From Prasinococcaceae sp. CCMP 1430 (lineage: Eukaryota; Plantae; Prasinodermophyta), in assembly GCA_013416795.1 (NCBI GenBank), contig RQSC01000010.1, forward strand, positions 86,836 to 146,640: a stretch of DNA of 59,805 nt, written 5' to 3'. A program made the translations under genes and the position numbers. Under the pieces are notes generated by a model. The model saw nothing but the letters and a program-made list of their open reading frames with translations, made no database searches and had not been told where the DNA came from. This document shows positions 1 through 59,805 of the stretch, in pieces (positions within the stretch are counted from its first letter, which is position 1; every line of letters begins with the position of its first letter).

Positions 1-1
1 C

Positions 2-636
2 GCGCGCCCGGTCGCCCGCCGCGCGGCGACCAAGGCGCTCGCTGGCCCGCAGGAGGTCGCCGAGGTGTCCGGTACGTGGGCGCGCCGAGCGCCGGTCGCG
101 CCAATTAGGGTGGGCGGCGGGAGTGGATTGGGTCGACGTTGCGGAAGGGGAAGTTAGGCTAGGACGCCGTTGCGCCCGTGCGATCGCGACGCGCGCGTTC
201 GCCTACGGAGAGCGCGTGCGGTGGCGCGCCTTGGCGCTCCGTGGCGCGCGCCGCGCAAGCGTGCGCTCCGAACAGTGTGCGGCTTGCGTCTGAGCTGTGA
301 GGCGCACGAGCCGTCCAGCCGGGCGAATGCCTTGTCGCCGCCTGCGCCCCTGCGCGAGCGCCTGCGCCCCTGCGCGAGCGCCCTCCTCCGAGGCGCGACG
401 CGCACTAGCCTTGCGCACCCTGTTCTTCCCCTGCGTGCTGACCGACGCCCTTGGCGCGTTTGTGCCACTCTCTCGGATGCCCTGAAGCGGCCATCACCTC
501 CGAGATCACGTGGGTGGCGATGGGCGTGACCTGGGGCGCGCTTCTGCTGATCTTCGCGCCGCTGTCCGCCGGCACCTTCAACCCCCTCGCGATTCCGGGC
601 AAGCTCGGCCTCTTCCCCACGGATGACGACGAGTAA
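2..636 (+). CDS. 5'-truncated small single-TM protein, probably plastid/thylakoid-targeted (2 exons seen)
   Basis: Exon <2-71, intron 72-487 (GTACGT...GCTGAC...AAG), exon 488-636 join in frame: ARPVARRAATKALAGPQEVAEVS|AAITSEITWVAMGVTWGALLLIFAPLSAGTFNPLAIPGKLGLFPTDDDE*. Transit-peptide-like Arg/Ala N-terminus plus one hydrophobic helix. Family not recognised. Confidence 0.6.
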
Positions 637-842
637 GTTGCACACTGCTCGGAGATTGTGCCGCTCTGCGGCCACCGGGTACGAGCTCTGTAAGAAAGCC
701 AAGTGTAGCCTCCGGCGATGCGCCCCGAACCCACGAGGTGGTCGAATGGGCACCCTCTTGGGTGCAGTTGTTCGCATGCGCGCACGACGCGCTGGGCGGG
801 CTGTACAAAGAAAGTTACAGGAATACACACATACAAAGGCAG

Positions 843-3800
843 TCACGCGCCGGCCTCGACCCCGTGGCTGCGTGGCTGGTCGCCTCCGCGCGCGTCTCCG
901 CTCCACGTCCGATGGCGGCAGATCTCCTGCGTCACTCCCACGCGATGGCGCACCGACCACTTGGCGGCCGCGCGCTCCCGACCTCGGCCGCCTCGCGTGA
1001 GGCACAGGAAGGGGGCGCCACCGGCGTCGCCCGATGCCCTGGGCGCATCGGACGGTGGGTCGCACACTCCAGCGGCGATGCCCACGGCCTCAGCCGCCCG
1101 ACCGTCCTCGCCTGCGAGCTCGCGGAGCGCCACCTCCAGATCCGTGTGCGGCAATGAGGCGCGCTCGAAGTGCGCCGCACCCACACCTACACAATCGGCG
1201 CCGCGCGCGACACTGCCGACCGTCGCCACCGCCGCGGCGGCGCACGTGAGAGACGCGGCCACCTTCGCCTCCGACGCGGCGTCGCCGTCGGCCGCGAGCG
1301 CCTGCCGCCACCTTGTTGGGTCATCGCCCATCGCCACACGCTCGTCGACAGCTAACGGCAGCACTGACGCGATTGCGCCGGATGCGGCCGCCTCCTCGCC
1401 GACCGCAGAGCCGAACGCAGAGAGGCTCAGCCACGACGAAGGTGCGCCCGCCGCACCGGCATCGACGTCGTGAGAAGACACGCCGCCGCCGCCGCCGATT
1501 TTCTCTTGTGGGGCCACTGGCCTGCGGCGCCCCGCCGCCTCCACCTGCAACGCGCGGAGCCTCGCAAGCAGGCCGCTGGGCACGTCGCCTGCAGCGTCAG
1601 CAGCGTCGCCCAGAAGATCCAGCTGTCCCCAACCAATCAGCGCGATGCGCATCTCGCGCACGAGCAGCACGTCAGTGGTGGCATCTCCGACCGAATTCTG
1701 CTGACGAGTCGCGGCGGCGGCGGCACTGGCCACGGCCGCGCGCGCGGCACGCTCAGCATCGCGCCGGTCACTCGCCCGCGCCGCACGCCTCCACGCCGCC
1801 GCTTGTGGTGACGCGCGCGCGGCCGCCAGCACGCGGATCTGCGTCGCCAGGATCGCGTGGCGCGCAGCGCCCTGCGCAGTGCTTGCCCCTCTGCCGAGAG
1901 CAGCCACGAGGGCCGCTTGCATGGACACCTCAGCGCACGCGGCGTGCACTGCGGCCGCCCTGAGCCAGCGTTCCGCGCCGGCGCGGGCATCAATCTCGCC
2001 CTCGGACCAGCACATCATGCCATCCTGCGCAGCGGCGACCACCTGTTCTACGCCCATCACGCCAGGAGCACACTCCGTTGTGATTTCTTCAGGGCCAAAT
2101 TTGCACGCCTTCATGAGCTCCACGCCAAGCGCACCCTGCCCGGCTGCAAACAAGTCGACGACCAATGCACGCGCGGTACGTGCGTCGAGCAGGCCGCCAC
2201 TGCTGCGAATGAGCTCGACAGCGTCAGTACACGATGCCGAAGAGTCTTCGAGCGCACCGTCACCCGAATCTTCCCGCGCCGCGTTGCAGCGCAGACGCAG
2301 TGCCAACTCGAGCAGCGGCGCCGCACCGCACGCAATCGCCATCGCTGGTACGTCCATGCCCCAGGCCTCGCTCGGCTCACACTCACACACAGCCCCGTGC
2401 CACAACAAGCACATATCCGCAGCCTGGGAGGCCACGAGCTCGCCAGCACGCCGAAGCATGGCCGCGCACTCCGAGGGCGCTTCCCCAGCGATCAGCCACA
2501 GCAGCGCCGCCTGCCCCCCGCGACCGTCATGAGCAGCGCGCTCTGCCTCCTCCTGGTAGAGCGTCGCCATATCGAGCCCTAGCGCGGCACCGAGCGATTC
2601 AGCGGCGTGAAGGTTCTCAGCGCGCAAAAGAGACACAAAATGCTCCACAGGAGGCACTGGCGTGGCCTCGATGCACACCACCTGCGTGTCCGTCCACACG
2701 AGCACGCTCAGACAACCGCCATCCGAGCCTGAGGGAGCGCGCGGCAGCGGAAGCAGCGCTCGTGCCTCGCGCGGGCGCACGCCAGGCAAGCGGAGGCGCT
2801 GCAGCACGAACGGTGGAGGGGGCGCGTCGTCGCTGCCGACGGCGTCGCGGCGCAGGGCATCCTTTCGGTCCACCCAAGCCTCAAACAGGGAGCCCATGGC
2901 TGGTGCGTGCACTTGGACGCGAGCGGCGACAGTGAGCGTGCTCTCCGTGGCCGCGTCGCTCGAACCGCCGTGCAGTGCGAAGAGCAAGTTGTCCACCATC
3001 GCGGTAGCACGCGTCCCAGGAGGTAGTCTGTGCTTCTCGACGGCTCTCGCGGAAGTGCGCCTCAACGTGCCTGCGGCCGCGAGCTCGTGTGCGTCGTACA
3101 CCTCGAGCAGGCAGTGGCGCGCGTCCAGGCGAGACACAAGCGCGCCGCTGCGCCCGCCGCATGGCTGCGCATCGACGCGGAGCAGTGCGGGCGACGTCGC
3201 ATTCATTGCAAGCTCGGTAGGCAATCGCAGCGCGAGGATCGTGCCACGGTCGACCTCTAGCAGGACCCTGCTCCCCTTGGCTGGCGTGGCGAGAAGGAGC
3301 ACACGGCTGCCAGCTTGCAGTGCCTCTAGAGACACGACGCGCAGGCCAGCTGGATGGGTCCATGCGGCGCGCGAAGCGCCTGCTGACACATGCACACGCC
3401 CCGCCGCTGTTCCTACCGCGACGTGGTCCCGCAGCGCGGCGACGCACGTCACGCGCTCGTGTGAGTCGCACACAGCTGGCAGCTCTTCGCACGCGGCCAT
3501 GAGCTCGTCCGCGCCGCGTGCCGCTGCTGCAACCCAGTCGCGCCCGCCGAGGGGTCGCAGCAACGCGTGCAGCGCAGCGTCGCGCGCGCCAAAGGCCCTC
3601 CCTCCCACATCCACGAAAACGAGCTCCAGCTCGGGATCGCCGGCTCCTGCGCACTCTCTGAAGGCGACACCAGCAAGCTGCGGCAGGCCGCTCCCAGAGC
3701 CCTCGCCGCCACACTGGAAAGTTGCGGCGTCCGTGCAGGCGGCGCCGCCAGCTCGCACGATGATGAGCGTCTGATCCCTCCCAACGCCACCTCCGGCGTG

Positions 3801-3932
3801 CCCCGGCGTCGTCGCCGCGCACAGCGCCGCGACGCACGCGCCATCGCCCGACCCCGCCGCAGCCACCACGACGGTCCCGGTCGCTGGCGCGAGCACCTCG
3901 CGCGCGTCGAACAGCCCTACGTTGAGCGGCAT
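843..3932 (-). CDS. Hypothetical ~1030-aa protein; beta-propeller-like N-half and helical C-half
   Basis: Long ORF with coding-like composition; first plausible ATG at 3932 (MPLNVGLFD). WD-like segments (VTCVAALRDHVAVGTAAGRVHV) followed by helical repeats. No confident family. Confidence 0.6.
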   Translation of the reverse strand: MPLNVGLFDAREVLAPATGTVVVAAAGSGDGACVAALCAATTPGHAGGGVGRDQTLIIVRAGGAACTDAATFQCGGEGSGSGLPQLAGVAFRECAGAGDPELELVFVDVGGRAFGARDAALHALLRPLGGRDWVAAAARGADELMAACEELPAVCDSHERVTCVAALRDHVAVGTAAGRVHVSAGASRAAWTHPAGLRVVSLEALQAGSRVLLLATPAKGSRVLLEVDRGTILALRLPTELAMNATSPALLRVDAQPCGGRSGALVSRLDARHCLLEVYDAHELAAAGTLRRTSARAVEKHRLPPGTRATAMVDNLLFALHGGSSDAATESTLTVAARVQVHAPAMGSLFEAWVDRKDALRRDAVGSDDAPPPPFVLQRLRLPGVRPREARALLPLPRAPSGSDGGCLSVLVWTDTQVVCIEATPVPPVEHFVSLLRAENLHAAESLGAALGLDMATLYQEEAERAAHDGRGGQAALLWLIAGEAPSECAAMLRRAGELVASQAADMCLLWHGAVCECEPSEAWGMDVPAMAIACGAAPLLELALRLRCNAAREDSGDGALEDSSASCTDAVELIRSSGGLLDARTARALVVDLFAAGQGALGVELMKACKFGPEEITTECAPGVMGVEQVVAAAQDGMMCWSEGEIDARAGAERWLRAAAVHAACAEVSMQAALVAALGRGASTAQGAARHAILATQIRVLAAARASPQAAAWRRAARASDRRDAERAARAAVASAAAAATRQQNSVGDATTDVLLVREMRIALIGWGQLDLLGDAADAAGDVPSGLLARLRALQVEAAGRRRPVAPQEKIGGGGGVSSHDVDAGAAGAPSSWLSLSAFGSAVGEEAAASGAIASVLPLAVDERVAMGDDPTRWRQALAADGDAASEAKVAASLTCAAAAVATVGSVARGADCVGVGAAHFERASLPHTDLEVALRELAGEDGRAAEAVGIAAGVCDPPSDAPRASGDAGGAPFLCLTRGGRGRERAAAKWSVRHRVGVTQEICRHRTWSGDARGGDQPRSHGVEAGA

Positions 3933-4678
3933 CGCGCGGACCGGCGCAGGCTGTGAGGCGTCTAGATATGACCAGGGGCGGCGAGCGAGGATGCGCGGGG
4001 CGGCGGGGGCGGGGCAAGGAGCTCGCAGCCCTTGCCCGCCCCGCCTCGCGCGTGCTGTGGCGCGGCGCGCCTTGCTCGTCAGACGCCGCTGGCGCTCGGC
4101 GCGCCGGACCTCGCGCGCGGCGCGCCGGACCCTCGGGTCCCGATGGAGGGTATTAAGGGTAATGCCAAAATCAGGGTTTATTTTGAAATCAAAGTGAGGT
4201 CGCCCGTGGGGGATGCATACGACCATCTCAACCCTCTTTCAAGGCCTGGCATCCTGCGGCTGCCGTCGGCCAGAGAACGCGACCGGCGACGAAAACTCGC
4301 CCCCGCTGGCGGTCGGTCGATGCACGCGCGCGCGCGCGCGCGTGCCGCGCGACGGGGTGCGCGGCGTGCTGTGCGCGCGGTGCGCGCGGGGAGCGGAGAG
4401 GGCGGGAGCGCGGGCTGGAGGGAGGTATTGGGTTCGTAGGGTGGACTGAGGCGGAGAGGGGCACGCGCGGGGGGGGGGGCGGGCGCGCGCGCGCGCGCTC
4501 GCCCCACACTCTTCTTTTCCCTCCCCTCCTCGCGTGAGGTGGCGGGGCGGGGCGGTGGGGTGCGCACCGCCCCCGTCGTGGCCTCCCGACCCTCCTTCCC
4601 CGCGCCCCCGCGCGCACGCGCGTGGCGGGGAGACGAACAGGACGTGGCGGGCTACAGTAGAGAGGCCATTCGCTCGCC

Positions 4679-7600
4679 ATGGAGCGGCTGGGCGTGGGTG
4701 CTCAGGCCGTGGGCGGTGAGACCGCCACGGCCACTGCGCCCACCGCCGCCGCCGTGAGCGTGTCGACCGTGTCGAGCGTGGATGAGGCGTTGGAGCTCGC
4801 CAAAGCCGGGCTCTCGCCGTCCCACAGCGAGCGCGCCAAGGTTGGGGCGTACCTCACGTCACTGTGCGTGGCGGGTAACCCGTGGGCAGGCGGCGCGGGT
4901 GGCGGGGTCGCTGGCAAGCGCCGCCGCGCGCCGGGGCAGCACCGTCGAGGACCGCCACGCGCGCCTCCTGGCGAGGCCAAGTCCAGCGGCGGCGCTGCGG
5001 AGGGTGCTGTTGACGCCAGCGCCGCGGGGAGCTCGCCGCGGACGCCAGCTCCTGCCACCACAGCCTCCGCGGCGGCGGAAGAATTTGCGATGCGCGTGGT
5101 CGCCGGGTGCATCGGCCGCGGAGCCTACTCAGAGACGGCACTCGCGTCTGCGCTGGAGTGGGTGCTGTGCGCGGGGTGCGGCGGCGATCCGGCGCCCGTG
5201 CTCGCGGCCATCGAGGCCAAGTGCGGCAGTGGCGGCGCGTGCGGCGCCGAATGGGGGCGCAATGACGTGGCGTATCGCTGCCGCACGTGCGAGAAGGATC
5301 CCACGTGCGCCATCTGCGTGCAGTGCTTCCTCGCGGGCGACCATGAGGGCCACGACTACATGATGATTCGGACGTCGGGGGGGTGCTGCGACTGCGGTGA
5401 TGTGGACGCATGGGAGTCGTCAGGATTCTGCAAGAAGCACCAGCTGCCGTCGAGCCAACAGGAGCTCCCGCAGCCCCTCGGTGAGCTGCTTCCGGGTGCG
5501 CTACGCGGGATCATGAAGCTGTGGGCGTGCAAGCTGCTCGAGGCTGCGACGGCCGCTAAGTCTGGCGCGGCGGCGGACGAGCAATTCCACGAGTATGTCG
5601 ACGAGGACGAGACCTCAGATTCAGATGAGGACCCGTTCGAAGGAAATCTGGAGGATGACGAGGACACGGATGACGGCATGGAAGACCTGGACGTGGTGGG
5701 TGCTGCGGCGGGCGCTGGGCTGCTCGCCGGCGAGCCGCAGATGGCGATCGATGCTGGCGGCAACGGCGGCGATGGCGATGGCAGTGGCGGCGACGATGAT
5801 AGCGAGGAGGCAGCGGACGACACCGGGAGCGATAGCGAAGGCATCGACGGCAGCGACGATGAGGCCGGCACGGAGCTCAGGCAGCTCTTCGAACAGCAAG
5901 GCCTCATGCTGCCGTCGCGCCGCGCGCCGTCGGCGGTGGAGAAGACAGTGCAGGTGATCAGCGCCACCCTGGCCAAATGGCTGCTCGGACTGTGTGGGCG
6001 GGGCACAGCACTCCTATCGGCCGTCGCCGACGCTGTCTCAGAAAAAACAATACGGATCCCTGCACAGAAGGACACCAAGGACGGCAAGGATCACAAGGAG
6101 GTGAGCATCCTTCACGTCTTTCTCGGAGTTTCAACGGCCGCGCCCGCTGGTGTCACTGGCGCCGTTCGGCCGCTGCTGTACAAGCTTATGGCGGACTCAA
6201 AGTTCAAACGGTCGTTCGCGCACGCGCTGGTGGACCATTACCCAGAGCACATGGCGGCCGCATCGGCAGACGTGCACAGCCTTCGGAGCAGCCTAAGCGC
6301 GAATTTGCTGGACGCATTTTCTGTGCAGGTGTTCACCGTCTTTAGCCTGGTTGAGGAGCTCGTGAGAGACCGCGGCTTGCTTGAGATGCTGCTTGAGACG
6401 ACTCTGAGCGTGCTGCGGCGTGGCACTACTGCACAGGGCTTGGACCTCGAGTCAGCGGCTGTGGAAAAGCGCCTGTATTCAAGGGTGGTCGAGGATCTCC
6501 GCTACGTACTCATGGCACCCGCAGTCAACGAGCTCGCGGCATCCTCGCCCAGCGTGCTGGTGCGGTGGATGGGTGTCATCGCGAGCGTGCAGGGCATAGA
6601 CGAGCACACTCGCAAGCTCGGCGCGCACGTTGAGATGGAGAGCGATGCGTGGATCGCAGCGTTCTTGCTGGAGACTCACGTCAGCCACATCTCCCCGCTG
6701 CTGTTGCAGGGCGCGAAGCGTGCACAGAAAGAGGAGCAAGCGCTCCTGTCGAGCACTCTCGTTGCGCACCTGCTGCGGTGGCTTGCACATACGGCCACAC
6801 ACAGAGCTCTTACGTCCGCTTCGGTCGTCGCGGCGCGACTGAAGCGCATGCGCAAGCAGCTGACTGGTCAGCAGGGCGGCCAGCCGCCGATGCACGAGGC
6901 TTGGAACAACTCGAATGCTGATGCTGGCGGAGTCGACGCGCCGTCGCAGCTTGAGCTGCTGCACGCTCTTGTCATGACATACGCGCCCGGCGAGGCCCTC
7001 AGCCTTGATCCAGGGGCGGTGCAGTCGTTCACAAACGTCGATGGCAGGTTGCACGGGACAGCGCCGGTCCACAGGTGCGTATGGGACCTCTTTGCCAAGC
7101 ACCCAGCAAGTGCAGAGGAGCCCATGCGCACCTTGGTGAATGCAGCCCGCGTGTTGCTCGCCGACGGTGGTGGGCCTTCCGGGGCCAATGAAACAGGTGG
7201 CGGATCGGGTGGGGCAGTCCGGACAGCAACGGCTGCGCCTGGTGATGGTGGTCAAGTGCTTTCTGGGGCGTCGAGCGGTGGGGACATTGGAGTGGGAGAG
7301 GACATCACGTCTTTTATAGATTCTCTCATCAGCAGGGCAGCTGCACTGGCTAAAACGGCAGTGGGCGCTCCTCCTGAACCTTGGGAGTCTACCGTAGCTT
7401 CAAACGCGGTGTTGGCTGCAGCAACGTACGACCCCGCAGCCATCGTGCGCCTGAACGCCGCGTGCGAGGTGGTGCAAGCACCGCGGCCGATCACGTTCAA
7501 TTTGCCCTTGCACCGTTTTCTCGCTGAGGTGTTCAAGCAGGCGCTCCGCGATGGCGGCACCGGACCAGCGCGCGCGCTGCTCCCTACGCCGTTCTGCGAC

Positions 7601-10600
7601 GATCCATCGCAGGCCGCAGCTCTTGGCTGCGCCATAGCACAGCACCCGCTCGAGCTACTGGGTGTGATTGCTGAGCAGAGAGCCGGCATGTGGCGAAGGA
7701 ACGGATTCTCGTTCGCGCAGCTGGTGGAGCTGTACTACTCAGCACAGTGGTGTGAAGGGGCGCTCGAGCTCGATCTCGCGCTTCTGCAGGTGTCTGCATG
7801 CCTGCAGGCTGTGGACTCGGAAGGCGCAGGCGTTGACGCTGGCGCCCTGGTTCGCGGGGCGGCGCGCGCATTCGGCCTTGGCGGCATGCTTGAAGGACGC
7901 GCACCGTCAGTAGAGGGCAGCAATGTGCTTGCACAAAATTTGGTCGAGCTGCTCTTGGTGCTTGGAAAGGAGCGAAGGACGACCATTGGCTACCCGAGCC
8001 CGAAGGGCGAGTGCGCGCGCACGGCCCTTCGCCGCGAGATAATCCAGCGCCTGGCAGCCGGAGATGCGACACACTCACAAGTGCAAGCGTACCTACCGCA
8101 GGCTAAGTCAGACGAGATGTCCAACATTGAGCTTGTGGAGGAGGTGCTGGCTGAGGTGGCCGATTTCGTGGAACCTCAGGGCTTGAAGCAGGGCCACTTC
8201 AAGTTGAAGAAGGATTCATGGAAGCACTACGATATGCACCATCCGCGTTGCCATCAGCGCGACTTCCAGAAGGCGGTTGAGCGGTACGCTGCTGCGACTG
8301 GCGGCGGGGTGATCGTTGCCGATCTTCTTCCAAAGTGGAGCGAACCACCTGCCCAGTGTGCGCATCTCGCCGAGATGGTATGCTGCGAAGACGTCCTCAC
8401 GCTTGTTGGAGCCTCGATGGTCGGCGCAAGTGCGGCCGTAAAAGATGCCACCGCTGCCTCCGGACGCCCGGGTGTGCTACCACTCGAGGAAGCAGCGGTT
8501 ACGGCGCTCCATCTGCTCTGCCTTGCTGGGCGGGCTGCGCAGTGGCGAGGGGGCGAGCTTGTGTCCGTGCTGTCAAGCAGGCTCGGAGATCGTCGCAAGT
8601 GGTATGGCCCAAGCACCAGTGCTAGAGTCGCGAGCGATCAGGAGCGTACAGAGTCTTGCTGGTGCCTGAGCGTCTTCGATATGCTCGCGACGCTCGCCAC
8701 GTCGGAGGGCGAGACTGGAATGTGCGCCAAAGCGGTGCTTGCCTCGCTGAACGACAGCTTGGGCACGGACGTGCAGGCGGGACGAGCTGGCACCCAGGGC
8801 GAGCCCTCAGGGGTTCAGGAAGGCGGCCCGCCTGGGGCGTCATCCGCGGCCGAGGATGCCCCGTCACCGCAGGATGATGCTGAGGCGCGGCGAGCGCTGA
8901 TGAAGGCCAAGCAGGAAGCCGCGATGGCTGCGATGCGACAGCAGCAGGAATTCTTCCTCACGCAGATGGAGGGCATGGACACGTCATCAGATGACGAAAT
9001 GGATGAGGGCGATGCTGCAGCGAAGGATGCGGCGGCCGCAGCTGCTGATGAAGGCGCTTCTGCTGCCGCAGAAGGGTGCGTGCAGGGTGCAGCTGGTACC
9101 TGCAAAAAGTCAGACAAGGACGAGGGATCGCACCCCGTGTGCCTTCTCTGCCGTGGCAGTGCGGCCACTCCCTTGTGCCGGCTCGCCCTCGCCCAGCGCA
9201 GCAGCGTGGCGCTCCACGCTGGCTTGCCGCCCCCTGTGTGGAGCCGCTCTGCCGGCAGCGACGACGAAGCGACGCAAGGTTCCGCCGGCGAGTCGAGCGC
9301 GCCCATCGGGGCTTTGCCATATGCCCATTCTGGCGAATTCGTCTCTTTGCGAAAGCGAGACTTGGCCTTGCCGGATCGGGGACAACTCAACATCCACACA
9401 ACATGTCTTCGCGGGGTGCGTGCCAGAAAGCGAGCTGTCGCTGCCGCCATGGACACACCACACTCGCACTTCGGTGCTGCGATGTCGCACGGCGCCGCCG
9501 GCTCGGGAATGGCGTCGCCCGCGACGATAGTCGGCGACCACCGACCCGAGTCGAACGTCGAGATCACGTCAATGCATGTTGGCGGTTGCGTCGTCATGTC
9601 GTGCGGACACACTTTCCACTCGGGATGCCTCGAGAGCTACTGCTCCTCGTTGCTGTCCTCCACTCCCGCAGCAGCTGCTGCAGCTGACGGCATGGAAATG
9701 GGCGAGTTTCCCTGCCCGGTGTGCCGTCGCCTGTCGAACTGCTCGCTGCCTGTAGCCTTTGGAGACAATGCGCAGAATGAGCCCCGCGCAACTGTGCCGG
9801 AAGCACCCCCTGCAGTGAACGCAAGCGATCTGGACGAAGTTCTGTCTGGTTTCGCGGATGCGCGCCAGCGACACGCCGAGGCCGTCGAGGAGGCATCCAC
9901 GAAGGTTGCACAACACGTGGCTGCTCTGAAACGCGCCGACTCATCCGAAGGCACAGAGGATCTTAGCCAGTTCCCGCCGATGCTCGCCCGTAGACGAGGA
10001 GACCTCGTCGATTCGTTGGCATCGCGGCTGTGCTGCCTCGGCAACGCCGATGCGCAGCTCGAGCCGGCTGCTGCCGCGGGGATATCGGAGATGGTCGGCC
10101 ACGGCGACGAGCGCGCGACACTAGCGCTGAAGCTCTCGCTCGAAAACTCGATCGTGGCGCTCGAGGTAGAGAGCCGCCAGGGTGATGGCAGCAAGGCCCG
10201 GGGCACGACCGAGACCGACGCGGACTCAAGCAGTGCCCGCGCTGCGCTTGCCGCTCTTGCTGAGTCCGCGCATCGCCAGGAGGAAGTGCTGCGTGTGTTG
10301 TATCGTGCGGCAGCGACGCACCGCAAGGGCAGCGAGCTCGCACGGTGTTTGAGGGAGGTCTCACTTTGCGGGGGCTTCGAGGAACTCAGCGGCGAGCACA
10401 CGATGCACCCACTCGTCCAGGCCTCGATCAATGTCCTGAACGAAGTGGCAAACTTTCTGGGACCAAACCCGCGCGGCAAGGATCCCATTTCGTCCAAATT
10501 TGGAACCGCGCGCGACGCTTTGCTGCTCGCGCGTGGCTCGTTGCTGCTCTCGCAGAGTGATAGCAACAAGGACGCACTGGCCAAGGACCCGTTTGCGGTG

Positions 10601-11590
10601 CTCTGCCGCATGGCGCCCGACCTCTCAAACGCCGGGGGTGAGAGACGGCTCGCTTTTGCCAGTGCCTACGTGGTTGCTGTGGTGCAGGCGCTAGCGGATG
10701 ACCTGGCGGTCAAACCGTCTGGTGCTGACAGGCTAGTCGCCCTGCTTGCGTCGCCGCCCGACGGCGGCAGCGCTCGAGAAGAGGAGATAGCCGCCGGCGT
10801 CACGCGGCGCTCCCTGGTCTTCCTGCGTCGGGCGGCCGTGCTGAAGAGCGTGCTCGAGGATGCACCCCTGAGCGCGGTGCTTGAATGGGCCCCGTTGCTC
10901 GAGCTGCAGTCGACGGGCGGGGACGCCAACGAGGTTCTGTCTCTGTGGCTCTGCCGCCACTTGGGGCTGCCGCACCCACGGGAGATGCTGCGCTCCTTCT
11001 GGGCCGGCCGCACTTTGGCGCTGCCACTGCTCGACGCCGTCGTGAGAAAGCACACGCCCGGAGGCCTCGCGCGCAGGCACGCCCAGCAGCGCATCAAGCT
11101 CGCAGGGCCGATGCGGTACATTGCCCCTGCTCCCGAGGCCCGTCCTCTGAAGCTCATTGAGCTGCCGCGCAGCTACGAGGTGCTCTTCCCTGAGTACCTC
11201 AAGGCGCCGTGCAGCATCTGCGGGCAGGTGCCGACGTCACCAGCGCTCTGCCTGCTGTGCGGCACGCTGGTCTGCAACAATAGCCAGTCCTGCTCCAAGC
11301 GCGGCAGGCGCGGGTGTGCTCGCCACTCTCTCGCCTGCGGCGGCGGCGTGGGCGCCTTCTTGCTGCTGCGTGACACGCGCACGCTGCTACTGCGCGCCGA
11401 GCGCCGCTGCGTGTGGGGCTCGCTGTACCTGGACCAGTACGGCGAGGAGGATCCCTCCAGGAGGAGGGGCCGCGCGCTTTACCTCAGCCAGGAACGGGTG
11501 GCCCAGCTCACCAACCTGCTCGCTGGCCACCGCCTCGAGGACGACCTCGTCATAAGCTCGCGGACGGTGCGCGACGGGAGGCTGCACTGA
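4679..11590 (+). CDS. PRT6: UBR-box E3 ubiquitin ligase of the N-degron pathway (PRT6/UBR1 family), apparently intronless
   Basis: UBR box (CGAEWGRNDVAYRCRTCEKDPTCAICVQCF...HEGHDY...GGCCDCGD...W...GFCKKH), winged-helix region (LRREIIQRLAAGDATHSQ), split RING (CLLC...SCGHTFHSGC...FPCPVCRRL) and UBR C-terminal domain (LYLDQYGEED...RRGRALYL). Confidence 0.93.
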   Translation: MERLGVGAQAVGGETATATAPTAAAVSVSTVSSVDEALELAKAGLSPSHSERAKVGAYLTSLCVAGNPWAGGAGGGVAGKRRRAPGQHRRGPPRAPPGEAKSSGGAAEGAVDASAAGSSPRTPAPATTASAAAEEFAMRVVAGCIGRGAYSETALASALEWVLCAGCGGDPAPVLAAIEAKCGSGGACGAEWGRNDVAYRCRTCEKDPTCAICVQCFLAGDHEGHDYMMIRTSGGCCDCGDVDAWESSGFCKKHQLPSSQQELPQPLGELLPGALRGIMKLWACKLLEAATAAKSGAAADEQFHEYVDEDETSDSDEDPFEGNLEDDEDTDDGMEDLDVVGAAAGAGLLAGEPQMAIDAGGNGGDGDGSGGDDDSEEAADDTGSDSEGIDGSDDEAGTELRQLFEQQGLMLPSRRAPSAVEKTVQVISATLAKWLLGLCGRGTALLSAVADAVSEKTIRIPAQKDTKDGKDHKEVSILHVFLGVSTAAPAGVTGAVRPLLYKLMADSKFKRSFAHALVDHYPEHMAAASADVHSLRSSLSANLLDAFSVQVFTVFSLVEELVRDRGLLEMLLETTLSVLRRGTTAQGLDLESAAVEKRLYSRVVEDLRYVLMAPAVNELAASSPSVLVRWMGVIASVQGIDEHTRKLGAHVEMESDAWIAAFLLETHVSHISPLLLQGAKRAQKEEQALLSSTLVAHLLRWLAHTATHRALTSASVVAARLKRMRKQLTGQQGGQPPMHEAWNNSNADAGGVDAPSQLELLHALVMTYAPGEALSLDPGAVQSFTNVDGRLHGTAPVHRCVWDLFAKHPASAEEPMRTLVNAARVLLADGGGPSGANETGGGSGGAVRTATAAPGDGGQVLSGASSGGDIGVGEDITSFIDSLISRAAALAKTAVGAPPEPWESTVASNAVLAAATYDPAAIVRLNAACEVVQAPRPITFNLPLHRFLAEVFKQALRDGGTGPARALLPTPFCDDPSQAAALGCAIAQHPLELLGVIAEQRAGMWRRNGFSFAQLVELYYSAQWCEGALELDLALLQVSACLQAVDSEGAGVDAGALVRGAARAFGLGGMLEGRAPSVEGSNVLAQNLVELLLVLGKERRTTIGYPSPKGECARTALRREIIQRLAAGDATHSQVQAYLPQAKSDEMSNIELVEEVLAEVADFVEPQGLKQGHFKLKKDSWKHYDMHHPRCHQRDFQKAVERYAAATGGGVIVADLLPKWSEPPAQCAHLAEMVCCEDVLTLVGASMVGASAAVKDATAASGRPGVLPLEEAAVTALHLLCLAGRAAQWRGGELVSVLSSRLGDRRKWYGPSTSARVASDQERTESCWCLSVFDMLATLATSEGETGMCAKAVLASLNDSLGTDVQAGRAGTQGEPSGVQEGGPPGASSAAEDAPSPQDDAEARRALMKAKQEAAMAAMRQQQEFFLTQMEGMDTSSDDEMDEGDAAAKDAAAAAADEGASAAAEGCVQGAAGTCKKSDKDEGSHPVCLLCRGSAATPLCRLALAQRSSVALHAGLPPPVWSRSAGSDDEATQGSAGESSAPIGALPYAHSGEFVSLRKRDLALPDRGQLNIHTTCLRGVRARKRAVAAAMDTPHSHFGAAMSHGAAGSGMASPATIVGDHRPESNVEITSMHVGGCVVMSCGHTFHSGCLESYCSSLLSSTPAAAAAADGMEMGEFPCPVCRRLSNCSLPVAFGDNAQNEPRATVPEAPPAVNASDLDEVLSGFADARQRHAEAVEEASTKVAQHVAALKRADSSEGTEDLSQFPPMLARRRGDLVDSLASRLCCLGNADAQLEPAAAAGISEMVGHGDERATLALKLSLENSIVALEVESRQGDGSKARGTTETDADSSSARAALAALAESAHRQEEVLRVLYRAAATHRKGSELARCLREVSLCGGFEELSGEHTMHPLVQASINVLNEVANFLGPNPRGKDPISSKFGTARDALLLARGSLLLSQSDSNKDALAKDPFAVLCRMAPDLSNAGGERRLAFASAYVVAVVQALADDLAVKPSGADRLVALLASPPDGGSAREEEIAAGVTRRSLVFLRRAAVLKSVLEDAPLSAVLEWAPLLELQSTGGDANEVLSLWLCRHLGLPHPREMLRSFWAGRTLALPLLDAVVRKHTPGGLARRHAQQRIKLAGPMRYIAPAPEARPLKLIELPRSYEVLFPEYLKAPCSICGQVPTSPALCLLCGTLVCNNSQSCSKRGRRGCARHSLACGGGVGAFLLLRDTRTLLLRAERRCVWGSLYLDQYGEEDPSRRRGRALYLSQERVAQLTNLLAGHRLEDDLVISSRTVRDGRLH

Positions 11591-12291
11591 TGGGCGCGGC
11601 GGTGCGCCGTGCCGATGTGTACAGTACTGTACGTACGTAAAAAAACAAAAATAACGAACTGGGTGAACACGTGCGCGAAACGAGGCGTGTGGGGGGAGGG
11701 ACAGCGACCGCTGCTGGCCACACCACGGGCGGCCCGAGCAGTGGGGGGAGAGGGTGTGGCAAGGCACGGTGCGCCATGGTGCGGCGACGGCGCGCGGCTG
11801 GGCGCGGCAAGGCAGCAGCTGCCGCCGCGGTCGCGGCGGTGGCAGCAGCGGCCGCGTGCGCGCGCCCTAGCCACGAGGCGCACGCCATCCTCACCTCCAC
11901 CCACCCACCGCGAGTCTCACCACACCACACACCTCACCCCCGCGTCCGCCTGCCTGCTCGCCGGCGGCGTCTGGCGCGCGCGCGGGCGCCCCCTCGCCAC
12001 GCGCGGCCTCTCAGAGCCGGGGGTAGCTCCCGAAACCCTCATCACACCTCACAGACGCGCAGGAACAGAGAAGAGAGGCAAAGCTGAGCCTGCCAGAGGA
12101 AAAAAAAACTTGGAAAAAAAAGCAAAAGCGAGTGCGATCCGGCATGCTGGGGCTGCAATCGAAAGCGGCGCACGCATGCATTCGTGCTGGGCGCGTACTA
12201 TCCTGATGGTACGTACCATCGGATGGTACGAGCGTGCTCATGTTGGAATGGCAGTACGCAGTCTTACTCGCCTCGTCGCAGCGCGCGCGCG

Positions 12292-15200
12292 TCAGGACTG
12301 CGCCTGGGTGACCACGTCAGCGCCGGCGCTGTCCACGTCGCTGTCGAGAGCGCTCGCACACGGCGACGCGACCGCGAGCTCCGCGCGCTCGGCGACGGGG
12401 AAGGCACCCTCCTCGAGCTGGTCGAAGGCAAAGCCCAGCAGCGGGCCAGGGGCGCACTGATGTCCCGATGGGTATCCGACGAGCCGCTCTGATCCGGGCG
12501 CCACGCCGGTCCTCCTCTCGGCGTCAAAGCACGCAGCTGCGCGTGCACCTGCTGCTATGCTACGAAGGTCCTCCAGGGTACGCCTGTAGAGGAGCCGCGG
12601 AGCCCGCTTGTGCTCAGGGGCGGCGGCGCACGCTGCGTAGGCGGCGCACGCCAACGGCGCGTGCTCGCAGCTGAAGTAGTGGCGCCTCCACTCGTGCGTG
12701 GGCGTGCTCGTATGAGCCTGCTGCGTGTGATGGCCCTGCTCCTCGCCATCAAACCGCTCCACCTTGGCACCGCCGTCCTCCTCCTCCTCCTCCTCCTGCT
12801 GCTGCTGCTGCCTCTGCTGCTGCTGAGCCTCCGGCTGCTTGTTGTCCCCAGCCTCCGTCTCGACCCACTCCTCCCACACGACCGCCGAGTGGTACAGGTC
12901 GGCCGCGCACTCCTCGCAGTCCTTCTCGTGCAGCTCACCCTCCATCGCGCGCTCCTGGCAGACGACACCCGCGCGCGCGACGACAGCGCGAGCCTCCTCC
13001 TCCTCGCGCAGCCTCGCTGCCATTGCCTCGGCGATCCACGCGCTCTCATCGGGGTGACCACGGCCGCTGCTGGCCTTGGCGCCGCGCGTGCCTTTGCCCT
13101 GCGAGGCTTTGGCGAAGCGCATCGCATGTTGTTCCGCCAGGCTTAGGACTACCTCATCGTGCGAGATGACGCACGCTTTAGAGTGATTGGCGTAGTATCC
13201 CTTCAGGCAGCCGGCACCCCACGGAAGCCAGTCGGGCGGGCCGAAGTTGACAGCCTCGGCCATGTTGAAGCCTGAATTGAACCCTCCGTGGTACGCTCCT
13301 GGCATGGTGATGATGAAGTTGCCCTCCTCCTGCACCGCGCGGCAGATGGGGATCCCTGCGGCGCGCAGCTTGTTGGGGCTGACCATGGTGACAATCTGGT
13401 GCATGAGACTGGGCTCGTCCTCGAAAAGCGCGGGAACGGAGTTGTACACCACCTCCTCGAAGCGGTGCGCCATGTCCTCGGGGATTCCGTACCACACCTT
13501 TGGCTCGCCCTTGTGGTGGTAGTTGATGGAATAGAGACCCTGATCCTCCACATGCCAGCAGAAGGCGCTAAAGAGGCTGCCCATGTACAGCCACGGCACC
13601 ACCACGCCGCTAACGTTGTCCTTGATATTGCGTAGCACGGACGTGGGCCAGCGCGCAATGTTCATCACATTCCAGGGCATCTCCGAGTACGGCACCGCCC
13701 CCTGCCAGCGCGGTTTCGCCTTCGCCAGCTTCTTGTTGTGGCCGCACCAGCCGATGTGGTCCTCATGCAGCGGGAAAGCGGAGCCATAGTCGGAAGTCAG
13801 CAGATCGTTGCCGTAGTGTACCTCGACGGGCTCGGTGGGCGCCTCGACGATGCGCCAGAACTCGTCCTCGATCTGCTCGAGGGTTGGCTTCTCACCACCG
13901 AAGTACTCCTTCTTGAAACTGGTTGCGTACTCGAGGTACTGGTTGTACGTGTAGGTGGGGCCCTTACCCCAGCCGAATCGGAACTCCTCAGCGGACGCCA
14001 TGGGGGCGTCCCCTGCCTCTCTCTCCTCGACCTTGCCCTCCGCATCGACCTTGCTCTTGTCAGTATCGCCCTCACCCGCTGCAGCCGGCGCGGAAGCCTC
14101 TTCCTGCCGCCTCTGGGCCTCTTTAGCGGCGGCCAGCCAACCCCTGCAGGTGACACAGCCAGCAGGTGCCATGCGGCATTTGGCGCAGCCGACTTCGCCA
14201 GTCTCAATCACATGAGCGCGGCGCGAGCCAGGCCTTGGCGCACTCATCGACCCGTGTCCCTTGAAAGCGCGCGCAAGCCTCTGCAGTCGCTTCGCCTCCA
14301 TGTCTGCTGCGACGCGAGACGGCAGGCGCTCCTGGAGCAGGCTCGCGTCCTGCACCTTCGTAGGGAACCACCAGGCATCGTTGTCGATCGCCTCCTGCAG
14401 TGCGATCGGCGGCGCCCAGCCCTTCGGCGGCACTATGCGCGCCATACCGTAGGGGGCGGCCACCGATCGCACCCGCATGATGAAGGAGACGGGGTCCGCG
14501 AACTCCTCGACTGTGGGCCGAAACGTCGGCGCCTCGGGCAAGCCGCGAGGCGCGTGCTTCTCATCCGGATACCACCGACCGACACGGCGATGTGCCCCCC
14601 GCGCGCGGCGCTCAATGTCGACGCGCCCGAATACGTCGGCCAGGTGCTGCATGAGGTCTTCTTTGGACATGTCGCCGCCTGCGAGTAGCTTGGCATCCTC
14701 GGGTGACAACTCATCCGGGAGGTTGAGCTTCGGCGGGCGCGCACCAGGCGTCATGGCTACTCGCCAAAGCGTCGCATGGTCGAAGGCGGCAGCAGCAGAA
14801 CGCTCGTCTGGGTACCCACCGAGGCTCGTAAGCTCGCCCTTGATAGTAATGCGTGCCTCCCACTCCGCGCCACCGCCCGCGGCTGCGGCCGCGCCCGCGC
14901 CTAGGCGCTTGACGCCGGTGAAGCCATCTGCGCCGCCATACGCCGCGCCGCGCGAGCGCTTGGCCGCGCCTTGTGATCCCTCGGCCAAGGCACCCTCGCG
15001 CGGTCGCGCCGCTCGGCGCACTGGCCGCTCTCGGAGCACCTCGCTTCCCACGCCGAGCGCGGCAACCTGCGCACCGAGCGTTGACCTCCCTGCGACTGCG
15101 ACATCGGGCACGGGCCCCGCGTACCTGCCCTTTGAGGGCGTCGCGTACTCGGTGTTTTCAAGCTTGAGGGTCCACCGCAACCGGATGGCGTTGACGGTGC

Positions 15201-15378
15201 GCTCGAGCGCGCGCGCGCAGCGTTCCACCGTCCACGGCTCGGGGGTGTCCGCGGCGCCGTCGCCACGAAATGCGCGGCGAACCATGTCATCGCCCTCGGG
15301 CGTCCACAGGCGGCCCGCTGGTGCGACCATGATGGCGCTGGCATCCGCGACCCCCGCACCGCCTCCCGGTGCGCACAT
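12292..15378 (-). CDS. KDM5/JARID1-type JmjN-JmjC histone demethylase with N-terminal Myb-like and AP2 domains and C-terminal C5HC2-like finger
   Basis: JmjN (EAPTFRPTVEEFADP...YGMARIVPP); JmjC with intact Fe ligands (PWLYMGSLFSAFCWHVED...AYHGGFNSGFNMAEAVNF); CEEC...CEH zinc-finger remnant. Start ATG 15378 or 15330 is uncertain. Confidence 0.9.
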   Translation of the reverse strand: MCAPGGGAGVADASAIMVAPAGRLWTPEGDDMVRRAFRGDGAADTPEPWTVERCARALERTVNAIRLRWTLKLENTEYATPSKGRYAGPVPDVAVAGRSTLGAQVAALGVGSEVLRERPVRRAARPREGALAEGSQGAAKRSRGAAYGGADGFTGVKRLGAGAAAAAGGGAEWEARITIKGELTSLGGYPDERSAAAAFDHATLWRVAMTPGARPPKLNLPDELSPEDAKLLAGGDMSKEDLMQHLADVFGRVDIERRARGAHRRVGRWYPDEKHAPRGLPEAPTFRPTVEEFADPVSFIMRVRSVAAPYGMARIVPPKGWAPPIALQEAIDNDAWWFPTKVQDASLLQERLPSRVAADMEAKRLQRLARAFKGHGSMSAPRPGSRRAHVIETGEVGCAKCRMAPAGCVTCRGWLAAAKEAQRRQEEASAPAAAGEGDTDKSKVDAEGKVEEREAGDAPMASAEEFRFGWGKGPTYTYNQYLEYATSFKKEYFGGEKPTLEQIEDEFWRIVEAPTEPVEVHYGNDLLTSDYGSAFPLHEDHIGWCGHNKKLAKAKPRWQGAVPYSEMPWNVMNIARWPTSVLRNIKDNVSGVVVPWLYMGSLFSAFCWHVEDQGLYSINYHHKGEPKVWYGIPEDMAHRFEEVVYNSVPALFEDEPSLMHQIVTMVSPNKLRAAGIPICRAVQEEGNFIITMPGAYHGGFNSGFNMAEAVNFGPPDWLPWGAGCLKGYYANHSKACVISHDEVVLSLAEQHAMRFAKASQGKGTRGAKASSGRGHPDESAWIAEAMAARLREEEEARAVVARAGVVCQERAMEGELHEKDCEECAADLYHSAVVWEEWVETEAGDNKQPEAQQQQRQQQQQEEEEEEDGGAKVERFDGEEQGHHTQQAHTSTPTHEWRRHYFSCEHAPLACAAYAACAAAPEHKRAPRLLYRRTLEDLRSIAAGARAAACFDAERRTGVAPGSERLVGYPSGHQCAPGPLLGFAFDQLEEGAFPVAERAELAVASPCASALDSDVDSAGADVVTQAQS

Positions 15379-15976
15379 CCTGCACGGTGCGGGGCGAGGC
15401 GTCGCCGCCAAGGCGGGCCCCCACGCACTCTCCCTGCGCGGGAGCGCGCGTGGTGAAGACCAGCGCGGAGGGTGCGGACGGCGGCGGGCGAGGTGCCGCT
15501 GCCGACAAGCCCCCCCTTTCCCCTACTGCTCTGCCCCGCACGCAGGCGCCGCGCGGTGTGGCGTGCCGCCGCCGCTGCGCGACACGGCGGCGGCTCGTTC
15601 TTCTTTGGTTGTTTCTGACCTGCTTCGCAGGTGTTGGTGCGTGTGCGCTTGCGCGGTTCGTGGGATGCGGCCTCCGCCAACCACACGGTGTGCGTCGTGC
15701 AGCGCATGCGCCGGCGTCTGGCCTGACGGTCGGAGCGCACTTCGAAGGCAGACCTCGCCCCGCGCGTGCCCCCCTTCTTCCACCCGCCCGCCCCTTCCCG
15801 GGCGTGCGCGGCGGGGCGCGGCGCGGCGCGGCGCGAGCGAGGCGCGGGCATTGATGGTGATTGGCCCTGTGGGCAGTGGCAAGAGCACTTTCATCAACGG
15901 CCTCCTTAGCGCGGGCAAGGCGGGCGGCCGCCGCGGGGTGGCGACCCGCGCGGCGCTGTGTAGTGCCGCGCTGGCG

Positions 15977-16620
15977 ATGACGTCCTTGAGGTCGAGCGGA
16001 GGAGCGGTGGGTCTCGCAGGCGCGGTGCAGTCCGCAGACCTCGTGGTCCACTCGCTCTTCATCGTGAATAAGTCCGGTGGCCTCGTGTACCACCGTGACT
16101 TTGGCGCGTGTGCGCGGGGCATACTGGACACAAATGAGACTCTTCGCCTCGGCTCGATCTTCCACTCGCTGCACGCGATCTCCACGCAGCTCTCGCCGGT
16201 CGAGGGATGCACGGGCATGCGCGCGTTGCGAGCTAATAATTTCGCGCTGCACTGCTTACAGGTCCGTTGTGCGCTGCCGCCGCGCCCTGCCGCGACTGTG
16301 ACTACTGAGCACGACCGAGCACACGACGCGCGAAACAAGGTTGGCGCGAGTGCTCACTCCTGAGCGCTCGTCGACCACTGCGCACCTTACCTCTCCTGTT
16401 ACCGCAGGCGCACACTGGCACCAAGTTCTTCCTCCTGGCATCGCCGGGGGCCAGCGATGCGGCGCTGGCGGCCGTGGTGCGTTGTGTGTACGAGCGCTAC
16501 GCTGACCTGGTACTCAAGAATCCCTTCTACGAGTTGGAGATGCCCATACGCGTCGAGCTCTTCGAGGAGGCGATGGCCAAGCTAATGGCGAACCCGGCGG
16601 TAGCCCAGACACCGAGATAG
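15977..16620 (+). CDS. TRAPPC4: TRAPP complex subunit 4 (Trs23/sybindin family), 2 exons
   Basis: SLFIVNKSGGLVY, TNETLRLGSIFHSLHAIS, TGTKFF, YADLVLKNPFYELEMPIRVELF. Exons 15977-16261 and 16408-16620, intron 16262-16407. An in-frame upstream ATG exists at 15854. Confidence 0.92.
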
Positions 16621-17207
16621 TGCGCGCGCAGCCAGCCCGTGGGTATGCAGCAGTCGCCCACGCAAGCATCCCCGCACAAGCACGCAGCGCAGCAAGTGGC
16701 GCTTTGTAGTACTGTACCATATGTGATATGTCTTTGTTTACTGTACGGCGCCCAAAGTTTTGGACCGAGGTACCGTCGCAGCTTAAACTACACAGTGCAT
16801 GCCGTACATATGCACGTAGTACGCCTACCCCAAATCGCATTGTGCGGTTCCCCGCTGCGAGCCCCAGAAGTGGCGGCGGTGGCGGTGCGGAGGAGGCTCG
16901 CGCTGCCGCACCACAGGGCGGGCGCGAGGCGTCAGGGCCAGCCGGCGCGCACGTGCGCGGGTGCGTGCGCGCTTCCTTGAGAAGGCTTGGACGGGACCGG
17001 CGACAAGCGTGACCCTTTGCGTCCTGCGGGTCGGCCGCGCGGAGGCGGAGAGAGCCAGGCGGCGGAGCAGCTAGCGGGGCGGGCGGGGGTGACGGGGACG
17101 GCGGTCGCGGTCGCGGGCGCGGGCTGCTGCCAGGTCACCGCTGCCGCTGCGTGCGCACAGGCGCGCTGCTTAGGGCGATCAAGACGCATATACGGCCGAG
17201 TACAGCC

Positions 17208-18013
17208 ATGGCCGACCTTGGACTTGGCCTCACTGGAACGACCATGACCAAGTCCTCAAGCAATGGAGGCAGCCGTGGCCTGCCAGGCTCGGTCGCATCG
17301 CACCTGACGGTACGCACGCGCGAGATCCCCACTCCACGCCACTCGCTCGACCACGTACCGATCCCGCTGCGGCCGCAATAGTATCGCGTGGGCACGCTGC
17401 GCGGGGCTAGCACACGCACTGTGCTGGCGCACGCGCCACTTGCATTACCTGATGCACTCCGCGCGGCATGCGCGCCGCCCCTCGCGGCTGCCGTCGCTCT
17501 CGCTCTCTGGGCAGGGTGGGAGCGGCGCGCTCGGCGTGGGCGAGCGCTACTCATTGTGCGGGCAATTCATCATCGGGCGTGACGGGCAGTGGCGGTGTCG
17601 CGGCGCGGCTGCAGCGGGAGACGTGCCAGGCGGGGACGAGGGCATAGGGAGGGTGGCTGGGCCAGGCCAGCCCCTCCCTTTTTGGGACGAGTCACGCGTG
17701 CTAATTGGTGAGGCAATGCGCTCGCCCGTGAAGAAGGAAACTGCAGACCAGCGAAAGGTGCGTATGCGCTCGAGGGCTGCAGCGAGCGGCAGCGCGCCGA
17801 CAGGTGTTTGGTGCTCTCGCTCGAGCTATCTTTGTGTGCGCCTGACGCTCCCTCTCTTTCTCTTTCGCGCGCGCCACTGGTCACCAGGCGCGGCAACGAG
17901 ACACGTTGAGCAGGCCACGGGCGCAGGCGGCTGCCAAGGGTGCCAAAGAGGACGGCATGGCCACGCTGAGCTCGCACGTACAGAAGCTCAAGGTCAGCAC
18001 GCTGCGGTTGTGA
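17208..18013 (+). CDS. Hypothetical protein, 3-exon model
   Basis: Exons 17208-17309, 17515-17757, 17888-18013 joined by GTACGC..CAG and GTGCGT..CAG introns keep the frame (MADLGLGLTG...FWDESRVLIGEAMRSPVKK...VQKLKVSTLRL*). No recognisable domain. Confidence 0.45.
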
Positions 18014-18182
18014 CGACCAATGCCGTCAGCGCTCGGCATTCGTGCTCGCGTGGCACCGTCCGGAGGCCGCACGCAAGCGAGCATGGCCTGTACGCGATAG
18101 TGTGCTCGGGGGGCGTCCCAAGTCAGGGAGCTGGCGCTTGGCTCGTCAGGGGGTAAAATGTCTACATTGGTACTGTACATGG

Positions 18183-19652
18183 CTAGCGCGTGAGGATGTC
18201 GTACAAGGCCACGACAATCTCGCAAGAGATGAGCACGATGATGATCCACTCGAGCGAGTCGGACTTTCTGTTCTGAAGCACGTCGAGGAAAAATTTCACC
18301 TGATGCTGAATGAGATTGAGCTTGAAGTCCAGCGTCTCGAAGCGATCCACCAGCATGAATTCGTCTCGCATGGCCTCCCACACGGTGTTGTACCGTGCGA
18401 ACTGCCACGCAGCGTCAGAGCGGTCCATCAGGCGGAGCTTGAGCATCACGTCGTGCATCATGGAGTTGTTCTGCACGACGAGCTTCAGCAGGCGCTCTCG
18501 GCGAACCTTCATCTCGCCAGTGACCTCCAGCTCGCTGTTGAGCTGCGAAAAGTCTGCGAGCATCTTGTCCACCTGCTGTGCGTAGTGGTCGAGTGCCACC
18601 GACTGACCGAGCACCGTCGAGATGACACGCACGTTGTTGAGGTCCAGCCGCTGCACGGTGATCTTGTCGGCGCCGAGCTCGGACCACTCCTCGAGCCTGG
18701 AGTCGACGGCGGCCGCGTACGACTCCTGCCGCGGGCCACCGGGTACCTTGCCACCTACCGCCAGCGCCTGCGCGTACTGCACCGCTGCCTCCCTGTCGGC
18801 GGCCGACGCGTTAAGCGTCACGACCGCTCCGAAGCCGAAGAGCACCGTGAACGTGCCGTCGTGCCAGCGCTCCGCGCGGTCGGGCTGCAGCGAGGACAGC
18901 GCGGTCGCTGCTGCACTGGCCGCTCGCCGGCGCAGCCGCTGCTCGCCCTCGCTCTCGGCTGGACGCTGCACGCCACGCTCATCCACGCGGTCGCGCTCGC
19001 GCTCGACCTGCCCGTCGACATTACCCTGAAGCGCGGCGGCCTCCGAGCGCACGTGCTCGAGCAGCGCCTCCGCAATGCTCGACACGGCGGCCGTGTCCAC
19101 TTCCGATTGCTGCCTGCCGCCACTACTGCGCGTGTCCCGGACCTCACTCCCGCTTTGTACCCCGCGCGCAGCGCCCGCAGCCGCCTCGCCGGCCTCCTGG
19201 AGCGCCTCGCGCTCGTTTTCGCGTTTGCGCTGCATCGCGGCCGCCCTGTTGACCAGCGTCGCATCAAGGCCGCCGTGCACAATGACACAGTCGCGCGAGA
19301 GCGTGAAAGGCACCTTCCAGCCGGCGAGCTCGTTGCGCGCGCGTCCCATGTCGAGCTGCCGCGCGACGTAGAACGCGCGCACTGGCACGGCGGCTTGCAC
19401 GGGCGTGGATTGGGGCATGGGAGACGACTCGGGCGTCTGCTCGCCTGGCTGCTGCTGTAGTGGCTGCTGCTGCTGCCGCCGCGCGCGCGCGCGCACAGGC
19501 CCGCGCGCGTCCTCTGCGGCAACCTGCGCCACCGCGGCCGCTGAGGTCATGGGCCGGCGCCAGGCGTCCCCTCGCGCGCCTGACCACAAGGGCGACACCC
19601 CCGTCACCCACCACCCAGCCGCCTTGCGGCCTGCTTCCATCGCGGACCGCAT
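18183..19652 (-). CDS. RMND1/Rmd1/DUF155-family protein, probably mitochondrial
   Basis: VRAFYVARQLD, VLFGFGAVVTLN, LGQSVALDHY, EFMLVDRFETLDFKL and C-terminal TM LEWIIIVLISCEI typical of DUF155. Confidence 0.88.
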   Translation of the reverse strand: MRSAMEAGRKAAGWWVTGVSPLWSGARGDAWRRPMTSAAAVAQVAAEDARGPVRARARRQQQQPLQQQPGEQTPESSPMPQSTPVQAAVPVRAFYVARQLDMGRARNELAGWKVPFTLSRDCVIVHGGLDATLVNRAAAMQRKRENEREALQEAGEAAAGAARGVQSGSEVRDTRSSGGRQQSEVDTAAVSSIAEALLEHVRSEAAALQGNVDGQVERERDRVDERGVQRPAESEGEQRLRRRAASAAATALSSLQPDRAERWHDGTFTVLFGFGAVVTLNASAADREAAVQYAQALAVGGKVPGGPRQESYAAAVDSRLEEWSELGADKITVQRLDLNNVRVISTVLGQSVALDHYAQQVDKMLADFSQLNSELEVTGEMKVRRERLLKLVVQNNSMMHDVMLKLRLMDRSDAAWQFARYNTVWEAMRDEFMLVDRFETLDFKLNLIQHQVKFFLDVLQNRKSDSLEWIIIVLISCEIVVALYDILTR

Positions 19653-20232
19653 CCGTGCCCCTGCCGGCCCAGCCGGCGCTGTCGCCGCCGCTGGTGCGCC
19701 TGCGGCCGCGGCGGCGCAAAGCCCGGCGGCCACTCGCCAGCACACCCCTGCGCGCGCGCGCACACACAATCACCCCCAAGCACACGCCGCCCTCCTGCAG
19801 CCGCCGCGGCCTGCGCAGGCATCCGGCGCCCGCCTCCGCCTCTTTTTTTCCACTGTTCCTGTTGAGGGTCTGCACACAGTACAAAAAAAAGGCCATCCGA
19901 TTTTCGCAACGATTTGCAGTAGTGATTGGATTTGCGCACCCACTAGCACTCACGAGCGCGGCTGAGAATGGTACACAGTAAATGTATGCGGATGAGTTCA
20001 ATTTGCGTGAAGTGAAGAAAACAAAAGTTCTGGAAAACTGATGAGTGTCTTGCCTAGCTAGCCGCATCGCATCCGCGTTGGCAGGAAAAGAAGGAAATTT
20101 GACCTCGCCTTATCCGGAAGCGGGGCACAATCTTCCGGGCCGTCGCTCGGCTCGTGCATGGATTCATTTTGATGTGGAGATCACAGTGTGAGTACTCTCC
20201 CGTGGCCTGCAGGCATCTGGGTGCGGAAGCGC

Positions 20233-21707
20233 ATGCGGCGTGTGGCGCCGCGCGCGCGTGGTGCGTGCGCGCGCGAGCGTGTGCTGCGTGTGCGTGTGCG
20301 ACCGCATGTGTCTGCGTACGGGAGGGGGAGGTGAGGGGCGCGCTCACGTGTGGTGCGAATGACTGGAGTAGTGTGGCACAGCGCGCGTAGACGACGCCCC
20401 GCCCCCCGTCCCCGCCTCCCACCCCACGCCCACCCCCGGCCTCCCTCCCCCGGCGGCCCGCGCATCGCATGGCCTCGCGCGCGCTCGCCGCACCCCGAAT
20501 GGCCAGCACGCTCTTTTTCATTGGCGTCAAGATGGTGCTCGCGCTTGCCGATGTTTCGCCGTCCGCGGCGCCCGCGCCGCGCCGCGCCGCGCGCTCGCAG
20601 CGATGGGTCTCGGCGACCTCATGAAGTCGCTCATGGCGGACAAGCTCAAGATCGTCGACCCCTCTCAGGCGCTGCCCGGCCGCGAGGCCGTGATGCAGGT
20701 GTCGCCCACGCACGTCGTCACGGGCAACCCAATGCAGGCCCCCTTCCCCGACGGCCTCGAGACCGTCGTGTTCGCCACGGGGTGCTTCTGGGGCAGCGAG
20801 AAGGCCTTCTGGCGCATGCCGGGGGTGTTCACCACCGCAGTAGGCTACGCGGGCGGGTACACGCCCAACCCCACGTACGAGGAGGCCTGCAGTGGCTACA
20901 GCGGCCACACAGAGGCCGTTCAGGTAGTGTACGACCCCAAGGTGCGGGTGGCCTCGCGCGCGCGCGCGTGCGCGCCCTCGTCACACATGCGCGCACGCAC
21001 CTGACGCAAGTATGCGCGCGCGCGTATACAGGTCGTGGCGCTGGCGGACCTGCTGCGCACGTTCTGGACGAGCCACGACCCCACGCAGGGCATGGGACAG
21101 GGCAACGACATGGGCACGCAGTACCGCAGCGCCATCTATCCCACTACGCAGAAGCAGCTGGAACTCGCCGAGGCGAGCGCCACGGCGTATGGCGCGGCGC
21201 TCGCCGCAGCGGGGCGCAGCGGCGAGATCACCACCGAGATCAAGATGGGCGAGAACGGCGAGCCGGTGAAGTTTTACTACGCGGAAGATTACCACCAGCA
21301 GGTGCGAGCGCTACACTGTGTTTGTGCGTGTGTGTGTGCGTCTCACTCTCTGTCCGTGTGCGCGTGCATGTGTGCGTGTGTGCGTGTGTCGCCGTGGTGC
21401 GAGAGGCTGCGCGGCGGCGCGGGTGCGCGTCTACAATGCGCTGTCGACATTGCTACCCACTCGGGCCTTTCTCTCTGACGCACGCGCGAACGCATTCGCG
21501 ATCCCGCGCGTGCTACAGTACCTCGCAAAGCCGGGCTCGAGGCCGTACTGCTCCGCGCAGCCCACGGGCGTTGACCTTCCCATGACGTTCCTTCAGGGCC
21601 CCGAGGACGTCGGCCGCCTGCCCGACGCCTACTGGGACAAGCACGCGCCGCGGCCCGGCTGCACCATCGGCTTTCCCAACGAGCAGATCGACCTGGGCGA
21701 GCTCTGA
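20233..21707 (+). CDS. msrA: Peptide methionine sulfoxide reductase A
   Basis: GCFWG active site, [54 protein letters not shown]. Core exons 20603-20941, 21032-21301, 21519-21707. A putative upstream exon 20233-20260 spliced to 20532 adds a transit-peptide-like [33 protein letters not shown] (less certain). Confidence 0.95.
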
Positions 21708-22059
21708 GCGGAGCTGCGCGGGGGAAGAGCGTGTGCTCGTGCGTGCACGCCGGCGCACCCTGTTACGAGCCGCAGACTGTTTTATGGTGTCGGCATCGGC
21801 GCGGCGCACGCACCGGCGCGGCGCACGCACCGGCGCCTCTCTCTCACTCCCATCGAGGTGTGCGCATGCGCACGAGCACATGCACGAACACACGCCTGTG
21901 TTCACGCCCCACACGGGCGTGCGTGCACGCCCACACATACGTGACGCGCCGCGCTCTGCGCAGGCGCGGTCGCAAGAGCGTGGGGGTGAATACATATTAT
22001 CGCCGCGAGGCTTTATTAAGTGCTTCGGTTGTCCTGCGGACGCGCCCACTCTCAGCACA

Positions 22060-23201
22060 TTAGTCGGCGCGCGGCAGCCAGCTGGAGAGCGCGCAAGGCG
22101 TCGGCCCCTCAGGAACAGCCCCGAAGAGGATCTGGGCGTCGAGGCCCAGCTCGTCGGCCGCGCGCGCGGACACGGCGGTAGCGAACGCGTAGTGCTCCAT
22201 GAGCATGCGCCACTCCTCGATCTCGTCGAGCGACTCGATGCGCGCGGCGCGGGCGGCGTCGGCGCGGTCAACGCCGTCGGAGCGCGTGTAGAGCGCGTAC
22301 ATGTCGAGCGCGCTCGCTCGCGCGAACCCCGCGCGAACGAGGCGCGCCTCGTGCGCCTTGGCGTCGGGCGCCGCCGCGACGCCGCGCAGCGGGCAGCCGC
22401 GTTCAGCGAGGTGCTTTGCCATCTGCCTGCCAAATGCGTCGTCGGGGCGCACCGCCTCGTACAGCGCGAGCGCGCCGAGCTCAAGCGAGGCCGCCCACTC
22501 AACAAGCGCCTGGCCGTGCTCGGGGTCGAGGTACGACAGCACGCACTCGCACAGCACAAGCGTTGGTGCGCGCGCGTCGAAGCCCAGCTCGACGAGACGC
22601 GCGCTCAGCGCTGCGGTCGGGGCGCGCAGGTCCCACGGCGCGAGCGCATATGCGCGCGTGCGCAGTACGCCCTCGGCAGGCTGGACCACGTCGTCAGCGC
22701 AGCCCGCGCCGAGCAAATCCATCATGTCCGGCGCGGCCGCGAGTGCCGCCGCCTTGCGCGCTGCCACCTCATGGAAGTCGAGCTCGAAGTAGGCGAGCGC
22801 CCGTGGCGGCGCACCGCCCGCCGCCTCGGCCAGCAGCAGTGCGCTGGTGTCGTAGCCCGCGCCGAGCGACACGACCTGCCGCCGAACGCCGCCGCCATGC
22901 GCGGCAGTTGCGCGCAAAAAGCCGTCGAGCACGCGCCGCACGGCCGCCACGCGCGCGTGCGTGCCGCGGTTGATCATCGGCGGCCGCCGCCGTACCGGCC
23001 GCGGCGGCGGTGCTCCGGGGAGGAGGGCGGCTGGCCCGACGAGGGGCTGGATGCGGGACTCGCCGCCGCCTCCGCGCGCCCCCCGGCGAGCAGCCGCGCG
23101 ACGTACGGGTCGCGCAGGTACCCCTGAGCGGCTGCGCTCGCCTTGGACGCTGCCGCGTCATCGTTCGTGGCGCGCACGGCCGCGTCTCTCGCCGTGCCCA
23201 T
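22060..23201 (-). CDS. LCMT1: Leucine carboxyl methyltransferase (LCMT1/PPM1), with an apparent 1-nt frameshift near 23079-23084
   Basis: N-terminal VRATNDDAAASKASA..GYLRDPYV in one frame; MINRGTHARV, QVVSLGAGYDT, PTLVLCECVLSYL, DAFGRQM, LDEIEEWRMLMEHY in another. No Kelch repeats, so not TYW4/LCMT2. Confidence 0.88.
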
Positions 23202-23418
23202 CGCGAATGCCCGCCGCCTGCCTGCCTCCCCCACCCAACCACCCTCCCACCCTCCCCACTGCAGCGCGCAGCGCCCGCGCGGTGTGCCGTCTTCCGCCAG
23301 ACGCATCACACCTACACGCCAGCGCTGAGGACGCGCTGGCACACGGCGCGGCGTGGCGCGCGCAGCGCCCGCCACCGCTGCGGCGGGTGCCTCGCCACTC
23401 CACCCCCTCTCCTCCGCC
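23202..23418. promoter_or_regulatory. Putative bidirectional promoter LCMT1/ADAT1
   Basis: 217 bp between divergent ATGs at 23201 (-) and 23419 (+). Confidence 0.55.
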
Positions 23419-25056
23419 ATGGAGGGCGCGGCGGCCGCCGACGGGGACGCCGCGGCCGTCGCAGGGGATGTGGCGGCCGAGGTGGCGGCTACTGCTCTCG
23501 CCGCGTACGCGGCGCTGCCCAAGCACGGCAAGCCGGCCGCGAGCGGTGGCGCCGCCGGCGCGGCAATCGAGTACACGCACCTCGCGGCGTTCGTCGTTGG
23601 TGAGCGCGTGGGCGACGGAAGCAGCGGTTACGCCGCAAGGCGCTGGCGGTGTGTGGCGCTCGGCACCGGCACCAAGTGCGTTGGGCCGTCGCGCGCGTCC
23701 GCTGCTGGCGAGCGCCTGCACGACTCACACGCGGAGGTGCTCGCGCGGCGGGCGCTGCTGTGCTATCTGTACGACGACGCGCAGCGTGCGCTCGGCGACG
23801 GGGCGCGTGGCTACGACGCTGGTGGTGGCGGTGGTACTGAGCCAATGCCCGCGCTACTGCGGGTAGCCCGCGGTGGCGGTGCGAGCGGGGGCGGCGGCGA
23901 CCTGGCGGTACTCGAGCGAGCGCCTGACAAGCTACTGTGGATGTACCTCAGTCAGGCGCCCTGCGGGGATGCCAGCATCCACGGCGCCGACACCGGCGAG
24001 GACACGGGTATGCGCGTTCTTGGTTGCGGGGGAAACGTCGGCGACGCGGGGCGCAACGGTTCGAGAGACCGCAAGCCGGGGGTCCCGCGGCGCGCCGCTG
24101 GGGCTGCGCCTGCAGCACATGGCCGCACAGGTGCGCGCCCGGTCTCCACAGGCGGTGGTGCCGGCGCGGACACACTCGGCGTGGAACTCAGGCGTGAGAT
24201 CGGTGGACCGCAGGTCGTGGGTGTGACGCGCCTCAAGCCCGGCCGTGGCGAGCGCACGTGCTCGATGAGCTGCTCGGACAAGATCGTGCGCTGGTGTGCG
24301 CTCGGCGTGCAGGGCGCGCTGCTGTCGCACTTCGTTGCCGAGCCGCTGCGCATCGACGGTTTTGCGCTTGCCGGTACGACCGCAGGCGGTGCTGCGCTCG
24401 CCGCGCTGCGGCGTGCAGTGTGCGACCGAGCCATCGCCGCGACCGCCGGCGTGGCCACACCTGTTGCGGCCGCCGCGCCTCCCGCGCCTGAAGAGCTTCG
24501 AGCTACCGCACGCGCCGGGCGTGTGGCGTGCGGATACGCAATCAGCTGGCACGCGGGCGCGGGGCCGGCCGACGTGACCATCGGTGCCAGTGGCCTCAAG
24601 GCGGGCACAACCGCCAAGGCGGCGGCGAGTGGCAGCGCCAAGTGTCGCGCTGCGTGCTGCCGCGTCGAGCTGCTTGGCCGCTTCCGCGCTCTGGCGCGCG
24701 CCACGTGTGCATACGTGCGCAGGTGGGGACGACCTGACGGCACGACAGCACGAGGCAGCGCCCCGGACCTCTCGCTTGACACGCTGCTCGCCATGGGGTA
24801 CGGCGAGATCAAGGAGGCCGCACACGCACACGCGGCCGCAAGGCATGCGCTGCTGTGCGCTCCCGGCGCGGTGCTGGCGCCTTGGTCTTTCGGTTCTCGC
24901 GCACTCCAGGCATTCGGCGCGCCGGCGCCGAGCGCCAAGGAGCCCGACGCGCAGCTCGCCGCTGAGGAGAGGGCGCAACACAAGCGCAAGCTGCCCGACA
25001 GCGACGCCGTTCATGTATATGATGAAAGTAATCGCCGATCGGAGCGGTATGTATAG
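23419..25056 (+). CDS. ADAT1: tRNA-specific adenosine deaminase 1 (Tad1, A_deamin domain, no dsRBD)
   Basis: [70 protein letters not shown]. Confidence 0.9.
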
Positions 25057-25121
25057 TACACTCAACACTCTGGCCGGTCGAAATCGAGAGAGTCGTACTG
25101 GGGCATTGATGCAGCCGAGGC

Positions 25122-25856
25122 CTACGTACTCTCCGCTTGCTGCGACTCGAGGCCAGCGAGGAAGTAGTTGACGCGCTCCACGAGCTGCGGCCCCTGCACC
25201 ACGCCTTCCATGCGGTCGAGCACCTTGCCATCCTCAGAGAAGAGGACGAGCGTGGGAAGGCCCTCGATGCGGTACTGGCTCGCGATGCGCGGGTACTTGT
25301 CCGTGTCAATCTTCACCATCTGCACCTTCTCCTTGAGCTGCGGCGACATCTACATTCGAAGGGAGGCAACAGGGCGATTGCGGGCGCGAGCGACAAGCGC
25401 GTGGGTGCAGGGTGGGCGAAGACGTGCCGAGGAATGCGCAGGTTGCGAGCGCATGTCAGCCTGGCGGGCAGGTTCAAGCCCACCGCAGTGAGAGAGCGAG
25501 AGAGCGGGAGAGGGAAAGCGGGCGCGCGTGGTGCGCGCGTTGCATGTATGTGCGCGTGCAGTAAGTGTCTTTCCCCTCGGCGCGCGCGAGCAGGCACGCA
25601 CGTCGCTCAGGATCTTGGACATCATCACGCATGGCCCGCACCAGGTTGCATAGAAGTCCACGAGCGTGGGCTTTCCCCCTGAGCGGAGCATGTCGTCGAA
25701 CGAGCCGTACTCCTTTTTCGACGCCTGCGCGCGCGGCACCACTCGGCGCCCCAGCGGCGCGCTGCCGGCCCGCGCCGGCAAAGCCCGCTGCTGGGCCCTC
25801 CGCACGGCCGCCGGCCGCGCCGCACCGAGTGCGGCTGCGGCAGTCGACGCCGCCAT
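25122..25856 (-). CDS. TRXy: Plastid thioredoxin, y-type, 2 exons
   Basis: Transit peptide, KKEYGSFDDML, LVDFYATWCGPC, VKIDTDKYPRIASQYRIEGLPTLVLF. Exons 25856-25602 and 25349-25122, intron 25601-25350. Confidence 0.9.
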
Positions 25857-25941
25857 CGGCCCCTAAGCTCCTGTCCGGCCTGTCCGCCCGCCCGCAGCCC
25901 CCCTTCCCGGCCACTTTACCCCCGAACCCCCGCGCTGCGCG
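25857..25941. promoter_or_regulatory. Putative very short bidirectional promoter TRXy/ALDH
   Basis: 85 bp between divergent ATGs at 25856 (-) and 25942 (+); depends on the ALDH start model. Confidence 0.45.
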
Positions 25942-27768
25942 ATGTCGCGAGGCACGTCGCGCAGCTGCGCGTGCGCTGTGGCAGCGCGGCGCGCGCTGCG
26001 CTGCGTCGGCGGCCGCGGCAGCAGCGGCCGAGGCGGAGAGGGTGCGCGCAGAGGCGGGGGCCCCGCCCGAGGTGAGGCTCCCCAACACGGGCGCCATGAT
26101 CAACAACGCGTGGGTCATGCCGGCAGGCGCCCCCACCCTCACCACCCTCAACCCCGCCACGGAGGAGCCCATCGCGGACGTCATCAGCTCCGGGAAAGAC
26201 GAGATAGAAGCGGCGGTCAGGGCCGCGCGGGACGCGTTCGCGCACGGGACACCGTGGCGCGCGATGGGCGGGTATGGCCGCGCGACGCTCCTCAACCGGC
26301 TTGCCGACTTGATGAAGCGCGATGAGGAGGAGCTGGCGATGCTCGACATGCTGGACAACGGAAAGCCGTATGCGGAGGCCAAGCTAGATGCCAAGTTTAG
26401 CAGGCAGTGTTTCAGATACTACGCTGCGAAGGCGCACGGCGAGCACGCCCAGCTCGTGCGTCCCTCCGGCCCCGTGGTAGCGTCCGACACCTTGGCATTC
26501 GTCGAGAAGGAGCCAGTGGGCGTCGTGGGTGCGATCGTGCCCTGGAATTTTCCGCAGACGACGGCCGCGTGGAAGCTCTCGCCAGCGCTCGCGGCGGGGT
26601 GCACGGTGGTGCTCAAGACGGCCCCCCAGACCCCTCTCTCCGCCAACAAGATGGCCGAGCTCATAATCGAGGCAGGCTTCCCACCCGGCGTTGTCAACGT
26701 GCTGCCTGGCGACGATGAGGCGGGGAAGATGCTCGTAGCGCACGACGATCTCGACAAAATAGCCTTCACAGGCAGCACGGCGGTGGGCACAGAGGTACGG
26801 AAGGCGTGCGCCGAGACCCCCCGCTTTCGACGCGTGTCCCTCGAGCTCGGTGGGAAGAGCCCACTCATTGTGACCGAGCACGCCGACATCGCCAAAGCCG
26901 TTGAGGTCGCGCAGGTCGGCCTGTTCCTCAACGCGGGGCAGTGCTGCTGCGCGAGCTCGCGCATTTTCGTGGAGGCGTCGAAGTACGACGAGTTTTGCGA
27001 AAAGGCCGCACGGATGGCCGAGTCGCGCCCCGTGGTCCCCGGCTGGCACCCCGCCGCTCGAACGCTGGACGCGTCCGCATGGCCGCAGGGGCCACAGGTG
27101 GACCGAGCGCAGCTCGAGAGTGTTCTTGGGTACATCGCAGCGGGCAAGCGCGAGGGTGCCACGGTCCTCGCGGGTGGATCGCGTTTCGGCTCCCAGGGGT
27201 TCTTCATCGAGCCGACGGTGTTTGCCGACGTCAGCGACGAGATGACCATCGCGCAGGAAGAAATTTTCGGGCCGGTGATGCAGGTCCTCAAGTACGACGA
27301 CGACGACGAAGTCATCGCACGCGCGAACGCCACCGACTACGGTCTTGCCGCAGGTACGCGAGTTGGGCGGTCTTGCGTGGACCGTCGAGTGCGCGCCCAT
27401 TGTAGTTCGATGTTTCGCTTGCGCTGGCCTCCCGGACAGTCCCGATGCGTCGGTGCACAGGAGGAGGTCCCCCGCGCTATCGTGCATTTCAGCATGCGCG
27501 CCCAGTGCTGACAGGAGTGGGCGCGGCGTCTATCTCGGCGCGTGCTCAAACAGGTGTCATATCGACGAACGAACACCACGCGCGCCACCTGGCGCGCCAG
27601 CTTGATGCGGGGACAGTGTGGATCAACACCTGGGATGCGTTCGACGCGGCGTTGCCCTTCGGCGGCTACAAGGCCTCGGGTATCGGCCGCGATCTCGGCG
27701 ACGCGGCGCTCGCCTCATACCAGGAAGTCAAGACGACGGTGTTCGGAGACCCTTATGCTCGCCCGTAG
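25942..27768 (+). CDS. Aldehyde dehydrogenase, ALDH1/2-like, probably mitochondrial, 2 exons
   Basis: [50 protein letters not shown]|[13 protein letters not shown]. Intron 27354-27553. ATG 25942 is 1 nt out of frame with the body; first in-frame ATG outside the TRXy gene is 26096. Confidence 0.92.
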
Positions 27769-28077
27769 TCCGAAGGGGCATTGCTGATCCGGCCTTCGTC
27801 GTCGTGACGACATCGATCAACAGAGCGGTTGCGTTTTGAGCGGCAACTCATATCCGTGGCGTGGAAACGTACTTAGTAGCGACCCTACTAGCGGCGGGTG
27901 GCGGCGGTGTTTCTAGCTACACCGGCAAGCGCGATGAGCACCAGTAAGTACCGCAGAGGAGCATCGGGGTCTCCTGCGGCGCCCTGGCCGCCCTAGCGAC
28001 CCCATGCCGTCGCGCCTCCGCTCTCGATGCGCGCCCCATCCCGCATTCGACCACTCGTCGCCCTCTTGCGAGGCGGC

Positions 28078-29241
28078 CTACTTTCCTCCGTTGGCCGCCG
28101 GCGCCGGCTTCGGGCCAGGCGCAGCGGTTGTCATCCCCAGCGGGTTGGGCACGGGAGTCGTCGCCGCCGCGCACGGGTTGGATCCGAATGCCTCGAAGCG
28201 CATGTCGAGGTCGATTTGCGAGCTTTCGATGATGCTGTCCACCACGCCGACGGCGATCTCGGGCAAGTTGATCTCGATGTTTTCGAAGATCGCGTCCAGC
28301 GGGATGGAAATCTTCTCGTCGGCCACATAGCGCAGCTGCGCCTCGCCCGTGCCTCCAATGAAAGGTGCTGCCGAAAGCTCAGGCTTGCTCTCCTCGAAGG
28401 AGCCGCCCATGGCCACCCCGAGCGGCGTGAGGCTGTCGAAGACCAGTCCGAGCGCGGCGTTGTCGTTGCTCGCGTTGATCGCGCCGCTCTTGCCCCACAC
28501 CCGCAGCTGCTGTGCCACGGGGCTCAGTCCCGCCAGCGCCGCCTCAGAGGCATTCGCGCCGGAGCCGTCCTGCGGCTCGCCAAGCGTCGCGAAGGCCTCG
28601 GACTGGGCGCGGACGCCAAGCACGGCATCTGCGACAGCCAGCCGCGTGGCCAGCAGCGGTATGCCCAGGAAGGCGTCGGTCGTCACGTCGGCGCGCCAGC
28701 CCTGCGGCGTGCCGGTGTCCTCGAAGAGAGTGCGCAGATCCGAGTCGAGGTGATAGACGCCGTCGAAGCCTCCCTCAAAGTCGGTGCAGCGCAGCACAAG
28801 GTGGACCAGCCCACCGCTCGCGAAGGTCTCGGGATCGACGTTCTCGAGCGCCACCTCGTCGCTGCCGACGAGCTCCACTTGCGAGCACCCCACCGGCGCC
28901 ACGATGCTGTTGCTCGTGCCCGCGCCCGCACCGCACGCGGGCTCGGTGGCCACCTGCAGCGTAGCCAGCGCGGCGTACTTGCCCTCTGCAGCTGCCAGCG
29001 CGGCGAGCACCGCGGGCACCGAGACGGGAGGCTCGGCGTCGGCGCCCTCTTGCGCCCGCGCGGGGGACAGCACCGCTGCCGCGGTGACCACCGCAAGCAG
29101 CGTGCCGCGCGCCGCGCCGCGCCGCTCGGCCCCGGCCGGAGCGCGAGTGAGGGCCGGAGCACCCTGGGGAGGCTGAGCGGTGGGCCGTGGAGGCCGGGGA
29201 TGGGGGGTCGCCGGCGCCCAGTGCGGTGCTTCCGATGACAT
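28078..29241 (-). CDS. Hypothetical secreted or membrane-anchored acidic protein
   Basis: 387-aa ORF with ATG, hydrophobic signal-like segment (TLLAVVTAAAVLSPARAQ) and coding-like composition. No family recognised. Confidence 0.6.
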   Translation of the reverse strand: MSSEAPHWAPATPHPRPPRPTAQPPQGAPALTRAPAGAERRGAARGTLLAVVTAAAVLSPARAQEGADAEPPVSVPAVLAALAAAEGKYAALATLQVATEPACGAGAGTSNSIVAPVGCSQVELVGSDEVALENVDPETFASGGLVHLVLRCTDFEGGFDGVYHLDSDLRTLFEDTGTPQGWRADVTTDAFLGIPLLATRLAVADAVLGVRAQSEAFATLGEPQDGSGANASEAALAGLSPVAQQLRVWGKSGAINASNDNAALGLVFDSLTPLGVAMGGSFEESKPELSAAPFIGGTGEAQLRYVADEKISIPLDAIFENIEINLPEIAVGVVDSIIESSQIDLDMRFEAFGSNPCAAATTPVPNPLGMTTAAPGPKPAPAANGGK

Positions 29242-29409
29242 GGGACGCCACGAGCGCCCGCACGCGCATAGCAGCGCTCGCCAAACATCACGTCAAATTG
29301 GACCTCCGTCGTCGTGCATTGACATTAGCATTGATTGAACCGATGAGATTTCATCTCTTTGCCTTGTGTGACAGGTGTCGCTGTCGCAGCGCCATCAATC
29401 GAGAACATA

Positions 29410-29557
29410 GACACACACATACACGCACTCATGCACGCACGCACACACACACACACACGCACACGCACACGCACACGCACACGCACACACACACGCACAC
29501 GAACACACACACACAGACACACACATGCACATGCACACATGCACACATGCACATACG

Positions 29558-29628
<71 letters not shown>

Positions 29629-29672
29629 NNNNNNNNNNNNNNNNNNNNNNNNNNNNNNNNNNNNNNNNNNNN

Positions 29673-29746
<74 letters not shown>
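29410..29746. repeat. (CA)n microsatellite with degenerate CACACG flank, interrupted by an assembly gap
   Basis: Direct inspection; N-run 29629-29672 lies inside it. Confidence 0.97.
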
Positions 29747-29750
<4 letters not shown>

Positions 29751-29936
29751 GAACCCGCGAGCGCATGCTCAGCAATTGCAATTGCGCGCGCCGGGCGTCG
29801 CCCGGCGCGTGCCCGCAAGCGTACGCACGCACGCCTGCGCCACATGGCGGCACGATCGCTCGAGCATAGGGGCTGCGCCCGCGCCGCTACGTGCCGTGGC
29901 ATGGCGACGTGCAAGAGGGCCGCCACCTGCGCGGCC

Positions 29937-31376
29937 ATGGGCACCCCGCGACTGCTGCAGCTGACGCTCGCCGTCGCCGCCGCCGTCGCCGCTGCACCAG
30001 CGGCGGCGGCGGCGATGGCGCTTTCGCCACCGGCGCTCGTTGGCGACGCGGAGATGACCGCCGAGCTGCTCTCGCACCTGTCCGCGCCGGACGGCATCGC
30101 CGTCTCTGCCTTCGTGGGCGTGGACGGCGTGCCCGATGCCCGCTCGCTCGCGCTGGGCACCGCGGTGCCCGCCGGTAGCGGGTGGATCGTGTACGTTTCT
30201 ACGCGGTTCGCCATCGAGGACGGTGCAGTGGTGTACGCCGTGCTCGACACCGACGCTGACGGCGTCGCCGACGAGGTGCGCGTCATCATCGACGACCTGA
30301 ACGTGCCCAATGGCATCGCGACGCGCGGGGGCGATCTGTACGTGGCCTCCGACGGCGGCGTTGTGCACGTCTTCCGCGACGCCGACGCGCAGGTGCTGGC
30401 GGGTGCCACCCAGCTGCTCGCGCCCCCAGAGCTCATCACCGACGCCTTCCCGCCCGAAGGCCATCATGGGTGGAAGTACATCGTCTTCAGCCCCGACGAC
30501 AACAAAAACAGCACCCTGCTGGTGCCCGTCGGCGCGCCGTGCGACACGTGCGACGCTCCGCCCGCCCCGAACGGCGTGGAGTTCAACACCATCTACGAGC
30601 TCGACGTGGACAGCGGCGAGCTGCGGGGCCCCATCGCGCGCGGCGTGCGCAACACGGTGGGCATCGCGTACCACCCCGACTCGGGCGCCGTGCTATTCAC
30701 CGAGAACGGCTCCGACGACCTGGGGGATGATCTGCCCGACTGTGAGCTGAACGTCGTGCCCGCGGCGGACGCGGCGAGCGCCGCGGCAGGCGCGGGGGAC
30801 GGCGCGGCGCCCTACTACGGCTTCCCGTTCTGCCACACGGACGGCAACCCGCTCGGCGACCCGTACGCCCGCGCGGCGGGGTCGGGCGAGCTCTTCCCCG
30901 ATCCGAAGCTCAACCCGGGCGGCAGCGTGGCCAATTGCTCCGCGCCTGGCGACTCCATGTCCGAGAGCGGCCGCCCCGCGGTCCAAGCGCTTGGACCGCA
31001 CACCGTGCCGCTCGGCCTAACGGTGTACGACAGCGACGTCGGTGGCGCCCACGCGCTCCCCGCCAAGTACGACCGCAGCGCCTTGGTGGCGCTGAAGGGC
31101 TCGGGGGCGCGCACGGATTTGATCGGGTACAGCGTGGTAGCCGTATACCTGTCGGAGGACGGCCAAACCAGCCTCGGCCAGGAGACTCTCCTGGAAGGCT
31201 GCCTTGCGCCGGTCCCCGACGACGTCAACCCCTACACTGGGGTCAGGTGCCGGCCGGTGGACGTCCTGCAGCTGCCGGACGGCAGCGTGCTCGTCTCCGA
31301 CGGGGAAACCGGCTCCGTCCTCAGGCTGAGCGGCGGCGCGTTCGAGGCGCCACCACCCTCTCCTGCTCCGCTCTGA
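29937..31376 (+). CDS. Secreted PQQ-dependent sugar/L-sorbosone dehydrogenase family beta-propeller (GSDH/AA12-like), intronless
   Basis: Signal peptide (MGTPRLLQLTLAVAAAVAAAPA), ARSLALG, LNVPNGIA, HHGWKYIVFSPD, VPVGAPCDTC, ARGVRNTVG, FTENGSDDLGDDLPDCELN, YGFPFCH, LGPHTVPLG, RPVDVLQLPDGSVLVSD. Alternative in-frame ATGs at 29844 and 29901. Confidence 0.85.
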   Translation: MGTPRLLQLTLAVAAAVAAAPAAAAAMALSPPALVGDAEMTAELLSHLSAPDGIAVSAFVGVDGVPDARSLALGTAVPAGSGWIVYVSTRFAIEDGAVVYAVLDTDADGVADEVRVIIDDLNVPNGIATRGGDLYVASDGGVVHVFRDADAQVLAGATQLLAPPELITDAFPPEGHHGWKYIVFSPDDNKNSTLLVPVGAPCDTCDAPPAPNGVEFNTIYELDVDSGELRGPIARGVRNTVGIAYHPDSGAVLFTENGSDDLGDDLPDCELNVVPAADAASAAAGAGDGAAPYYGFPFCHTDGNPLGDPYARAAGSGELFPDPKLNPGGSVANCSAPGDSMSESGRPAVQALGPHTVPLGLTVYDSDVGGAHALPAKYDRSALVALKGSGARTDLIGYSVVAVYLSEDGQTSLGQETLLEGCLAPVPDDVNPYTGVRCRPVDVLQLPDGSVLVSDGETGSVLRLSGGAFEAPPPSPAPL

Positions 31377-32140
31377 CAATCGACGATTGATTGACCGCTG
31401 GCACCTCTGACCGTCGAACCCACCAGGCTCACGGCAGCCTGCCACCCCGTCCGCCCCGCTTTTGCCGCCGCGACGCCCACGACACGTAAGCCCTGTCGTC
31501 GTGAGGACCACGCCCGCCGCCGCCGCCGCCGCCGCCCGATAGCCCGAGGTAGCAGCGGTGCAGTCGCGTCGTCCCTTCGCCCCCTCAAAGTCATAGGCGG
31601 CGCCCAGAGTGGTCTGCTGCTGCTTGCTGCCATTTTTGGGGGCCGCCGCCGCAGGGCGCGCGCGCGCGCGACCAAAAAATCAAAATCAAAATCAAAAAGG
31701 GCATCCGCGAAATCGCCGCACGGGCGCGGCCATCAAAACCCACCCGGAGGCGCGCGCCCGCGCGGCCGCCGCGCGCGCGCGGGTCCCCCTCGCGCGCGCT
31801 ATTTATCCCAATATTAATTCGATCATTACAGGTTCGGATGATGATATACAGCGGAATTATATGAGCGTGTATGTGAGGATTTTCACGGTCTGCGCGCCGT
31901 AATGAGGGTCTTTGGGGAAATGGAACACTTATCCGCGCCGGCCCGTCCGCAGGCCGAGCGCAGGGGCCGCGCCAAAAAAAGAAAAAAAAAGGGCGCGGAT
32001 TCGGTCGATTTCGCGGGCGCGGTTTGCGGTGCGGCGCGGCGCGCGGCGCGGGCGCGGCGATGGCCCGCGCGAGCTTTGCGGAGCGCGATTTCGGAGGGCG
32101 GATTCGCGCGGATTGCGGCGTGTGGCGCGCGCGCGCTCCG

Positions 32141-32253
32141 NNNNNNNNNNNNNNNNNNNNNNNNNNNNNNNNNNNNNNNNNNNNNNNNNNNNNNNNNNNN
32201 NNNNNNNNNNNNNNNNNNNNNNNNNNNNNNNNNNNNNNNNNNNNNNNNNNNNN
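32141..32253. other. Assembly gap (N-run) hiding the 5' end of FLU
   Basis: 113 N. Confidence 0.99.
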
Positions 32254-32254
32254 C

Positions 32255-33304
32255 GCCGCTGCCGCGCTCGCGGCGGCGCTTGCGCTGCCGGGGGCGCCGC
32301 CCGCGTCAGCCGCAGAGGCGCTGTACCAGAACCCGAGGCTCGAGGGCCTGCGGCTGGAGGCGCTCGCGCGCGACCGCGCGGCGAAGGAGGCGCTGAGCGA
32401 GGAGCGCGCCGAGGCGGAGGCCGCTGCGCTCGAGGCAGATGCCGCCGCCAAGGCGCTCTTCGCCGAGGAGCGCGCCGCCGCAGAGGCGGCCGCGCTCGCG
32501 GCCGACGCCGAAGCGCGCGCGAAGCTCGGCGAGGAGCGCGAGATCGCCGAGGCGGCCGCCCGGCAGCAGGCGATTGAATCGGGCAACCTTTGCGTGACCC
32601 CCTTCGGGATCGACATCGTGGGTGTGTCGGAAACGATTCTGGCCATCGGCGCGCTGTCGGGCGGCCTGGCGGCCAACGCGCGGAAGCAGGAGGTCGAGGA
32701 GCTCAACGACAAGCTGCGCACCATCAACCTGCAGCTGCGCCAGGAGGCGCGCTCGGGCACGACGTACGCTCCGGGGCTGGTCTACGCGCCGCCGGGGTCG
32801 GCAGGCGAGGCTGGCGCCAGCGACGCGACGGAGGCGGCCAGCGGCGACGCGGATGCGCAGCACACCGCGGACACGGTTGGCGTGGTTGCACCGCCGTGCG
32901 ACCAGGGGCCCATCCACGACAGCCTGCAGGGGGGCAAGCAACTGCTCAACGAACCGGGGAAGCTCACCGATGCGCTGCTCAATTTTGAGAAGGCCCTCCT
33001 GCTGGCGAAGGGCGCGGAGGACAAGCTGCAGGAGCGGCGCGCGGTGCGCGGCATCGCGGCCGTGAAGCGCCGCCTGGGGCAGCCCCAACAGGCGATCACG
33101 CAGCTCAAGCGCGTGTTGTCGCTCTCCGACCAGATCGGCAACCACGCGGGCGACATCGACGCGCTTGGCACCATCGCCGACCTTTACGCGGAGATGGATG
33201 ACTACGAGATGGCGGCCAAGTACTATGACATGTACATCGAGGGCATGACCTCGGACAAATTTGAAAAGGTGGATGAGCCCTCGACCACCGAGTCAATGCG
33301 GTGA
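32255..33304 (+). CDS. FLU: FLUORESCENT IN BLUE LIGHT (FLU/FLP) TPR regulator of tetrapyrrole synthesis, 5' end in the gap
   Basis: LCVTPFGIDIVGVSE, TM helix, ARKQEVEELNDKLRTINLQLRQEAR..YAPGLVYAP, C-terminal TPRs ending GTIADLYAEMDDYEMAAKYYDMYI. Confidence 0.9.
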   Translation, partial: AAAALAAALALPGAPPASAAEALYQNPRLEGLRLEALARDRAAKEALSEERAEAEAAALEADAAAKALFAEERAAAEAAALAADAEARAKLGEEREIAEAAARQQAIESGNLCVTPFGIDIVGVSETILAIGALSGGLAANARKQEVEELNDKLRTINLQLRQEARSGTTYAPGLVYAPPGSAGEAGASDATEAASGDADAQHTADTVGVVAPPCDQGPIHDSLQGGKQLLNEPGKLTDALLNFEKALLLAKGAEDKLQERRAVRGIAAVKRRLGQPQQAITQLKRVLSLSDQIGNHAGDIDALGTIADLYAEMDDYEMAAKYYDMYIEGMTSDKFEKVDEPSTTESMR

Positions 33305-33626
33305 GCGAGGGTGCGCGCACGCACACCGCGTGGGTGCGGCGAGAGGAGAGACAAGGCATGCGACGGGCGGCCGAGGGGGCAGGGCCCCTCACGCGAGCAT
33401 CAAGCCGGTGCAACTCAGCGGTTGCTGCGGGGGCGCTGCGTGCTCGCCATTCTAATGCCACATTGGTTTCACAGCACGCGCACCGTGCTGCTGTTCCGCG
33501 CGTGCCCGCGCGCTGCTGCCCGCACCAGACGACCCAGCAATCGACTCCCCCCGTGATTATGACCCATGCGCGCGCCAGCACGTGCTCGCTCGCTCGCTCT
33601 ACTGCTACGATTTTAGCGGACGCGGC

Positions 33627-35910
33627 TCAGACCCTGGTCCTGTCGAGCAACTCCTGCGCGGCGGCGAAGCGCTGCGTCACGCTGCTGATGAAGTCCTCCG
33701 TTGGCCGGGCCGACAGGCTGCGCGCCGAGCTTGAGAGCGCCGCGAAACCGGCCGACGCGCCCGACGCGCCGGCGCCGCCGCCCGAGGCCGACACGGAGAG
33801 AGCGGCCATACCTGCAAGGACCCCCACATGGTCATCCTCCGCGCCAAAACGCCCTTGATCGCGCGCGTGCATGCTCGCATGATCGCGCTCGATGCTTGCC
33901 GAGACGCTCTCGCGCGCGGCCTGCTTGGCGACGTGCCCCACGCGCGTGAGCTCGGTCTCGGCGAAGCGCATGCGTCCCTCCATGACTGTCATGCGCGCGG
34001 CGGCCTCCTCGGCGGCGCGTTCCGACTTCGCTGCGAGCCCCTCAACGCGCTCTGCGAGCGCGCTCATGGCGTCCGACATCGCGGCGAGGGCGGCGGAAGC
34101 ACCCCCCGCGGCCGCTTCGCCGCTCGTCGTTTGGGATGAGCGCTGCGAAGCCGCGGCGCGCTTGGACTGTTGTGCTGCCTGCATCGATCCGAGCATCTCC
34201 TCGAGGAACGCGATGCGTTCCGCTTGCTCGGAGAGCTGCCGCCTCAACGCGGCGCCGCCGTCGTTGCCACTGCTCGCGACACCGCTTTCTACCACGTGCG
34301 CGGACTGGCCGGCACGTGCGCCCTTGGCGGGCTGCAGGTCGAACTCGAAGTCACCGTCGTCCTGGACGGCGCCACGCGCGCCGAGCGGCTGGCCGCTGTC
34401 AGTTCGGGCTACCGCCTTCGGCGCACTCAGTGGCGCTCACGTTCTCACGCGCGCGCGTGCGCACCTTTGTCTCCGCTGGCGGCAGCTGCTGCGCCTGCGG
34501 CGATGGTTGCGGCGGCTGCGACAGCTGGGGTGTGCCATGCACCTCGGCACCGCCCGCGGTTCTGCCTGCCCGCTGCACCTCTGCCGCCTGAAACGCCACG
34601 AGCTGATCGGCGAGCGACGAGCTGTGAGCGTGCGCTTGCGCGTGTGTTTGGGTGTGCGCGCGCGCTTCACCTGCGCTGGCACCCAGCGCGCCAACGCTCA
34701 TCGCGCTCGCCGCCAGCGTAGACGCCGACGCCGCAACCACGTGCTGGTTTTCATCGGCGTGGTTCGCATACGAGCTCATGGTGCTGCGGTCGGAGCGAAC
34801 GAGCGCCGCGGTGGGGATTGCGCCTGAACGCGCCTCCCGAGGGTCGAGCGCGTGCGACGCCTGTTCCGCCCGCCCGCCGCTGGTGCGCAGCGCGCCCGCG
34901 CGCTGCGCCGCCCAGAAGTGCATTCCCTGGCGCATCGTGGGCGCCGGGACGCTGGCCTCGCCCACAGCGACTGCGCTTTGGCTCTCGTTGACAAGCTGCA
35001 CGCGCGAGACCCCTGCCCCCGCGCCAGTACTGGGCGCACCATTCATGGCCGCGCCTGCCTCTGAAGCTGGTGCCTGCGGTGGCCAGTGTGACTGCACCTG
35101 CAGCATCGGCGCGACCGCGGCCGTCGCGCCTTCCGGCTGTTCGGCGGCGCCCAGCGCGACGCGGCCGCCAAAGAACTTGAGCGTGGGCATCTCGACGTCA
35201 CCCATCGCGCCGAGATCAATCGCGTCATCGGCGAAGCTCGCGGTGGTCTCCGCTCGGCTGTACTCGCTCGCGACGTACGCTCCCGCGGCGGGCGCCTCCC
35301 TCTCCCGCGCCGACTGCGCGGTGCGTGCGGAGCGGGCCGCGCGCGGGGGCGCCGCCACGACGGCGGCGGCTGCCGAAGCGGGCCTGCGTGTTCGCGCGCT
35401 CTGGGCGGAGCGGCTGCGTTCGCCACGGTCGTCGCGCTGCTGGGGGGCGCGCTGCGCGAGCTGCTGGCGCTGCGCGAGCGACGCGACGCGCGGCACCTCC
35501 CCCGCAGCGTGCTGCTGCGCGGCGAGCCTCCCCTTTCGCACGAGCTCGTTGTGCCTGCGCTTGGCGAGCCCTACGGCGTCCCTCAGCAGCAGCATCTTGC
35601 GCTCGGCAAAGCCCGCTGCGAGCACCTGCGCGGGCGCGAGCGCGGCGCGGTAGCCGAAGAGCTCGCGCAGCACGCGCAGCGCGCCGTCGACGAAGCGCGC
35701 GTCGCTCGCGCCCAGCAGCTCGAAACCCGCGGCGGCGATCGCGCGCGCCACGTGCCGCGAGAATCCCAGCAGCACGTAGTGCAGTACGGGCAGCGTCGCG
35801 CGCGGCTCGCCGCGCAGCAGCCCGCCCTCGTCGAGCGGCGCCGAGTAACGCACCGAGCGCAGCTCGCGGGCGAGGCCCGCGAGGTTGCCGCGCGGATCGC
35901 CGGTCGCCAT
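33627..35910 (-). CDS. CEP44: Centrosomal protein CEP44 homologue, at least 2 exons
   Basis: N-terminus MATGDPRGNLAGLARELRSVRY...GEPRATLPVLHYVLLGFSRHV...SDARFVDGALRVLRELFGY...GFAERK matches the CEP44 domain. Intron 34464-34389 joins a C-terminal coiled-coil exon 34388-33627; another intron near 34670 is possible. Confidence 0.85.
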
Positions 35911-36948
35911 CGCGCCCCGCGCGCGCGCGCGCGGGTCGCCATCTCGCGCCCGCGCGCCGCCGCCGGCGGAGCTGCGGGCGTGCCACCCTGTATTCGCGCG
36001 CGCGCGTTTCCCGCCAGTCGCGCGCGCGCGCGCGCCCTCGGGGAACCGCGCTGAAAAGAACCCTACTCATCACAAAAACCTCAAATACGTACAGTCCTTC
36101 TGCAAGTTGAGGTTTTCGACGATCGCACGCACTGCACAGGCACAGAGGCCGGAGCGCCCGCCCGCCTCGTCACTCCTCTGGCCGACGGGGGTGCTGCTCG
36201 CATGCAGCCCAGCCGCGCTGAGTGAGGCGGCGGCCACTTTGCCTGTCAGTCATGGCCTCGGCCGGTGGGCGGGCGAGTCCCAGCGCCCGTCGCGGCGGGC
36301 CTGCCGCAGCCTCTGTGGCGCGCCACCGGCCGGCCGAGCATCTCGCCTCTCGCCTCTCCCCCTCTGGCCGGCCCCGCATGCAGGAGCGCGCGCTCGAGAG
36401 CCGAGGCCCCTCCGCCGCGCCGCCGCGCCGCGTACAGTGCTTGCGCGACCGCACGCGTGCAGCACAGGCCCTCTGGCCGTCGACCACGCGCGACGGCGTC
36501 CGGGGGAGGAGGGGGGGGGGGGGGGGAGGAGTGGCGCCGGCGGCGCTGGCGCCACGTGCCGCCACACCGCCGCAGCGCAGCCGTCAATGCACCCATTTTG
36601 AGACAATGCAATCCGTCATTCTATCCGCTTTTGACGTATTAAAGTGAATCTTTTAAGTACTTTACGGTAAATAATTGTGTAATGCGCGTATTCAATTGGA
36701 TGCTGAGCGGCGAGCGGGGGCGCGCGCCGGGCACGCGCCACAGCGCGCGCTCGAGCGGGCGGGGGTGCGTGGAGGGCGTCAGGGCGGGGCGGTGGCGGCA
36801 TTGTTCTGCGCGCGCTGGCGGGGGGGGGCGGGCGGGGGGGGCGGGGGCGGGGGCGGATTGGGATCGCGGGCCGCGGGACGGCAGAACGCGTGCGGCGCAT
36901 CGCGCGCGATCCCACCCCAAGCCCTCGCTCTCCACCCCGCCGAGCGCG

Positions 36949-38861
36949 ATGGTGATGACGCGCAACCAGCGCAAGTCGCTGGGCGGCGGCGCGCGAGTCG
37001 CGGCGTCGCCTGCGCGCAGCGGTGGCGTCATCGGCGGCGACGCCCATCTCAAGGGCGGCAAGTGGAACGCCTTCGGCGCGCGCAAGAAGGGCTTCGTGTC
37101 CGAGGCCGCCTACCAGCTTTGGCCCTTTCCATTGATGGTGCTCTCGCCGCTCATGAGCCTGCTCACCATCTACACAGTCGACAAGTACCAGGTGCGCGGC
37201 CGGCCGCGCTGCCGCCGCGGCGAGCGCGTGCGGATCCGATTGCGCGCGTGCGCAGGAGAGATGCGCTCGCGCGCGCGATCCCGAGCGCTTGCGAATCGCC
37301 GGCGAACGCGAGCACCATCCGACCACCAACCAGCCGCGCGTCGCACCATGTCGAACCTGAGCGCGCTCGACCACGCTGACCCCATCCTTTCCCCACATCC
37401 CGCGCTGCGCTCGCGCGCCCGTTGGGGCGCAGGGCTCGATGCTTGCAATGTTCGAGGCGATCGCTGCCGATCCGAGCCGCTTCGCGTCGGAGTGCTGGGC
37501 GTGGTGCAACCCCTTCCAAGGCAACGGCGCGGCGTGGTCGGTCCCGCTGACGTTCATCGCGCTACAGTGGGTGCTCTTCCTGATCGCGCCGGGTCACCCC
37601 ACGCGCGTGATGGGCCCCTCGGGTGTGAGCGCAATCTATCCGGCCAACGGCTTCGCAGCGATGTTCGGCACGGCCGCGTTTTACTACTGTGCGCACGTCG
37701 GCGGATATCTGAACTTCTTCGACTTCGTGCGCGAGTCGTACGCGCACCACGGCGAGATCACCTGCGCGCTCAACATGATCGGTTTCGCCGCCACCGTGCT
37801 GCTCTACCTGCGCGGCCGCTTCTCGCCTGACTGCGGGGACGCCAAGCTGGACGGGCCGCTGCGCGACATGTACTGGGGGGTCGAGCTCCACCCGCTCATC
37901 CTGGGCACCCGCGTCAAGCTGCTCTGCTGCCGCGTTGGCATGATGTACTGGACCCTCATGTGCGTGACTGCGCCCGTGCTCTCCGCGCTCAACTCAGACA
38001 CCGGCTTGCCCACGAACGCCATTCTCGCCTCATGCGCCATCCAGATGGTGTACAACGTCAAGTTCTTCCTGTGGGAGGACGGCTACATTAACTCGATGGA
38101 CATGGCCGTTGACAAGGCGGGATTCATGATCTGCTGGGGCTGCCTCGCCTATGTGCCCTCCGTGTACACGCTCGTGTGCTACTACCTGGCCAAGATGGGC
38201 CCCTCCAACGATGTCATCACCGTGCCGATGGCGGTGGGCATGTTTGTGGCCGGCATGGTGCTCACGCTGCTCAACTACTGGGTTGACGTGCAACGCACAC
38301 GCTTCCGCGACTCTGACGGCAAGGAAAACATCTGGGGCGCCAAGCCGGTCGTGCTGCGCGCGCCCTACGTCACCGAGGACGGCAAGAAGCGCATGTCGTG
38401 CCTGCTCTGCTCCGGTTGGTGGGGTGCGTTAGGCGGTGCGCGCGCGATGCGAGCGCAGTCGCGCGAGCTTCAGTGCGCCTGCGGATCGGCCGGATCGGCT
38501 CTGACGCGCGCCAACCCACACTGACCCCCCGCCCCCCCTGCCTTCTTCCCTCGCCCGGCTCCCATCGTCCTGAACCTCACGTCACACCACTGTGCGCGCG
38601 GCGCTCGCAGGCGTCGCACGCGACATCCGCTACACCTTCGAGGTTGCCGCAACGCTGGCATGGACCGTTCCCTGCCTCTTCACGAACTTCGTGCCGTACT
38701 TCTACGCAGCGTTTCTCACCGTCCTGCTCATCCACCGCGGTGAGCGCCACGACCGCCGCTGTGCAAAGAAGTACGGTGACGTGTGGACCAAGTACTGCAG
38801 CATCGTGCCCGGTCGCTGGTTCCCCACGGCCAAGTCCTTCAAAGAGAAGCGGGGGAACTAA
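36949..38861 (+). CDS. DWF5: Sterol delta-7 reductase (DWF5/DHCR7, ERG4/ERG24 family), 3 exons
   Basis: YPANG, YWGVELHP, CRVGMMYW, KFFLWEDGYINSMD..DKAGFMICWGCL, LLCSGWWG, CAKKYGDVWTKYC..VP. Exons 36949-37191, 37433-38423, 38611-38861. Confidence 0.88.
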
Positions 38862-39350
38862 ACAAAGCCAGCCTGTTTGCGCTCACGCATGAGCGTGCTC
38901 GCACGGGCCCTGCTCGACGGGCACGTCGCCCAAGGTACGCCGAACGTGCGCGTGCATGCCTGCTCTTCATTAGGCGCCAAACGACCCTGCTCCCAGTCTC
39001 CATCTTCCTAGGTCTCTCTAGAGCTCTACTAGCAGTAGGCGACAGAAGCGGCAGATGTAATCACAAAACTCCCACGAATGGCGACGCGCGCAAGCGCGCG
39101 TACGCGCGCACCACATCCGCAACGAGCGCGCGCGCTCGAGCACACGCGGCCTTCAATGACCGCAGCTCCGCAGCACAGAGGGTTGGATGCGCAGGGCCAT
39201 TCGCTCAGCCGCGCCGGTGCGAGCCCACGTGTACGCCGCCGCGCCGCGCGGAAAGAGGTCCCTGCCGCGACGCCTTTGAGTCAACTTTCGTACTACCGGC
39301 TATTACTACCCGTGTCATCCTGAGGCGCGCGCGAAACTAACGGACATGTC

Positions 39351-41060
39351 TCAGCTGATGGCGCAACTGCACTCTGGGGCGTCCCCGCCTGGAGCGCTTG
39401 CGCCAGCAACCTTCTCTCTGCCTTGCCGAGCGGGGCCTGCGGGATCAATGTCGACGAACATGATGGTGATGTCGTCTCGCGGGTGGCCCGAATAGACGCG
39501 CTTCTCAACGGCGGTGCCAATGAGACTGGCCGACACGCGCTCAGGCTTTCCGTGGTTGATGCGCGCGCCGAGCTTGGCCGCCGGCGCCTTCGAGCCGTCG
39601 ACGCCGCCCAGTGCTAGTCTGGAAGACACGCAGTCCCAGAGGCCGTCACTTGCAAGCACGATGCGCGCCATTTCTCCTACGTGCACTTTCGCTTGGGAGA
39701 ACTCCGGGTCGGCGATGACGCCGCAGCCCCACCCACGGTCACCGATAGTGCGGCTCACGCCCATTGACGCTCCGTCCGGACGAATGAAGCGCGGCGCCGA
39801 TGTGTACCCGTTCTGAGTGGACATCTTGGCCACGAACGGCACCGCCGGCACCGATACGTCACTTGCGGACTCCTCTTCCAGCGAGTTGACCGAGCTGCGC
39901 CGCGCGTGTAGCAGCGCCCTAGCACCGGCAATACCACCTCGGATGGAACCCTCACTCGCCTGCATGCGCAGCGCGCGCGAGTAGGCGTCCGTGTCATTGA
40001 TTTCGCCTCTGGACTCAATCTCAGCCGCATCGCCACCTTGAAGCATTGTAGAGATCCGGCTGAGCTTGTCGACATCCTGGCGTGGCACCACAAGCACACC
40101 ATCGTGGCCTGGCGAGGGACGGGGCAACGCACGATCGAAGGAGGACGAGATGCCATAGCGCTCCTTGACGCTGTCGCGCAGGCGCTTCTGCTCGGCAGGG
40201 GTGCCTGGTTTGTGGTCTGTTGTGAGGTCGCGGACTCGCGCAGCCTCGGTTGCGCCTCCCGTCTCTGGCCCACCCCAGGTGAGCATTGCCGCGCGAGAGT
40301 CGCCTACCCAGGCGCTCAGCACGTCAACAGTCTTGCCGGCAGGGCAGTACTTGAGAAAGATGAGCGTCGCCGTGGTTCCTCCATGCATTGTCGAACAGAC
40401 GTGCTTGTCGAGCTCAACGAACGCCGTCGACACGCACTCGAGCAGCAGCGGGCTCCATGCTTCTTGCGTGTCCAGCGTCGTCTCGACTGCGTAGGTGTCT
40501 GATGTCTTGGACGCTCCGGGGGGAGGAGTCTGCAGCTCCGCCTCCTTGCGATCGATCGCGGCCGAGATGCGGTGCAGCAATTCTTTCGTGGCCAGTGTCG
40601 AAGCAGAGGGTCCGTTGTGCCCGTCATATACAGCGTAGGCTGCATGGGCATGCCGCGCGAGGCCCTCCAAGCCCGGCACGCCCGCGAGGACCTCGGCAGC
40701 CGCCCATCGATCCTCGTCCTTGTGTGCAGGCTGCTGGGTGACGCCGAAACACCATGGCATACCTGCTGCTGCGCCCGGCGATGCTGGTCCCTGCCCCTCC
40801 GCGCAGGCTTGCGTCGAGCCGGCTGTGGTTCGCAGTGCCTTGACGTACCCGTTGCCAGTTTTCTTCCCCATCCTGCGGCCGCCCTCGAGGGGGCCCATCA
40901 TCACGCGCCCCGATCCCGGCGCGGTCTGCTGTCTGTCCACACCCCCGCCCAGGGCCGCGGCCGCTCCCGACTTGTTCGCTTGCCCACCACCCTGGGGCGG
41001 CAGGTGCTCGGCCACGGCGATCCTGGCCATCGAGTGGACGTTGTTGGCGCCCTTGCCCAT
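39351..41060 (-). CDS. Protein phosphatase 2C (PPM family) with C-terminal CaaX
   Basis: KDEDR, VYDGHNG, GGTTAT, AWVGDSRA, LTTDHKP, VSRTIGD, VLASDGLWD, DDITI; ends ECSCAIS*. Confidence 0.9.
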   Translation of the reverse strand: MGKGANNVHSMARIAVAEHLPPQGGGQANKSGAAAALGGGVDRQQTAPGSGRVMMGPLEGGRRMGKKTGNGYVKALRTTAGSTQACAEGQGPASPGAAAGMPWCFGVTQQPAHKDEDRWAAAEVLAGVPGLEGLARHAHAAYAVYDGHNGPSASTLATKELLHRISAAIDRKEAELQTPPPGASKTSDTYAVETTLDTQEAWSPLLLECVSTAFVELDKHVCSTMHGGTTATLIFLKYCPAGKTVDVLSAWVGDSRAAMLTWGGPETGGATEAARVRDLTTDHKPGTPAEQKRLRDSVKERYGISSSFDRALPRPSPGHDGVLVVPRQDVDKLSRISTMLQGGDAAEIESRGEINDTDAYSRALRMQASEGSIRGGIAGARALLHARRSSVNSLEEESASDVSVPAVPFVAKMSTQNGYTSAPRFIRPDGASMGVSRTIGDRGWGCGVIADPEFSQAKVHVGEMARIVLASDGLWDCVSSRLALGGVDGSKAPAAKLGARINHGKPERVSASLIGTAVEKRVYSGHPRDDITIMFVDIDPAGPARQGREKVAGASAPGGDAPECSCAIS

Positions 41061-42664
41061 AGCACCCCAAGCGCGCCCACCCACCCACCCACCCGCGCGC
41101 CGCGCGGACGTGCACGAGCTCGTGCTGTGGCGGTCGCGTGCGCTCCGAGCCGTCCCCAGCCAATCCCCCGCAGCTGCGGTCGCCTGGCGAGTGGCACGCG
41201 CGCGCCGCGTCCCCCCCTTTTGCCTCCTCCCTCCCGCGCAGCCCGTGCTCGCGCGCCCACCGCGGCGGGCCCCGTGCTCCCGTACGCGCGACGTTCGCGC
41301 GCGGGCGAGCGAGCGAGCGCATCCGGTTCCGACGCGCTTGTTGGCAAACCCGCCAATATCCCCCTGAAACGTGTGTGTGGCTGGCGGGATGTTTCTTCAC
41401 GTGATCGCACGCGCTTCCCTTGTTTCCCGCCAACCTCAGGCGCCCACGCCGCGCGTCGTCACGCTACCCGCACGCACGTGTTTGCACCCGAGCGAGCCCC
41501 CCGCGCCAGCGAAGCCCCGCGGCGGCCGCGCGCGGCGCTCGGGGAACCGCACTGCGGAACTCATTCCATACTGCGATATCCATTAGGAATCCAAATTGAT
41601 CAAAATGTACAAATATTACGCGTTCACCCGAGGGCACTCGCACACAAAATCGACGTGGGTTCCGCTCCCGCCGCGCCATTTGTGGGTGTGTTTCGGGTGT
41701 CGATTGGGCGCCCCACCCAACCTGCCACCCGGAGAATCCCCGCGCGATCTCGCGCGCCTGCGTTTGTTGGCGCGAGGGCGCCCGCCACCACAAGCACACC
41801 CTCGCGAGCACGCGCAGATTTCGTTGGACTCGAAAGCGCATGTGTCACGTGACGTCATGCCGCCCGCCGACGGTTGCACGCTAACAACGGCGTCCGGCGC
41901 CACCGCCGAGCGAGACTTGCCTCGAAGCGGCACGTTTCGCCGCGAACGAAACTCGCCGCCGACGCGAGTTCGTCGGGGGGGGGGTGTGGAACGGACAACG
42001 AACAACGGACGGTGGGCGTGCACGTGCAACCGGCCGGCACCCAGCTTCTGCTCCGTCGAGCGGTCTGGCTGGTGTTGTTCGGGCAGCGCGCGCACGGTAC
42101 CCCGCCCACGCCAGCCGGCCGGATCTGCGTAGGCGAGGGAGACCGCAACTCCCCCAGCCGACCGAGTCGGCGCGTCGAGGTGCGGCGTCGACCGCGCAGT
42201 GCGCGGCCGTTGTCGTCGCCGACCGACCGCGCTCGATCGAGCGCGCTCTGAAGCACTTACAGTATGTCGCCCGTGGGTGTGTTTATCAAAGATTCGTGTC
42301 ATCATGTACTGAGGGATGTCCAAGCCAGTGCGTTTTGATGCGGGGCTGCGCTCCGCTCTGCTCGCTGCCGGCGCGGGGCGGGCGCTGCCGGCGGGCCTAC
42401 AACCCGGGTTTGTCGAAGGCCCATACCGGGGCTTCGCCGAGGGGAAGAGAGACTTACGCGGGTCTGTCGGCGACTCGTGCGCTGGTGACCCGTGTCATGC
42501 GCAGCAGTTCCCGGGACTCGAAATTCGAACGGGTGCGCAGCGCGCCCCCCAGGGGCAGGGCGCAGGCAGGGAGGGGGCGGTGGGGTGCCACACGCGGATC
42601 CCGCGGCGCCCGCGGCGCCCGCGGCGCCGGACCGCAAAACCCGCCCACCACCGCGCGCTCGCGC

Positions 42665-42704
42665 GCTCGCTCGCTCGCTCGCTCGCTCGCTCGCTCGCTC
42701 GCTC
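42665..42704. repeat. (GCTC)10 tetranucleotide repeat just upstream of the ATG at 42742
   Basis: Direct inspection. Confidence 0.95.
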
Positions 42705-42741
42705 GCGCGTGGATCGCCGGCGCGGATTCCGCGGAGCGGCG

Positions 42742-44451
42742 ATGGACGATGCGCCGGGTGGCGGCGCTGCCCCGGAGACGCCTCTCAAAGAGCGCGTGGC
42801 GGAGGTGCTCGCGGACGCGCCGCTGCGCGACGCCATCCTCGACGAAGTGCTCGAGACGCTCAGGGAGGATGGAACCATTCCGACAGACGAGGTGCGCGCT
42901 GGGCGGCGCGAGCGCGCGGGGTGCGCCGGAGCGCTTGCGCGCGGCGCCGAGATGCTCCCGGCGGCGCTCGCGTCGCTCACGCTTCCCCGCTGCCCGCGCG
43001 CGCTCGCGCCTCTCTCGGCGCCACGCACGCGCGACACAGCAGGCTCGCGTGCGAGAGGCACCACCGCAGTCACCGCCAGGCGCGACGCTCGCCGACGCCG
43101 CCGCTGCCGCGAGGTGCGGCGTGTGCCGTGGCGCGGCGGTGGTCGCGCTGCGCTGCGCGCGCAGCGGCGCCGTGTACGTTGCGCGCCGCAATCGGCGCGC
43201 GAGGGGTGCCGACGCAGGCGCACGACCGGTGGGCGGGGGTGGGGGGTATGGGAGCGGCTTCAGTGACAGTGGCAGCGAATACTACGCGAGCGACACGACC
43301 GCTGGTGGGCGCACTGGGCCCGGGGTGCGGCAGAGCCCCGCGGCCGGCGTGAAGGCGCCCGCGCAGCGCGCGAGCGAGTGGCGCCTCCGTCGCGAGCACG
43401 CCTCGCGCTCGCCGTCGGTGCTCAATCCCAACGCGCAGCTATTCGTCGATCGCACGCACGCGCTCGCCACGGGCGACGCCGGGGCGGTGGCGCTGCGCAG
43501 TGGCCTGGCGGGTGGCGCGTGCCTTGTGAGCGCTGCCGACGGCAAGCTCCGCTTCGCCACCTCGGCGCATGCCGCAGGGGACGAGGCTCTGTGGGAGCCG
43601 CGCTGGAGCCGCCGAGGGGACGAGAGCGATGCCGATGAGGAATCAGAGGACGACGAGGACGAGGACGACGCAGGCGGTGAGTGGCGCGCCGCTTTGCTTT
43701 CCTGCGCTGTCATCCGCCCGCCCGCCCGTGCTGACGCGCGCGCGCGCGCACAGAGAACGGAGGGGAGAACGCGGCGCACACCGCGGCGCGCCGCCCGGGG
43801 CTGCGCAACGTTGCGCACCGCCACGTCGTCATCGCTGCAGAGATCGTCCCCGTTGCCGTGCCCGCCACGGATGGCCGTGGCACACGCCTGACTGCCGAGG
43901 CGATCGCCGCTGCTGGCGAGCTTGCGGGCGCCACCGCGCCCTCCACGCCTGCCGCGCGCGCGCGCAGTCTCAACCGCGCGTTCGATTACGCCGGGAGCGC
44001 CCAGAGCACGCCGCTCGCGCCTTCGCGCGGGGGCGCCAAGTCTATGGCGCCTCCAGTGGGAGAGGGCGATGCCAGCAAGCGCAAGCGCGGACGTCGCCGC
44101 TCAGGCCAACGCGGGGGTGTTTCGTGGGTGGTGTCGGCTGCGCTGGCTGTGTGTGCGTCGGCTGCGACGGCGGTCTTCGTCAGCGGTGCCGACGCTCCGG
44201 TCGGCGCTGAAGTACACATGGCCGGTCTGCCATTGCGCGGTGAGCACATGGCACAGGCCGACGGGGTTGTCCTCTCTGACAAAGCAGGCGATGCTCGGCG
44301 GCCAGGAGCGGCGGCCAAAATCGATGGAGCTGTACCGTCTGATGCCACCGGCAATGCTCGACGGCAGCTCAGCAGGAGCGCAGCTGCGGCCGCCAGCAGC
44401 GCCAGCGACGAGGCTGCTGGCAGTACCATCGACAGCGCTGGCGGGAGCTGA
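42742..44451 (+). CDS. Hypothetical protein with a possible fascin/beta-trefoil-like segment and a C-proximal TM helix, 3 exons
   Basis: Exons 42742-42891, 43043-43676, 43754-44451 with canonical GT-AG introns keep the frame. VALRSGLAGGACLVSAADGKLRF...LWEP motif; hydrophobic GVSWVVSAALAVCASAATAVFV. Confidence 0.55.
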
Positions 44452-44699
44452 GCACGATTCTTTTGGGCGCAGGCCAGCACGTGTTCTGGTGTGCGCACGG
44501 CACTTCTCACACACGGGTTCGAGCGGCAATGCCCTTCTCGGCCCAACACACAGCACGAGCTTGGGTGTGCTTCATGACGAGTGATAGGCACGGAGAGGCG
44601 CCTGCTGACTAGTCCGCCGGCGCGAAGCACATGCCGCGCGCGCCGTGGCCTCAATAACTGCGCGGTTGCCGATCTCATGCGCCATGCGTCTTTTTCCAG

Positions 44700-44700
<1 letters not shown>

Positions 44701-44744
<44 letters not shown>
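44701..44744. repeat. C44 homopolymer (G44 on the minus strand)
   Basis: Direct inspection; intergenic. Confidence 0.95.
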
Positions 44745-44747
<3 letters not shown>

Positions 44748-45358
44748 CGCCAAAATGGGGGCATTCATTTTCAAGAGAGCCGGTTCCCCGACCCGACGCA
44801 GGTAACGGCCGAGGCCGTTGCCGATTTCGGGGCGTGGCAGCTGCCGCTGCCGCTGCCGTGCGGCCGCGCGGCGGATGCCGCCCGCCAGCGGCGTGCGCGC
44901 CGCGCGTGTGGCGCCCCCGCACCCGCACCCACCGCACCACTCCGCCCTCCGCTCGCTTCGCTCGCCTCCGTCCATCCAACGCCCCCATCAGATGGCACCT
45001 CGTGCCGCGCGGGAACAGCGCGCCGAAAAAAAAAAAAAAAGGATCGAAAGGACATTCTTTCGCTTTCGCTTGGGCTTTTTTCCCGCTTTTTTGGTGCTTC
45101 ACCAAAAAAGCCTGCTGCGCGCGCCCGTCATTTGTCATTGATGACGGCACCGCACGCGCAAGCCGCGCGGCGATATCTCGAGATTTGGGGTTTTATGTGG
45201 AGGGTTTGAAGTTTGCGGTTGTTGGCGCGAGCGCGAGCGACGACGCCAGAGTGCGCGCGCGCGGCGCGCTGCCCCCCCGGAAGCGACGCCGCGTGGCGTC
45301 GCTTGCGGGGGGGGGAGGAGGGGAGGTGGGGGGGAGGTGCTGAGTTGCCGACGCGGCG

Positions 45359-47299
45359 ATGTCCTCTGGTGGCATGGTGGGCGTGGTGATGTCGTGCCTC
45401 GGGCTCGGCGGCGAATATCCCATCACGTCCGTCGTCATGTTGGTCGCGAGCGCGGTGATGGCGCGCATGCTCGTCCAGGCGTGGAAGGCGATGAGCGATG
45501 CACACAGTGTGGCGGCCAACGTACGGTCGAACTTCGCCGAGCTCAAGTCGCTCGTGGAGGAACACCGTGCGCTAATGCCCGCAACTGAGAGCGCCTACAT
45601 GTCGCTCGCGGAGGATAGGGCCGCCAAAGCCAAGGAAGCTGCGAAGGCGCCAGCGTACTTCGCGGCCCTCCCCGGGCAGAAGGAGGTCAGAACGATCGAA
45701 AAGAGGCGCCGGCCAAGCCTGCTCAAGCGTCTGATGTCCCGCACGCCTACCTCGAGCGGCAAGCCTGGCGGCCAAAGGTCGTCGATGTCCCCCGACACAC
45801 CCTCGACTCCAAGCGGTGGCGCTACCCCGTCCCTCTCCGCGAGGCAAAGCCGCAAGGGTCTCGCGACGCTCGTAGCCCAAAGCCTGCTGAACGAGGAGGA
45901 GCGCGAGGATCTCAAAGAGATGGTTGTGGCGCTCAAGTCACGCGTACCCGACCTTCCCAACAATATGATCATCGGAGACGATGCCGATGCTACCTACGAG
46001 GTGAGCGACGCGTGACACCGGACGCCCCACGCGCCGAGCCTGTCGCGCGTGCCACAGGTGCACATCGCTCGCCGCCTTAGGCTACAAGATACGCTGCGGG
46101 AGCGCCCTCTACCAGTCGGGTGCACCCAAGAGGCTTGCGCAGATCAGAATGCTGACATGCCCCCAAACTGCCGTCTTCCAAACAACATACCCACCCCCCG
46201 CGCGTGCTCTCATCCCATGCGGCAGCGCTTCCTGGCGGCGCGGGGTGGCGACGTGATGGCCGCGGAGGCGATGCTCAGGAACACGCTTGCATGGCGTGAG
46301 AAGTTCGCGATCGAGTCGATCCTGCGGCGCCCCTACGACCTCGGCAAGCTGCAGGCGTACTGGAAGTACCTGCCGCACACGTACTTCGGACATGACAAAG
46401 ATAGCCGCCCAGTGTATTGGAACCGAGTGGGCGCCGCTCAGTGGAAGCTGTTGATGAAGCGCTGCACGGCAGATGACCTCGCCCACTTTCATATCATCAT
46501 GATGGAGTACGTCAACAAGACGCTCATGCAGGAGGCCTCGCGCATGAAGGGGGGGACGCAAGACCAGGCGGTGTACATTTTGGATATCTCGGGATTCTCG
46601 CTCTTCGATATCGTGTCGACGCCCGTCGTCGACTTCCTCAAGGGCCTCACCAGTCTCCTTCAGGACCACTATCCGCAGCAGCTCGCCGCAGCGGTCGTCA
46701 TCAACGCTCCGGCGAGCTTCTCGACGGCCTGGAGTGTGGTGGACATGCTGGGCATGGACCCTAATACCAAGTCCAAGTTCCGTGTGGTTTCGGTGGGCCA
46801 AACGCACGGGGCGCTGCGTGAGATGATCGACGACAAGTACATACCTACGTTCCTTTGCGGCGAAGGCGAGCTCGAGGGCGATTTGTTCAACCTAGCGGGT
46901 GGGGAGGAGTTGTCCAAGGGCACGGCGAAGGGCACAGCGCTCACATCCTTCCAGACACGCTTGATCAACCACACTTTTGGTACCGTCCGACTGAAAGGCG
47001 AGTGGGCAGTATCACACGCCTGTCTGGATGCTCATCTGGGCGTGCGCTCGCAGGCGCGCGCCAGCAGTGCGTCCGTATGTCAGGTCTATTTGGATTTCCG
47101 TGGAAAGCCATTCGCGCGGGTATCGCGACGGCGCAATGTGTGCGAGTTCGCGTGTGTGTGCAAGTTTGTGACGCCGGTCTATTACTGGCTGCCCTTTCAG
47201 TTGAGCAGGTTGGCGCCGAAACCCGCGCCGTTGGTGTGCCCAACGGCGAGCGCAGTGGTGAGGATGCCGAAGACGAGGAACGGCTGCGCGTTTGCCTGA
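45359..47299 (+). CDS. Sec14/CRAL-TRIO lipid-binding protein with N-terminal TM segment; 3' end uncertain
   Basis: Exon 45359-46000, intron 46001-46225, then RFLAARGGDV..AEAMLRNTLAWREKF, GHDKDSRPVY, YILDISGFS, QDHYPQQL..INAP, MDPNTKSK, IPTFLCG. The ORF reads to 47299; a GC-AG intron 46998-47083 is possible. Confidence 0.82.
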
Positions 47300-49005
47300 T
47301 ACTTGACATCCTGTGTTCGCTCGCGCCGGCGTAGCGGCGCGGCCAGATGCTGTCAGCACAGTGCACGCACTTGACGCTCCCGGCGGCGCGCGGGCCAGCT
47401 GCGCGCGCGCGCGTGCGCGCGCGCGACGGTGGCAGGAGTTAAGCGCGCGCGCTTCGACGTACGTTTTCCACGGGATCCGGAAGGAAAAAGCGCACCTGCG
47501 CGACGATCTGTGGGATGATGAGCAAGGTGAGCGCGATGGCGTAGGGGTCCTCGTGCTTGACGAAGTGCAGCCAGAGCGCAACCAGGATCTGAAAGCCATC
47601 GATCGTGCCCACGGTGATCCACTTGGCCGTGTCGATGCCGAACTCGACTGGGATAGACTTGAGGCCCAACTCGCGATCGCCCTCGATCGACTGGGGCCCG
47701 CACAAGGGAGAGGCGGGCGGGTGTCAGAGCGCGCGCGAGCAGGTGCGCGCAGGCGCGCGCGGCGATGGCGCCGGATCGCCCCGCGCACCTTGAAGTCGTT
47801 GACGATGGCGATGCCCAGCCCCGCGATTGAGTACATGAGCGTGATGACGATGATCTCAGGCGTGAGCGTGCTGTCGTCGAAGACCGCCATGCCCGCCCAC
47901 CACGGGAGCGCGATGTAGGACGCGCCAAGGGCGTACGTCCCCTGCCAGCCGTTGGCCTTGAGCTTGAGCGGCGGCGCGGAGTAGATGTACGAGATGAAGG
48001 TGCCAAAGAGCGCGATTGCCGTCAGCGTGGGGAACTCGTGGCCGCGCCACGTGTCGAGCTGCCAGGCGAGTGCCCAGCCGGCGGTCATCAGGCCGAAGGA
48101 CTGAATGGCCACGTCCACGCCCGTCACCTTGCCGCTCGGGATGGGCCGGTTGGGCTCGTTGATGGCGTCAATGTCCTTGTCGTACCAGTCGTTGATGGTC
48201 TGCGTGAAGCCCGTCAGGCAGGGGCCGCTGAGGGTCATGCAGAGGACCGCCTGGAAGATGTCGCGGGGGAAGCCCTCGATCCAGTGGAAGTTGCCGCTGG
48301 CGGCAGCACCGCACAGCACGCCCCACACCACGGGAATCCACGTGCCCGGCTTGGTCAGCTGCACCATCACCTTCCACTTGGGCAGCTCCTCCGTTGCCTC
48401 TGTCTGACGGAAGCCCAGGAGCTGCTGCGCGTCCGCGTCGCCGAAGTCCCCCTCCTTCGCCTTGGTCTCCGCCGCGTCGTCGGTGGCGCGGGCGGCCGCG
48501 CGCCGTGCGCGCGGCGCACGTGCTCCTCCTGCGCGTGCGCGCTCGCGCAGGACGCCGCGCGGCGCGGCGCGGCGTGCGCGGCCTAGCCGCCGCGCCACCG
48601 CGCCTCCGTCCGTTCCCCCTGCGGCGCGTACTCCCGTCTGTGTGTGTGGGGGGTGGGGTGCGGAGGGGTGGCCCGAATCCTCGGCCGCCACCCTGGCGCC
48701 CGTGCCCGCGCGCACCCGGCGCACGCGATCCTCACAAACGACCCACTTCTTGCCACGGCGTGCGCGCTCGCCCCCGCGCGCTCTAGCTAGCTAGCGCCAA
48801 CGCCGGCCGGGCGCACCCGAGCGCACCGGCCGGACTGGCTCGCGTCCCCCGACCCCCACCCACGCACCAATCCTCCGGCTGGCGGCCGCGCTCTCGCTCG
48901 TTGCGCGCCGGTTTGGGAACGAGCGCAGCTGATGGAGGATGGTGTACACCTCGACCGAGCCCCCCGGTCTAAACGCGTCATATAGGGTGTGTGCTGGCGC
49001 ACCAT
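47197..49005 (-). CDS. CHLG: Chlorophyll synthase, 4-exon model
   Basis: QLTKPGTWIPVVWGVLCGAAASG, TQTINDWYDKDIDAINEPNRPIPSG, YSAPPLKLK, ALGASYIALPWWAG, GIAIVNDFK|SIEGDRELGL, DVKYQANAQPF. Exons 49005-48868 (tentative), 48637-47789, 47690-47463, 47310-47197. Confidence 0.96.
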
Positions 49006-49467
49006 CGCGGATCGACGCGGGACGAACCCGGGGTGTCGGCGCGTTCCCCCTGGCCCCGCGCTGCGCTCGTTGTGGCGCGGCGCTGGGAAGAGACTGGGCG
49101 GAGTGGGCGAAGGAGGGAGGGGCGGCGGCAGGCGGGCGGGCGGACGAGCGGGCGGCGTTGCGGCGGGCGAGCCCGCCGGTCGCAGAGGGGCGCTTGGTGC
49201 CCCCTTCCTTTCCACTCCCCGGAAGGCCGCCTGGCGAGCGTGCGCCTGCGCGCCACACGCGGCGAGGAGGAAGGGCGGCGCGGCGCGGAGGTTGGGACTT
49301 CCCGGCGGCTCTCACATCGCGCGGCGGGCGGAGCCGGAGCGGCGCCCCGCAGGCGGGCCCGAGGCGCCCCGCGGACGCGCGCACGCGCAGGCGGGGTTTC
49401 TCTGACCCTCCTCCCCTGCCGGCCCGCGGTGGCAGCGCGCGGGGCCCTTTGCGCCCCCGTCGGGTGC

Positions 49468-49638
49468 ATGCTCGGCCGCGCGGCGCGCTGGGCGGCGTGG
49501 GGCGCGGTTGGATTTACGCTGGGCGTGTGGGCGACGCAGAAGGCCGGGGGTGCCGTCCCTGACGTCGGGAGCGCCGCCGCGGCCGCGTACGGCGCGGTCA
49601 CCGGCGACGGCAAGAGCGGAAGGGGCAAGAACGAGTGA
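49468..49638 (+). CDS. 56-aa single-TM microprotein, STMP1 (short transmembrane mitochondrial protein 1)-like
   Basis: MLGRAARWAAWGAVGFTLGVWATQKAGGAVPDVGSAAAAAYGAVTGDGKSGRGKNE*. The Gly-rich TM helix followed by Q...VPDV and a basic tail resembles the STMP1 pattern (from memory, not searched). Confidence 0.55.
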   Translation: MLGRAARWAAWGAVGFTLGVWATQKAGGAVPDVGSAAAAAYGAVTGDGKSGRGKNE

Positions 49639-49698
49639 GGCGGCGCGCCTGGACAGCGGGGCCCAGAGAGCCGGGAGGGGTGCGGCGTGCAAAGGAGC

Positions 49699-51928
49699 AT
49701 GCCGACCGCGAGCAAGTGCGTGCGCGGCAATGAGTACACCTCGTTCCGCGTCGACCTTCCAAAGGGGGAGGTCGTGACGGCCGGTGAGCTGGCCCGCGGC
49801 GGCGCGTCGACCGTGTATTACGGCGAGTGGGCCGGCCGGCGGGTCGCCGTGAAGCGGCCCAAGCTCGCGACCACCGCCGACATGGACCGGTTCCACAGCG
49901 AGCTGGGGATGCTCGAGCGGCTCGCGGGGCACAAGTACATGCTCACGTGCGTCGCAGCGCGCGCCCACCCGCCCGACTACTCTTTCTACTTCCCGCTCAT
50001 GGAGAATGGCACGCTGGAGAGCATGCTGCACGAGCAGCGCTGTGCGCCGACCGTCACGACCGTCGTCGTGCACGCCGTGGAGCTCGCCGAGGCGCTCGCG
50101 CACATGCATGCGCAGGGCATCGTGCACCGGGACGTCAAGCCGGGAAACGTGCTTCTCGACGCCGAGTGGCGCGTCAAGCTTGGTGACTTTGGCCTCGCTG
50201 CGCACGTGGAAGAGCTCGAGGCTAGCCTGCAGAACGCCATCTACTCGTCGGAGGATTTGGAGGGCAAGGAGGTCGAGGCGCGCTGGGTGCAGTCGCGGCG
50301 TGGGCGCAAGGCCGGCGGGTTCCAGAAGCAGCACATGATGGGCACGATGGAGTACCTCGCACCGGAGGTGCTGAAGCGCCAGGTGCACCGCCCGAGCGCC
50401 GACGTGTACGCCTTCGGGGTGACGCTGTGCGAGCTCTGCACGGGTGTGTTGCCGTACTCGGACCGCGAGCGCAACGTGGCACTCGCGCACACCGTCCTAG
50501 ACATGTCGTACAACGAGGCTGACCTCTCGAAGGCAATTGCCAGCGAGGGGCTCAGGCCCGTGCCGCCCTCGGACGAGGCCGCGCCCAGGGAGCTGAGAGA
50601 GATCATCGAGGCATGCTGGGCGCACGATCCAGCGGACAGGCCAACGATGGCGCGCGTGGTCGAGCGCCTGCGCGCCCTCGCCAACGACCTCGACCCGGGC
50701 GGCGTGGACGCGCTCAAGGTCTTCTGGCGCGCCCCGCCACCGAAGCAGCCCTCGGCCGCTGCTGCCGCCGAGGCGGCCGCGCTGGCCGCCGCGCTGGGTG
50801 GCGATCCGTCGCCGCCTCCCGCGGCCTGGCTGGCGAGCGCAGGCGCGTATGCCCCCGAGGTGGGCGCGGGCGTGGTGGCCACATCGGGGGCCCGTGGGAT
50901 CGACCGAATGGAGGACGCGCACGCCATCGCCACGCCGCTCGAGTGCCCGGGCAACCCAGGCAACGTGCACTTCATCGGCGTGTTCGACGGCCACCGCGGC
51001 GCCGCGTGCGCGCGCTTCGCGGCCGACGCGATGCCCGCCGCGCTCCCACGTCTGTGGGCGGGGTGCGAATCGCCTGCGGCCGCACTGCAAAAGGCCTTCC
51101 TGGCTGTCGACGCCGCCTACGTCGCCAAGGAGGAGGCGGAGGTCGCGGCACTGCCTTCGGGCGCGCGCCCGCCAGCGCCCGCGGGGTGCACGGCGCTGGG
51201 CGTGCTGGTCGCCGGCAACACCATGGCGATCGCCAACGCAGGCGACTGCCGTGCGGTGCTCAGCCGCGGTGGCGAGGCGGTCGCGCTCACAAACGACCAC
51301 GGCCCCGACGTGCCCGCCGAGCGCGCGCGCATCGAGGCGGCGGGCGGCGCGCTGCAGTGCCACGAGGGCAAGTGGCGCGTTGGCGCGCCGCGGCTGGCGG
51401 TCAGCCGCGCGCTCGGCGACCGCGACGTCAAGGTGTGTCGCGTGCGCGCTCGCGCGCAGGCCGCTCGCCCGCTGCGCGCGGCCGCGCGCAACGAGCGATG
51501 CGCACAGCGCATTCATGCGTACGTGCTGGGCGCGCCACTCACGCGCGCGGTCGGCCCTGATGCTGTGATGCTGACGCTCCCGCTTCTCCCCGCCCGCGGA
51601 CGCGATTGCCCTCCTCGTGTGTGTGCAGGGCGACGGTGTCAGTGCCGAGCCGGAGTTGCACACCTACGAGTTGAGCGCCGAGGACGACTTCGTCATCGTG
51701 GCATGTGATGGCCTGTGGGACGTCGTGTCGAATGAGGAGGCAGTCGCATTCGTGAAAGACACCGTTAAGGAGCCCTCGATGTGCGCCAAGCGGCTTGTGG
51801 CCGAGGCGGGCACGCGGCTCAGTGGCGACAACGTCACCGTGGTGGTGGCGTTCCTGCGGCCTGTCTCCACCGCGCAGACGGTGTGGACCGCCGTGGAGGG
51901 CGACATGCAGGAAGACGCGCGTGAGTGA
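49699..51928 (+). CDS. Protein kinase-PP2C fusion protein (plant kinase and PP2C-like domain-containing family), 2 exons
   Basis: Kinase: VAVKRP, HRDVKPGN, DFG, GTMEYLAPE, DVYAFG. PP2C: MEDAH, VFDGHRG, ANAGDCRA, VSRALGD, ACDGLWD, GDNVT. Intron 51433-51628. Confidence 0.93.
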
Positions 51929-52191
51929 GGCCGCGCCTGTTGAAGCGCGTCCGTAAGCAGGCGAAGCTGCGGCATTCTTTTCTGCGGGTTGGTCGGAGGG
52001 CGGCCACACCGCGCCGGCGGCGCCGACGCCGGGCCGGCGGGCCCGTCTCTTTTCCGACCCCGCGGCGACCGAAAGGGTGGCGCGCCCTTCCCCTCTGCCG
52101 GCTCCTGTCAGACGCGCAGCCCGTCACCCACGCCCTCACCGACGTCCTCAATGCGGCCCGCGCCCGGGCTCCGCGGTGAGTGGCGCGCTCA

Positions 52192-52242
52192 CTGAGCGCG
52201 CGCGCGCTGAGTGCGCGCGCTGAGTGCGCGCGCTGAGTGCGC
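52192..52242. repeat. Short tandem repeat, ~13-nt unit CTGAGTGCGCGCG x3-4
   Basis: Direct inspection; intergenic, downstream of the kinase-PP2C gene. Confidence 0.8.
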
Positions 52243-52450
52243 CCGTTGCGGCCGCGCGCGACGCACCCGTAGGGTTCGTATTTTACAGATTTGATACATT
52301 TATTGAGTGCTTCGTTTTCTCGCTGCGACAACCCTAAACAAGCGGCGTTTGGTTCGTTAGGGGATTGGCGGCGGCGGCCGGCGCTCGCGCTCGCGCACGC
52401 CAGCGGGGTCACAGCGCGCGCGCGCGCGCAGCGGGTCGGCGGCGCTGGCG

Positions 52451-53401
52451 GTGGCGCTCGCGCTGGCGGCCGGCGGTGCCTGCGACAGGGCGAAAGGCCG
52501 CACGTTGAAGCCGGGCTGCCCCGCGCTCACGCGCGCCGCGTGTGCGCGCTACGCGAGGGGGGACTCCAGCAGTCCCGCCGTGATGGACGCACCTACCGTG
52601 ACCGCATCGGCCGCCGGGCCTATCATCCGCTGGCTGCACGTTCCGAAATGCGGCACCTCATTCGCCAACGCTGTGTATCGCTACGGCTGCGGCACAGGCG
52701 TGTTCGACAGCGTCAACACGACACTCGCGTCATTTAACGGCGCATTTGAGGCCAGGCTCGTCAAGGAGATACGGCCTGAGGCCACGTGCTATGCGCCCGC
52801 TGGGAAGATGTACCCGCACGGCGCGGCCATGCATCTGCCGGTAGGGCCGCTGGACGAGAAGCTGCACACGCTGCCGCCGGGTCGGTCGCTCGTAGGCCTC
52901 TTCCGCCAGCCGACTCAGCGGCTCATCAGCGCGTACTACCACAACATGCACGCGCATGGCATGGACAAGGATCACAGGGCGAAGCTCGTTGCGCGGTGCG
53001 GCCGCCTGCCCGAGAGGGAGGGCCTGGAATGCTTCGCCCGCTTCCCCGGGGTGGCAGGCTGCGCCACCAAGATGCTGCTGGGGCACGCGTGTGGCGCGGT
53101 GGTGCCGCTGAACGCGGCAAACATCAGCGAGGCCGTGCGGCGCGTGCGGGACTGGTTTGCGTTCGCGGGCGTGACCGATTGCTTCGACGCGAGCGTGTGT
53201 GCGTTCCACACCACGATGACGGGCGGCGCCATTGCGCCCGCCGACAGCGAGCTCGAGCACGTGCGCGCGGGCGTGACGCGGCCCGCGAGCGGTGTGTACG
53301 ACGAGGGGTTGCTGGGCGGATTCGTCGACGAGGCCGATGAGGCGGTGTACGCGCAGGCGCTGCGCATGCTCGAGGAGTACGTCGAGCGCGACACGGGCTA
53401 G
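52451..53401 (+). CDS. Golgi-type (carbohydrate) sulfotransferase family protein; true start unresolved
   Basis: 5'-PSB motif WLHVPKCGTSF, 3'-PB motif LFRQPTQRLISAYYH, FAFAGVTDCFDASVCAF, DEADEAVY. A hydrophobic leader lies upstream of the first in-frame ATG (52583). Confidence 0.78.
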   Translation: MALALAAGGACDRAKGRTLKPGCPALTRAACARYARGDSSSPAVMDAPTVTASAAGPIIRWLHVPKCGTSFANAVYRYGCGTGVFDSVNTTLASFNGAFEARLVKEIRPEATCYAPAGKMYPHGAAMHLPVGPLDEKLHTLPPGRSLVGLFRQPTQRLISAYYHNMHAHGMDKDHRAKLVARCGRLPEREGLECFARFPGVAGCATKMLLGHACGAVVPLNAANISEAVRRVRDWFAFAGVTDCFDASVCAFHTTMTGGAIAPADSELEHVRAGVTRPASGVYDEGLLGGFVDEADEAVYAQALRMLEEYVERDTG

Positions 53402-53599
53402 GCTCGCGCGAGCGAAAGCGACCGCGGGCGCCTCGCACGCGCTGGTGGCGTCGCTCGAATCGTTCCGTATTATACTCGTCGCGCGTTGCGGTCTACATGT
53501 TTCTCTGTCTTGTCTGTTTCTTGCGTGTTTGCGGGCGAAGAAAGGAGGGTGTGGTGTTGTGGTGGTGGTGGGGGGGGGGGGGCGCGCGTGCGCGGGTGC

Positions 53600-54354
53600 T
53601 CACCCTGCACGCTCCGTGTCGCCTGTGTGTGCCTCTCGCTCCCGCTCTCGCACTGTCTGCCAGGCATCGCATGCCCGCGGCGGGGCGGTCGCCTCTTTCT
53701 GCCTCTGGTTCTCGGCCGGCAGCAGGGCCAGCACCCTCGGTACCCTGGGCAGCGTCGCGCGGGCGTTCTTGCCGCCGTCGCTCCCCGTCGGCGGCGACAC
53801 TCGAACGCGCTTGCTGCGCCCCTCCTCCTCCCCGCCGCCGGGATCGCACGCGCGTGCTTGCCCGCGCGCAGACAGCGGGCGCCCCTCTTGGCGCTCCCGG
53901 GGGCCGCTGCTGCCACTGTTCGCCCCCGATTCGACGGCGCCCGCGCCGCTGATGCTCTGGCTGCGGGTGGGGCCCGCCGCCGCGGCGCCCGCCCGCTGCT
54001 CTCCGCGCGCGCGCGCCAGGGAGTGCGTGTGCGCGGTGCTGCTCTCCGCTCCGCTGTCGCCTGATCGGTCGCTGGCGCGCGCGCCGCCGCCGCAGGCGTC
54101 GCTGCCGCTGCAGCACTCGCTCGAGTCCTCGTCCGCCTCCGCGGACGCGTCCCGCCCCGCCACCTGGTCGTGCGCTAGCCCCATGCCGAGGCCCGTGCCC
54201 CACGCCCAGTCGGCGAACGCGCCCACGTCCACGCGCCCCGAGGCGTCGTGGCACTTGAGCGCGGCGCCTCGCGCGCGCACGACGTTGGCCCAGTAGCTGT
54301 CCCACGGCGACGCCGCGCCGCCCGCGGCGTCGGGCGCGCGCTGCGCNACCCCAT
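53600..54354 (-). CDS. Hypothetical protein (start interrupted by a single N at 54347)
   Basis: Coding-like SPWDSYWANVVRARGAALKCHDASGRVDVGAFADWAWG followed by a low-complexity region with an NLS-like RSKRVRVSP. ATG 54354 is out of frame across the N. Confidence 0.35.
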
Positions 54355-55237
54355 CCCTCTGTAACTGTGCGTCTGCGCGTCCGCAACCGTAACGACACGG
54401 GTTCAAAATATCGGCACAAATCGCGCCTCCGAGGAACGAAAATGCGGAAAAGCAGACCCTCGTGCGGAGTCTGGTGCGCGGCTGCGGGTATGGCTCGCCC
54501 GTGGGGGTCTTTCCTATGAATGAGGATGGAATCACCCAGCGGGCCGCCCGCGGCCACGCGAACCGAATCGCCTCGGATCGAAGGGGATTCAGAGCGGGCG
54601 GAGACGGAGAGGGGAGACGGAGGTGCGTGCGCGCCCAGCACGCCATGCGCGTGCGCGTGCGGGCCTGCGCTCGTGTGTGACTCTGCTCTGCCCGTGTGTG
54701 TGCGCGCGCACGTGGGGGCCGCGAGCGCTCACGACCAACCGCGGGTGCCCGCACTTCCACTGCTGCCTCCATGCCTCTGCGAGCCGCGGCCAGCGGTGCA
54801 TACATTTGCACTCGAGCACTTCGCGGCCAACGGAAGCTTTTCCCGTGGGTACATATGACGTATCTTAAAGTGCATTTATTGGGATGCGCGGGCGCCCTCG
54901 GAAGGAGGGGAGGCGTCCGGACCCCGTCGCCCAACGCTCTTGGATTCCACAGATACGCTCGTGTTTATTGGAGATTGTGGAATCCATATCGCGTTTGTTG
55001 GTGTTATTGAGTTGGAAAATGGAATCCATGGCGCGAGCGGGGCGCGCCTGCGCGCAGCGCGGGCGCTGCGCGCGCGCGCGCGCGCGCGCGGGCGGGAAAA
55101 TCGGCGGCGCGCGCGCTCGCGCGCCCGCGAAGATCTTTTTCCCAGCCGCGGAAGGGGGCGGCGCGCGAGGCCGATTTTTCTGTCGCCGGACGGATGGAGG
55201 GCCTCCTCCCATCGCGATGGCGATGCGTGCCCGTGTG

Positions 55238-55370
55238 CATTTATTTTATTTATTTATTTATTTATTTGTTTGTTTGTTTGTCATGTGTTTGCTGCTGTGT
55301 GGGGAACCTCCATGCACAGAGCCGACGTTTTATTTTTTATTCTTTTATTTTATTTGTTTATTTTTGTTGT
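55238..55370. repeat. T-rich low-complexity tract, (TTTA)n/(TTTG)n
   Basis: Strongly AT-rich island in a very GC-rich background. Confidence 0.85.
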
Positions 55371-55648
55371 ATCAACATACAACCCAACAACCATCCTCCA
55401 TGCCACCCAACGGCTGCGAACTCGGTCTCTCTCTAGTAATACCGTCATGGTATCACGGGTGCGGGCGGCGCGGCGCGTGGGGGAACTCGCACGCATTGAT
55501 ACACACGCGTACGTACATTTTGGTCTTAGTCCTCTCGGCCTTGGTGCGAGTGGGACAGAACACGAAGTGGAGCGCTGGCGCTGGGCGCGAGTGTCGCGGC
55601 GGCCGGCTGCCTACAGCGCTGCTGTGCGCGCGCTCGACGTTCTCATCC

Positions 55649-57030
55649 TCATTCATCCGAGACCGTCTCGCGCACGGTGGCGTCGGAGAAGCTGGTGCCT
55701 TCTGGGAAGGGGCACTTGAGGTAGCCGATGGTGTCGTACTCGAGGCTCCAAGGAGAAGGAGCGCGCTGGCACTCCGGCGAGCTCACGTCGCGGTACTCAC
55801 AGGCATCCTCTTTGCCCGACTCCGCCTTCGCCGCGTCTTGTGCCGCGAAGTCGCAGTCCGCGGCGCAGTGGCAGCAGCCGGACTGCCCCGAAATGAAACC
55901 AGGGGCGTACCAGTAGTAGTCGTGCGAAGTTCCGTTCTGGAACTTGCCCCTGTTCCCCTGTTCGGCGCTGCTGCAGTTGACGTAGCCGCAGCACTCGACC
56001 TCTGTGACATCGCAGAAGACGGCGTGGCCGATGTGGAAGTCCTCGCCCGCGTAGTAGCAGCTCCCGCGAGAAGCGTTGCGGTCGAGGCAGACGTCGTCCT
56101 CGCAGGCGGTGTGAAGCTGGGCATCGTACTGGCGGTCGTGGTAGACCCCCTTGCCGAAGGCCTCGTGGCCGGCGGTCGCATTCGCAGCGATATCGGGTGC
56201 AAAGACGTTCTCGTCGGCCCAAGAGAGAGCGTTGGTCTCGTTGGTGGTCTCGCCCTCGATGCTGAAGATAACCTTGAGCCCGTCGGCGCACGAACCGTTG
56301 GAGCCGAGGTAGTACTTGCCGGCCTGGTTGAAGGTGATCATCACATCGCGCCCGCCCTTCGAGACGGGCTCCAGAATGGTCGTGGAACCAGTGGTGTTGC
56401 AGTCCATCCAACTCGCCTCGTCCGCGTAGAGCGTCACGTCGCGACCGCCGAACACCAGAAACTCGGCCCAGTCGCCAGTGCTGCCGTTCACCGCTGAAGG
56501 GAACTCCACGCACCCGCCGTAGTGGGCAGCATGGACCTCGCTCACTGGCTCGGACCACGGGCACTCCATGTCAAGCATGGTGGGACCCTCGGAGGGGGCA
56601 GTCGCATCATCAAAGTCATCACAGCTGCTGCAGCCGTCGGTCCAGATGCCGCCGCCAGGCGCGCACGCGTCCTCGGCGGCCGCCAGGTCGCCGGCGGTCG
56701 CCGGGCAGTCACACACGTGTGAGACGGGACTGAATCAGACGTCCGCAAAGCACGAAGCAGGCGCACAGCGCGCCGCGCCGACGCCCAGCCAGTTCCGGCG
56801 CCGACAGACGGAGCCACCGTCGTGGAGGGTCAGCGCGAGCTACAACAGCGCGCCAGTGGACTCCGCGAGTGCGTGCTCACGCGCCCCGCACGGTCTGCCC
56901 GCGCCCGTCCGCCAATATTGGCAGCGCGCAGACGCGCGCCGCACCTGTAGCATCCGAACTGAGCGGAAGCGTGGCGCGGCGCGAGGCTCAGCGCCAGCGG
57001 GACCAGCAGGAGGGCGCGCGGCGGCGCCAT
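55649..57030 (-). CDS. Secreted Cys/His-rich acidic protein with a degenerate phytocyanin/cupredoxin-like domain, 2 exons
   Basis: Exon 57030-56945 (signal peptide MAPPRALLLVPLALSLAPRHASAQ), intron 56944-56730, exon 56729-55649; the phase-2 join gives FGCYSPVSHVCDC. Confidence 0.75.
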
Positions 57031-57533
57031 CTCCCGAGGCGCTGGCTGCGGCGGAGTGGAGGGGCGGTGAGAAGCGCGCTGGCGGGCTCTGGGTCGCGCT
57101 GCGCGGCAGTGGCGGTGTGGCGCGGGCGGTGCGGCACGCTGGCGCCAGCGCACGCAGCCCCCGCCCGCACCAAAAGATCTCACACAATTCTAAACACGTG
57201 CCACGACCGCAGCCACCACGCGCCACAGCCGCCAATTTCGCGCTCGGCGCCGGCGGTTACGACCCGTTGGTTGCGCCTACGTTCCGTCCCGGTCGCGGCA
57301 CGCGCCGGCCACGCGCCCCCTGTCGCGTGACTCACCACTCGGAGCGCGCAGCTGCACGCAGGAGGTCGCGGCGGCCTCGTCCCAGCCAGGTACTCACAAC
57401 CCCGTGCCAAATCGAGGGGGTGCTCACATCTCCCACGTTTTCGTCCTGTGTGTTCCGGCACGCACACGCGCGCGCGCGCACAAACATTACTCACACACGC
57501 ACACACACGCACACACACGCATGCACCCTCACA

Positions 57534-57545
57534 CGCGCGCGCGCG

Positions 57546-57620
<75 letters not shown>
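57534..57620. repeat. (CG)n followed by (CA)n microsatellite, running into assembly gap 57621-57731
   Basis: Direct inspection. Confidence 0.97.
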
Positions 57621-59080
57621 NNNNNNNNNNNNNNNNNNNNNNNNNNNNNNNNNNNNNNNNNNNNNNNNNNNNNNNNNNNNNNNNNNNNNNNNNNNNNNNN
57701 NNNNNNNNNNNNNNNNNNNNNNNNNNNNNNNCCGCGCGCGCGCGTGCCCCACGCGCGAGATCGCGCGACGGCGCCGCGGCAGCCGAAATGCCCGCCCGCC
57801 CGCGCGGTCCCCATGCCCACACACCTGCGAAATCGCGGACCGCGCCCTTCAAATGTGCGCGAAAACGCTTCCAGAGGTATCCTGCCGCCCCGCCGGCGCG
57901 GCGCGCCCCGGCGTTTTTTTTTTCGAGCGGCCGCGCGAAATGCGCGACACGGCGGGCGAGGGGAATAGGGTTCGCTCCCGACGTTTTAAAGGGTAGGGTT
58001 CGATTCGGCGCTGAGCGCAGGTCATATGGAATTTGACGCGCGCGCCGCGCCGCGCACGGGCGGCGCGGCGAGGGGGGGGGGGGGGCGGCCGCGGCCGCGG
58101 GGTTGGGCCAATTCGACGGAAGGCGCCCGAAAACACGCACCTCCGGAGATCAACAATCCGTCGCAAAAATCCGCCGCAAAAATCCCCGTGCTTTGACCAG
58201 GCGATCTCCGATGGCCGCTGGATGTCGAAGAGATTGCGGCCCAGCTGCGCTCGGAGGTCGCGGCCGCAGTCCGTGATCGTGCACGGGGGTAAATGTACCC
58301 ACGGGAGAGCTCTTTCTGTGCTGCGCGAGCATCTGTGCGCCGGCGCGCGCGCCGCCCGCGAGGCCATCCCACCCCCGACCGCTCGCTCCCCTCCCGCCCG
58401 ACGCCCACAGGCCCTCCTCGCCCCCCGCGCCCAGCGCCCGCCCGCGCTGTGGCGCGACACGCCAGGTGCGAGGACGATGTGGATCCCCCACCAGGCGCAG
58501 ATAAGGCTGGTAGATTGATCAGATCGCACTCGAATCGATCGAATCTGCGGGTGGGGCTTCAGGTTCAGAATGCGCACGCGCGCGCCGCGCCCCGAAATTG
58601 GGCGCAGAGAGAGAGGGTTTCATTAAAACGAGTGCACGGAATTGTAAAAGCATATTCAGATGTTCACTAACCACGGGAGCGCACGCGTGGCGTCGAAGTC
58701 GAAGGCGTTCTGATGGCGGGCGGCCCGCGGCGGAATTTCGCGCGAGCGCGCCGGGGGGGGAAGCGCCGCGGCGCGCTGCGACAGCGCGCGCGCTCGCGTG
58801 CCGCGCCCGGCAGAGCGCGTGTCCCCCCCCCCCACACACACACACACACTCTGCGCGGCACCGCCGCTGAGAGATCTCCCTCACGTTCGCCACCGACTGC
58901 GCGCGGCAGCCGCGCGGGCGCGCGCGCGTGCCCGTGCACAGGAGAGAGAGAGAGAGAGCGCGCTCTTTCCTCAGCCCGGACGGTGCGAATCCCCCCGAAG
59001 CTTCCCCCCCTTTCCCGGCACGGTCCTCACGCTGCGTCTCCCCGCGCCCCTGGGCGGGGGGCCCAGCGGCGCGGAGGGAG

Positions 59081-59805
59081 ATGGCGGAGGCGCAGGTGCT
59101 GCGCGTGCAGTGGTACTACACCAAGGCGAGCGGCGAGAAGGCTTCCGCGGCCACCAAGGCGCTCTACCCGGCCGCGGCGGCCGACGTCGTGCCCCTCTGT
59201 CCGGGCGACTCGGCCGCCTGCGAGCGAGCGCTCGTCGGCGCCGGCGTGAGCGCTGAGCGCGCGCCCGCGCAGGCGGCGGCCAACGCGTTCGCCGATACTC
59301 TGGAGGGCCATTTGACTGGCGGCGCCGATGCCTTCGATGCGCGCACGTGGGCGAGCGTGCGCAGCGGCATGTGGGACGCCTGCGTGCCCGCCCGCGCTCT
59401 GCGCTCAGCGTACGGCGTGCAGGACGAGCACCGCCTGCTGCGCGGCACGTGGTACGTCGAGGCGAAGAAGGGCGACTGGCGCCCTTTGCGGGAGGACGCC
59501 GCCAACAGAATAGAGGCGGCCTTCAACGAGCGGCAGGCCGGCGGCGGCGCGGGCGAGGCGCGCGTCGAGCTCGACGGCGCGCACGCGCTGCTGCGCGGCA
59601 GCGGCGCCGGTGACGCGTGGCTCGTGCTGCCCGTCGCGTACCTGAGCAGCGAGGGCATGACCATCACGATGGGCGCGCTGAGCGGTTTGATGAGCAGGAA
59701 GAGCAGCACTGCGGCCAGCAGCAGCGGTGGCGCCCAGCAAGGCGGCGCTGCAGGCGCGGGTGGGGGCGGCGGGGGGGCGGAGGGGCAGGGCGCGGGCGCG
59801 GGCGA
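59081..59805 (+). CDS. 3'-truncated SGR2/DDHD-family phospholipase A1-like protein
   Basis: Frame open from ATG 59081 to the window end (absent from the ORF track): VQWYYTK...DSAACERA, VRSGMWDACVPARALRSAY...HRLLRGTWYV...DWRPLREDAANRIEAAF, matching the N-terminal region of SGR2/DDHD proteins. The lipase motif would lie beyond the window. Confidence 0.72.
   Translation, partial: MAEAQVLRVQWYYTKASGEKASAATKALYPAAAADVVPLCPGDSAACERALVGAGVSAERAPAQAAANAFADTLEGHLTGGADAFDARTWASVRSGMWDACVPARALRSAYGVQDEHRLLRGTWYVEAKKGDWRPLREDAANRIEAAFNERQAGGGAGEARVELDGAHALLRGSGAGDAWLVLPVAYLSSEGMTITMGALSGLMSRKSSTAASSSGGAQQGGAAGAGGGGGGAEGQGAGAG

Follow-up and report, generated by a model that had tools for sequence, protein, structure and literature searches.

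A conserved small open reading frame and a kinase-PP2C fusion share one assembled mRNA in Prasinoderma, a probable case of leaky scanning

The window analysed here is a stretch of 59,805 nucleotides of contig RQSC01000010.1 (positions 86,836 to 146,640 of the forward strand) from Prasinococcaceae sp. CCMP 1430. A small open reading frame (ORF1) precedes in it a gene for a kinase-PP2C fusion (ORF2), whose exons are identical to the 677-aa protein PRCOL_00003233-RA (P0070) of the green marine alga Prasinoderma coloniale. In window positions, the locus is laid out as follows.

49266..49467, + strand: 5' leader (minimum extent, set by the start of the spliced contig L045 at 49266), ATG-free
49468..49638, + strand: ORF1, 56 codons and TGA, with the first AUG of the mRNA
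49639..49698, + strand: inter-ORF spacer of 60 nt, without ATG in all frames
49699..51432, + strand: kinase-PP2C exon 1, 578 codons, with the second AUG of the mRNA; Pkinase and most of PP2C
51433..51628, + strand: sole intron, 196 nt, GT..AG, within the PP2C domain; its joint is found in contigs of four runs and in L045
51629..51928, + strand: kinase-PP2C exon 2, 99 codons and TGA, with the end of the PP2C domain
51929..52343, + strand: 3' untranslated region (minimum extent); L045 extends to 52343 and the contig X1 record 3 to 52202

The start codon of ORF1 lies at 49468 in the context GGGTGCATGC and its TGA stop at 49636-49638; the start codon of the kinase-PP2C lies at 49699 in the context GGAGCATGC, i.e. 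231 nt after that of ORF1 and in the same frame, with the stop at 49636 as the single in-frame stop. The coding lengths are 171 nt for ORF1 versus 2034 nt for ORF2. No ATG was found in any frame at 49471-49698, nor at 49266-49467. The original prediction had given these ORF and spacer positions, the shared frame with its single TGA, both start contexts and the absence of any ATG between the two start codons, and our analysis reproduced all of them, the coordinates to the base. A search of 48700-52400 against Rfam returned no credible match. The 3' untranslated region carries a perfect 13-nt tandem repeat at 52200-52242.

ORF2 is a plant-type kinase-PP2C fusion, and the protein itself is unremarkable. 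Its model was searched exon by exon and not as a joined sequence, which gave the Pfam families Pkinase (6e-42) and PP2C (1.3e-34) in exon 1, and PP2C (4.2e-19) in exon 2. Homologues numbered 57, with named plant and algal proteins among them; across green plants and algae, their identity with ORF2 was 35-47%. The plant "protein kinase and PP2C-like domain-containing protein" (Apostasia, Cryptomeria, Chlorella) has the same full-length architecture of Pkinase and PP2C. We know of no established function for this fusion.

ORF1 and the kinase-PP2C were shown to share one spliced mRNA at the level of assembled transcripts, the RNA evidence consisting throughout of short-read contigs, an assembly type that can merge overlapping transcripts. 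Two spliced P. coloniale contigs indeed include ORF1, the spacer and the kinase-PP2C in full: X1 record 3, which corresponds to 49328-51430 joined to 51627-52202 with 0 mismatches, and the JGI transcript contig L045, which corresponds to 49266-51433, 51630-52202 and 52209-52343, and whose first 436 nt contain two ATGs only, that of ORF1 and that of the kinase. The spacer is bridged unbroken by both of these and by X2 record 7, X3 record 15 and X4 record 21. The two deeper culture assemblies include 140 and 202 nt of the leader ahead of ORF1, and several low-depth contigs (3.7-7.9; three runs) begin within ORF1, at 49482, 49487 and 49544. In a sister lineage of P. coloniale (hereafter, the relative), L001 and L046 are spliced transcript copies of the genomic locus L031 and span both of its ORFs; L046 holds a complete upstream ORF (uORF) of 54 aa together with a 58-nt leader, and its first 254 nt contain two ATGs only, the uORF's and the kinase's. 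The single mRNA originally predicted for both ORFs was therefore recovered in P. coloniale and in the sister lineage alike.

The anatomy of ORF1 and the spacer alone is not beyond chance in a leader of ~79% GC. In first-order Markov simulations of the 78.7% GC leader, the probability was 0.59 for 231 nt without ATG, 0.63 for 55 open codons, 0.34 for exactly one in-frame stop in 76 codons, and 0.47 for at least one ATG-initiated ORF of at least 50 codons in a 553-nt leader. Long ORFs are moreover present in all six frames around the locus.

Comparison with the sister lineage was more informative. Its kinase-PP2C is 75% identical to that of P. coloniale and is preceded, in the same layout, by the 54-aa uORF (L031:1039-1203), which occupies the position orthologous to ORF1 and has the start context TGCATGCTC in common with it. 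The uORF ends with a TAA, and its ATG lies 193 nt from that of the kinase, so that the two ORFs are in different frames (+1). The spacer measures 28 nt, as opposed to 60 nt in P. coloniale, and the two spacers cannot be aligned; the flanking leader is likewise unalignable and indel-rich between both lineages, which are separated by ~1 substitution per synonymous site. Beyond this pair, a uORF of such type was not found upstream of kinase-PP2C orthologues at 52-43% identity, and a profile of the uORF gave no match when 28 loci that harbour more distant kinase-PP2C genes were translated in six frames. The arrangement is thus lineage-restricted: synteny of the pair in other algae, which the original prediction had proposed as a check, holds for one sister lineage and not for the more distant orthologous loci (28 examined).

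The two small ORFs resemble each other as coding sequences do. Their peptides aligned with a score of 75 (z ~8), when translated GC-rich noncoding control windows gave a mean of 16.8 (sd 7.1, maximum 38) and none of 5000 shuffles reached 75. The ORF frame aligned best, the other same-register frames scoring 46 and 59, and identity by codon position was 0.62/0.54/0.46, the third position being the least conserved. BLASTP between both peptides gave 31% identity with a pairwise E of 0.08. Composition by codon position was also telling: GC1/2/3 is 0.71/0.68/0.89 in ORF1 (permutation P = 0.0026), the same pattern as in the kinase CDS (0.74/0.52/0.90), and flat by codon phase in the 5' leader (0.85/0.80/0.85). 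The excess of GC3 over the mean of GC1 and GC2 was 0.196 and 0.213 in ORF1 and the relative's uORF, respectively (permutation P 0.0026 and 0.0005), and an excess of at least 0.195 was reached by none of 872 noncoding windows (maximum 0.170). At the population level, no indel was found in the ORF across 7 P. coloniale and 9 relative haplotypes, and the SNPs of ORF1 among the former are W8L, G27A and one synonymous change. Strains differ in the leader at 49328-49467 by five SNP sites and an 8-nt indel (49429-49436), and frameshifting indels segregate in the relative's leader just upstream of its uORF; the spacer, with 2 SNPs in 60 nt, resembles the noncoding flanks. The diversity of ORF1 lies between that of the flanks and that of the kinase CDS, on tiny counts, and in the relative's population noncoding parts, too, belong to the invariant stretch. 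A pN/pS of 0.77 was obtained for the uORF pair and 0.29 for the kinase, a ratio that did not discriminate, out-of-frame controls giving 0.77 and 0.54, and that was therefore set aside as evidence. Given its conservation and its codon-position composition, ORF1 is probably a genuine coding sequence, translated and weakly constrained.

The product of this ORF, of 54-56 residues, would begin at the N-terminus with a hydrophobic glycine-zipper helix, continue through a turn marked by proline into a second helix, which is short, and end in a tail rich in Gly and Lys, an architecture that suggests a small membrane protein with a single pass. The ORF1 peptide itself combines a glycine-zipper-like hydrophobic helix with a Gly/Lys-rich tail, and the AlphaFold2 model, of low confidence (mean pLDDT 65), has helices at residues 2-25 and 32-46. 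Eleven of the 20 invariant columns fall in residues 1-31 (M1, L2, R7, A10, W11, G12, G15, L18, G19, Q24 and P31), and the tail is rich in Gly, Lys and Ala and differs in length between both lineages; the pair does not display the stop-proximal conservation expected of a cis-acting stalling peptide. The transmembrane character originally assigned to ORF1 is weak in P. coloniale, where the best 15-residue Kyte-Doolittle window reaches 1.19, versus 1.80 in the relative.

A kinship with STMP1, also suggested at the outset, was not borne out by HMM search, PF15054 matching neither peptide at E <= 10; both peptides were in fact without any Pfam family at this threshold. ORF1 had no match in a word-index protein search, in which the relative's uORF retrieved its own cluster alone. 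Exhaustive HMMER search of the latter against 1.84 billion representatives gave its own cluster and one low-complexity protein of 3157 aa, the last taken as spurious. A PDB profile search found nothing, and an ESM Atlas shape search found no match. By language-model search, the relative's peptide was nearest to DUF4535 clusters (score 0.85, 175-178 shared features), and no family was obtained for the P. coloniale peptide. Proteins of the STMP1/DUF4535 family measure roughly 45-57 aa and have one N-terminal hydrophobic helix; the 56- and 54-aa peptides are of the family's size and share with it such a helix, in which glycines are spaced, and a polar tail behind it. The motif after the helix, AQNY in STMP1, reads AQQY at that site in the relative and TQKA in P. 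coloniale. The peptide may be a very divergent STMP1/DUF4535 relative, a link put forward as a lead only, and the mitochondrial location of the original prediction is likewise putative.

From a mechanistic point of view, we propose that the locus encodes a lineage-restricted bicistronic nuclear mRNA translated by leaky scanning, a reading to which we give a probability of roughly 0.62. By analogy with Chlamydomonas, Chromochloris and Auxenochlorella, cap-scanning ribosomes would start part of the time at the AUG of ORF1, whose context seems weak (T at -3, C at +4), while the remaining ones would scan through 228 AUG-free nt and start at the kinase AUG, in a context that seems better. A single message would in this way yield both the ORF1 peptide and the kinase-PP2C, and ORF1 would also throttle the output of the latter. 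The bases at -3/+4 of ORF1 are T/C in both species, and the kinase start has A at -3 in P. coloniale and reads GCCATGG in the relative, the strength of these contexts being judged by the general -3/+4 rule, which may not match the species' own consensus.

Other readings of the locus can be weighed against this one. That ORF1 is open by chance, within an untranslated leader rich in GC, would account for its length, the missing ATGs and the single stop, all expected at 79% GC, as well as for the long ORFs in all six frames; it would hardly leave, at ~1 substitution per synonymous site, an orthologous ORF whose start context is the same, an alignment at z ~8 and GC3 periodicity in both species, and we regard it as very improbable. 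The same holds for the UGA read-through which the original prediction had envisaged, and which would fuse ORF1 to the kinase-PP2C in a membrane-anchored isoform. The one frame, one TGA and no further stop of P. coloniale would allow it, but read-through is strongly disfavoured because the ORFs of the relative are out of frame (ATGs 193 nt apart) and the uORF ends in TAA. The spacers of 60 and 28 nt, which cannot be aligned, and the noncoding-like SNP load of the former also speak against a translated linker, as do annotated orthologues, which begin at the kinase ATG and have no anchor. That both ORFs of P. coloniale lie in one frame is most simply put down to a coincidence with a probability of one in three.

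A purely cis-acting role, in which ORF1 would damp or condition the synthesis of the kinase-PP2C and its peptide would have no job of its own, deserves more weight, although we still consider it unlikely as the whole explanation. In both species, the leader's first AUG is the one of this ORF, which must as such affect downstream initiation; its peptide evolves fast (pN/pS 0.77 versus 0.29 for the kinase), tolerates residue-changing polymorphisms (2 of the 3 SNPs of ORF1) and has relatives nowhere else in protein searches, and green algae abound in uORFs (PMC7896298). Such a role, however, could do without 54-56 codons and without conservation of the N-terminal half, and it does not call for the GC3 periodicity of both species, the best alignment in the ORF frame, the least conserved third position, or a length and helix/glycine pattern kept over ~1 substitution per synonymous site. 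It is, in addition, compatible with the production of two proteins. More doubtful is a choice between two isoforms, a long one with ORF1 from which the kinase would be poorly translated, and a short one, starting within or after ORF1, that would be the real kinase mRNA, so that start-site choice and not leaky scanning would exert the regulation. Contigs of three runs do begin at 49482-49544, contigs cannot reveal transcript starts, and the long and short isoforms of Chlamydomonas CTH1 offer a precedent (PMC7896298). These internal starts nevertheless occur at low depth (3.7-7.9) and 80% GC, where assemblies commonly end early, the deeper culture assemblies extend beyond the ORF1 AUG on its 5' side (by 140 and 202 nt), and it would be left unexplained why ORF1 is conserved and has a coding signature. 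Translation of both ORFs from one message by leaky scanning is accordingly the reading that we retain.

A search of the literature gave no report of a bicistronic mRNA for Prasinoderma and, as far as we checked, the pairing of such a peptide with a kinase-PP2C has apparently not yet been described. Prasinodermophyta are placed as the sister group of the remaining green plants. A conserved example in Prasinoderma, if true, would extend bicistronic leaky scanning to a third green phylum, and leaky-scanning bicistrons would then not be a chlorophyte speciality, but either inherited from the green-plant ancestor or invented repeatedly. With one intron and a leader that holds two AUGs only, the locus offers a compact test case, and a conserved translational gate on a plant-wide kinase-PP2C would give a handle for its study. 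From a methodological point of view, small coding ORFs in very GC-rich leaders are not callable from ORF anatomy alone, but a sister genome and codon-position GC can reveal them.

Should the link with STMP1 be true, a respiratory-chain microprotein would be coupled to a signalling enzyme on one message. STMP1 (mitolamban, Mm47; DUF4535, PF15054) is indeed a mitochondrial inner-membrane microprotein of ~47 aa that interacts with complex III, to whose assembly and function it contributes (PMC8833175). STREMI, a mitochondrial microprotein whose C-terminus resembles STMP1, is encoded by a uORF in vertebrates (PMC13303939). Its likeness to the present case, that of a small STMP1-like membrane peptide in the upstream ORF of a predominantly bicistronic mRNA, depends wholly on the unproven STMP1 link; STREMI differs in being vertebrate-restricted and in its unrelated downstream gene. 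We consider it rather improbable that ORF1 is a Prasinoderma STMP1/DUF4535 mitochondrial microprotein captured into the kinase-PP2C leader, in parallel to STREMI.

Compared with plant kinase-PP2C genes, the Prasinoderma-type genes are the only ones to have the upstream ORF among the loci examined, and the closest parallel is found in chlorophytes, where leaky scanning serves to translate bicistronic nuclear mRNAs (Gallaher et al., 2021, PMC7896298; Duncan et al., 2024/2025, PMC11291117 / PMC11892635). These were described in Chlorophyta, outside which Prasinoderma, a member of Prasinodermophyta, is placed, and they are experimentally documented, whereas the Prasinoderma pair is known from assembled transcripts and sequence comparison and its conservation reaches one sister lineage only. 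The published rules for such mRNAs are a small ORF1, a short inter-ORF distance, a weak Kozak context at ORF1 and a depletion of AUG upstream of ORF2 (PMC7896298, PMC11291117). In line with them, the Prasinoderma mature mRNA carries a small ORF1 ahead of a large ORF2, the AUG of ORF1 is alone upstream of ORF2, and, by the general -3/+4 rule, a weaker first AUG would be followed by a stronger second one; the distances of 60 and 28 nt stand beside published inter-ORF medians of 40-183 nt. A shared frame between the ORFs is not required in chlorophytes, and the product of their ORF1 is often a small protein of a membrane or an organelle, TOM22 and OST4 being examples.

In Prasinoderma coloniale, ORF1 and the kinase-PP2C gene were found together on assembled RNA. 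The contig of one culture run (49328-51430 joined to 51627-52202, 0 mismatches) derives from spliced RNA and covers ORF1, the spacer and the entire kinase-PP2C without a break; the spacer is also bridged by contigs of a second culture run and of two marine metatranscriptomes. The JGI transcript contig L045 consists of 49266-51433, 51630-52202 and 52209-52343, and its first 436 nt contain only the ATGs of ORF1 and of the kinase; the ORF1 AUG is therefore the first, and the kinase AUG the second, in the assembled message. It should be noted that these contigs are short-read assemblies, in which overlapping transcripts may be merged. A shorter isoform starting within ORF1 is possible, as three low-depth contigs start there, at 49482-49544. 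In the 3' UTR, a 13-nt unit (GCGCGCGCTGAGT) is repeated perfectly in tandem, with 3.3 copies (52200-52242); one transcript contig stops at the edge of this repeat (52202), and L045 lacks 6 nt of the window there (52203-52208), a sign of either variable repeat length or a slip in assembly.

The downstream gene, annotated with its N-terminus at ATG 49699, corresponds by exact-sequence cluster look-up to PRCOL_00003233-RA (677 aa), a length equal to that of its two exons together. Its structure, with exons placed from the RNA contigs and this length sum, is as follows.

Structure of the kinase-PP2C gene
49699-51432, plus strand, exon 1
51433-51628, plus strand, intron of 196 nt (GT..AG), inside the PP2C domain
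51629-51928, plus strand, exon 2

The exons, searched one by one rather than as a joined sequence, gave Pfam matches to a protein kinase (6e-42) and to PP2C (1.3e-34), the latter domain continuing in the second exon (4.2e-19). Full-length homologues (35-47% identity) occur in green algae and land plants, some under the name "protein kinase and PP2C-like domain-containing protein". The 196-nt intron is the only one, with none near the 5' end.

The coordinates and features originally predicted for ORF1, the spacer and the kinase ATG proved exact. ORF1 starts at ATG 49468 (context GGGTGCATGC) and comprises 56 codons closed by TGA (49636-49638); a 60-nt spacer then precedes the kinase ATG at 49699 (context GGAGCATGC). 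The two ATGs lie 231 nt apart in the same frame with one in-frame stop, and no ATG occurs in any frame between them or in the 202 nt upstream of ORF1. This anatomy is real, yet carries no weight alone, because simulation of the 553-nt leader from its own first-order composition yields such features readily: an ATG-free 231 nt (P = 0.59), 55 open codons (P = 0.63), exactly one in-frame stop (P = 0.34) and at least one ATG-ORF of at least 50 codons (P = 0.47). The region has 75-81% GC, with long ORFs in all six frames. Among P. coloniale-type haplotypes, an 8-nt indel polymorphism (49429-49436), 32 nt upstream of the ORF1 ATG, disrupts the long open frame entering ORF1 from 48973, and argues for a start of ORF1 at its ATG rather than farther upstream. 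Elsewhere, around 54300-54400, an X in the ORF translations shows that the window contains one or more N or ambiguous bases.

The same arrangement was found in Tara Oceans contigs of a relative, probably the sister species of P. coloniale, whose kinase-PP2C is 75% identical. On its contig L031, a 54-codon ORF (1039-1203), with the same start context as ORF1 (TGCATGCTC), lies directly upstream of the kinase ATG (GCCATGG), 28 nt away with no ATG between. Two spliced transcript contigs span both ORFs, L001 (L031 1134-1274 and 1514-3511) and L046 (981-1274 and 1514-3551); the latter holds the complete uORF with 58 nt of leader, and only two ATGs in its first 254 nt. The relative's kinase-PP2C has a GT..AG intron of about 239 nt (L031:1275-1513) after codon 14 and none at the P. 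coloniale site, intron positions thus differing between two close lineages.

Comparison of the two upstream ORFs points to translation. Semi-global BLOSUM62 alignment of the peptides scored 75, a value reached by 0/5000 shuffles; translated GC-rich noncoding windows gave a mean of 16.8 (sd 7.1, max 38), and the other same-register frames 46 and 59. Identity declines over codon positions 1, 2 and 3 (0.62, 0.54, 0.46). GC at these positions is 0.71/0.68/0.89 in ORF1 and 0.83/0.63/0.94 in the relative's uORF, against 0.74/0.52/0.90 in the kinase and a flat 0.85/0.80/0.85 in the leader; both uORFs thus follow the codon-position pattern of genuine genes here (permutation P = 0.0026 and 0.0005, respectively; ORF1 value matched by 0/872 noncoding windows). 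The upstream leader could not be aligned between the two lineages; it varies among P. coloniale strains by the 8-nt indel and, in the relative, by indels that shift the frame. No haplotype has an indel within either uORF. Peptide identity is just 31% (BLASTP, pairwise E 0.08), pN/pS is 0.77 for the uORF pair, similar to out-of-frame controls, versus 0.29 for the kinase, and two of three ORF1 SNPs change residues (W8L, G27A). The conserved pattern comprises M-L, R7, A-W-G, G15, L-G, Q24, P31 and a Gly/Lys tail. We therefore read ORF1 as a putatively translated ORF, weakly constrained in pattern and not in exact residues.

AlphaFold2, run for the peptide on a five-sequence alignment, predicted helices at 2-25 and 32-46 (mean pLDDT 65); the first helix is only marginally hydrophobic in P. 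coloniale (1.19) and adequately so in the relative (1.80). The STMP1 label of the original prediction is unproven. Neither peptide matched Pfam, including PF15054 (DUF4535/STMP1), at E <= 10; word search, exhaustive HMMER search and PDB gave no relatives, and an Atlas shape search no match. The only positive came from a language-model search: the P. coloniale peptide was placed in no family, but the relative's peptide lay nearest DUF4535 clusters (0.85, 175-178 shared features), its ten best family matches all being DUF4535, which by that search's own calibration may be taken as a lead. In STMP1, AQNY follows the glycine-spaced helix; the relative has AQQY at this site and P. coloniale TQKA. 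Membership of the STMP1 family is thus conceivable, though we consider it the less probable outcome. STMP1/mitolamban itself is a complex III interactor with a role in the assembly and function of that complex (PMC8833175).

UGA read-through, proposed as a route to a membrane-anchored kinase-PP2C, is disfavoured: in the relative, 193 nt separate the two ATGs, which hence lie in different frames, and the uORF stop is TAA; the spacer is conserved neither in length nor in sequence (2 SNPs/60 nt). For efficient reinitiation, 54-56 codons make a long first ORF. By analogy with chlorophyte bicistrons, the kinase-PP2C would instead be translated by leaky scanning past the ORF1 AUG.

Among all the loci fetched, a profile built from the two peptides detected only P. 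coloniale and the relative; where the kinase-PP2C is 52-43% identical, it detected nothing upstream of the gene. Upstream of the locus, a divergent minus-strand gene (47012-48724) encodes a UbiA-family prenyltransferase (PF01040 in Pfam, found on L041, the metagenome contig that matches this stretch), taken to be chlorophyll-synthase-like from its sequence. The interval between the two (about 48723-49145) has no RNA contig coverage and may therefore be a promoter region shared by both genes. The relative has there a same-strand ORF without Pfam matches (L031:1-772), as opposed to the opposite-strand UbiA gene, so the uORF-kinase pair stayed together while its neighbourhood changed.

The best reading is a lineage-restricted bicistronic mRNA of a kind already described. 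Our literature search turned up no account of bicistronic genes in Prasinoderma. The locus resembles chlorophyte bicistrons in its small first ORF, short inter-ORF distance and depletion of AUGs upstream of ORF2; their weak ORF1 context and stronger ORF2 context may also be shared, judged by the general -3/+4 rule. For the chlorophyte bicistrons, published reporter assays point to leaky scanning rather than to reinitiation or an IRES (PMC7896298, PMC11291117). A parallel in vertebrates is STREMI, a peptide that is encoded by a uORF and resembles STMP1 in its C-terminus (PMC13303939).
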